From contig NC_068995.1 in the NCBI RefSeq assembly GCF_001194135.2, forward strand, positions 38,302,507 through 38,366,506: a stretch of DNA of 64,000 nt. Direction: 5' to 3'. Numbering within the stretch: the stretch's first letter is position 1; each line of letters starts with the position of its first letter. Under the pieces are notes generated by a model, which did not search any database, had not been told where the DNA came from, and saw only the letters and a program-made list of their open reading frames with translations. The stretch comes from Octopus bimaculoides. Lineage: Eukaryota. Shown here piece after piece: positions 1 to 64,000 of this stretch. The position numbers and the translations under genes are program-made.

Positions 1-12803: not shown

Positions 12804-13753
12804 NNNNNNNNNNNNNNNNNNNNNNNNNNNNNNNNNNNNNNNNNNNNNNNNNNNNNNNNNNNNNNNNNNNNNNNNNNNNNNNNNNNNNNNNNNNNNNNNN
12901 NNNNNNNNNNNNNNNNNNNNNNNNNNNNNNNNNNNNNNNNNNNNNNNNNNNNNNNNNNNNNNNNNNNNNNNNNNNNNNNNNNNNNNNNNNNNNNNNNNNN
13001 NNNNNNNNNNNNNNNNNNNNNNNNNNNNNNNNNNNNNNNNNNNNNNNNNNNNNNNNNNNNNNNNNNNNNNNNNNNNNNNNNNNNNNNNNNNNNNNNNNNN
13101 NNNNNNNNNNNNNNNNNNNNNNNNNNNNNNNNNNNNNNNNNNNNNNNNNNNNNNNNNNNNNNNNNNNNNNNNNNNNNNNNNNNNNNNNNNNNNNNNNNNN
13201 NNNNNNNNNNNNNNNNNNNNNNNNNNNNNNNNNNNNNNNNNNNNNNNNNNNNNAACCTCTGCTTACACACAAACCACTACCTCTACCTCTACCACCACCC
13301 CCAACCCTCAGCCTAACCCACATCCACCCATGCTTTCCCCAATCTCACCTCCCCCACCTCCCAACACCCTAACATCACACCAAGCTACACCATATCACAC
13401 AACACATTACTTCACAACACATCACCATGCACACACCAGCACTGACCAATTCCCTTCCCCACATTCTCATACCTTCACACCTACATACACACATGCATAC
13501 TCTTACAAACACACACCTTCTCGTCTAGGGTTCACCACTTTTTTGTTATCTCCCCTTTTTCTTAGCTTTCCTGTGTGATCCTTCTGTGCGGCATTCGCCA
13601 TGATAGCTCGCTGACCACTACATTTATATTGTTTTCTCTCGTTTCTTTCTGTGTTCCTTTCAGTTGATGAGCATAGGCTCTAGCGTTATACTAATGCATC
13701 CATTTGTTGTTTACACCACCTGTCTTCATCTGTTGTTTTTCGTAAATTCTCCA

Positions 13754-13814
<61 letters not shown>

Positions 13815-14096
13815 GATGGATATATTTGGGTTTATGCGTGTATAATATACGTATACAAATTATAGTGTAACCCTAAGGACAATACATAACGTACACTTTA
13901 GGAAGTTGCACTAATGAAGTTATTATTATTTATATTTTAGATATTTGTGTTTCCGATAGCTTTGTTTTTATTTATTACTTATCCTTTCGTTTATTATGTC
14001 GTTTAAAATCTTACTAAAATTTTTAATTCAACATCATAAATTAGTGACAATTTAATTATTTAACTTTATTTCCCCCTCCCCCAAAATTCATTTATC

Positions 14097-14245
14097 TTTA
14101 CGTTCTGCGTTCAAATTCCGCCGAGGTTGACTTTACCTTTCATCCTGTCGAGGTCGATAAATTAAGTACCAGTTGCGTACTGGTGTCGATCTACTCGACT
14201 GGGGCCTCTCCCAATATTCTGGACCTTGTGCATAGACTACAACAG
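14097..14245 (+). mobile_element. tRNA-derived SINE (family B), 5'-truncated
   Basis: GTTCAAATTCCGCCGAGGTTGACTTT..CATCC..GGTCGATAAATTAAGTACCAG core, repeated at 16917, 17494, 21928 and (reverse) 41045. Confidence 0.8.
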
Positions 14246-15552
14246 ATTATTTATCATTGCTTTATTCTTGAGCTATACATATTTACTCTGCATCTATTTA
14301 TGATACGCTCTATGAATATGAACTACGCGTTGGCAAAATCAATTCTAAGCTGAAACACACACGTCTTAATGAATATATAAATATACTTGTGGGCGTGTTT
14401 TCAGTTATATATATATATATATATATATATATGTTTGTGTGTGTGTGCGTGTGTGCGTGTATGTGTGTGTATCTGTTTATATGCATGTATGTATGTACAT
14501 CTATAATGATGAAAAGTCATCATCATACATACATGTATGTATACATATATATGTATATATATACATATATATATATATNNNNNNNNNNNNNNNNNNNNNN
14601 NNNNNNNNNNNNNNNNNNNNNNNNNNNNNNNNNNNNNNNNNNNNNNNNNNNNNNNNNNNNNNNNNNNNNNNNNNNNNNNNNNNNNNNNNNNNNNNNNNNN
14701 NNNNNNNNNNNNNNNNNNNNNNNNNNNNNNNNNNNNNNNNNNNNNNNNNNNNNNNNNNNNNNNNNNNNNNNNNNNNNNNNNNNNNNNNNNNNNNNNNNNN
14801 NNNNNNNNNNNNNNNNNNNNNNNNNNNNNNNNNNNNNNNNNNNNNNNNNNNNNNNNNNNNNNNNNNNNNNNNNNNNNNNNNNNNNNNNNNNNNNNNNNNN
14901 NNNNNNNNNNNNNNNNNNNNNNNNNNNNNNNNNNNNNNNNNNNNNNNNNNNNNNNNNNNNNNNNNNNNNNNNNNNNNNNNNNNNNNNNNNNNNNNNNNNN
15001 NNNNNNNNNNNNNNNNNNNNNNNNNNNNNNNNNNNNNNNNNNNNNNNNNNNNNNNNNNNNNNNNNNNNNNNNNNNNNNNNNNNNNNNNNNNNNNNNNNNN
15101 NNNNNNNNNNNNNNNNNNNNNNNNNNNNNNNNNNNNNNNNNNNNNNNNNNNNNNNNNNNNNNNNNNNNNNNNNNNNNNNNNNNNNNNNNNNNNNNNNNNN
15201 NNNNNNNNNNNNNNNNNNNNNNNNNNNNNNNNNNNNNNNNNNNNNNNNNNNNNNNNNNNNNNNNNNNNNNNNNNNNNNNNNNNNNNNNNNNNNNNNNNNN
15301 NNNNNNNNNNNNNNNNNNNNNNNNNNNNNNNNNNNNNNNNTATATATATATATATATATATTTATATATCTGTTTGTGTTCTTTTTCAGTGTTTGTACAT
15401 ATATATTCGGTTTAAGTTGCCTATCTAAAGATCTTCGTCTGTATACTTGATTGGAACTCACTGCTGATCCATCAATTGCTTATCTTTTAAAAGGTATTTT
15501 CACTTCCCTACTGTTGCATAATTACACTTATCTAAGCATGTTTATACTTCAG

Positions 15553-16707
15553 ATGCTTTGGTATATTTTGCTATGTATTTTGCACTCTTCCTCGAGGGAT
15601 TCGCAGCGTGAGTTGAGAGAGCTCCTGTTTAAGAATTATAGCAACAATATAAAACCCGTTCTGTACACAGACACAATCATTGATGTGCATTTATTTGTCT
15701 TTCCCTCTAAGATTTACAAATTAGATTTAGGAGCTGGATTACTTACTGGAAAATTCCTTATTGGTTACAGATGGACTGATGAATTCTTAAGGTGGAATGA
15801 AAGCCAATTTGATAATATATCATCAATCAAAATGCCTTTGAATAAAGTTTGGGAACCTCATGCATATGTGTGTAATGCTGAAACAATATATAACGTCAGT
15901 ACTCCAATACCCGAAGCAGTGATGTTATCCAATGGCACAATAAAGACATCCACTACGTTGGTATATACCATCCACTGTAAAATTGACAATACTAAATATC
16001 CTTTTGACAAGCAGGCTTGCGAAGTACACATTTGTTTACCGTTAAGTAAACTAAATAACGTGAGAATAAAAACAATTACAACATTTAAAAAACAAGTTAC
16101 CTTAAGAAACTGGAATGTAGAAATAGACAAAGTTTTACAAAATCATAATGAAAGAATATTTTACGCGTCGTGGCACTTAACACTAACAAAATTATCAGCA
16201 CAGTCCAAAATAATAATACTTATTCCACCTTTCTTACTAACATGTGTAACGATTGCTACTTTTCTTTTGCCCCCAGATACGAAACAGAAAGTCACTTTTT
16301 CTACAACCAGTTTTCTATCAATAATGCTTTATTTGTCAAAAATGTCGAAGGATTTAGCATCCCACACAGCCAACCATTCCCTTCTATGGATATATGTCTT
16401 TTGCTTATCATGCATCAGCGCCATATCATGTATTGAATCAATACTAGTTTGCCGCATTTATGTTTACCAAAAGTGCGAGGATCAATGCCAAATGACTGAA
16501 CGAACTATATCATCGAATGGAGACGTAGATAAAAGTGAAACATGTAACAAACACTTGAATAAGAAATGGTTCGTTGAAAGGGGCTCGATGAAGAAAAATT
16601 GCAAACATTTAAAATTTTTTCAATATAGATATATTGATAAATTCTGCTTGGTCTTCTTCACGTTGCTCTTTTTAATAATAGGTATAATTTTGAATTCCAT
16701 TGCTTAG
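15553..16707 (+). CDS. Cys-loop receptor 1: atypical nAChR-like, chemotactile-receptor-like subunit, single coding exon (divergent member)
   Basis: Open ORF to TAG 16705-16707. The ORF-track start at 15451 is TTG. ATG 15553 gives a signal peptide (MLWYILLCILHSS) aligning with the paralogues (384 aa); ATG 15538 is an alternative. Shows LRELLFKNY helix, W.DE.LRW, Cys-loop CKIDNTKYPFDKQAC (C-x13-C), four hydrophobic segments and a short M3-M4 loop; no vicinal CC. Confidence 0.93.
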   Translation: MLWYILLCILHSSSRDSQRELRELLFKNYSNNIKPVLYTDTIIDVHLFVFPSKIYKLDLGAGLLTGKFLIGYRWTDEFLRWNESQFDNISSIKMPLNKVWEPHAYVCNAETIYNVSTPIPEAVMLSNGTIKTSTTLVYTIHCKIDNTKYPFDKQACEVHICLPLSKLNNVRIKTITTFKKQVTLRNWNVEIDKVLQNHNERIFYASWHLTLTKLSAQSKIIILIPPFLLTCVTIATFLLPPDTKQKVTFSTTSFLSIMLYLSKMSKDLASHTANHSLLWIYVFCLSCISAISCIESILVCRIYVYQKCEDQCQMTERTISSNGDVDKSETCNKHLNKKWFVERGSMKKNCKHLKFFQYRYIDKFCLVFFTLLFLIIGIILNSIA

Positions 16708-16916
16708 ATCATTCCTTATAAAACGTTCAGAGTAACATTAAGTGTCGCATATTAAATACTTTATGTTGTGTATCACTAGTTACATACATCCAAATGTTTA
16801 CTGTTAATTGTTATTATTCTTACTGTTATAATAACTATTATAACCATTTTTCTTGCTGTTGTGGTTGTTGCTCATTTTGTCGTTATTGTTGTTGTGATTA
16901 TTGTTATCATTATTAA

Positions 16917-17040
16917 GGTAGCGAACTGGCAGAATCGTCAGCAGGTCAAGCAAATTGCTTAACGGCATTTCATTCGATTCTACGTTCTGAGCTCAAATTT
17001 CCCCGATGATGACTTTGCTTTTCATCCTTTCAGATTCGGT
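16917..17040 (+). mobile_element. SINE family B, degenerate copy
   Basis: GGTAGCGAACTGGCAGAATCGTCAGC..GCTCAAATTTCCCCGATGATGACTTTGCTTTTCATCC. Confidence 0.7.
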
Positions 17041-17493
17041 TAAAAAAAAAAAAAAAAAAACATATTGGCTTAATGTTATAGACCGACCCCACTCCGGAAT
17101 TTTGGCCTTGTACCAAATTTTAAAGTCCTTCTTCTTCTTCTTCTTCTTNNNNNNNNNNNNNNNNNNNNNNNNNNNNNNNNNNNNNNNNNNNNNNNNNNNN
17201 NNNNNNNNNNNNNNNNNNNNNNNNNNNNNNNNNNNNNNNNNNNNNNNNNNNNNNNNNNNNNNNNNNNNNNNNNNNNNNNNNNNNNNNNNNNNNNNNNNNN
17301 NNNNNNNNNNNNNNNNNNNNNNNNNNNNNNNNNNNNNNNNNNNNNNNNNNNNNNNNNNNNNNNNNNNNNNNNNNNNNNNNNNNNNNNNNNNNNNNNNNNN
17401 NNNNNNNNNNNNNNNNNNNNNNNNNNNNNNNNNNNNNNNNNNNNNNNNNNNNNNNNNNNNNNNNNNNNNNNNNNNNNNNNNTATCATTATTAA

Positions 17494-17675
17494 GGCGGCG
17501 TGCTGGCAGAATCGCTAGCACGCCTCGGGCGAAATGCTTAGCGGTATTTCGTCTGCCACTACGTTCTGAATTCAAATTCCGCCGAGGTCGACTTTGCTTT
17601 TCATCCTATCAGGGTCGATTAAATAGGAACCAGTTTCGCACTGGGGTCGATGTAATTGACGTTATCCCTTTCCCC
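17494..17675 (+). mobile_element. SINE family B
   Basis: GGCGGCGTGCTGGCAGAATCGCTAGC head, B-box-like ATTCAAATTCC, and the shared core. Confidence 0.8.
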
Positions 17676-17842
17676 AAATTGTTATCATCATCATCATCAT
17701 CATTATTATTATTATTATTATTACTATTATCTTTTCCTTTCAATTTTTGTTTCCATTTCTTGATGAATGTCTTTAAAACATACACATGAGATTGTTCATT
17801 TAGGATTGTTCGTTTAGGAAAGGTGTATAAAATTACATGCGT

Positions 17843-17887
17843 GGTAATCATTCTCATGGTAATCATTCTCATGATAATCATTCTCAT
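17843..17887. repeat. 15-bp tandem repeat x3 (GGTAATCATTCTCAT)
   Basis: Three adjacent units, with one mismatch in the third. Confidence 0.9.
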
Positions 17888-18091
17888 GTGTGTGACATTC
17901 CCCTTAAAATAACCTTTTGCACTATTTGCATGGATATAAACGGAGGTATCATTCTAAAAACATAATTTCCATGGCGATCAAACACACTTTATTGTTTTGG
18001 TCTTTCAGAACAACATCCCGTTGCAACCTTAAGATGGTGATTATACCACTCGTCGGCAGTTTGATGTGAAAATGCCGACATCTTAACCGGT

Positions 18092-18166
<75 letters not shown>

Positions 18167-18744
18167 TTATTATTCAGTATTTTTATTCAGTAGTTTTATT
18201 TTTATAACGTGCTTTCACTTGACTACCGAGCGCAGCTCNNNNNNNNNNNNNNNNNNNNNNNNNNNNNNNNNNNNNNNNNNNNNNNNNNNNNNNNNNNNNN
18301 NNNNNNNNNNNNNNNNNNNNNNNNNNNNNNNNNNNNNNNNNNNNNNNNNNNNNNNNNNNNNNNNNNNNNNNNNNNNNNNNNNNNNNNNNNNNNNNNNNNN
18401 NNNNNNNNNNNNNNNNNNNNNNNNNNNNNNNNNNNNNNNNNNNNNNNNNNNNNNNNNNNNNNNNNNNNNNNNNNNNNNNNNNNNNNNNNNNNNNNNNNNN
18501 NNNNNNNNNNNNNNNNNNNNNNNNNNNNNNNNNNNNNNNNNNNNNNNNNNNNNNNNNNNNNNNNNNNNNNNNNNNNNNNNNNNNNNNNNNNNNNNNNNNN
18601 NNNNNNNNNNNNNNNNNNNNNNNNNNNNNNNNNNNNNNNNNNNNNNNNNNNNNNNNNNNNNNNNNNNNNNNNNNNNNNNNNNNNNNNNNNNNNNNNNNNN
18701 NNNNNNNNNNNNNNNNNNNNNNNNNNNNNNNNNNNNNNNNNNNN

Positions 18745-18790
<46 letters not shown>

Positions 18791-19684
18791 TTATGTTTGA
18801 CTTTTGTTTTGCATTTGTACAAGTTGGATCCAAGTCTCACTCAGAGACCTCAAGAGAGAACAAGTTAGAAGTTCATGTAGGTGTTATGCCTAGGGTACCA
18901 TATATTTGGATTTGTACATAGTGTTGTTCTAGAGAATGTTTAAGAAACCATAAGAAAATTATGTGTTTGTTTTAAAATTTGAGATCACATAGACAGTAAT
19001 TTACGTAGGATATGGGCAGTTTCCATGAGCAGTATCTTTTGAACTTCAGCCATTTGGGGTTTCCCGGTATCTGAGCTAGGTAGTAATCAGCCCGTTTCGC
19101 TGTCATTCCCAGGGCACCAATGAAAATAGGTATTGTTTTAGTCTTCAGGTCCCACATTTTGCTAATTTCTTTCCAAGATCTTTATATTTGCTCAGTTTTT
19201 GGTAGGTCTTGACAGATACGTTTATATCGATTGGGACAGTCATATCACGGAGGAGGCATGATTTTTGTCTGAAGTCTTTCAGTATGATGTCTGGCCTATT
19301 TGCATCTATCTTTCTGTCAGTTTGAATGGTGAAGTTCCAGAGGAGTGCGATGTGAGCATTTTCAAGTACTGGGGGTGGTTTTTGTTCCCACCAGTTTTTA
19401 TCATGGGGCAAGTCCAGGTTTTTGCATATTACCCAGTGAATATATTGTGCAGCTCTATCATGCCTGTTGAGATACTCTGTAGGTGCAAGCAAACTGCACA
19501 TGAAGACAACATGATCAATGGTCTCATTTTGTTGTTGGCATATACGACATAATGGGGAGCTGCCGTTCTTTAATATGTTGGCCTGGTAATTCTTTGTAGG
19601 TAGGCATTGATTTTGGGCTGCTATGATAAACCCCTCTGTTTCTGATTTTAATCCAGAGGCCATTAACCATTGATGGGTAAGGGC

Positions 19685-19685
<1 letters not shown>
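18791..19685 (-). mobile_element. 5'-truncated R4/Dong-like retrotransposon flanked by (TAA)n on both sides
   Basis: ORF 19145-19663 with Zn-knuckle CRIC..ETIDHV..C and RLE motif RPDIILKD..DMTVP..KLSKYKDL, followed by 3' UTR; TAA arrays at 18744-18790 and 19686-19749. Confidence 0.92.
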
Positions 19686-19749
<64 letters not shown>

Positions 19750-19929
19750 GATTGATTGATTGATTGAGAGAGCAATGCATACCATCAAAGTGACACGGCT
19801 AAAGTATTCAAAGCCCAGTATACCCATCATGACTACTCGCCTGATAAGGGCACACCAGATACATGACTCATAACCATATGTGCGAGGAATCTCATACAAA
19901 GATAAACAGTACATAATCTTTCAGATGAG

Positions 19930-20830
19930 GCCCAGTTAAAATTTTCTTCTGGTTGAGTAGCCCGTTCCGCTCAAAGGCTCCATGAATAAGGGTTGTTTGA
20001 GGATGTTTTTTAAATCTGTCGTGAAGAGCTTCATTGTAGTTTTACATACCATTATTTTACATTTCCGCATTATTTTTTAAAGTTTTATTTTTTGCGAAAT
20101 TTTGCCCAAGAATTGAACTCGTTCCCCGGACACGCTGTGAACTATCCTAGTAGTATTTTTGTATACCGGCGTTCCTATCTCAATCCATGCTGCTGTATTA
20201 ATTATCGATACTTCTGAACCGGTATCTAATTGCATTTTTGTCTGAAAACGATTTATTTCTTCCGATACAAAATTTTCGGTTTTGTATGGTATAATTTATT
20301 TTTGCTGAGTAGACTATCTTCGGTTTTATATTTTTCTTAAAACTTTCGACTGTCTATGCCCAATTTTACCGCACATAGAACATTTTTTATCTTTAAAGGG
20401 GCAATCTTTCTTAAAATGCAGGTCTCCGTAACTATAGCACGGTTTTGGATTGATATTTTTTTTGTTTCTGTACTTTCTTTACACGTTTGTACATTATTAT
20501 TCTTATCATTATTGACTTCTATTTTTCTTGTATCTCCTCGAAGGTTCATTATTTGTTGGCATTCCTCAGCCACTTTCTGCAAGGTTAGTATCACATCTTG
20601 ATTTAACTTTGATAATATTCTTTCTCTAATTTCTGCGTCTTCCGTTGCCACAAGCCCGTTAACGAATATTAGGCACTAGAACATATCTGGCGTTAATTCT
20701 TCTAGTGTAAACCTTTCACAAGCCTTATTAACAATACCAGACTCATTTTTCTGTAGATTTAAATATTCCCACCGAATGTTAAACAGCGAACTTTTTCGCT
20801 AAAAATATTAGTCAAAAAAATATATATCAT
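19930..20830 (-). mobile_element. Ty3/gypsy LTR-retrotransposon gag-protease relic
   Basis: GIVNKACERFTLEELTPDMF*CLIFVNGLVATEDAEIRERIL..TLQKVAEECQ (gag-like) followed by MQLDTGSEVSII (aspartic protease DTG at 20218-20226). No LTRs recognised. Confidence 0.8.
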
Positions 20831-20865
20831 ATCATATGCACACCGTTGTTCTGGAAGAAGTTTAG

Positions 20866-20948
<83 letters not shown>

Positions 20949-21927
20949 AAGGGCTGTGTTGTCATGTATACGAACATACATAAATAAATATGCATAATCT
21001 TTTTTTGTGTGTGTTTGTGGGTGTGTATGAGAGAGACAGAAAGCGAATATCACTTAAACATCACTCTCTGTGTGTTTCTCCGTCCCTCTCGCTCTCACAC
21101 ACACGCACACATACATACAAGAAAGATGTGTGGATATGTATTTATGCATGTACGTATATATGACAACGCAACATTTGACTCACTCTCTATCTCTCTCACA
21201 CACGCACACAGAGACAAACACACACACATACATAAATGTATATAAACGTACTTGCAAAAACACACGTGTGCGTGTGTAATTGACATGTGTGTGTGTGAGA
21301 AAGAGACAGGGAGAGAAAGAATATTGCGAACAATTAATGAAAGAAACATGAAATGGAAAAGTCGTATAAATAAAAGCCCTTGGACGGAATATTTAAATTT
21401 GTGAACTTAGTACATATTTCTTTCAGTAATTTGTCGTAATTGTTTGCAAGTAATGAATTAAAACTTGAAATGAAAACGTTAAAATAGAGAATGAAGCTTT
21501 TTGTCGTTGGTTCGTCAATAACGGAAGTTGACATTGAGAAACATTTTTAAAGAAGTGAATCATATATCTATAGCAATATTATTTATTTGTAATAAAAGAA
21601 ATCAAGGGACGAGGTGAAATGATTCATGCATCACAAGTATGGAAGCAATTCGCGGAGCCGTTTTCGCGTGATAAAGAACGATCTGTCTATAGGTAAAAGA
21701 ATAAGTTGCAGCAATCACGAAAGTATCTACAACTAATTTGACATCTTGGGAACGTCGATGCTTAGATTAATCGTCGTGGCATAAATTGTGTCATGATACA
21801 TCCAAACAATTTAGGTTGAAGAAACAGAGCAATAAAAGAATTTTGTCTTGGAATCAACAGACACATTTTCACAATTCCAGACAACAACAAAATCATCTGT
21901 GTCACCATTGTGACTTCGTAGCATTAC

Positions 21928-22135
21928 GGTAAGCTGCGAGAAACGTTAGCGCGCCGGGTGAAATGCTTAGCCTTATTTCTTCTGTCTTCATGTTCTAAGT
22001 TCAAATTCCACCGAGGTCGACTTTGCCGTTCATCCTTTTGGGGGGTCAATAAATTAAGTACCAGTTGCATACTTGGATCGATCTAATCGACTGGGCCCAC
22101 TACCCAAAAATTTCGGGCTGTGTACCTAGAGTAGA
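21928..22135 (+). mobile_element. SINE family B
   Basis: GTTCAAATTCCACCGAGGTCGACTTTGCC..AATAAATTAAGTACCAGTTG core and A-rich tail. Confidence 0.8.
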
Positions 22136-22904
22136 AAAAAAAATAAACAAAAGTAAACAAAGAAAATATACGTTGTGAATTCATAGCAAAAGTCATAAGT
22201 AAACGCAAAGTGCATTCACATATCCGTTGCAAAACGTTGCAACATCATTTCTTTTTATCTCTCTGTCTCTCATTATTTCTCTCTCTCTCTTTTTATCTAT
22301 CTCTCTATCTCTCTCTTTAAAATCTCTCTCTTTAAAATCTTCTCCTCCATAAGACAAAATCTGAGGGTATGGCCATCATTTGTCTACGTAACTATAAGCT
22401 TGATAGTTATATAATCATATCTCATGCAACTATTTTAAATTCCACCTAAATTAGAAAGTCTACATATACATCTACTTAATGTCAGTTGATATCGTCGGCC
22501 TTTTCCCTCTTGGATGATAGCCAGAAACTTTGTAGCTAGATATTCAGATGAATTTATACCAAGCAAGTGATTAACCAGCGTTTCTATTAATTCTCATCTA
22601 TTTTTAATGCCGTTATGTTCTTTTCATATGTAGTTCTATTTGGCAACATCTTGTTCAGTTTTATTGCTTTCCCTGACGAAACCAATGTAATTTGTTCCAA
22701 TTCTGTCAGTCCATACATTGTAAATATAAACAGTGAATTTTGTATAATTACAGTCAAGCTGTTGTAGCCAATATATTCTTCTTATCTGATGAGATAGCTT
22801 TCTGTATTGGCACGACTTTGTGAATTTACAACTGTATAGTATTATGCAGAACATATATATTAAAACAAACATATACGTATATTTTCTTGCACATTGTAAT
22901 TAAT

Positions 22905-23430
22905 ACTACAGGAAGACGGTTGCCAGAAGGCCGTTATTGACATAGAGAAACTCAAATTTTATTCTCTGCAACATCGCCGTGAGCACTAATTCATCTGTAT
23001 TAAATGGAAAATATTCCAACAGCATTGCTCAAATGTTTTCATCCATTTTAAAATTCACATAAAACACGATCCCCTTGCTATCCGTCATCTATGAAAATGG
23101 TGCTGGTGTCAGAACACAACGCAGCACTAAGGCAGATCTATTTCACCTTAGATGGTCCAGCTCCCTTTAACATCATTCCAAGTCACAAGAGAGAAGGAGA
23201 CATCTCAAAACATTGAGACGGTGCTCAGAAAAGTTATCTCCGACAAGTTCCATATGGAGCAACTAGATCCGGATATATCTCTGCAGGTCATTAATTCTTT
23301 ACGCAGAAAGACCTTGGTGCCGAAGAATCATTGAAATTGTTTTTCGTAAATGATATTTCCTGAAATGTTTTTCCATGTGGCATAATTACGATAGTCACGG
23401 CCTGGGTCAATTCTAGCCGAAACTATTCTA
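22905..23430 (+). mobile_element. CR1/L2-type LINE 3' end (degraded)
   Basis: EKLKFYSLQHRRE and DGPAPFNIIP..GYIS C-terminal motifs; terminal GGTCAATTCTAGCCGAAAC is shared with the copy ending ~38100. Confidence 0.7.
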
Positions 23431-23475
23431 AGTTTTCTAAGTATCTCTCATATATGTATATATATATGTATATAC

Positions 23476-23514
<39 letters not shown>

Positions 23515-23665
23515 NNNNNNNNNNNNNNNNNNNNNNNNNNNNNNNNNNNNNNNNNNNNNNNNNNNNNNNNNNNNNNNNNNNNNNNNNNNNNNNNNNATAT
23601 ATGTATATATATATATAAATATAACTATATATATGTGTGTTTGAGTATATATAACTGTATGTATG

Positions 23666-23704
<39 letters not shown>

Positions 23705-23837
23705 GAGCTGACGTTGCTGTGTTGGAAGAGTCTTGCTTCCTGCCCAGATGGATCCGAATCTAATGTTGAAGGAAAGATGTACTGGATATAGTCTGAGGGT
23801 GGGGGATTAGGAAAATCTGCATTATTAGAGTGCATGT

Positions 23838-24470
23838 GCAGGGTGCGGCGAATACATTTTCGAGTAAATTACGTAGAAATGAAAATAACATTGACATCTC
23901 ATTTTAACAGATATATTTACCAAAACTACATAAAAATATCTTGAAATACTAAAGAGTATATAATTCAATAAAATCGCCATTTGCTTCAATTTTGACCTCC
24001 AGATGACTTTGGAATCTCCTGCAACTCTTCTGGACTTTCTCGTTGTTTAAGGTGGTGAATGCTACTATAATCTTCACCTTCAGTTAATATTTGGCGTTAC
24101 AAGCAGTTTTGTTGGTTTCTCGTTCAACTGCACCTCACATGTAATAATGAATGGGGTTGCACTCTGGGGAATTAGGTAACCAGATATTAGGTGTGATCTG
24201 ATCGCACAAATTGTCTGACTGTCATGACTGGGTTCTCTTGTTTGTATGGCATGGTGGAGAGTCCTGCTGCCTGATATAGGGACTTCCAGCTGCCACCCTC
24301 TTGAACCAGGAAGAACTAACACTTGCAGGCACTTGGTGTAGACCTCGGCATTGAATCTTTGGCTGCGTGTGGAGATGAATGGAAGCATAACATCGCCGTC
24401 ACTAGTGATCACTCCAAATACCGTAATGCTGATTGTATGTTTGATGTTTAACACTCTCGGTACCTGTCCT
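23838..24470 (-). mobile_element. DD37D (maT-like) transposon, 3' part
   Basis: ISITVFGVITSDGDVMLPFI..QQDSPPCHT..WLPNSPECNPIHYY; I counted 37 codons from the D of QQD to the third-Asp position (here H). Confidence 0.85.
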
Positions 24471-24569
24471 CAGATTGTACTTTTCCCAGATTGAGACACA
24501 AAGACACTGAAATCTTCGTATTCCAGATTCAAACTAAAGTTTATAAATATAACACTTAACTTAATAATT

Positions 24570-24835
24570 TAATACTATAACACAGTACCCAGACCGGGCG
24601 TTGTGTGTGTTTATTAGCGAAAACACTAAAAGCTCCACGAGGCTCCGACATGGGGTGGTGGCGACCCCTGTTGTACTCTTTCGCTCCAGCTTTTTCTCAC
24701 TCTTTCTTCCTGTTTCTTGAGTAACGCTGCGATGGACTGGCGTCCCGTCCAGCGGGGAGGAATATATACGCCATAGAAGCCGGGAAACCGGGCCCATGAG
24801 CCTAGCTAGGCTTAAAAAGGGCGAGAAAAAATACA
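24570..24835 (+). mobile_element. SINE carrying a Deu/Nin-like conserved core
   Basis: CTGCGATGGACTGGCGTCCCGTCCAGCGGGGAG..GGAAACCGGGCCCATGAGCC resembles, from memory, the Deu/Nin SINE domain; A-rich tail. Confidence 0.55.
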
Positions 24836-26052
24836 GGACCATTCCTCTAATACTTTATATCTAATATTCTACAAGCTTTATCACTGAATAACTATAAGTT
24901 AGCAAAACAAACAACCACTACCCTTCCGGTCCGGTCCACCTTGGTCCCTATTCACGAAATCTTCCTTCTGCCTTCCGACAACAATGAATCCCCTATCCAA
25001 CTCCTATATTACGTTTAACTATATACAGTACATTCCCCCCGTAGATAGGTATATGTTTTATATTTTTATACGTTTAAACTATTTTTTTTTCTTATGCTGT
25101 CCTTTAGGATCCTCTTCCCTTTGTACTGTTATTTTAGTTATGGCACTTACATATTTATTTGTTTTTAAATCTATTTTGCTCTTTTACTTACCCATACTGG
25201 CAATGGTTTATATATTTATTTGATTTGTTTTTGTCTTATCGGTTAACCATCAGCGAACCGGAACCATGTCATGGTTTTCAAGAAAGTAGCTGACCAATTA
25301 GACTGTAGGATTGACCATGACCCCACCCCACGAAACAAAGCGATTCAGAGACTTGTCGATCAGCAAAAAACTAACTAACACTAACATCGCACTCTAGTCA
25401 CCACCTGGTTCCTTACGCTCATAAGTACACTTATATACCAGATTTTCCCATAACGGGCTCACATTCATTTGGCTCCAAAACTTAAAGTCCACCACTGTAT
25501 TTCTATGTAAACATAACGTGAATTTCTATATAAACATAATGCGAACTACTACCTAAATTCATCCTTCCAAAAAACTCTTCCCAAAAACGAATATACTCAC
25601 CTATCCAGCATTGGACGAAGTAACATGGATCCTGGAATACATCACGAGAAATTTGTAGCGTATTTCCTCTTCCTATACCTAATTCATTTTAATAAGTTAT
25701 ACCTCTGTCACAGTCTCATGTCTGCTCGGATTCTTTTTCTGCTATTTTTAATAATGACAAATACACTGTACCTATTGTTAACTGTTTATTATATGTATTG
25801 GCATAGAGGATTTCGATGACCGTTGGCTGAAACGGCCGTAAGGAACTGATATTTTGCTCTTTCCTGTAATATTAATACATGTATGTGTCACACATAGTTC
25901 CTACATTTGTATATTTTCTTCCAATACTTTCTTATGCTTTGGAATAAATAGACACACTGGAATCTCTACCGGATGATGTATGTTGTTTTATTTCCTCTCC
26001 ATTTTCTTATTTGTCGCAAAATAAAAATATACAAGGAGCAAAACAGTAAGTA

Positions 26053-26156
26053 CATACACTGAGTAATTACGCATACACTGAGTAATTACGCATACACTGA
26101 GTAATTACGCATACACTGAGTAATTACGCATACACTGAGTAATTACGCATACACTG
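26053..26156. repeat. 19-bp minisatellite, 5.5 perfect copies (CATACACTGAGTAATTACG)
   Basis: Units start at 26053, 26072, 26091, 26110 and 26129, with a partial unit at 26148. Confidence 0.97.
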
Positions 26157-26699
26157 GAAAGTCTACACAATCATATATACATTTTAATACGCAAGGGACT
26201 ATACAAACGTCCCAATGTTTACACAACTACGTAAAATTTACAGGACACGCATACACGCATATGAAAGCACGTGTCACAAACGAAGCAAAAACAAAAAAAA
26301 AACAGAACAAACAGAACAAAACAAAACTATTTTTTTAGCTTCTGAAGTATCACAGATAGAATGAAACATAAGATTTAAAGTAGCATAAAAAAAACTCTGC
26401 CCAGAGTTAAATATATTAACAAAAAATAATACATGCAGAGAAATCGGAGACGGTGGTTCTCACAAAATTAACCCGAAATAAACAGATCCGTCCACTAATG
26501 TCAACGTCCAAGCTTGTCATGCCTCAATGATAACAAAACAAAAAACACACCGGTTTGTTCGTAATCCGGAACACCAAGGACGACGTACTCGAATGATGAA
26601 CCAGATTCAATTCGAAAAATCAGCTACTGCTTAAAGTTTTCGCGTAACACAGAAGCTGGAAGTATCCCACAACCGGAATATTCCAAAAGATGGTCATCC

Positions 26700-28165
26700 A
26701 TGCTCGTCATCAAATAACCAAAAATAAAAAAGAAAGAATGAAAAAAGGTCTAGAGCAAATAATAAAGAAGTTCTTACGGCCTTCTATCATGAAATATATT
26801 TCCCCACAAATAAATATAATACACTATAGACCTACTTAAACTGGAGACAGAAATACCTTGAAGTAAGACCCTACATACACGGTAACAAATTTGCCAACGT
26901 CAGAGGAAATATTATGAAAAAGAAAGTACTAACTAAATTAGAGATTGACCAAATTTTAAAAATCAGTGAGTTATAAAAGGAACGAAGCTGCAGCTATAGA
27001 AGATACTACGGAGGAAATAATTATAGACCAGCCTAGGTCTGAGGAAAATGCAATAATGATTGAAAGAGTTAATGTAACTGATAGGCAAAGTGAAATACTC
27101 TATGAACCAACCACAAGCACTAAGACAGATGAAAATCAAATAGATGAAGAAAGTCACACAGCAATTGACCCAACAGAACTACATATTCTAAAACATCAAA
27201 TCATGTTTGAATGGCTGAAAATTAAAGAAACAAGTATGATTGAACGCCACACTCTCCCAAACATTCGCAATTCTAACTAAAAACCGAAAATAACTGGTAA
27301 AATCCACCTGGGACTTGGGGATATAATTTCAGGTATTGATGCTAATATTACAGATCTCAACCATCTGTACTATGCATCCGTGAAAATTTCAACGATTCTA
27401 TGAGGTTAAAACATTAGAAAATGACAACATTTCCACAAAAACCTTCTTGGCAAGGGCGTATCTGATACCAAATTAAGCTACTTAGGTCTGACCTAGAATG
27501 TTTAAAAAACCTTTAAGTTTTATATGACTATTCAAACCTACAAAAACACGAAATTTAATGAACAAAATATAATATGTAAACCATTTTTGACATTGATACC
27601 ACCATAGAAACCATCAAGCAAAAGGTATCTGCTAAAGCTGTCCGCATAGCAACGTATGAAAAGCGCTTCAGATTCTTCAAGGACAGCAAGATGTTCAAAA
27701 ATAACCCAAAACATTTCTACAGGAAGATAAGGAAAATACCTGTTACAGTAAAGTTTATCCCATCAAAAGAAGTGCTGGAATTTTGCAATAAAATTTGGGC
27801 AGAACAAAAAACACACAATGAAAATGCCCCTTGGATTGATAGAATATCTACAGGGTTAGACTCCTTGGGAGAGCAAAAGTGAGAGGGTTTCAGTGTAGAG
27901 ATGTAAGATCTTCTCTCAGGAGGTCAAGCAAATTGACGTCTCCAGGAAAGGATAAAATTCCTAACTTCTGGTTGAATGCCTTCCAGAGAGCCATGAACTG
28001 CTAATAAAACATTACAATAATGTTTTGCAACATCCTAGTATAATTCCATCTTGGCTAGTTGATGGTGTACCATTCCTAATTCCCAAAAATGAACGAACAA
28101 ATTCACCAAAAAATTATCGACACGACCTGCTTAACAACAATGTATTAAACGCTAACATCTCTCCT
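26700..28165 (+). mobile_element. R4/Dong-like retrotransposon, N-terminal/RT-proximal part (degraded)
   Basis: ITDLNHLYYA, IKQKVSAKAVRI..YEKR..FKNNPKHFYRKI, SPGKDKIPNFWLNAF and WLVDGVPFLIPK..KNYR..TCL across several frames; ends at a (TTA)n tract at ~28175-28230. Confidence 0.85.
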
Positions 28166-29202
28166 GACTAAATATTGTTATTGTTATTATTATTATTATT
28201 ATTATTACTACTACTATTATTATTATTATTCGACTAAAAAAATCGCAAAATAAAAAAAAACGGATAATAACCGAAAAGTATAACTTACGGAGCATTGTCC
28301 ACTTCCCCATTTTAACTACGGGGCTTTTATCGGGATTTGGGTGTCGAAATGGATTTTTGCCCGCGGGAGATAAAATCTCCCTCGGGCAGTGACAGATAAA
28401 CTGGAAAAACTAGTGTTCGGTAGCAGTCCATATATCACGCATCTTACGCCTTCGTTTTAAATTAATAATATATATACACTCACACGTATGTGTGTATGTA
28501 AGTATGTATGTGTGTGTAACTGTATTTGTGTATGCGTATGTGCATTAAGTAAATATATATGTAATATTGCCACATTATTCTTAATGTATAATATATTGTT
28601 ACCTTGATAATACATGGAAGTGCTTATTTTCCCATGAGATTGACGCGAGTAATTGCATGGAAATAATACAGTCACAGAGGCAAAGACAATGACGACGGTT
28701 ATCTTTGTTGACAATCAATTACTATAATGCAATTTAATGACAGCGATGACCACAAAAGAATATACGTTTAGCAATTTTACTTTGCAGTCAGGTTGATACA
28801 TGTTCGATACCCAAGATAGGGAACCGAGAAATTTTTGGCTACATAGTCATCAATATAGACGTATCTATCAGTCTACATTGTAATCAATTATAAGAGTAAT
28901 GTAAGTTAAGTTGTCTATGTAACTGAAAGGCTGAATGATAAAATTTTTTGGTGTAAAATATATCTGTACATAAAGTTTGGCCTTTAGAATGCTGAATATA
29001 GTCATTTAATCACAAGAGCCTCACAGTATTACGTCGGATGCACCCCTTGAATTCTGTGTAGGACTTTATCTTATATGATATGAGTTTATATAGGAAGTAA
29101 ATATGATGTCAATAATAATAGAGCCATAGTATAACTCTAATATGATGTTTACGTGTTCTCAAACAAGTGAATGTAATTTTGTCGACTTCCCACCTTACAT
29201 AC

Positions 29203-29239
<37 letters not shown>

Positions 29240-29869
29240 ATATATATCTATATANNNNNNNNNNNNNNNNNNNNNNNNNNNNNNNNNNNNNNNNNNNNNN
29301 NNNNNNNNNNNNNNNNNNTATATATATATATATATATGTAAAAGTTAATTTTGCATACATATTTAGGGGTAAAAGTTTGATGTAACCATGATGTCACGGT
29401 CAACTGATAAGCTACTTCTGTTCCTTTCCATTAATATATAATTGTATTGTATAAATGCTAAGACAACACATTAATACAAACGTACGGATAGGGTATTGTA
29501 TACAGAAATTAACATAACGTATAGAAGTTTGCGAAACGTTCGCAATCGTATGCAAGCCCATGATTAATTAAGTCCATATTCACCTCTAGTAATTTATGAT
29601 ACTATGTATATATACACACACACGAGCATACATACGTAGGTATGCATATACATACACATGTTCGTGCGCACATATGCAGGTATCTATACATATCTACATA
29701 TGCAGGTTGATGGTAATAAGATGCCAAATGAGTTCAGATTCTTATGAATGTAAAGGTGGATATTTTGCCTAAAATCCACCGTTAAGTACAACGTTGTAGT
29801 GCTTACTTAATGAAAGATTGGCTATAGGATCAAACTTGTATATGTTTTGATGAGCACAGGCGTAAACGT

Positions 29870-29995
29870 TGTAGAAACTTAGCTGTTTCAGCCCTTCTCA
29901 CTAGCAGAGCTGTCACATTAAGAAGCTTCACTGGATTGCTTCAAGAACCACTGCCAGTTTTACACTGTGGGGTGAGCATAGTTGGGAGCAGTATT

Positions 29996-30063
<68 letters not shown>

Positions 30064-30540
30064 CGCGCGTGTATGTGTGTGTGTGTATGTGTGTGTGTTT
30101 CTTATATTTCTATAAGATAATGAGGAGCTGACGTTGAGAGACATCCAAGTCTAGAATTATTTGATTCGACAATCAGAAGAGCTTACTCTCTGCATCCGAG
30201 TAACTATGAATGTTTGTTTTTGAGGATACTTCTACATGAAATAAAAATACCGCATTCCTCCTCCTTCCTAAGAACGCTTGATGGTCAAACTGTTCGTACA
30301 TATAGAAAAACCTGTTTCGCCTTAAATTTGTTAGGAGATCACAATCGGTGGGATAGCATGATTGCTGAGGCTTCAGTGTCACGCATTCGTATGTCTTGGA
30401 GAGATCTTACATCAATTCTTATGAATTACGAAGTAAGTAATCTGTTAGCGTTGTGGCTCAAATATAAGAATGATTTATCAGAAGACTACAAATATCCAAC
30501 ACAATTAACTTGGCATTGATTCATATTGAAGATCGCGTTG
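29870..30540 (+). mobile_element. Helitron Rep-helicase linker fragment, interrupted by (TG)n
   Basis: TIRRAYSLHPSNYECLFLRILLHEIK..LRTLDGQ..TYRKTC..LL.D..RWD..AEA matches the Helitron RepHel motif GRVYTVHP..ECFFLRLLL..V.GP.SF..LRTVDG..TYREAC (recalled, not searched). Confidence 0.8.
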
Positions 30541-30819
30541 TTGCAGCTCAAAACAATATATTACAGCAACGTTCGTCCTAAACCAGGACTGCCATGTTAT
30601 GTTAGCAAACAATCTTTACTACAAAGTACTGTTGCCGAATATCCCTCCTTGTGAGATTTAAAATTAGCAATTTTCGAATTTATATATCAGTGACTAGTTG
30701 TCACTTTGAAACAACATATTTCGAACAGGAATTTGGCAGCACCACCCCTACCCAAACAAATCCACAAGACGGACAAGGCTGGCATCGTGAATAACATCCC
30801 GGTGTTCTATAGAGGGCTG

Positions 30820-31400
30820 GTAGATGTAAAAACGATGACGTCCTAGGAGTGGCTCAGGAGTTCGATGAGAACCAACTTGTCAACCTGTTCAAAAAACTTT
30901 CTGGCCGGGGTACAAAGACTACTTCCCAACATCTCTAACCTGGCAGTTGTACAGGAATGCATTACCTGTTCGCGATAAATCATCCAGGCACGGTTTGTCA
31001 GTGTCACCGATGTGTCCAAGATGCGGGCTGGACGATGAAACCGTTCAGCACGCTTTTGTACAATGTCGGGAGCTTTTGAGCTTGATAATTGATGCTGAAC
31101 ACGTGTCGTCGCATCTGGGACGAGTACAGCTGTCGGCTGGATCTATAATAAAGGCGACACTGCCAACTGGACTCTCAAAGAAAGGTAAAGCTTGTTTTTA
31201 CAGCACAGTTGCAGTACTGAAAGAGTGTATTTGGAGGATTAAAATGGAAGATTTTGTGACAGGGTCTTTCTTCTCTGTCCCCGCTTTGCTATCTTACTTC
31301 AGATGCCATCTGAAGAGCAAGATTGGGTTGAAGAGGAAGGCTTGCCACCGAGTGGTTATAATTTGTAAATTTGTCATTTGTGACAAAGATTTTTAAAAGT
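30820..31400 (+). mobile_element. Tx1/L1-clade LINE ORF2 C-terminal Zn-finger fragment
   Basis: YRNALPVRDK..CPRCGLDDETVQHAFVQC..KECIWR. Confidence 0.8.
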
Positions 31401-34360
31401 ATTTTTGTGATGGAATTCAACATTGCATCCCGAAAGGATTTCCCTGCCAATGAGGAAACACAGGGAAAAAAACATGTTTTTCGGCCGCAGTAGGCGGTAA
31501 CGTGACTGTTTCAGCCTCCTGAAATGATACAAGCAATTAATGCTAGAATCTTGGTATATAAAATCTACAATCTGAAGGAAAAGCGAATTATGGAAGCCGA
31601 GAACGAAGTGGCGGAGAGGTGCATGGCAGCAATGTTGAATCAGGTATGCTACGCTAGCAGTGGAACGCGAAGGATGACTGTCGAAACGCAGTTCTAAACG
31701 GATAACGTAGCCAAGGACACTAAAGAACGAGGAGATAATGTTGCTACCTACGTACTTGGGACGCAGAACTGCAAACATTACGGCCGGAGAAATCCCAGCA
31801 GGATATGAAGTCATGTGGGTTACAACGGCTGTGATTTACGATGTAAAGGAGAAGGTGTCAATCTTGGAGATGAAAAAAGAAGGACGCAATAAACTGGAAA
31901 GGCCAGACACTAGAAATGGTAGTCCAAGCTGCGAATTAAACCCTAGAAAATTTACCCGATAGGGTATTGGTAGGGGAGGGGCTATCAATGCGAGTAGTCG
32001 CTGGGGAGGGGGCGTAGGTCCTGATACTTCAAATGTGAAAAAAAGGCTCACGTTTGCGCCAAGTGCACTCAAATGAAAAAAGAGAATAAGGCCCTTCCCC
32101 AAAAAGCTAGAAAGGAGGTGAAAGCGAAAATATATAAAATGGAAAACGCTTCAGAGAAGAAGGAAAAGAAAGTAGCTGAGGAGAAGTCACAACTAAAGAA
32201 ATGGATTTTACCACAGTTCCTCATAAACGAAAACTGACACATGTCTCTGACTCCCCTTCCCAATCCAAAAAAAATCAATAAACCATGCAACAGACACACA
32301 CAATGAAACTCCCCAACCCCACGGTAAAATCGTTTATCATCCCACCCTCCCAAAATAACACGCGAAAAAACAGTGGCCTTTAGAGAGAAAAATGACGTAT
32401 TGTCTAAAATAATTAGAGCACACCATAAGGAACGCATGTGCAACATATTGAAAGACAAACCGACAAGCATTAGATTTGCAATAATGGACGAAAACCTACT
32501 GAGAGACCAGAAAGTGCGTTACCTGGACGATATACGAGATGTTAGCACTGAAGTGGTGGAGAGAAAATTAATTGTAAGCTCGGCAGCCACACCAATGAAA
32601 AGCCCAACAGCTACACCAGAAAAAGAAAAGGATGGGGAGGCGGGCGAATTTGTGCAGCCCCTCCCCAAACTTAAATTGTCAGTAATTCCTTTCTTTAAAA
32701 TTTCATCATGTCAATTAAGCTAGGGTGCATAAATATGCGTGGGTTGGGGTCGAAATGGAAATAAGCTTGTTTCCTGAACGACCTCAGGTCACGAGATGTG
32801 GCCATTATAACTGAGTGGACCACAAGATGAGTGGACCACAAGCGTTCTCGTCTCTTCTGAATGAATGGCTATGAGAAATTTATTTCTCCTAGCCGACTAG
32901 GAGGAGGAGAGCGTGGTGGTCCTACTTAGGATGACCTTGGACTTACAGGTAAGTACTGTCTTTCTGAAACCAGAATGTAGGCTGTTCGTCCTAGATTTAA
33001 CTTACAAGAGCAAATAAACAGTCCTTCAGGTTGGTAGCTGTCTATGCTCTTAAGGATTGTAGGCAGTCTGGTTTTTATCCAGACCTAGAGCACTTTCTAA
33101 CGACATCGAAAATGGCAGTCCTGTTAGGAAACTTTAACACTATCCTCGATGCACGGGTGTCTGGAGTGATAGGAAGAGAAATCCTGGCCTCAAGGGTCTA
33201 CTAGACAGCTATAATCTAGTAGACCGTTACAGACTGGATGAGCCAAGCCTTCCACAGTGGACGTGGAGTAATAACGACGGCTCACGCAGATCTTACATAG
33301 ATACGGCATTCGTTGGAGATAGAAATAACGATACTTTTAGCTGTCCACAATTTTGCATTGTACCTTACACGGATCACAAATTTGTTACGTGTGAGATGCT
33401 TATAGATAAATGTCATAGACAGGGACCCGGGCACTGGAAGATGAACAAGTCTGTTTTGACTTGTGAAGCTTTCTGTACCCGGATTAAGGAATTAGTACAG
33501 AAGGTACTATGTGGCGCCATCATTAATAATAGATGGTGGCACGCTCTTAAGAGAGCCATTCGTTTAGAATGCATTAGATTTAGCAAGCAGCTAAATTTAG
33601 AAGGAACCGGAAAAAGATAGACGAAAGAAATGAGGAAGATGGAAGGCAAGATACGAGAAGAAAACAAAGGAAGAGTAAAAAGGAAAGCTTAAGCCCGTAC
33701 CAACCCCACCCATATCAAACCCACCCTTCGCCTGCAGACACCAAACACACCCATTCCCCTCCGACACAAAAAAGAAGAAAAGAACAACAGTCATACAAAA
33801 AAACCGCGAAACGACCTTCCCACTTGTTTAGCTTGCGCTTTATTGAAAAGTTAAGAAAAAAAAGGATGTGGTGGATAAGTTAGTACGATGGAAAGATGTA
33901 AAACTGACAGAGATGAAGGGAAAGAAACAAGAAAAATGGTTTTAAGTGCATTGGTGCCAGAACACAGAATGAAAATAATAGGAGACTGTAAAGAAAACGC
34001 GGAATACAGCCAAATGGTAGTCGACATAAATGAAGTACCGGACGGAATATTCTATGATAAGTTACTGGAGATATACGGTATTAACTTTAAATGGATGTGA
34101 GTTCGTTTCAGAAAAAGAACGATACAAAAAGGAAAAAAAGAAAGAAAAAGACTGTAAGAACTTTTGATTTAATTGTATAAAAAGGTTCCCGTTGAAATGG
34201 GTGGTTGAAATGAAAAGGGAGGTCAGGGTTTCGTCTCGGAACTGGGCTGAGATGGTGTCTCATATAATTGTATTATATTCATTTATTCATTTTTACTTGT
34301 TTTTCCCCGCATGTCTGTGTATGTCCCCTTTGTGTTTAGGCCTTGTGTCTGTAATAAAGA
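31400..34360 (+). mobile_element. Tx1/L1-clade LINE relic (ORF1-like pieces, APE endonuclease, 3' UTR)
   Basis: GCINMRGL, LLGNFNTILD, WTWSN..SYID, YTDHKFV and GPGHWKMNKSVL APE motifs at 32725-33620; putative 3' end CCTTGTGTCTGTAATAAAG at ~34340-34358. The ORF1 assignment is weak. Confidence 0.7.
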
Positions 34361-34384
34361 ATATACCTCTAGCCGAACAATTAT

Positions 34385-34429
34385 TCTGTGCTGATGAAGG
34401 GAAATAACCTGGAAATCGTGATACACAGA
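34385..34429 (+). ncRNA. Minimal type-I hammerhead ribozyme motif
   Basis: TCTGTG-CTGATGA-AGGGAAATAACCTG-GAAA-TC-GT-GA-TA/CACAGA: 6-bp stem I, conserved core, imperfect stem II, short self-complementary stem III, AUA cleavage triplet. Confidence 0.65.
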
Positions 34430-36021
34430 TATTATTTTGAACTGATTTGGGTTCGAGATTCCCTTGTTCGAAAATATAGAGACACGGATCGTGTACCTCT
34501 GAATGTCTCCTGGGGCTAAATTAAGGCAACATTCGTCCTAAAACAGAACTGCTATGTTGTCTAGGCAAACAATCTTTACTACAAAGTACTGTTGCTGAAT
34601 ATCTCTCGTTGTGAGGTTTAAAATCAGTTGGCTATATGACAGTTAACAAATATGTCTTATACAGCTTCAATACAATTTAAGTGAATAATTTTCAATATTT
34701 ATAGTACAATTTTTGCACCTGCNNNNNNNNNNNNNNNNNNNNNNNNNNNNNNNNNNNNNNNNNNNNNNNNNNNNNNNNNNNNNNNNNNNNNNNNNNNNNN
34801 NNNNNNNNNNNNNNNNNNNNNNNNNNNNNNNNNNNNNNNNNNNNNNNNNNNNNNNNNNNNNNNNNNNNNNNNNNNNNNNNNNNNNNNNNNNNNNNNNNNN
34901 NNNNNNNNNNNNNNNNNNNNNNNNNNNNNNNNNNNNNNNNNNNNNNNNNNNNNNNNNNNNNNNNNNNNNNNNNNNNNNNNNNNNNNNNNNNNNNNNNNNN
35001 NNNNNNNNNNNNNNNNNNNNNNNNNNNNNNNNNNNNNNNNNNNNNNNNNNNNNNNNNNNNNNNNNNNNNNNNNNNNNNNNNNNNNNNNNNNNNNNNNNNN
35101 NNNNNNNNNNNNNNNNNNNNNNNNNNNNNNNNNNNNNNNNNNNNNNNNNNGTTAAATACGCAAACAGAGATGAAAAATGGAAAACAGTACAAGTGAACAC
35201 AGCAAATGACCATTCATACTGTTGTCGGCTTTACTATCTACTCCTATTTTCGAGCATTCAAAAACGATATGTGTCTTCAAAAGCAGTTGCTCCCATAAGT
35301 TCCAAAATAAGATTTAGGATTTCTGGGGGAGGGGGGAGGGTCAAAGTGTAGAACAAAATAGTGGAGACATACAAGGAAATCTAGAGAAAACAAACATGCA
35401 GGTTCGTTAGATCAGAACAAAAGGAAACTGATGAATGCTGCGAGAAATGATAGAAGAAAGAAAGAGAAGTCCTGTCCTTTGAAGGTCCGTGCTGGAAAAG
35501 AAAGATTGTCACGTGAAGAAAACAAAGACGGACGATGGTCATGGGAGAGCATCGAGAGACAGAAAGAGAGAAAGAGGGGAGAGAGAGACACGTAGAAAAC
35601 AGTGAAAGGGAAGAAAGGGGGAATTGAGAAGAATTGCGGAAGAAAACAATACAGAGTAGAGTCGCATCATAACGGTTATATGTATGAACGAATTTGACAA
35701 ACTGAGTACATATAAGGACCTTGGCAGAGGGATGTCAGACATATCTACAAAACATCCCAAGAGAACCATATCTCCGAGAAATTCAGAAGATTTTTCTGAG
35801 GATAAATACCAACATACTTTGAAAAAATTGATATCAATTTAGATATATGTGCTGTATTTCATGGAGAGATGTCACTACATCCCCTGTCACTTGCCCTCCT
35901 CAAGCTTTCAGTCATACTGTAAAATCTCCTTTCCTTCACTTGCCGTATTGCGCTGGATGAGCCTGGGTAAGTGATTGTAAGTAACGTGCAAATTAAAAGT
36001 AAACAACAGCAATTAACAATA

Positions 36022-36336
36022 ATGACAGCGAAACGGGCTGATTACTACCTAGCTCAGATACCAGGAAACCCCAAAATGGCTGAAGTTCAAAAGATAGTGC
36101 TCATGGGAACTGCCCATATCCTACGTAAAATACTGTCTATGTGATCTCAAATTTTAAAGCAAACGCATAATTTTCTTATGGTTTCTTAAACATTCACTAG
36201 AACAAAACTGTACAAATCCAAATATATGGTACCCTAGGCATAACACCTACATGAACTTCTAACTTGTTGTCTCTTGAGGTCTCTGGGTGAGACTTGGATC
36301 CAACTTGTACAAATGCAAAACAAAAGTCAAACATAA

Positions 36337-36337
<1 letters not shown>
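36022..36337 (+). mobile_element. R4/Dong-like 3' end followed by (TAA)n 36338-36400
   Basis: Nearly identical to the reverse complement of ~18791-19105; both give the MRLGSNLYKCKTKVKHK-(I)n ORF artefact. Confidence 0.92.
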
Positions 36338-36400
<63 letters not shown>

Positions 36401-36854
36401 TATTTAGTAAGTGACGACGCACAAAATTCTCGTTACAATAGACACTCTGTTAATTCTGCTAAATATATATATATATGTGTGTGTGTGTTATAAATTAGAG
36501 CAAACACTAAGCGGTTTTCATTACAGTACTCAGGGTTTTGAATGACGGAGCGAAGAGCTACGATGCACTCTCGTCGGCTATTAATGACAACAGACGCTAA
36601 GAAAAACCGTGAAATATAAGGGAAGTAACTCTAAGGAATGGAGAAAGAAAAAAGATTTAAAAGTTCGATGGAAATATATAAAATTATACGCACAACCATA
36701 TTCTCACAAAAAATAACAGACACACAGCACCCGCGTTCAAAATGTCTACATATGCACACGCATACACAAACAAGTATGCGTATATGCACACACACAAACA
36801 TATAAGTATACACACATAGCCGCTGGCTATGTCCCAGTTGATTGTCCCTGTTTT

Positions 36855-38100
36855 GCTCTTATTTAATTTCTAACCGACTTCTTTTACCTCTCATATCATG
36901 AAATCATTTGAGAATGTAGCGGGTTCCTGAGTAACTCAATGTAAATTACCCTCTTATTCCTACCAGCATGTGCTGGTTGTCATATAGTGCTGTTTCAAAG
37001 GCATTATCTGAGTCACACAAATCCTGCATCTCTTTGATTACATTCTAGAGGTTATGGCAGAAGTTTCCAATATAAATTACTTGTATAGTAATTTTAGTAA
37101 GGCTTTGACAAGTTTGATCACAGAATCCTGTAAGAGAACCTGTCAGACATCAGGGTCTGGGGAACCTATGAATGTGAATTGAGTTCTTTTTTTACTTCTG
37201 AACCGATCCTAGCATGTGTTGGTCGATGTCTATCAATCAATCTCATCAAGAGTCATTAGCGGTGTCCCACAAAAGGCTGTTTTGTATCAACACCTCGTAT
37301 TTTTTTTAATTAATGACATCAGTGACATCATTAAACACTGATATATAAAAAATCCCCTGACGATTCCAAAACACTACGCTTACATTAGCGCTTACATGAC
37401 CATCGAGTGTAAGTGACATGCATTCAAACACCACCAGGAGCCTTGGAGTGGCTTTTGGTGACAACTTTAGCTAGAGGACACACAAAATGAGCAAATATAT
37501 AGGCCATAGTTCACCCTTCCGGAATTTTCAGGACTTTCCAATATAGAGCTGCTCTTGCAAGTATCCTTCTTTACCGGCTCTCATCGTCAATACTGTCGAC
37601 GGCTATGTTCATCCTTAATGAAATAAAATATAACAGGTTTTCATTACTAGGATCGGCTGGTGCGGCTCATGCTATATTCCCATCAATGACGCGAGAGCGT
37701 TATATCATTTGTATGATATGGAAATATTCCTTCAACAATATTAGATTCAAATTTATAATTCATTTCAGGATTGGCATGGTGTCATCTGTTCTCTACAAAA
37801 TATGTTCTCGCGTCATATCACGACACTAAGAACTAATTACTTTAACTGGTCCTATTGTAATTAACAGCGTAGTATGCCACATTAAGCAAGAAAAGGATCT
37901 CATAGGATTCAAACGGTTACTAAATGAATTCTGTTAACTAATTCCGGCGGGATATATCACTGAAAACAATCAATTTTTACTCCAATGCTCTATGGCATTT
38001 TGAGTAAGACTGTAAAATGAAACTTGATAAAATGTCTTCCCCGGCTCGTACCATTGCGTTAATCATGGAGTCGGCCAATTCTAGCTGAAACCTATCTAAC
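36855..38100 (+). mobile_element. CR1/L2-type LINE RT and 3' end (degraded)
   Basis: Degraded RT motifs (R)PTSFTSHIMKSFE, FSKAFDK.DH, SGVPQ..IND and RERYIIC.IWK. Confidence 0.8.
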
Positions 38101-38667
38101 TATTTAAACTTATACTGAATTTCCCGATTTATACAATCAAGTGTTGCATATTTTACTCATTATTCTAAACCCCAAATTACGGTCAGCCGGAAGATTAAGT
38201 CAAGACAATTGAAGCTTCACTTTCACACCGAACAAGAAACCTTGAGATTGTGAAATATCTTTTTAGCGGCAAACTCCTTTCTGTCGCTATCGATCTATTC
38301 CAATTGTATACTGTTGATTTACAACAATTAACTGTAGTCTTTGTTTCGAAGCCTGTGCATTGTATATTCCAGTGTGTTTACCCGAGTCAATCTTATGGGA
38401 AATCTAACACTTAATTTCATTATTTACCAATTTAATTATATATATATATATNNNNNNNNNNNNNNNNNNNNNNNNNNNNNNNNNNNNNNNNNNNNNNNNN
38501 NNNNNNNNNNNNNNNNNNNNNNNNNNNNNNNNNNNNNNNNNNNNNNNNNNNNNNNNNNNNNNNNNNNNNNNNNNNNNNNNNNNNNNNNNNNNNNNNNNNN
38601 NNNNNNNNNNNNNNNNNNNNNNNNNNNNNNNNNNNNNNNNNNNNNNNNNNNNNNNNNNNNNNNNNNN

Positions 38668-38714
<47 letters not shown>

Positions 38715-39138
38715 CAATTAAATATACGCTGACATATACATATTTTGTATTAATTAATATCGAGAAATTAGAAAATATCTTATATAACGTGGCTCTAAGC
38801 AGTAGTTTCCATTATATATCTTTGCACATAGAGAGACACACACAATGAGAACGAGAGAGAAGATAGAAACGTGGAAAGATGATGAATGACTTACAAAGAG
38901 TTAGTGTTTTAAATTCGGTTGTATTAGAGACTATAATTTAAAAGATAAACACTTAGAAAATATCACTTCTTCCTATCACATTACGTCTTAGGCCTGATGA
39001 CTAAATGATACTCAAAAACTTTAATGGTATCAAATGCTAACAAGTTAAATAATGTGATTGCATTTCATACTCACATCATAAAGAAATCACGAGGTATTTT
39101 GATTTATTTCTATCCAAAACCTTTCATACAACTGTATC

Positions 39139-39173
<35 letters not shown>

Positions 39174-39312
39174 GAGCACTATTATTTCAAATTCTTAATC
39201 GAATATTATTGACATCCATAATTTGAGGAAATATTTCAAAATCACGATATCTATTCAAAGGTCAAGCATTCATAAAAAGAATATAGGATAAATAATCCAT
39301 AAATTAATCACA

Positions 39313-40461
39313 ATGCAATTGCTAATTGTCTTAGTTTTTGTGTTAATTGGAAGCGATGCCTCGGAAAAGAATGCCTTAAAATACAGATTATTAAGAAATT
39401 ATGATAAAACAAACAGACCTGTTCATAACGATAATGATATTGTATTGGTAAATGTAACACTTGTCATATTGGACATTATTGAATTTGACATATTGAATGG
39501 TGTACTGACAAGTGATCTGACTTTGGGACTACAATGGAACGATATTAATCTTACGTGGGACGAATCGGTAAACAATATAAGTTACATAAGTCTTGCACTA
39601 CAATATATATGGCACCCTACCATACAAATGTGTAACGGCGTAATGGATAGATTCAAACTTGACGAGGACACAGAAATCTTTTTGACTAATGAAGGAACCG
39701 TTTTCTTGTATATAGACAATGTTTTCCAAACTTATTGTCGGATTAATGTAAATAAATATCCATTTGATGAACACGAATGTGATTTATTAGTTTGTTTGAA
39801 TCATCAAGTATTTTGGGTAGCATCTATCAGTGAATTTGATCATTTTTCGATGTTAGAATCCACATCCAGTAACTGGGATTTTAGGTTTGAAATGAGAGAA
39901 CGTAAAAGAAAGCCCAGCAAAGCAGCTGGCGTTGTAGTTCACAGCAAAAGAAAAGTTACTAGCGCCACAATAACAAAAATAATACCCCCAGTAATGTTAA
40001 CATTCTTGATACTCTCTGTTCATTTTTTGCCACCTGAATCTGGAGAAAAGGTTTCTGTTGCAATTACCGTGTTCCTTGCAAATATTGTATTCCTTTCTGA
40101 AACTGAAAAATTATTGGGCAATAAGTCTCGTGAAGCATCTATATATCTAATATATCTCCTGATTCTGACATTTGTAAGCGGAGTGTCTACTATCGTCTCA
40201 GTTGTTATATCTAAACTGTATGCACAACCGAGAGGTACCAACATAAAATCATCGCCAGAAACAACACAAAACTCAGGCTTTTCGAAGAATAAAGTTGGGA
40301 TTTTAGAATCTTCAAGTGAGCTAACCGTAAAAACAAAATTCAATAATTATTTTAAGAAACATTTTCTAACCCACCAGAATCTTGATAAAATATTTTTCTT
40401 ACTAATTATTATATTCTTACTACTCTATATTATAATTGCTTTAGCCTCTTCTGAGAAATAA
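39313..40461 (+). CDS. Cys-loop receptor 2: chemotactile-receptor-like subunit, single coding exon (382 aa)
   Basis: Signal peptide, LLRNYDKTNRPV, W.D.NL.W, WHPTIQMCN, Cys-loop CRINVNKYPFDEHEC, M1-M4 with PPESGEKVS; no vicinal CC; intact ATG-TAA. Confidence 0.96.
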   Translation: MQLLIVLVFVLIGSDASEKNALKYRLLRNYDKTNRPVHNDNDIVLVNVTLVILDIIEFDILNGVLTSDLTLGLQWNDINLTWDESVNNISYISLALQYIWHPTIQMCNGVMDRFKLDEDTEIFLTNEGTVFLYIDNVFQTYCRINVNKYPFDEHECDLLVCLNHQVFWVASISEFDHFSMLESTSSNWDFRFEMRERKRKPSKAAGVVVHSKRKVTSATITKIIPPVMLTFLILSVHFLPPESGEKVSVAITVFLANIVFLSETEKLLGNKSREASIYLIYLLILTFVSGVSTIVSVVISKLYAQPRGTNIKSSPETTQNSGFSKNKVGILESSSELTVKTKFNNYFKKHFLTHQNLDKIFFLLIIIFLLLYIIIALASSEK

Positions 40462-41044
40462 CAAGCAAAAGACATTTTTTGCACATTTCTCATTAATTTC
40501 AGACAATAAGTAATGTTTTGAAAGAATACCTAGCGTAAAAATTATCCAGGGAAAAGCGTAAGTCATTTACGATTATACTGAAGGACAAGTAAAGCAGATT
40601 CTCACCAAAGTGGAGTAATTATGAACATCGTGTATCAAATCACTGACGGTTTCGATGACATCATGTCCATCTAAAATGATCCGACATTGTAAATTACATT
40701 TTTCTTCACGGTTAGCAATTTTAATAACACGTGTGTTTCTGCATTTAGATATCTTTTGATAATATACACAATGTACATCATTAACAATAACATTTGCGTT
40801 TGGTTCCGTACTAACACAACTACTAATTTTCCAGAAATAACGAAATCTTTTTACCTAGTGTGAAAAAAGGTGTGCATACTGAAGCACATTTCTACTGTTT
40901 TGCATACACATGAGCACACACACACACAGGGGCATATATATATATATGGGTATATGTATATATGTACATTTATGAGTATATGTATATATATATATATATA
41001 TATATNNNNNNNNNNTATATATGTGTGTGTACATAGAAATCTTA

Positions 41045-41240
41045 AGGGCTGAAATTCTGGAGGAGGATAGTCGATTACATTGCTTTCAGCATTCAACTAG
41101 CACTTATTTCATTGACCGCGAAGGACTGAAAAGCAAAGTTGGCTTCGGACAAATTTCAATCGAAAGGATAAAGACGGGTGAAATGACACTAGGCATTTAA
41201 TGCGGGGTGCAAACGATTCTAAAAGCCTGTCGCATTTTTG
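41045..41240 (-). mobile_element. SINE family B, degenerate reverse copy
   Basis: Reverse complement resembles the family B core (CTAGCACTTATTTCATTGACC..GAAAAGCAAAGTTGGCTTCGG). Confidence 0.6.
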
Positions 41241-42859
41241 CTTATTGAAAAGACGACACTACGTTACAACTGAATGTAAACACGTAACTTAATTTCATTC
41301 TAAACAGAAAATGTATATAACACAAACTATCAATCTTTGAATTATAAAGATCTTGGGCACTTGCATCTACTATACCTAATGGAAATAACATTCCCGTGAA
41401 GTCAAACACTATCTTGAAATGAACAGTGGTATATACATTCAGGAGCTGGTAGAATTAAATAATACTCACGAAAAGGAAATCATATTTCTCACTGCTTGTA
41501 CGAATTTTCTTTGATCACATTTATTCTCAAACATGGTGTATCTCCAGTTAAACAGCAGGAGGGGAAGCAACAAAAACTACAACAAAAACACAGCTCTCCA
41601 CTACAAATATGCTTGCATCTAAGATTATATTTGGTTGCAAAACAAGTCTTCACCAAAATGTGTTCGGTTAATCACAACATGTATAAACAGGAAAATAGAA
41701 AATAGTGAACTGTTACATTTGCGAATGTTTTTCCGCTAAGGTATATATATTTATTTAACAATTATTTGATATAACTGCTCAGCAATATTGCATTGTTACC
41801 GAACTACAATAAGAATTGTGGTTATTTTTGCGCTACTTAATACATTTTTCCTAAAATCAATTCATGTATATCTGTGATTGAACAAATACATATATTATAC
41901 ACGTTTCAAATTAAAGAATAATATACATAATTGATCATTACTAGAAAATAACTTTGATTTTCATATCCAGTTTTCGGCAAAACGATTGTTATTGCCTTAC
42001 ATTGCTTAATTGCGTGCGTGTTTTCTGAAGTTGTTTTACCTTATGAATCACCAAATAAAATTGATTGAAAATATTTTTACTTCAACAATAATTATATTTT
42101 TAAACGTATGTGAGATAATTACTTTATATTTAGTTGCTGCATGATATGCAAATTTAAACAGAAAAAATATTTTCTCCTATTTTGCAACATCACGATATGA
42201 TTATATTTACTGCTCGGTTAAACATTCCAGTTATCAACACACTAAATATATTTTGCTTATGAGTAATTGAATTCAGTGTTATACAGCTTCACAATATCTA
42301 AAAAATTATGTAAAAACATCGTTCGTTATGAATAAAAACAGACAAAATAATACTATCAACATTGTTATTTTATTTCTCATCATCCGTCATTTTACATTGT
42401 TGCAATGTTGGAACAATGCCCTCAAGTTTTAATCAATCTTATCGACATAATACATACTTATATCGGTATTATATATTTCCAAGAATTTTTATCGAATCAC
42501 TAGTTAGAGGAAACAAACTCAACACATAAACGTATGCTAGCATGCATACACATATAAAATATTTATACTTATATACATGCATTCATACATACATATATAA
42601 AAGAATCGGCATTCGGAACAAATCCTCTCTAAAAAATTAAATTGAAAAGTGCTCGTCAAATCGAGATTATAGTAAAATTTGGAGTAGAATTGCAGGCTTA
42701 TTGAAATTCTAATGCGGTACCTAGCGTATAATCGTATTATAGCACAACATCTAACATTGCTCTTTACACCAATTCATTAAATCAGTCAGAGTACCTCTAT
42801 AATCTTTCGGTATCTTCTATATATAATTGTCAAATTATGTCCACTCTATTCTTTTAATC

Positions 42860-43060
42860 TTTTACTTCTTTCAGTCATTTTTACTGGGGGAACCGCCTTG
42901 AAAGCTTTTAGTCGAACAAATTGACCTTCAGGCTTATTTATATTTTTTAAAGCCTAGCATTTCTATTCAATTCTTTTGTCGAACCGCTAATTTCCGGGGG
43001 TGTAAACACACCAACACTGCTTGTGAAGCAGTATTTGGAGTACAAGCACAGACAAAAAGA
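42860..43060 (-). mobile_element. SINE family A 3' portion
   Basis: TCTTTTTACTTCTTTCAGTCATTT..GTCGAACAAATTGACC..AAGCCTAG..TAAACACACCAACA is homologous to 8702-8880. Confidence 0.7.
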
Positions 43061-43177
43061 CACATACATATGTATTATAATGCTGCATTAGAAAGGTCCA
43101 ACTTCAAGAATAAGACATACTACATTATTTACATTACTTACAATTAATGGATATTTGTCCTCATCTTGTTTGTTGTA

Positions 43178-43223
43178 AACACAACGTTTCGGCTAATATA
43201 CCCTCCAGTCTTCATCAGGTGTC
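43178..43223 (-). ncRNA. Minimal type-I hammerhead ribozyme motif
   Basis: Minus strand GACAC-CTGATGA-A-GACT-GGAGGGTATATT-AGCC-GAA-ACGT-T/GTGTT: stem I ACAC/GTGT plus G.U, palindromic ACGT stem III, GUU triplet. Confidence 0.7.
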
Positions 43224-43409
43224 TTGTGGAAATTTTAAACCTGGGTTCTCATTCCTAAGACATTTTTCGATGTTATTAATATTATTACTATTATCATTGA
43301 AGTCACTGCCTGGAATTGAACTCGGAGAATTGTGGTTAGTAGCCCGCGCTCTTAACCACTATGCCATATGCCCGTGGGCATGTAAATATGATGATGATGA
43401 TGATGATGA

Positions 43410-43488
43410 TGATGCCATAAATAGTAGATAGATAGATAAATAGATTGATAGATAGATTGACATACAGACAGGAATGCAGAGAGATAAT

Positions 43489-43548
<60 letters not shown>
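43410..43548. repeat. (GATA)n microsatellite, imperfect
   Basis: Tetranucleotide array with interruptions. Confidence 0.95.
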
Positions 43549-43549
<1 letters not shown>

Positions 43550-44122
43550 GCACAGTGTTATTTTGTTTAAATGCACTATAAACCCATTCACAACGTGTCA
43601 CCCAACCCATGAGTATAGTCGTAGGCATCACTCATATATATTTTAGCAGTGCGATCAAACACGACACGGAATAAGAAAACAAGATATGAACGACGCCTCC
43701 CTGATAGCTTCTGCTGTTCAATATATAGCATTAAATATTTATCAATAAAGTGAGTAATTATTCTTATTTCTAACCATATATGACGAGAAGACATCGGCGT
43801 GCCTATTCACGTTTAACAATATGAGACGGTGTTTTAAACGGTACATGATATATCATTAAAAAGAAACGATGGACAATAATAACACAAAAACTGACATTAC
43901 AAGCATAAGATTTTACTTTACGTGTAATGAATCATTAATCGATAAGTGTAATCTTCTATTACATCAAGTGATTGTAGTGTTTTCCAATATGTACGCGAAA
44001 TTTAAAACATTTGACATGTTTGGGCTTGATACAAATACATAAGTAGATGTACACAGAATGAAGGAAAAGGTGTCAAGAAAAATGAGAAAACGACAGTCGT
44101 AGGCTAGCATGACTAGCAGACT

Positions 44123-44135
44123 TGTATTTAAGGGC
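44123..44135 (+). promoter_or_regulatory. Candidate TATA-like core promoter element TGTATTTAAGGGC (gene 3)
   Basis: An identical 13-mer lies upstream of gene 4 (59094-59106), in both cases ~25-30 nt after a shared CGACAGT. Confidence 0.5.
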
Positions 44136-44295
44136 GTTAATGTTTCACAGTCGTCATTTTTCTCTTCACACCTACACTGATACGGAGATGATCTACACGG
44201 CTACATGTACACGAAGACCAGTATATAGGGCACGGTATGCTGAATTAAAAAAAACTATTTTCGTTTGAATTTAAAAATATAGACTGCAACGTAAG

Positions 44296-44452
44296 GTATT
44301 TCGAACTGTTTCAATTTAAATGTTCTTATTTAGATTTGTGGAGCAATTGTTTTGAACACCTCATGTCTATTAAAATACTCTAACGAGTATAATAACAAGA
44401 AGAAAAAAAAGAAGTTACTCATCAAATTCCCTGATGTGTTTCGTATATATAG
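44296..44452 (+). other. Candidate 5'-UTR intron of gene 3
   Basis: AAG|GTATTT donor (alternative GTAAG at 44291) and TATATAG| acceptor at positions homologous to genes 4 and 5. Confidence 0.5.
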
Positions 44453-44541
44453 ATGAAATATATCTAACTATGTAATATATAGTCAAACTTCAGAAATTGA
44501 GCGCAAGAATAAAAGGGAATATTTTCATTTAATCAAGAAAC

Positions 44542-45687
44542 ATGAAATTAATAGCTGTCTTAATTTTTACGTTAATTGGAAGCATTTCGTCCAAGAGAAG
44601 CGCACTCCGAGATATGTTATTAAAGAAGTACGATAAAACAAAGAGACCAGTTGAATACGATGATGACATCCTATACGCAAATGTATCACTTACTCTAAAG
44701 AAAATTATAGAATTAGATATTCTAAAAGGTGACATCGCAAGTAATCTTATACTCGGCTTCGAATGGAACGACGTTAATCTGAAATGGACTGATTCACAAT
44801 ATAATATAAGTTACATAAATGTCAAATTAAGTGATGTATGGTATCCTAACATACAAATATGTAATAGTGTAACAGGTAAATTTAGTTTTGATGATAACAA
44901 GGAAGTAACAGTAAATAGGAACGGAGACGTTAACTTATATATAGACAAAATATTCGAAACTTACTGCAGGATTAACGTTGAAAAATACCCTTTTGATGAA
45001 CACGAATGTGATATATCTGTTTGCTTTGAGCATCAGATGTATGTGGAAGAAACAGTGGGGGAATTTGATTACGAAGTAAAACTCCAATCTGCATCCAATC
45101 AATGGGACTTTAATTTTGAAAAATCTGACGTTGAAAATGATAATATTGTAGCAGTTGGTTTTATAATTTACGGCAAGAGAAAAGTTAGCAGTGCAACAAT
45201 AACTAAAATTATACCTCCAATAATGTTAACATTATTGGTCCTTTCTGTCCATTTACTGCCACCTGAATCTGGAGAGAAAGTTTCTGTTGCAATCACTGTT
45301 TTTCTTACAAATATCGTTTTCCTTTCTGAAACTGAAAAAATATTGGGTAATAATTCTCAAGACGCCTCCATATATCTAATGTATCTCTTAATTCTGACAC
45401 TTGTCAGCGGATGTTCTTCTGTTTTCTCGATAATAGTGTGTAAATTGTATGCGAACCAGACTGGAGCCAACACCAATTCAGCTCCCGAAATTACTCAAGA
45501 ATCAAATGGACAAAGAAATAGAGTTGGTGTCTCAGAAATTTCAGACGAACAAAATATTAAAATAACAGCTACAAAGCCTTGTAAAAAGCATTTATTAACC
45601 TATAAGAAACTGGACCAAATAATTTTGTTAATAATTGTTATATTTCTACTACTCTTTATCATTATTTCTGTGTCGACGTCTTCGTAG
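44542..45687 (+). CDS. Cys-loop receptor 3: chemotactile-receptor-like subunit, single coding exon (381 aa)
   Basis: Signal peptide MKLIAVLIFTLIGS, LLKKYDKTKRPV, WYPNIQICN, Cys-loop CRINVEKYPFDEHEC, PPESGEKVS, four TM segments; intact ATG-TAG. Confidence 0.96.
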   Translation: MKLIAVLIFTLIGSISSKRSALRDMLLKKYDKTKRPVEYDDDILYANVSLTLKKIIELDILKGDIASNLILGFEWNDVNLKWTDSQYNISYINVKLSDVWYPNIQICNSVTGKFSFDDNKEVTVNRNGDVNLYIDKIFETYCRINVEKYPFDEHECDISVCFEHQMYVEETVGEFDYEVKLQSASNQWDFNFEKSDVENDNIVAVGFIIYGKRKVSSATITKIIPPIMLTLLVLSVHLLPPESGEKVSVAITVFLTNIVFLSETEKILGNNSQDASIYLMYLLILTLVSGCSSVFSIIVCKLYANQTGANTNSAPEITQESNGQRNRVGVSEISDEQNIKITATKPCKKHLLTYKKLDQIILLIIVIFLLLFIIISVSTSS

Positions 45688-47474
45688 TAGTAATAAAAAA
45701 TGAAACTACCATTATTTTCACTGTGTACGACAAGTTTTGAAATAGTAACTAATATAATAATATTTTCTGTATCACAAATTAGAAACCTTAGAAATGATAG
45801 TAAACAACAAATATTAAAGCCACAACGGATGCCATTATTTCTATATTTCGCCTCTGAATGATTGAAATCCACGCAATCTCGCGTATTTAGAGTATTTCCG
45901 CATTGTTTACGGAGCTTTCCTGTAAAACTTCCGAATGAGTTTTATAAGGACATTGACACATAATCTTTCAACTACTCTTTTGAACTATATACCATGCATA
46001 GAATGAAATCATAACATCGAGAATCAAAATATAAAGAGAATGAAAAAGGAACGACGTAAAAGATACGCAACTCTGTCATTTGATTTTATCACAATTAGTT
46101 TTCTCGAGAACGTATAGAAATATCTGCTTCTTTTGTGAAGGCACAAATCTTTTATACTTCCATATTCAGAGATGTAAATAGTGAAGTGCATTGTGTTTTA
46201 AATTCATTGCATATGTTCTTTGTGTAAAACTGGTACTTGGAACTGTCCATTTGTTTACACTCTATACAATTATTAGATTTTGAAATTGCTGAGAAAATGG
46301 AATTTAAGACACTACATTCTATTCGTAAATTTACACAGGAAATCGGAGATAGTGTGGAGTTTGTTAAAAAAAAATCGGCAACCTACATCTACGAATTCTC
46401 TTTTGAAAGACAGATAGAGGAATGTTAACATCAAACTCATGGTATTGGACCTGAGAAAGTAATACTATCATATCTATCAGCAATTTAATTATACTTTCTT
46501 CTATTGATTGTCCTTTGCAAAACGTTGAAACATCCTTTTCTACGATTTATACTTTCGATGTTTTTGCTATCGCACCCATAAAGCAACAGTTTTGATATAT
46601 CATTGGGTGCCGTTTTAGTGATGGGTATGTGTGTGTATGCGCATACTGACTTATGTATATGATTTCTTGTGCTGCTTTTAAATTTCTTCTCACATAACAT
46701 TAAAGAAATAGTAATATTAAAGTCTTATTGAAATTGATTTTACTGTAATAAGTATATTAAATTTCTACCCTTCTCTCTACATTGGCTGCATTATTAACTT
46801 TTCTTCCATTATCATTTTCATGTTACTGTTTTCTGTTTTTACATTTCCTTTCATATAATCAAACAACTCTATGCGCTTTACAGACTCTCTCATCTCACAG
46901 AATATTATCTTTGTACCACTGTTGTATTGTAAATATTTTGTTCCTTATTCTTGTCTCAATCTTTTCTCCCACTTATCTAACACCATTATTTCATTGTTTG
47001 CTATTATTTTTTATAGGGAAATTCCATACAATATTGTCTCACTCACTACACCCACATAGCTTTACATTTTGGTTGTACCCCTTCTGAACGCATCTACAAC
47101 AAATGACATATCCACCACGACCTTAGAATAACACACACGCAAATATTAAAAATGATAAACTCTAAAGAGATACTCAAGGAATTATATAAAAAATATATAT
47201 TTATATAAAAACAACCCTAACCACTGCTCACTCGACTAGATACTAACACACTATCTTCTTCTCCGTCGTCTTCTTCGTCTTCTTCTTCATTTCTACCACC
47301 TCCTCCCTTACTTTATTACTACTACTGATGTTTAGGATAACACCTTCGCAAATATTATAAACAATATATTTAAAAGGGATTTCTCAAGAATTCAAATCAC
47401 TACTCCCATCAACAATAGGTCACTCTGCTACTATCATAGCGCTCCCGTTTCTTCTTCTTCTTCTTCTTCTTCTT

Positions 47475-47505
<31 letters not shown>

Positions 47506-49139
47506 GCCAAGAATTCACAACGACCTCGAACCCACAAGAGTTAAGAGAAATGGAGACAGACAGAAACAAGGAAAATGCCTCTGGTATTTGAATACTATGC
47601 AAAGATGTTTTTAAAAAGTCTTTTCATTTAAATTTGCCAAAATTTAACTTTTCCAGAATTTGTGATCCATATTTATAGTTGAAAACTTCGCAAGGATCGA
47701 AACCGGTACTGATATGTTTTTTATAAAAGTATTTTAGCATTTTCTACGTTGACTTTTTTCCNNNNNNNNNNNNNNNNNNNNNNNNNNNNNNNNNNNNNNN
47801 NNNNNNNNNNNNNNNNNNNNNNNNNNNNNNNNNNNNNNNNNNNNNNNNNNNNNNNNNNNNNNNNNNNNNNNNNNNNNNNNNNNNNNNNNNNNNNNNNNNN
47901 NNNNNNNNNNNNNNNNNNNNNNNNNNNNNNNNNNNNNNNNNNNNNNNNNNNNNNNNNNNNNNNNNNNNNNNNNNNNNNNNNNNNNNNNNNNNNNNAAATA
48001 GAGACATATATATACATACATATATATTTATATATGTAGATGTGCATATAAATACATACATATATATATATACATACATACACAAATATATATATGTATA
48101 TATATATATGTATATATATATTTCCCTGGCTATCGCCAAGCAAACACGGGAAATTACTTCGTCCCGCTTTCAGTCCGTGCCTCACAGCGTTCATATACAC
48201 ATAATTTTTCACGTCTGGCCGCATAGCCTTTTCCGTTTGTTTTCCTGTCTTGTTTTCTGTCCGCCACTACATTCCTCCATGGCACAGGTTTAATTTGTGT
48301 ATACAAATTTATTTGCGGTCCATGGGAAGAGCCATTTTAACGATGCGTCGTGCCCAACTCTTCGAAACGCCGGTGTTAAAATGGGGATAGCCGATGAAGG
48401 AATATGTTCTCTATGTGGCTTGTGTGTTTTCTGTACTCTGGTTATTATTATTTTCTTGTGTACGTTTTGTTTGCAATGTCCTGTACCCAGATATGCACCT
48501 ATATATACAGGTAGACGTAGGTATGCACATACCTGTACGTATATATGCATACACTCATTTGTTATTTGTATTTTATATATATATACGTATATATATAAAG
48601 TGAATTGGTAAGGTACCGAGTACCGTATGAGGGAAAATATATATGAAAGAAGGTTTGTAAATGCAATTCCAAAGTTGTTTATTGACTTGACCGGTTTCAC
48701 TTTTTTAGAAAATGATTGTCAAATGTAAAATGTAAAGCTGTGTTGTGTTAAGTACTGGTTATGACTAAATTATTAAAATACAGTTATACATTCTTTGATA
48801 ATAAGAAGAAAACGTTAAAAGTAGTTTACAAGAAAATATTTAAGAAAGTATTCAACAAAAAGTATTATGAGTTCAATAAAAATCATGTTTGATTGGTAGT
48901 ATATATATTCACAGAAGGAGCTATATTTAAGAATTTACAAAATTTTGGAGAGCAATTGACCTGTCTTTCTGACATTTTCTGTCTTGTGTGAGGCTAAGAA
49001 ATGTTTGCTATTTTAAGGGACAGTATGGGAAGTTGGTCAGGGGAGGAGGAAGGAAGAGCAATGTTGAATCAGAAGGATTCTTTTTGTTTCTGGGATAGTT
49101 TGTCATGGGTCAGTGGTTTTTGAGACTGGTCTTAGAGGT

Positions 49140-49751
49140 CAGAATTGTGTGAGTGCGTTTGTGTGTATGTGCACATCTCTATGTGTGTGTGTATATACAT
49201 GTGCTTGCGTTTGTGTGTGCGGGATATTTTTGATTGGTCCCAGAGTTTATATGGGTCTGTGTGTGTTTTATATTTGGTAGGATGATGTGTGTATATGTGT
49301 ACACGTTTGTGTGTGTGTGTCTGTGTGTATGTATGTGATTAGTATTTGTCAGAGCAGTGTGTGTGCATGTGTGCGTCTGTGTTTGTTCGCGTGTGTGTAT
49401 CTGTGCGTCTGTGTGTGCATGTGTATGTTTATGTGTTTTGTGTTGGTGGGGATGCTATGTGTGTGTACGTGAGAGTGTGTGTGTCCCTGTCTGGGTATGT
49501 TTGTGTTGTTATAATTGTCCTTGTGTTGCGCGCATGTGCGAACAACTGTATGTGTGTGGGTGTGGGTGTGCATGTGCATGTGTTTGTGAACGTTTTGTAT
49601 TTTTCAGGGGATCTGTGTCTGTCCGTGTGTGCTAGTTTATCCGGGTGGAGTGTATGTGTGTGTGTGTGCGTGTACGTTCTGTGCATGTTGGTACTGAGTA
49701 TGCGTTTGTGTGTGAGTCCATATATGTGGGTATGGTTTATGTAGTTTCCTG

Positions 49752-49810
<59 letters not shown>

Positions 49811-50480
49811 AGTTGTGAGTGATTTGCTTTGTTTGTATTGTTAGTGCAGTGTGTGTATACGTGTGGGTGTGTTTGTGTGAGTATGTCTGTGTGTTGTTTT
49901 TGTCGGGGAGGTGTGTGTTATTGTGTGTGCATGTTTGTGCGTTATTGTGTGTGAATGCTTGTGTGTATGTGTGTATGTTTGTGTGTTTGTGAGTGTTTGT
50001 TGTGATTGTTGGCTTTGTATTGGGTTATATGTGTGAGTTTTTTTTTCTTTTGAGTGTGTGTGTGAATTTTACTGGGGAACGGCCTATTGTGTTTGTATGT
50101 GTGTACATATGTATATATGGGTGTGTGTTTGTGTGGGTTGTTTTGTATTTGCGTGGTAGTGTGTGTATCTGTGTATATGTGGGTATATTTCTGCGAATGT
50201 GATTCGTAATTGTCAGGGTGCGTTTGTAGGTGCGTGCATGTACGTGTTTATGTATCTGTGTATGTATGTGTGGGTGTTGATTATGGTTGCTAGAACGTAT
50301 TACAAGTCTATATATGTATGTATTTTTTCTTGGAATATGTATGAGTTTGTGGTCTAGTGTGGGGATATTGTGTTTGTGCGTATGTGTGTTTGTTTGCGGG
50401 GGAGATTTGCATTGTATCTGTGTGTTCGTGATTTTCTACATCTGTATGTGTTTCTTTGTGTGTTTGTTGTTTGTGTGTAC
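49140..50480. repeat. Degenerate TG-rich low-complexity tract
   Basis: Scrambled (TG)n/(TGTA)n; source of the Cys/Val and His/Thr junk ORFs. Confidence 0.9.
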
Positions 50481-50539
50481 CTGGCGGGGGGGGGGGGGGG
50501 GGTTTAGAAAAGGTTGAGTTGTGGTCTGTATTTTTGAAT

Positions 50540-51400
50540 AAGATTATTTTCCCTATCTTATGGTGTTTGGTCAGTGGTGTTGTGAGATCCCTGATACATG
50601 TCTGCAGGTATTATTATTAAAATTTAAAAAGTTGTTTTGTAGGATAAACTTAAGGCCCCCGATGAAAAATTCTTTTTCTATTCTTTCCGGGACCTCATTG
50701 GGGTATTTTTCTAGCCAGAATTTAATGACGTCCAGTCCATATTGATGTGGGGTCGTAGTGTAAAGCTATATAACATCAAAGGAGACAATGAAAATGTCTT
50801 TATTGGTATGTTTGGGGAGATGATTTAGTAGGTTCAGGTCATACTATACCTAGTATGAGTTTGAGTATTGGTTTTAAGAGGATATCATATCGATACAGTT
50901 GCTTAATCTGTGTGTTTCACAGTTTGGGCCTGCCACAATTGGTTTCAGTTTAAGATCAGTAGGATGTGGTAAAGTGATGCATGTTTTAGTGGACTTTTTG
51001 CAAGCTTCGGTAACTATTTTGCTCTTGTGGATATTTGGAAGCCCGTAGAGGATGCTGGTATGGCAATTAAAATTTGTTAGGTAGTAGCATAAGTTTGCCA
51101 TTAAGTTATTTCGATATTGGCAAATGAGTGCGTTTAATTTGGTAATTGTTTTTGATTGTTGATAGTTGACTACCGTTTCAAAGTAGGTAGTATCTTGTAA
51201 GAGGTGAGATACAGAGTTTTTATATTGTTCAGTATCCATAATGACAAAAGTACTATCCTTATCTGCTTCCTCTATTGTGATGTCATGATTGTTTCGTAAC
51301 TCATAGATGATTTCCTATTCCCTTTAACGGGTATTGGGTTTGGGTTTAGATTGTGAAAGTTCATTAAAAATAAGCAAGCGCTTGACGGTTTTATAGCGAT
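50540..51400 (-). mobile_element. Penelope-like element RT fragment
   Basis: DKDSTFVIMDTEQY, LYGLPNIHK, KPIVAGPNC and FDV..PHQYGL..IKFWL are typical of PLE RT N-terminal motifs. Confidence 0.8.
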
Positions 51401-51453
51401 TTCAAAAATATGATGCTATGATGCTAGCTGTTTCCATTATTTTGTCCAACCCC

Positions 51454-51484
<31 letters not shown>

Positions 51485-51615
51485 NNNNNNNNNNNNNNNN
51501 NNNNNNNNNNNNNNNNNNNNNNNNNNNNNNNNNNNNNNNNNNNNNNNNNNNNNNNNNNNNNNNNNNNNNNNNNNNNNNNNNNNNNNNNNNNNNNNNNNNN
51601 NNNNNNNNNNNNNNN

Positions 51616-51677
<62 letters not shown>

Positions 51678-52375
51678 AAGTTACCACATCTGCTTAGCAC
51701 TATTCATATCCTGAACAATTAGAATAATCATGGATATTAATGCACAACATATCGATTTTTCATTGCAATAATGAATGTCTTTTTTAACTATAAATCATTC
51801 ATATATTTGTTACTTTATATTTGCACAAACATATTTTAATAGGGTCTTCAAAATAAATTGATTTTCTTGTACAACGTGTCACGGGGACGTTTTTATCTAT
51901 TTTATATCAATATTCCACTTTTTCTTTCTTTTTTTGTCAAAGTTATATCACTTTTCAGTTCTGAAAGGGGACGTAAAAGATATGTACAACATTATTAGAT
52001 TTATACATAATATCTCATATTTTAAGAACAATCTATTTTCAGATATCTATAACATATTGTATTTTTCCAGTCATAATTTTTAAAAGAGGCACAAAATGAA
52101 ATAAAATGAAATAAGACCAAATGAAACAACTGAATAAAATTTGCAAAACTTTCATAAATACAAAATAACATTAAAATATTAAATTTATCTCCGAACATAA
52201 ATGTTTGAATGGTGAGAGCTTGAGTAAAGTTAAATAGAGCATACGATTTGCAGCGGTTAAAGATGGTGTCCATTTCATGTATGCGTGTGCGTTTTAAGTA
52301 TGTATGTATGTATGTATGTATGTATGTATGTATGTATACATGCAAGTGTGCATGTATGTATGTGTGAATGCATGC

Positions 52376-52432
<57 letters not shown>

Positions 52433-53864
52433 ATACGTACACACACACATTCTTTGAGACAGAAACGATGGCCACATTGACGTCAATAGTATGTTTTCAG
52501 TAATAATACCAGAAGCAGCATATTGTTCGCTAAGTTACGTTCACGCAGTATAAGTACTAGTCAACATAGCCATAGGAATAATAAGAAACATAGGAGAAGC
52601 GGCAATAGCTGTTAAACGAAAGTTGATAAGAAATGAAACTTTAGAACATTTGATAAATGATCATGGAATTGTTATCGGGTGAGTTATAATGTGGTATGTA
52701 AATACACCGTACATATTTGATAAAACAACTCTACTATAATTAATATAGTTTGATTGGCAGACTTTAAGAGAATTTTCTTTATTATATATTGGGTCATTAT
52801 CACCTACGAAGAGGAAGAATTCCACTGTCTTAGCCAGCCACCTTCCTTTGAGATATTAATTATTATAACAAAAACTGTAAAGAAGTGACTGGACTTCCTT
52901 TCATCTTTATTGCAATAAATCCACTGAGATTCCAAGTATAAATTCACACTCTCTTTTGTAGCGACAAGAAGATGCTGTCATCTTATGCAGATATTATTAC
53001 TTTCAATTATTTATTGTTCATCATTAATAGATGTGTTCGACTCGACTGATATATCCACATATTTTTTATCATTTTTATTATTTATCTGTTTCTTAAGCTT
53101 ATACTTAGCATTATCTATCATCTCACCTTATGCTTGTAGTCCTGTTGAGCTTAATTTGTTATTATGTAATATGTATGTACAAGATTATATTTTTTATGGT
53201 TCTGTAATGTCTTCTAGTACCATCTTTTAAACTCCACTAAAATTAGAGCATCTTAAGTTGCATTTACATTCACTTAACCTTCAGTTAAGTTCGTCTCGTT
53301 TTGGCACACTTGGGTGGTATCCAAAAATTTAGCAGCAAAATTTCACTCAGGACTATATTCTGCTGGTGACTGAATAAGTCTTGCTAGTCATGCTCATCCC
53401 TCTCTTTCTAACCCTTATGCTTCTTAAAACTCTACTTGTTACGAAGTAAATCTCTTGTCTGTTGTTTTTCTTCTACTAACAAAATCCATGTAATTTCATC
53501 CCATTCCGATCTTCCATACATTGTAAATTTAAAGAGTGATCTAACCATGTTTAGGTGACCTAAATTTTCAATGGCCAGATAACTGAAGAGATGGCGGCGT
53601 GGGTTTCTGCCCCGGCATCTGAAACTCGGAGTCTTATCATGGCTACCAAATAATTGTAACATAGCTTTACCGATATATCTATATATATATATATATATAT
53701 TTATAAATATAATTAAGGGATCAGCAGATATTTGCTTCACCATATACCGAAGTTCAGAAATAGCAGCTAAAAAAGCTGAGAATCCCACAGATAGCATCAG
53801 TTGTAACTCACAAAGGCAAAAACAAGAAGAAAAAACAATGAAAACTAACCAATTCCGATGTTTA

Positions 53865-53923
53865 ACAGTAAACGCGTTTCTAGATCATGATTGATAATAA
53901 TCAATTTCCTTCATCAGTACTGT
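53865..53923 (-). ncRNA. Minimal type-I hammerhead ribozyme motif
   Basis: Minus strand ACAGTA-CTGATGA-A-GGAA-ATTGAT-TATT-ATCAAT-CATGATCTA-GAA-ACGCGT-T/TACTGT: perfect 6-bp stem I, extended stem II, palindromic ACGCGT stem III, GUU triplet. Confidence 0.75.
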
Positions 53924-54429
53924 ATTCCAGTAGTAAATTCGACTATGCTAGCAAACCGTGTAAGCATGGACTAGTAACTTTCGACACCGACACAGGTCTG
54001 AAAGCATAACCGAATCCACCTCGGTCAGCCAGTCCAACTGTCCTTCCCTCAAGAAATTACCATGTGCGCGACAAGTGATATCGCAGAGAATCTGCGTACC
54101 CTTTTAATTTGTAAAAATTGATAATCCTTTACCCTTTTAATTTGTAATAATTGTATATATATATATATATATAGGNNNNNNNNNNNNNNNNCAAAAAACA
54201 ACAACGTGAGGACGTGACACAGATTGTGTTACTAGACACTGGGGAAAGGAAAGCGAGAGAATATGACGTTTCGAGCGGAGCTCTTCGTCGGAAACAAGGA
54301 AAGTCCAAAGACGGGAAAAACAGAGGAAGAAAAAATCGCCACCGAAGACCACAAGGTTACATTGTGGAAGGACCGGAAGGGGAAGGGGTGGAGGAAAAGT
54401 TATTTCTAAGACAGGAGAGTGCAAGAGAG

Positions 54430-55817
54430 AGGTAAGTAGGTGTGCGTGCGCGCAGATCCGTGTGTGTGTGTGTAATAACAGAACTTGTGTGTACGTATGC
54501 ATGTGTGTGTGTTTGGTTTGGCTGTTTATCTGTTAGTATGTGTGTGTTTCTGTGTGTTTGTTGTGTGACGTTGTGGAAGGAATTCGTAGCAGGAATAATT
54601 TGGGAGTGTGTGTGGACAATGGTCAGTAGAAAGCGGGCAGGCTGTTTTTGAGTATGTGTATGTTGTGTGGGTGTTATTTTCTAGCAGTGTGTGCCTGTAT
54701 TTTTGTGTGTGTGTGTGTATGTGNNNNNNNNNNGTTATTTTCTAGCAGTGTGTGCCTGTATTTTTGTGTGCGTGTGTGTATGTGTATATATATGTGTGTG
54801 TACGTGTGTGTGTATATGCGTGCGGTTTGCTCTGTGGATCGCACCTGGGTTATTTCGTGTGTGAGTGTGGGTGCATGTATATGCGTCGTATCTGTACGTA
54901 TGTGTGTTAATGTTTGTTGTGTGTGTATGTGAGTTATGTGTGGGTTCATTTGCGTGTGTGTCCATGTATGTATACCTGTGTGTGTGTGTGTGAATGTGTG
55001 TTGTGTGTGTAGGAGTTATGTGTGGGTTCATTTGCATGTGTGTGTGTGCATGTGTATGTGTGTGTGAGTGTANNNNNNNNNNNNNNNNNNNNNNNNNNNN
55101 NNNNNNNNNNNNNNNNNNNNNNNNNNNNNNNNNNNNNNNNNNNNNNNNNNNNNNNNNNNNNNNNNNNNNNNNNNNNNNNNNNNNNNNNNNNNNNNNNNNN
55201 NNNNNNNNNNNNNNNNNNNNNNNNNNNNNNNNNNNNNNNNNNNNNNNNNNNNNNNNNNNNNNNNNNNNNNNNNNNNNNNNNNNNNNNNNNNNNNNNNNNN
55301 NNNNNNNNNNNNNNNNNNNNNNNNNNNNNNGGGTTCGTTTGTGCATGTGTGTGTATGTGTCTTTTGTGTGTATGCATGTGTGTGTGTGTGTGTGTATGTG
55401 TCTTTTGTGTGTATGCATGTGTGTGTGTGTGTGTGCGCGTATGATGTGTGTTCGTGTGTATGTAGATAGGGGGTTTGTGTGTGGAGGTATATGTGCGTTT
55501 TTTTCGCGCCTATGCATGTGTATGTGTATGTGTATGTGCGTGTATGTGTGCGTGCATGTGTGCATAGGAAAATGGATATGAAAGTAAACATGAACAGACA
55601 AGCACACATACACACACACGCAAATGAAGTTGAATCACACGATCATATATACACACACTTTACTTCACACAAAGACAAATATAGACACACATACATTCAC
55701 ACACATGGAGATACACATACAGACACCGTACATAGTCACAAAAACCCATGCACACAAACATACACACTCAGACATACACACACAAGGAGACAGAGAGAGG
55801 TACACACACATACAAAT

Positions 55818-55863
<46 letters not shown>

Positions 55864-55940
55864 ACACACATAGAAACACACAAACACATGAATATGTAGA
55901 ATACGTACGTATATGTGTATGCGCATATATAATAACCCAA
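54430..55940. repeat. Degenerate TG/CA-rich low-complexity tract with gaps
   Basis: TG-rich then CA-rich; contains short local duplications around N gaps. Confidence 0.9.
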
Positions 55941-56337
55941 GCACATGCACGCAAAAGAAAATAAAATAACACAGCTCGGATAACGGACAGAGTAAACAAC
56001 TATTGAAAAGATTGCAAGGCGGATCGAACATTTTAGAAGAATATATAAGTAGATGAGTGGAAACTTTACCGGTGTGTGTATTAAATTATAAGACACTTAA
56101 AGAGAATCACTCTCCCAAGACACAACAGTATGTATGCATGTAATCAGAACAAGGTGTGCATTCAGAAAAGCATGGAGCTATTACAGTAAGCACCTCGTAA
56201 GGACTCTGCCAACTGTATAGTGTAAATTGTCCATGTAACTGAAACCCAGAAAACCCGACCGATGAAAATATATATCAGAGATTGTATTACTTCGTTATTA
56301 ATTAATGGTGATATATCATATATATGCATGCATATAC

Positions 56338-57262
56338 ACAGCCTGCGGTGGGTACACTTTTGTCATTTTACAATTTTAATTTCGCGCATGCGTCTCTTTT
56401 GTTTTTAGTTATTGTCGCTTACACAGTATAGTAAGGTCAGTTGGGCACCGTCTGTGAGAAAAACTGCACCATGACGCAATTTACTCTGTTAGATATTTTG
56501 GAAACGATATGCTGTGCTGCATGACATTCGTGCCAGAAGCACCAATACGAACATTTCAGATTGTTTGGGTGTCAATCTGAGAACAATGCAAATGATTTTG
56601 AAAGAGTTGGATGAGACTAAAGGAAATTATAAATGTACAGCAGCTCGGAAAACTCATTCGGCTTGTTCTGATAAGAAAGAACCCCTGAATTTTTTGGTGA
56701 GATCCAAGCCATGATTGACAACAATTCCTCTAAGCCCATCGCCAGGGACATGGGAGTGTCTGAGTTTCTTATCAGGCTGGTAGTTCATGAAGACACAAGG
56801 TGAAAAAGGGCCAGATTTTATCTCCAGCCATCAAAGACATGAGAAAAGACCGCACTAGGAAACTTCTGAACAAACTCAAGCATCCCCTTCGAACGAACAT
56901 GCTTTAGTTTTTCTCAGGCGAGAAAAAATTCTGCCATGATCAGATGGTGAACACAGAACAACCATTCACTTGCCGTATCCCAAAATCATGTACGGAGTGT
57001 GATAAAAATCAAACATCCAATTAACATCATGCTGCTTGGAGTGATCACCAGCGATGGTGATATTATGCTTCCATTCATCTTCCTATACGGCCTTAGACTC
57101 CACACCAAGGCCTACATCAAGTGCTAGGAGGAGTTAATGCTGCCCTTGGTCAAGAGGGTGTTTGCTGGAAGAACTTATGTCTGGCAAAAGATTTCTGTGC
57201 TATGCCACACAAGCAGGAGAACCCAGCCATGGCGGTCAGACAATTTCTGCGACCACATCACT
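56338..57262 (+). mobile_element. DD37D (maT-like) transposon, 5' part, 3'-truncated
   Basis: N-terminal ISDCLGVNLRTMQMI.. followed by KHPINIMLLGVITSDGDIMLPFIF..GRTYVWQ..CHTSRRTQ..DNFCDHIT, homologous to the 23838 and 11690 copies. Confidence 0.85.
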
Positions 57263-58168
57263 AGTTTGCTTATTTTCAAACAGAAAAGGAATCGTTTTTT
57301 AAAAGAAAACTGGTGAATTTAAAATCATTTACCTTGTCCCCAGCACCATAAATTCTAAAATTTCGCCCTTTTTTCGAAACGTGTATTCATCGTAATTTTA
57401 AAATAAGTATAGTCCGATATTGCAACTTATACAGATGTCTATAATTTTAGATAATTTTCAGATGCAAAGGTGTGTGATTTAAGGCAGATTTAGCTATTAT
57501 TTCCAGCACATCCCACAACCACCTGGTAGCTTCCTTGATTCTATGCCACTATGGATTTTATTGATGCTTTCCATTTTTTCTTTTAGTAAAGACATTTTAT
57601 GAAATGATTAATTGGAAGTTTTAACCCGAGTGCGGTCCACTGGTGGTGTTTAAGCAACAACAGCAATAAATTTTCCAATTTAAATATTTAAACCCCACCC
57701 TACACCAAGCGTGTGTGCGCGTGTTTGTGTCTGTCTGTCATCGTAAGAGAAATCATATTTTCTAAGAGAAAAGTGTTTTATTAAAATAAGTTATCATATA
57801 CATAGCTGTTTTAATTACCCTGTCACGCTAATGGAATTCCTGTCACACATGCATACACACACTCTGATACAAATACGTACACACTCTCAGCATAAGGGGT
57901 ATACATATATAGAGTGAGCTGGAGTCTGGTAAATATATATAGAGAGAGGAATGTTTCAATGAGAAAAGAGAAAAAGGAAAGAATTGGAGAAATAAAGAGA
58001 GCGTGGGAAAGAGAGAAAGAGAAATATCAAGATAGATAGATATAGAGAGAGTTGCTGTTAGAAGTTTTAACATTTTTAAATTAAGAGAACATTTTCCAGT
58101 TCGGTGTAATGGTGTAATTTTTCACGATGGATTTGTCTGTCTGTTTGTCTGTCTGCGTATCTGTCCAC

Positions 58169-58276
<108 letters not shown>

Positions 58277-58951
58277 CTCTTCATATGACATGCTTTCATC
58301 TTGTTTAAAATCTGTAACAGCAACAGAATAGATCTCTCTCTTGCCCTCTCCTCCTCTCTCACTCTGTCTATTTGTCTAACTCTTTCGTTTTTCGCATTTC
58401 TGATTTCCCTTCTCATCATACATCAGCAAATATCAAGACAGTTTTATTATCGGAATGAGCAGCAAGTGCAATGATGATTTGTTGATCACCATGCTTTAAC
58501 TTTCCATTTGATCATTGTCTTTTCCCCGTAAAGCTTTGGGAGATGAGAGAACATGTAATCACAAGTTAAGATATGAACTATACACTCCTAAACACATCTA
58601 TTGTTCAGTATTCATTCTGTAATATTCAATAGTTACCATATAGATATATTTATAAGTGGAACATTTCGGAGTGTCCATTTGCGTTTAACCTTATGGGAAA
58701 ACTAACACTTGACGGCTGAAACAACATATTACGTATAACAAAAGAATAAAATTACTTATAGCAATTTATTTAATGTATTTTTAATAATACATAAAATTAC
58801 TAACAAAATATTTTTTTGATGTATAACTAAGTGGAAATATCTTTTGCAACATATAATTGTAGTTTTCAAACATTAAATGCATATTCGATCTTCAGATCAT
58901 TTAAAGTATGTGCTTCAAACATATTATATAATGACCCATGGATAAAGAGGA

Positions 58952-58954
<3 letters not shown>

Positions 58955-59046
<92 letters not shown>
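58955..59046. repeat. (GA)n microsatellite in the gene 4 upstream region
   Basis: Near-pure array ~50 nt upstream of TGTATTTAAGGGC. Confidence 0.97.
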
Positions 59047-59093
59047 AATAAAAAAAACATGAATGACGACAGTGGGGATGAGATAAAAAAATC

Positions 59094-59106
59094 TGTATTT
59101 AAGGGC
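59094..59106 (+). promoter_or_regulatory. Candidate TATA-like core promoter element TGTATTTAAGGGC (gene 4)
   Basis: Identical to the gene 3 copy at 44123-44135. Confidence 0.5.
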
Positions 59107-59321
59107 ATTGACGGTCAGAACGAATACTTTCCTACTTCCTATTGCACACCTACACATATCTGCAGACCAACTGCCCCTTTACATAGATCCAAAGACCATC
59201 TAAAATGGTACAGACATTTGAAGACCTGATAATGTATGATAACGTTCATGATAAGCAGTGCTGAATTATATGATCTTCGTTTGATTGCATAACATAAACA
59301 CAGAATCCCATGAAACGCAAG

Positions 59322-59458
59322 GTAATTGGAACTCTTTTTAGACGTTTGTGTATTAATTTGGACACAAAATACATTGTCAGTACATACGTAATTTACATCA
59401 TCCCTATTATTAGGATACTTTTAATAAAAAATACTTCCTATATGTTTTAACTATGCAG
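59322..59458 (+). other. Candidate 5'-UTR intron of gene 4
   Basis: GAAACGCAAG|GTAATT donor and TTTTAACTATGCAG|GAGAAATATATAG acceptor; the same junction contexts occur at 62321 and 62471. Confidence 0.55.
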
Positions 59459-59551
59459 GAGAAATATATAGAAAGACGCAACACATGCACAGACTTAAAT
59501 ATACTAAGAAAAAAAATTATCAAGCGCAATATTTCCTTTAAATTGATCATC

Positions 59552-60697
59552 ATGAAATTGATAGTTGCCTTAATTCATATTTCAATTGCAAGTGCTTCTT
59601 CAGAAAATATACCTCTAAAAACAGTGTTATTCAGCAATTACGATAAAACAAAGAAACCGGCTAATGAGGAAGATGGCTTAGTATATGTAAATGTGTCACT
59701 ATTCGTAGAGAACATTATTGGATTAGACATCAAGCAAGGTGTACTGGCAAGTAATTTAATACTCGGCATAAACTGGCGCGACACTAATCTCAAGTGGGAT
59801 AACTCAAAATACGGGAAAAGTCTCATAAATGTTGAATTAGTTAAGATATGGTACCCTAATATTCAAATATGTAATAGCATAACGGGTAAATTTCATATGG
59901 ATCCGAACATGGCAGTCACTATAAATTCTACCGGGTACATTCACTTGTATATAGACGAAATATTCAAAACTTACTGCAGGATTAACGTTCAGAAATATCC
60001 TTTTGATGAGCACGAATGTGATATATTGGTTTGCTTTGCGCATCTGATGCATATGGAGGAAAGAATAGGTGCGTTTGAGTACGATATAGAATCCAAATCC
60101 AAATCAAAACAATGGAATTTCAAATTTGAAGAGATTGACACGGGAAAGACGAATATTACAGCAGTGGGCCTTACAGTTCACAGCAAGAGAAAAATTAACA
60201 GTGCAACAATAACAAAAATTATACCCCCAATTATGTTAACATTTTTGATCTTTGCTGTCCATCTGCTCCCGGCTGACTCAGGAGAGAAAGTTTCACTTGC
60301 AATCACTGTTTTTCTTACAAACATAGTTTTCCTTTCTGAAACTGAAAAAACATTGGGTAATAATTCTGAGGAACCATCTGCATATCTAATATATCTCTTA
60401 ATTTTGACATTTGTCAGCGGTTGTTCTACTGTCGTGTCAGTAATTATATGTAAAGTGCATGCTCACCAGACTGGATCGAAAAATAACTCAACTCCAGAAA
60501 TTGCAAACGAAACAAATAGATCAAGAAACAGGGTTGGTGTTTCAGAAATCTCAGATGAACAAAATATGAAGATAAAGGCGAAAACTGCGTATAAAAAACA
60601 TGTTATAACATCTCAGAAACTAGACAAAATATCTGTGTCAATAATTGTCGTATTTCTCATGCTCTATATCATAATTGCTTTGTCAGATATTAAGTAA
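59552..60697 (+). CDS. Cys-loop receptor 4: chemotactile-receptor-like subunit, single coding exon (381 aa)
   Basis: ATG 59552 (MKLIVALIHIS) aligns with the paralogue starts; WYPNIQICN, Cys-loop CRINVQKYPFDEHEC, PADSGEKVS, four TM segments; intact to TAA 60695-60697. Confidence 0.95.
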   Translation: MKLIVALIHISIASASSENIPLKTVLFSNYDKTKKPANEEDGLVYVNVSLFVENIIGLDIKQGVLASNLILGINWRDTNLKWDNSKYGKSLINVELVKIWYPNIQICNSITGKFHMDPNMAVTINSTGYIHLYIDEIFKTYCRINVQKYPFDEHECDILVCFAHLMHMEERIGAFEYDIESKSKSKQWNFKFEEIDTGKTNITAVGLTVHSKRKINSATITKIIPPIMLTFLIFAVHLLPADSGEKVSLAITVFLTNIVFLSETEKTLGNNSEEPSAYLIYLLILTFVSGCSTVVSVIICKVHAHQTGSKNNSTPEIANETNRSRNRVGVSEISDEQNMKIKAKTAYKKHVITSQKLDKISVSIIVVFLMLYIIIALSDIK

Positions 60698-60904
60698 TAA
60701 TGACAAAGAAGAAAATCGCCAATAATTTGAGTTGCGAGGTAATGTTTGGAAAGACTAACACATGGTGTCCTGAAATTAAGACAACGAAGTCTCGATCTTT
60801 AATAACTGACAATGAATGTGATAAGATATGAAGATTATATATAATTATAGAATATTAATGTGTGTACTTTCTGTTTCGGACTAAAGTCAATTAGATAATG
60901 GCTA

Positions 60905-61260
60905 TACAACGAAATACAATCCTAACCCTCCACAAGGACAAAAGTATCGCAGCAATAGCAAACAAGCTTAAAATTAAGAAAATAACAGTCTGGAAAATTG
61001 TCAAGAAATTGAAATAGTCTGGTTCCATCACCAGTCGACCTGGACAAAAGTAGTGTCCGGGCGCCTCAGCCTATCAGATGTTCTAGAGAAATGATACGCC
61101 GAAATTCTCATTGTTCCGTCAATAAAACTGGCTCTCACAGCAAAAGTAAGACGAACATCGATCTATCGAATGTTGTAGAAAAATCTCAGGACTTACCACT
61201 AGATGATCTGTCGTTACGAGCTCATATATTTTTATAAGGCCATGAGATTAGAGATAAGAA
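60905..61260 (+). mobile_element. Tc1/mariner-type transposase N-terminal (HTH) relic
   Basis: KSIAAIANKLKIKKITVWKIVKK..GS..RPG and ..IRRNSH..KLA resemble the bipartite HTH region; stops and frameshifts present. Confidence 0.55.
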
Positions 61261-61790
61261 CACATGCAGACAGGCACTTCCGTGAAGAAACATCTACGAA
61301 AATGCTAGACCCGAGAGCTCACAGTGCATATCATGGCAATACAGCGCAACAGAGGCAACCTTAGAATCTCCGAAGACATATATAATTTTTTCATGTATGT
61401 AACATTGTCTGACATTTTCATCTTGAAATAAATTGTGTTCAAGAGTTTTGTATCTAACGTCGTAAGGACTACTCAAAAAACATGCTTTCCCAACGAGCGG
61501 TACTCCACGTGAGTGAGACCATGTAGGAGACCAAGCTGCATCTTTGCATGGTTCCTAATTCTACTCTTTAAGGTCAGTATGAGCAGCAGGTTCCATGCAG
61601 ATTTGTCGATAACGAACTTGAACCATTTGATCCGTGTCATTTCCTCAAATACATTTTCCTTTGTGATCAGACAGGACAAGAAACGACAAGGTAAAATATA
61701 AGCTTACACACTCCTAAAAACATCAATTGTTCAGTAACCATTGTGTAATCTTCAGTAGTTAGCAACAGACAAAATAATTGTTAACTTTTG

Positions 61791-61824
<34 letters not shown>

Positions 61825-62320
61825 CTGGAAAATTCCTGAGTGTCCATCAGAAAAGAATATAATTACCAATTACACGATATGTATTTTATGTATTGTTTAT
61901 TCATGACAGATAAGCGAAAATATCTATTACGGCAAGTGATTGTAGTTTACAAGTCTTAAATTCATATTCTATGTTTGACACATTTAAGGCTTGTGCTTCA
62001 AGTATATTATATATTGGCTTATGCATAGTGAGAAAAGTACAGTCATATGAAAGAAAAAGAAAACGTGTGCGACAGTCTGGGAGAGACTGAAGAACACTTG
62101 TTTCAGAACGAATAATTTCATACCTGGTAGTGCACTTCTACATACACATGCAGACCATACACATTATCTCACAGATCCGAAGGCCATGAAGACCATCTAA
62201 AATGCTACAGACATTTGAATACCTGATCATATATGATAACATTCCTGATAAGGCATACTGAACTATAAGATATTCTTTTGTTTGCATTACATAAACACAG
62301 ATAATCCTATGAAACGCAAG

Positions 62321-62471
62321 GTAATTGGAACTCTTTTAATTTAGACGTTTATTTATCAATTTGGACAGAAAATAGATTGTCAGTACATATGTAACTTATA
62401 CCATTTCTATTATTAGAATACTTTTAATAAAAAATATTTGTCAAGGTCTTCTATACGCTTCACATATATAG
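62321..62471 (+). other. Candidate 5'-UTR intron of the pseudogene
   Basis: GAAACGCAAG|GTAATTGG and CATATATAG|GAGAAATATATAG, homologous to gene 4. Confidence 0.5.
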
Positions 62472-62560
62472 GAGAAATATATAGAAAAATGCAATACATT
62501 TGCAAACTTCTAACATGATGCGAAATAACAAAACGGAATATTTCCCTTTAATAAATCATC

Positions 62561-63658
62561 ATGAAATTGATAGTTGCTCTAATGTTTATGTCATGTGGAA
62601 GCGCTTCTCCATACGAAAACGGCTTTTTTCCCAACGTATTAAAAAATTATCATAAAACAAAGAGACCTATTGATGACGTTGAGAATATCATATTCATAAA
62701 TGTGTCACTTAACGTAAAGCGTGTTATTGAATCGGGTATTAACCAAGTACAGCATAAAATGGATGGTCGTTAATCGGAAATGGGAATATTCAGTTTATGG
62801 TATAAATCATACGAATGTTTTCTTATATGAAATTCAGTATCCTAACATACAAATATGTAATATTAATATCGTATCGGGGGATTTCAGTTGTTTTGATCTG
62901 TTCAAAGTAGTCACTGTCAATGCTGATAGGATCGTTCACTTATATATGGACAAAATATTCAAAACTTTGTGCAGGATTAACGGTAAAAAATATCCTTTCG
63001 ATGAGTACGAATATGATATAACGTTTTGCTTTGTATGTAGAGGAAAACACCTAAATCAAATCAATGGGATTTCAATTTTTAAGAGAGTGACGGCGAAAAG
63101 GAATATATTATAGCAGTTGGTCTTACAGTTCAGGGCAAGAGGAACGTTAGCAGTGTAACAGTAACAAAAATTATACACCCAACAATGTTAACGTTATTGA
63201 TATTTTCTGTCCATTTATTTCCGCCTGCATCTGGAGTCAAAGTTTCTCTTGCAATTATTGTTTTTCTTACAAACATCGTTTTCCTTTCTGAAACTGAAAA
63301 AAAAAAAAATATTCGGTAATAATTCTCAGGATCCCTCCATATATCTAATATAATTTTTTAATTCTGAAATTTGTCCGGCGAATGTTCTACTGTCGAGTCA
63401 GTAATTGTGTGTACACTTTTTGCTCACAAGACTGGATCGAACATTAATTAAGCTCCAGAAATTGCACAACAATCAAATAGATCAAGAAAAAGTGTTTGTG
63501 TCTCAGAAACCTCAGATAAACAAAATTTTAAAATAAAAACTCTGAATTCTCATCAGAAATATTTTCTAACGCATCAAAAAGTAGACAAAATAGTTTTGTC
63601 AATAATTGTTGTATACCTCTTACTCTATATCATCTTTGCTTTGTCAGACTCTTGGTAA
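62561..63658 (+). pseudogene. Cys-loop receptor 5: chemotactile-receptor-like pseudogene
   Basis: Colinear with genes 3/4 from ATG 62561 to TAA 63656-63658. Lesions: net 23-nt deletion at ~62750, Cys-loop Cys to Tyr (63012-63014), net 43-nt deletion at ~63035-63058 (vs gene 3), stops at 63080, 63351 and 63449, A-run expanded from 6 to 13 (63297-63309), and a +1 insertion near 63375. Confidence 0.95.
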
Positions 63659-64000
63659 TAATGACAAAATAAGGGTAAGTTTCCAGTCATTTCAGCTGTT
63701 AAGCAAGATTTGGAAAGACTATCTCACATGTTAAATATTCGTGTCCACAATGGAAGACTGATTCAAAATTATAGTAATAAAAAAACCATAGCAAACTCGC
63801 AAGATGTGCATCAATTGTACATTTCGTCTAAGAGTCACTAAAGATACTGGCACAGTCTTATTTATATATATAGAAGATTCCGCTTTGCAGATAACGTTTT
63901 TTCTTGGTACTTCTCAATAAGAATTGTATATAGTAATATCAGAAAGTGCTCATCTGTCATATTTTAAAACTATATACGACTTACATTACAGTTCATATCC

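What the first reader, a model, noticed from the sequence alone, without database searches (positions are those of the whole stretch)
16282..16290. Gene 1 replaces the cation-selectivity motif G-E-K with K-Q-K at the pore mouth
Seen: M1-M2 linker LLPPDT-KQK-VTFSTTSFLSIMLYLSKMSK, versus LLPPES-GEK-VSVAITVFL in genes 2 and 3 (PADS-GEK in gene 4). Loop length is unchanged and L9' is kept, but -1' Glu becomes Gln, -2' becomes Lys, and 17' and 20' are Lys. Established: the -1' Glu ring is the main determinant of cation (and Ca2+) selectivity in nAChR/5-HT3; anion channels use P-A-R. Inference: gene 1 could be a low-Ca2+, non-selective or anion-leaning subunit, or a modulator of heteromers, which would give an inhibitory or tuning element in a family described as cation channels.
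Basis: partly seen in the sequence, partly recalled or inferred. Interest (0 to 1): 0.75.

Follow-up and report, generated by a model that had tools for sequence, protein, structure and literature searches.

The report
Octopus chemotactile receptor with charge-reversed pore
One intact, evolutionarily conserved gene in the octopus "taste-by-touch" receptor family has swapped the negative charges that make its relatives calcium-permeable cation channels for positive ones, so it probably passes a different ionic signal; this has not been measured.

Summary
Window 16282-16290 reads AAA CAG AAA, which is K-Q-K at pore positions -2'/-1'/0'. It lies in an intact 389-aa single-exon Cys-loop receptor gene (15538-16707, +) of Octopus bimaculoides. 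Three paralogues downstream carry G-E-K.

The nearest solved structure is octopus CRT1/CR518 (E 4e-49). A 71%-identical relative from another sequencing project has the same motif, with a synonymous CAA for the Gln codon, so this is not an assembly error. Between the two genes M1 to M2 has dN/dS of 0.04-0.08, against 0.57 in the ligand-binding domain. Among 178 pore domains of the 151 closest cluster representatives, -1' is Glu or Asp in 172, and Lys at -2' occurs only in this lineage.

The change is not confined to three residues:
- The outer-ring acids at 17' and 19' are gone.
- The vestibule acids around CRT1 E104, a known Ca2+ tuner, are gone.
- The extracellular domain is net +6 to +9, against a family mean of -6.
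- The 30 residues before M4 are net +7.

There is no Pro-Ala anion motif, and D-4' is kept. The 20' Lys is shared with all relatives, and the 17' Lys is not conserved. The functional outcome (lower Ca2+ permeability, non-selectivity or anion preference) is inferred. I rate it a new variant of a known kind.

The parts
15538..16707 (+). Gene 1: intact single-exon CDS (389 aa plus stop) of a divergent chemotactile-receptor-family Cys-loop subunit
   Evidence: The ORF and its translation are. Pfam Neur_chan_LBD scores 2.5e-28. The best solved-structure match is octopus CRT1/CR518 (8EIS/9E6B), E 4e-49. The same full-length ORF is present in P0002/L001.
15976..16020 (+). Cys-loop CKIDNTKYPFDKQAC (C147-x13-C161)
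   Evidence: It is invariant in P0002 apart from two residues.
15871..15906 (+). Vestibule (omega) loop CNAETIYNVSTP, the equivalent of the CRT1 D100/E103/E104/D106 loop. Here those positions are T/N/V/T, and K/K/V/T in P0002
   Evidence: The ungapped HMMER alignment to 8EIS is, and the clade alignment. CRT1 E104 tunes Ca2+ permeation (bioRxiv 10.1101/2025.03.03.641191).
16210..16266 (+). M1 helix (IIILIPPFLLTCVTIATFL)
   Evidence: Alignment to CRT1. dN/dS is 0.08 against P0002. The low-confidence AF2 model places a helix at 231-243.
16276..16278 (+). D247, the retained -4' (cytoplasmic-ring) acid
16282..16290 (+). K249-Q250-K251, positions -2'/-1'/0', where relatives have G-E-K/R
   Evidence: The motif is identical in P0002, with a synonymous CAA for Gln.
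16282..16353 (+). M2 pore helix KQKVTFSTTSFLSIMLYLSKMSKD (T2', T6', L9', L13', S16', K17', S19', K20', D21')
   Evidence: Twenty-eight of 29 loop-plus-M2 residues are identical in P0002, with dN/dS 0.04. The AF2 helix spans 249-272.
16369..16467 (+). M3 helix
16552..16641 (+). Strongly basic pre-M4 stretch HLNKKWFVERGSMKKNCKHLKFFQYRYIDK, net +7. It occupies the position of the MA helix that lines the cytoplasmic portals in other pLGICs
   Evidence: P0002 is also +7. The 95 reference homologues average -0.6 with SD 2.7.
16642..16704 (+). M4 helix, missing from the annotated 335-aa model P0001
39313..40461 (+). Gene 2, a GEK-type CR paralogue (GEK at 40042-40050), 26-27% identical to gene 1
44542..45687 (+). 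Gene 3, a GEK-type CR paralogue (GEK at 45271-45279). Its exact product locates the window in O. bimaculoides GCA_001194135.2, CM046615.1
59552..60697 (+). Gene 4, a GEK-type CR paralogue (GEK at 60281-60289). The ORF also opens 33 codons upstream, at 59453
62561..63652 (+). Fifth copy of the gene 2-4 type, a pseudogene with frameshifts and stops. Its filter has decayed to G-V-K (63233-63241)

Best explanation
**What it is (shown).** Gene 1 is a functional, selectively maintained, divergent member of the octopus chemotactile-receptor (CR) branch of nicotinic-type pentameric ligand-gated channels. It is an intact single-exon gene with a signal peptide, a Cys-loop and M1 to M4. The electrostatics of its permeation path have been re-set from negative to positive:
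- Inner pore mouth: G-2'K and E-1'Q.
- Outer M2 ring: the 17' and 19' acids are lost.
- Extracellular vestibule: the acids around the CRT1 E104 position are lost, and the ECD is net +6 to +9.
- Cytoplasmic pre-M4 helix: net +7.

The motif is derived from a GEK/GER ancestor. Strong purifying selection acts on M1-M2, while the ligand-binding domain evolves fast, as in other CRs.

**How it works (inferred).** Channels containing this subunit should lack the high Ca2+ permeability and the strong cation preference of GEK-type CRs such as CRT1. In a heteropentamer, each copy would place a Lys and remove a Glu at the narrowest, most charge-sensitive ring. It would then act as a brake on Ca2+ entry and cation conductance, tuning the ionic signal of a CR complex. 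As a homopentamer, five Lys at -2' with no -1' acid would make it weakly selective to anion-preferring.
For: - The motif is present and its register is unambiguous.
- The ORF is intact, with a Pfam LBD hit, and the top solved-structure hits are CRT1/CR518.
- A neighbour-joining tree nests gene 1 plus P0002 next to a GER-bearing relative, inside a clade whose 14 other sampled members all have Glu at -1'.
- KQK is identical in the 71%-identical relative, with a synonymous codon change.
- dN/dS is 0.04 for loop plus M2, 0.08 for M1 and 0.13 for M1-M3, against 0.57 for the ECD, at dS of about 0.36. Fisher p is 1e-5 to 3e-7.
- Two or fewer differences in 47 residues has P = 3e-5 given the overall divergence.
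- The motif is rare: 172 of 178 domains have an acid at -1', and Lys at -2' is unique to this lineage.
- ECD net charge is +6 (gene 1) and +9 (P0002), the highest and joint second-highest values against 95 homologues averaging -6.2 with SD 5.2. Pre-M4 is +7 in both, against a mean of -0.6 with SD 2.7.
- CRT1 E104, a vestibule acid that raises Ca2+ permeation, corresponds to Val here.
- In the literature, -1' Glu is the dominant selectivity and conductance ring, and E-1'A removes the Cl- barrier in simulation (PMC8011927).
- Medaka ZAC naturally has Gly at -1' and is not cation selective. Its G247E mutant lowers PCl/PNa (PMC11536092).
- Heteromeric 5-HT3 receptors have lower Ca2+ permeability than 5-HT3A homomers (PMC4055881).
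- CRs assemble as homo- and heteropentamers (PMC11526382).
Against: - No functional datum exists for this gene.
- Expression is unverified. The annotated model is truncated, the exact product was not found in any transcript-like contig, and the relative's contigs end in microsatellites, so they could be genomic.
- Only one close relative was found, and its species is unknown. It could be a paralogue rather than an orthologue.
- The ECD and pre-M4 net charges count all residues, not only those lining the pathway. The monomer model was too poor to refine this.
- D-4' is retained, the linker has the cation-type length, 13' is Leu and there is no Pro-Ala.
- Alpha7 E-1'A remains cationic in experiments.
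- Heteromer formation with any particular CR partner is assumed, not shown.
Confidence: 0.55

Rival explanations
1. Gene 1 forms a true anion-selective (chloride) channel. It would be an inhibitory chemotactile receptor that uses a Lys(-2')/Gln(-1')/Lys(0') filter instead of the canonical Pro-Ala-Arg.
For: - The positive shift is coherent at all four charge-bearing levels of the pathway (inner mouth, outer M2 ring, ECD, pre-M4). That is the pattern of anionic pLGICs rather than of a mere accessory cationic subunit.
- 5-HT3A E-1'A alone is slightly anion-selective, and GLIC and alpha7 E-1' neutralisation inverts selectivity in simulation (PMC8011927).
- Molluscs are known to have evolved anionic nAChR-type channels (PMC4055736).
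- A 2026 preprint notes 'mixed ion selectivity patterns' in the CR clade (PMC13174522).
Against: - There is no Pro-Ala motif and no extra linker residue, which define all known natural anionic nAChR-like channels.
- L13' is hydrophobic, and D-4' is kept.
- Experimentally, alpha7 needs the Pro insertion plus V13'T in addition to E-1'A.
- From memory: Cymes and Grosman 2016 tie anion selectivity to a linker-dependent orientation of the 0' base.
- It is unknown whether homomers form.
Confidence: 0.25
2. Gene 1 is still an ordinary non-selective cation channel subunit. KQK would change conductance only quantitatively and would have no distinct physiological role. This parallels vertebrate muscle gamma/epsilon subunits, which carry Gln at -1' in a cationic receptor.
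For: - Alpha7 E-1'A stays cation selective experimentally.
- D-4' and the cation-type linker length are retained.
- AChR gamma and epsilon are cited as cation-channel subunits with atypical linkers (PMC13003095). That they carry Gln at -1' is from memory.
Against: - Lys at -2' is unique among 178 related pore domains.
- It is conserved under very strong constraint.
- It is accompanied by loss of the vestibule and outer-ring acids, and by extreme positive ECD and pre-M4 charge in both lineage members.
- Such a coordinated shift is hard to explain as neutral tolerance.
Confidence: 0.15
3. Gene 1 is not functional. It would be an unexpressed or decaying duplicate, or the motif would be an assembly error.
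For: - The annotated protein model stops at residue 335.
- The Pfam transmembrane model does not reach threshold for gene 1.
- No exact product is on record in the contig collection.
- The assembly around the gene is full of N gaps.
Against: - The full 389-codon ORF is open, and a colinear ORF is conserved at dS 0.36 with dN/dS 0.45 overall and 0.04-0.13 in the TMD.
- The motif is reproduced in an independent assembly.
- A genuine pseudogene of the family in the same window shows what decay looks like: frameshifts, stops and GVK.
Confidence: 0.05

Closest known systems
Octopus bimaculoides chemotactile receptor CRT1 (CR518), PDB 8EIS / 9E6B
   Same: - It is the best solved-structure match (E 4e-49), with an ungapped M1-M3 alignment.
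- Both are intronless and sit in tandem arrays.
- Both have the Cys-loop, lack the loop-C Cys pair and the loop-B Trp, and share the LLPP...K0'...L9'...K20' framework.
- The ligand-binding domain evolves fast in both.
   Different: - Sequence identity is low; gene 1 is 31% identical or less to any sampled relative other than P0002.
- CRT1 has G-E-K, D19' and a vestibule loop with D100/E103/E104/D106. Gene 1 has K-Q-K, S19' and T/N/V/T in that loop.
- ECD net charge is +6 in gene 1, against -6 for the nearest CRT1-like representative.
- Pre-M4 charge is +7 against 0.
Anion-selective nicotinic-type channels of Lymnaea and Schistosoma (SmACC-1/2)
   Same: They are derived from cationic nAChR ancestors in lophotrochozoans by loss of the -1' Glu (PMC4055736).
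   Different: Those channels replace Glu with a Pro-Ala motif. Gene 1 has no Pro, no added residue and a Lys at -2'. They are ACh- and nicotine-gated neuronal or muscle receptors, not CR-clade genes.
Accessory or atypical subunits of cationic receptors that lack the -1' Glu: 5-HT3B, and muscle AChR gamma/epsilon (Gln at -1')
   Same: A subunit without the intermediate-ring acid joins Glu-bearing partners and changes Ca2+ permeability and conductance. Heteromeric 5-HT3 receptors are less Ca2+ permeable (PMC4055881). Gamma and epsilon are cited as atypical cation subunits.
   Different: As far as I recall, none of these carries a Lys at -2', and none shows a whole-pathway positive shift. From memory, 5-HT3B removes the basic MA residues and raises conductance, which is the opposite of the basic pre-M4 stretch seen here.
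Medaka zinc-activated channel (OlZAC), Gly at -1'
   Same: It is a natural member of the cationic branch that lacks the -1' acid and is not cation selective. Restoring Glu lowers PCl/PNa (PMC11536092).
   Different: It belongs to a different family, is vertebrate and is Zn2+-gated. It has a neutral Gly rather than Lys-Gln, and no evidence of a coordinated charge shift has been reported.

Membership tests
Cys-loop / pentameric ligand-gated ion channel superfamily | Extracellular beta-sandwich ligand-binding domain (Pfam PF02931) | tested here: met
   Neur_chan_LBD scores E 2.5e-28, 99 bits against a cut-off of 26.
Cys-loop / pentameric ligand-gated ion channel superfamily | Cys-x13-Cys loop with the YPFD core | tested here: met
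   CKIDNTKYPFDKQAC at 15976-16020.
Cys-loop / pentameric ligand-gated ion channel superfamily | Four transmembrane helices, with M2 carrying L9' | tested here: met
   The alignment to the 8EIS M1-M3 region is ungapped. The AF2 model, though low confidence, places helices at 231-243, 249-272, 278-317 and 364-388. Pfam PF02932 itself is below threshold for gene 1, but is listed as a precomputed domain for P0002 and as a faint hit at its loci.
Octopus chemotactile receptors (CRs) | Closest relatives are characterised CRs rather than neuronal nAChRs | tested here: met
   E is 4e-49 to CRT1/CR518, against about 1e-20 to squid CRB1, 5-HT3A and nAChRs. In the tree the gene is nested within the CR-like clade.
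Octopus chemotactile receptors (CRs) | Intronless gene in a tandem cluster | tested here: met
   A single uninterrupted ORF. Four same-strand CR genes plus one pseudogene lie within 48 kb. Intronless structure is cited as characteristic of CRs (PMC13174522).
Octopus chemotactile receptors (CRs) | Loss of canonical ACh-binding residues (loop-C vicinal Cys, loop-B Trp) | tested here: met
   There is no CC pair in the ECD. The loop-B position reads HICLPLSK, aligned to YLCVALHT of CRT1. The assignment of loop B relative to alpha7 is from memory.
Octopus chemotactile receptors (CRs) | Expression in sucker sensory cells and gating by poorly soluble ligands | not testable with these tools
   No expression data or electrophysiology is available here. 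Whether this gene is one of the published 26 CRs could not be checked, because the primary papers are not held.
Octopus chemotactile receptors (CRs) | Non-selective, Ca2+-permeable cation pore (G-E-K/R filter, acidic vestibule) | tested here: not met
   The filter is KQK instead of GEK. The E104-equivalent is Val, and the ECD and pre-M4 stretch are net positive. This is the feature that makes the gene a variant rather than a typical member.
Anion-selective pLGICs (GABA-A/Gly/GluCl type and anionic nAChR-like channels) | Pro-Ala-(Arg/Lys) at -2'/-1'/0', with the longer M1-M2 linker | tested here: not met
   The sequence is PPDTKQKV, with the same linker length as GEK paralogues and no Pro or Ala. 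The motif definition is from PMC4055736.
Anion-selective pLGICs (GABA-A/Gly/GluCl type and anionic nAChR-like channels) | Absence of an acid at -1' with a base at 0' | tested here: met
   Q-1' and K0'. The 0' base is universal in the superfamily, with K or R in 175 of 178 domains.
Anion-selective pLGICs (GABA-A/Gly/GluCl type and anionic nAChR-like channels) | Electropositive vestibule and cytoplasmic portals | tested here: inconclusive
   Net charges are extreme and positive: ECD +6/+9 and pre-M4 +7/+7. They are whole-segment counts without a pentamer structure.
Anion-selective pLGICs (GABA-A/Gly/GluCl type and anionic nAChR-like channels) | Measured PCl > PNa | not testable with these tools
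   This requires electrophysiology.

The most novel reading that the evidence does not exclude
Octopus suckers carry a naturally evolved anion-conducting, and so potentially inhibitory or shunting, chemotactile receptor. Its selectivity filter is a Lys(-2')/Gln(-1')/Lys(0') ring, backed by an electropositive vestibule and cytoplasmic portals. That would be a route from cation to anion selectivity in nicotinic-type channels different from the Pro-Ala solution used by every known natural anionic pLGIC.
Probability: 0.25. Interest if true: 0.8.

Novelty: new variant of a known kind. Interest (0 to 1): 0.55.

Why it matters
CRs are a recently discovered sensory receptor family. They are described as non-selective cation channels whose subunit combinations encode different ionic signals. 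A conserved subunit with a charge-reversed pathway would be the most extreme tuning element in that family.

It could lower Ca2+ entry, or even hyperpolarise or shunt the sensory cell. That would give peripheral "taste by touch" coding an inhibitory or gain-control arm.

For channel biophysics, it is a natural experiment on a contested question: is loss of the -1' Glu, here reinforced by a -2' Lys but without a Pro insertion, enough to change charge selectivity? Alpha7, 5-HT3A, GlyR and ZAC give different answers.

It is directly testable with existing CRT1 reagents and structures.

Tried and rejected
- **Searches for more orthologues.** Two word-indexed protein searches, one with gene 1 and one with the gene 1 plus P0002 profile, returned only the window's own model and P0002. 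Conservation therefore rests on one relative.
- **Exact-product look-ups.** The 389-aa product, the 384-aa product and the annotated 335-aa product all found nothing. There is no transcript evidence for O. bimaculoides.
- **Nature of the relative's contigs.** The three Logan contigs are identical and end in microsatellites. I could not tell RNA from DNA, nor the species. A paper search for the run accession found nothing.
- **Primary literature.** The CR papers (van Giesen 2020; Allard 2023; Kang 2023; Allard 2023 primer), van Nierop 2005 and Cymes and Grosman 2016 are not held. I could not check whether this gene is among the 26 named CRs, or whether its pore was discussed. Statements about those papers are from memory or from secondary citations.
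- **Structure prediction.** An AlphaFold2 monomer from the 5-sequence alignment was low confidence (pLDDT 53.7, pTM 0.35). I used only its helix boundaries and ran no fold search.
- **Sequencing or assembly error.** Rejected.
- **Pseudogene.** Rejected.
- **17'/20' Lys as a special feature.** Rejected as an argument, because the 20' Lys is family-wide and the 17' Lys is not conserved.
- **Membership of the Pro-Ala anionic nAChR clade.** Rejected.
- **Supplements of the MolluscaGenes preprint.** They might list CR pore motifs, but they are not held.
Full report
**1. What is in the sequence**

The window is a gap-rich stretch (19 N-runs of 10 bases or more, 4,855 N in all) of Octopus bimaculoides chromosome CM046615.1 (assembly GCA_001194135.2). 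I identified it because the exact product of gene 3 is on record there.

It carries four intact same-strand, single-exon Cys-loop receptor genes:
- gene 1 at 15538-16707
- gene 2 at 39313-40461
- gene 3 at 44542-45687
- gene 4 at 59552-60697 (the ORF opens at 59453)

It also carries a fifth, frameshifted copy at 62561-63652.

Bases 16282-16290 are AAA CAG AAA, which reads K249-Q250-K251 of gene 1. Genes 2 to 4 read ...PPESGEKVSVAITVFL / ...PADSGEKVSLAITVFL.

**2. Register and rarity**

The alignment from M1 to M3 against the paralogues and against the solved octopus receptor CRT1/CR518 (8EIS, 9E6B) contains no gap. The prime numbering is therefore secure: D-4', T-3', K-2', Q-1', K0', T2', T6', L9', L13', S16', K17', S19', K20', D21'.

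I ran an exhaustive HMMER scan of 1.84 billion cluster representatives, which found 4,135 homologues. I then extracted the pore segment from the best 151 proteins, giving 178 pore domains because many are fused tandem models.

| Position | Residue counts in 178 domains |
|---|---|
| -1' | E 166, D 6, Q 2, K 2, S 1, A 1 |
| -2' | G 158; K only in gene 1 and its close relative |

The two Q entries at -1' are gene 1 and its close relative.

From the GGA-GAR codons of the paralogues, KQK needs three non-synonymous changes in two adjacent codons of the most conserved motif in the family.

**3. Reality and constraint**

The word-indexed protein search found one close relative, P0002 (381 aa, 71% identity). 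It was assembled independently in three SRA runs (SRR11869384, SRR11869390 and SRR11869394).

P0002 has the identical LLPPDTKQKVTFSTTSFLSIMLYLS, and its Gln codon is CAA instead of CAG. That excludes an assembly or base-calling artefact.

A Nei-Gojobori comparison gave the following.

| Region | dN/dS |
|---|---|
| Whole gene (dS 0.36) | 0.45 |
| Ligand-binding domain | 0.57 |
| Cytoplasmic loop | 0.56 |
| M1 | 0.08 |
| M1-M2 loop plus M2 | 0.04 |
| M1-M3 | 0.13 |

The deficit of non-synonymous change in the pore region is significant, with Fisher p of 1e-5 to 3e-7. Two or fewer differences in 47 residues has P = 3e-5 given the overall divergence.

By contrast, the pseudogene at 62.5-63.7 kb has stops and frameshifts, and its filter has decayed to G-V-K. 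Gene 1 is therefore a maintained gene with a maintained, unusual pore.

Two caveats apply. The species of P0002 is unknown, so it may be an orthologue or an old paralogue. Its contigs end in microsatellites, so they do not prove transcription.

**4. Family placement**

- Pfam finds the neurotransmitter-gated LBD (E 2.5e-28). The transmembrane model is below threshold for gene 1 but present in genes 2-4.
- The best solved structures are octopus CRT1/CR518 (E 4e-49). Squid CRB1, 5-HT3A and nAChRs follow at about 1e-20.
- Gene 1 is only 26-29% identical to genes 2-4, and at most about 31% identical to any other 50%-cluster representative.
- In a neighbour-joining tree, gene 1 plus P0002 sit next to a GER-bearing sequence (P0004). 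They lie inside the clade that also holds the CRT1-like group and the gene 2-4 group.
- All 14 other sampled members of that clade have Glu at -1'. KQK is therefore derived.
- Gene 1 has the Cys-loop. It lacks a loop-C Cys pair and has no Trp where loop B should be, as in CRT1.

The literature describes CRs as about 26 intronless, tandemly arrayed nAChR derivatives in O. bimaculoides. They form homo- and heteropentameric non-selective cation channels gated by poorly soluble ligands (PMC11526382; bioRxiv 10.1101/2025.03.03.641191; PMC13174522).

**5. The change is pathway-wide**

| Level of the permeation path | Gene 1 | P0002 | Comparators |
|---|---|---|---|
| Inner mouth, net charge -4' to 0' | +1 | +1 | -1 in CRT1 and genes 2-4 |
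| Outer M2 ring, 17'/19'/20' | K/S/K | N/S/K | E/E/K in genes 2-4; Q/D/K in CRT1 |
| Vestibule loop (CRT1 D100, E103, E104, D106) | T, N, V, T | K, K, V, T | CRT1 E104 points into the vestibule, and E104A lowers Ca2+ permeability |
| Net charge of the 200 residues before M1 | +6 | +9 | 95 single-domain homologues: mean -6.2, SD 5.2; these are the highest and joint second-highest values |
| Net charge of the 30 residues before M4 | +7 | +7 | mean -0.6, SD 2.7; only one homologue is higher |

For the outer ring, what distinguishes the lineage is the loss of the 17' and 19' acids, not the 20' Lys.

The 30 residues before M4 occupy the position of the MA helix, which frames the cytoplasmic portals in other pLGICs.

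The sum of the last two measures is +13 for gene 1 and +16 for P0002. The next best homologue scores +7.

These are whole-segment counts. I could not restrict them to pore-lining residues, because the monomer model was poor (pLDDT 53.7).

**6. What the change should do (inference)**

Established knowledge:
- The -1' Glu ring has the largest effect of any charged ring on conductance, and it is the main barrier to Cl- (PMC8011927).
- From memory: Imoto 1988 on the charged rings; Bertrand 1993, where alpha7 E-1'A abolishes Ca2+ permeability; Cymes and Grosman 2005, where a single pore-facing Lys greatly cuts cation current.

Experiments on neutralising -1' disagree:
- Alpha7 E-1'A remains cationic. 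It needs a Pro insertion plus V13'T to become anionic.
- 5-HT3A E-1'A is slightly anionic.
- GlyR A-1'E becomes cationic.
- Medaka ZAC naturally has Gly at -1' and is not cation selective. Its G247E mutant lowers PCl/PNa (PMC11536092).

Natural anionic nAChR-type channels of Lymnaea and Schistosoma all use Pro-Ala (PMC4055736). Gene 1 lacks that motif. It also keeps D-4', L13' and the cation-type linker length.

I therefore commit to the following reading. Channels containing this subunit lose the high Ca2+ permeability and strong cation preference of GEK CRs.
- As a heteromeric partner, it is a brake on Ca2+ entry and conductance. The analogy is the lower Ca2+ permeability of heteromeric 5-HT3 receptors (PMC4055881).
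- As a homomer, it would be weakly selective to anion-preferring.

My confidence in this general statement is 0.55. I put a true Cl- channel at 0.25, an essentially ordinary cation subunit at 0.15, and a non-functional gene at 0.05.

**7. Known versus new**

The family, the fold and the principle that -1' controls charge selectivity are all known. A May 2026 preprint states in one sentence that the CR clade shows "mixed ion selectivity patterns" in TM2, without detail (PMC13174522). Non-GEK CRs have therefore been noticed in bulk.

I found no description of the following:
- this KQK filter
- its conservation under strong constraint
- the coordinated loss of the E104-type vestibule acids
- the positive ECD and pre-M4 charge

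I could not read the primary CR papers to exclude a mention there. I rate the finding a new variant of a known kind, with interest 0.55. It is real, conserved, mechanistically provocative and cheaply testable, but its functional meaning is wholly inferred and expression is unverified.

**8.

- Lys 20' is family-wide and cannot be counted as part of the change.
- Lys 17' is Asn in the relative.
- The retained D-4' and the absence of Pro-Ala should temper the anion claim.
- Gene 1 is not a close paralogue of genes 2-4, at about 27% identity. It is closer to the CRT1-like branch (E 4e-49), though still only about 31% identical to any sampled member, so CRT1 is the more informative comparator.

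Noticed in passing
window 62561-63652 (+): A fifth CR copy of the gene 2-4 type is a pseudogene. Its coding sequence is split over three frames with several stops. Its selectivity motif has decayed to G-V-K (63233-63241).
   Followed up: partly
window 15538-16542 versus 16543-16707: The annotated protein for gene 1 (P0001, 335 aa) ends at ...DVDKSET. It therefore omits the basic pre-M4 stretch and M4. The uninterrupted 389-codon ORF is conserved in P0002, so the annotation looks truncated or mis-spliced.
   Followed up: partly
window 59453-59551: The gene 4 ORF opens 33 codons upstream of the Met that aligns with the starts of genes 2 and 3. The extension (MQEKYIERRN...) is probably not translated.
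   Followed up: no
window 19145-19663 (-): An ORF with a weak zf-RVT (reverse-transcriptase zinc-binding) hit, E 2.8e-5 and just below the Pfam cut-off. It is probably retroelement debris between gene 1 and the gene 2-4 array.
   Followed up: no
proteins P0014, P0071, P0125 (distant homologues, organisms unknown): These are other natural losses of the -1' acid in nAChR/5-HT3-like proteins. P0014 has G-K-R (Lys at -1') in both of its fused pore domains, P0071 has G-S-K and P0125 has G-A-K.
   Followed up: no
top 150 homologues: Many of the nearest representatives are 600-1,470 aa long with 2-3 pore domains. They are most likely gene models that fuse neighbouring tandem receptor genes, which inflates domain counts per protein.
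   Followed up: no
L001 205-232 and window 15538-15555: Both genes have an in-frame ATG five codons upstream of the Met chosen by the gene caller for P0002 (MLLCQ-MIWY... against MFILQ-MLWY...). The longer start is therefore conserved.
   Followed up: partly
window 16880-17140: Just 3' of gene 1 lies a low-complexity (GTT/ATT)n tract, followed by a poly-A-tailed repeat-like element and an N gap. The relative's contigs break at the equivalent (GTT)n tract.
   Followed up: no
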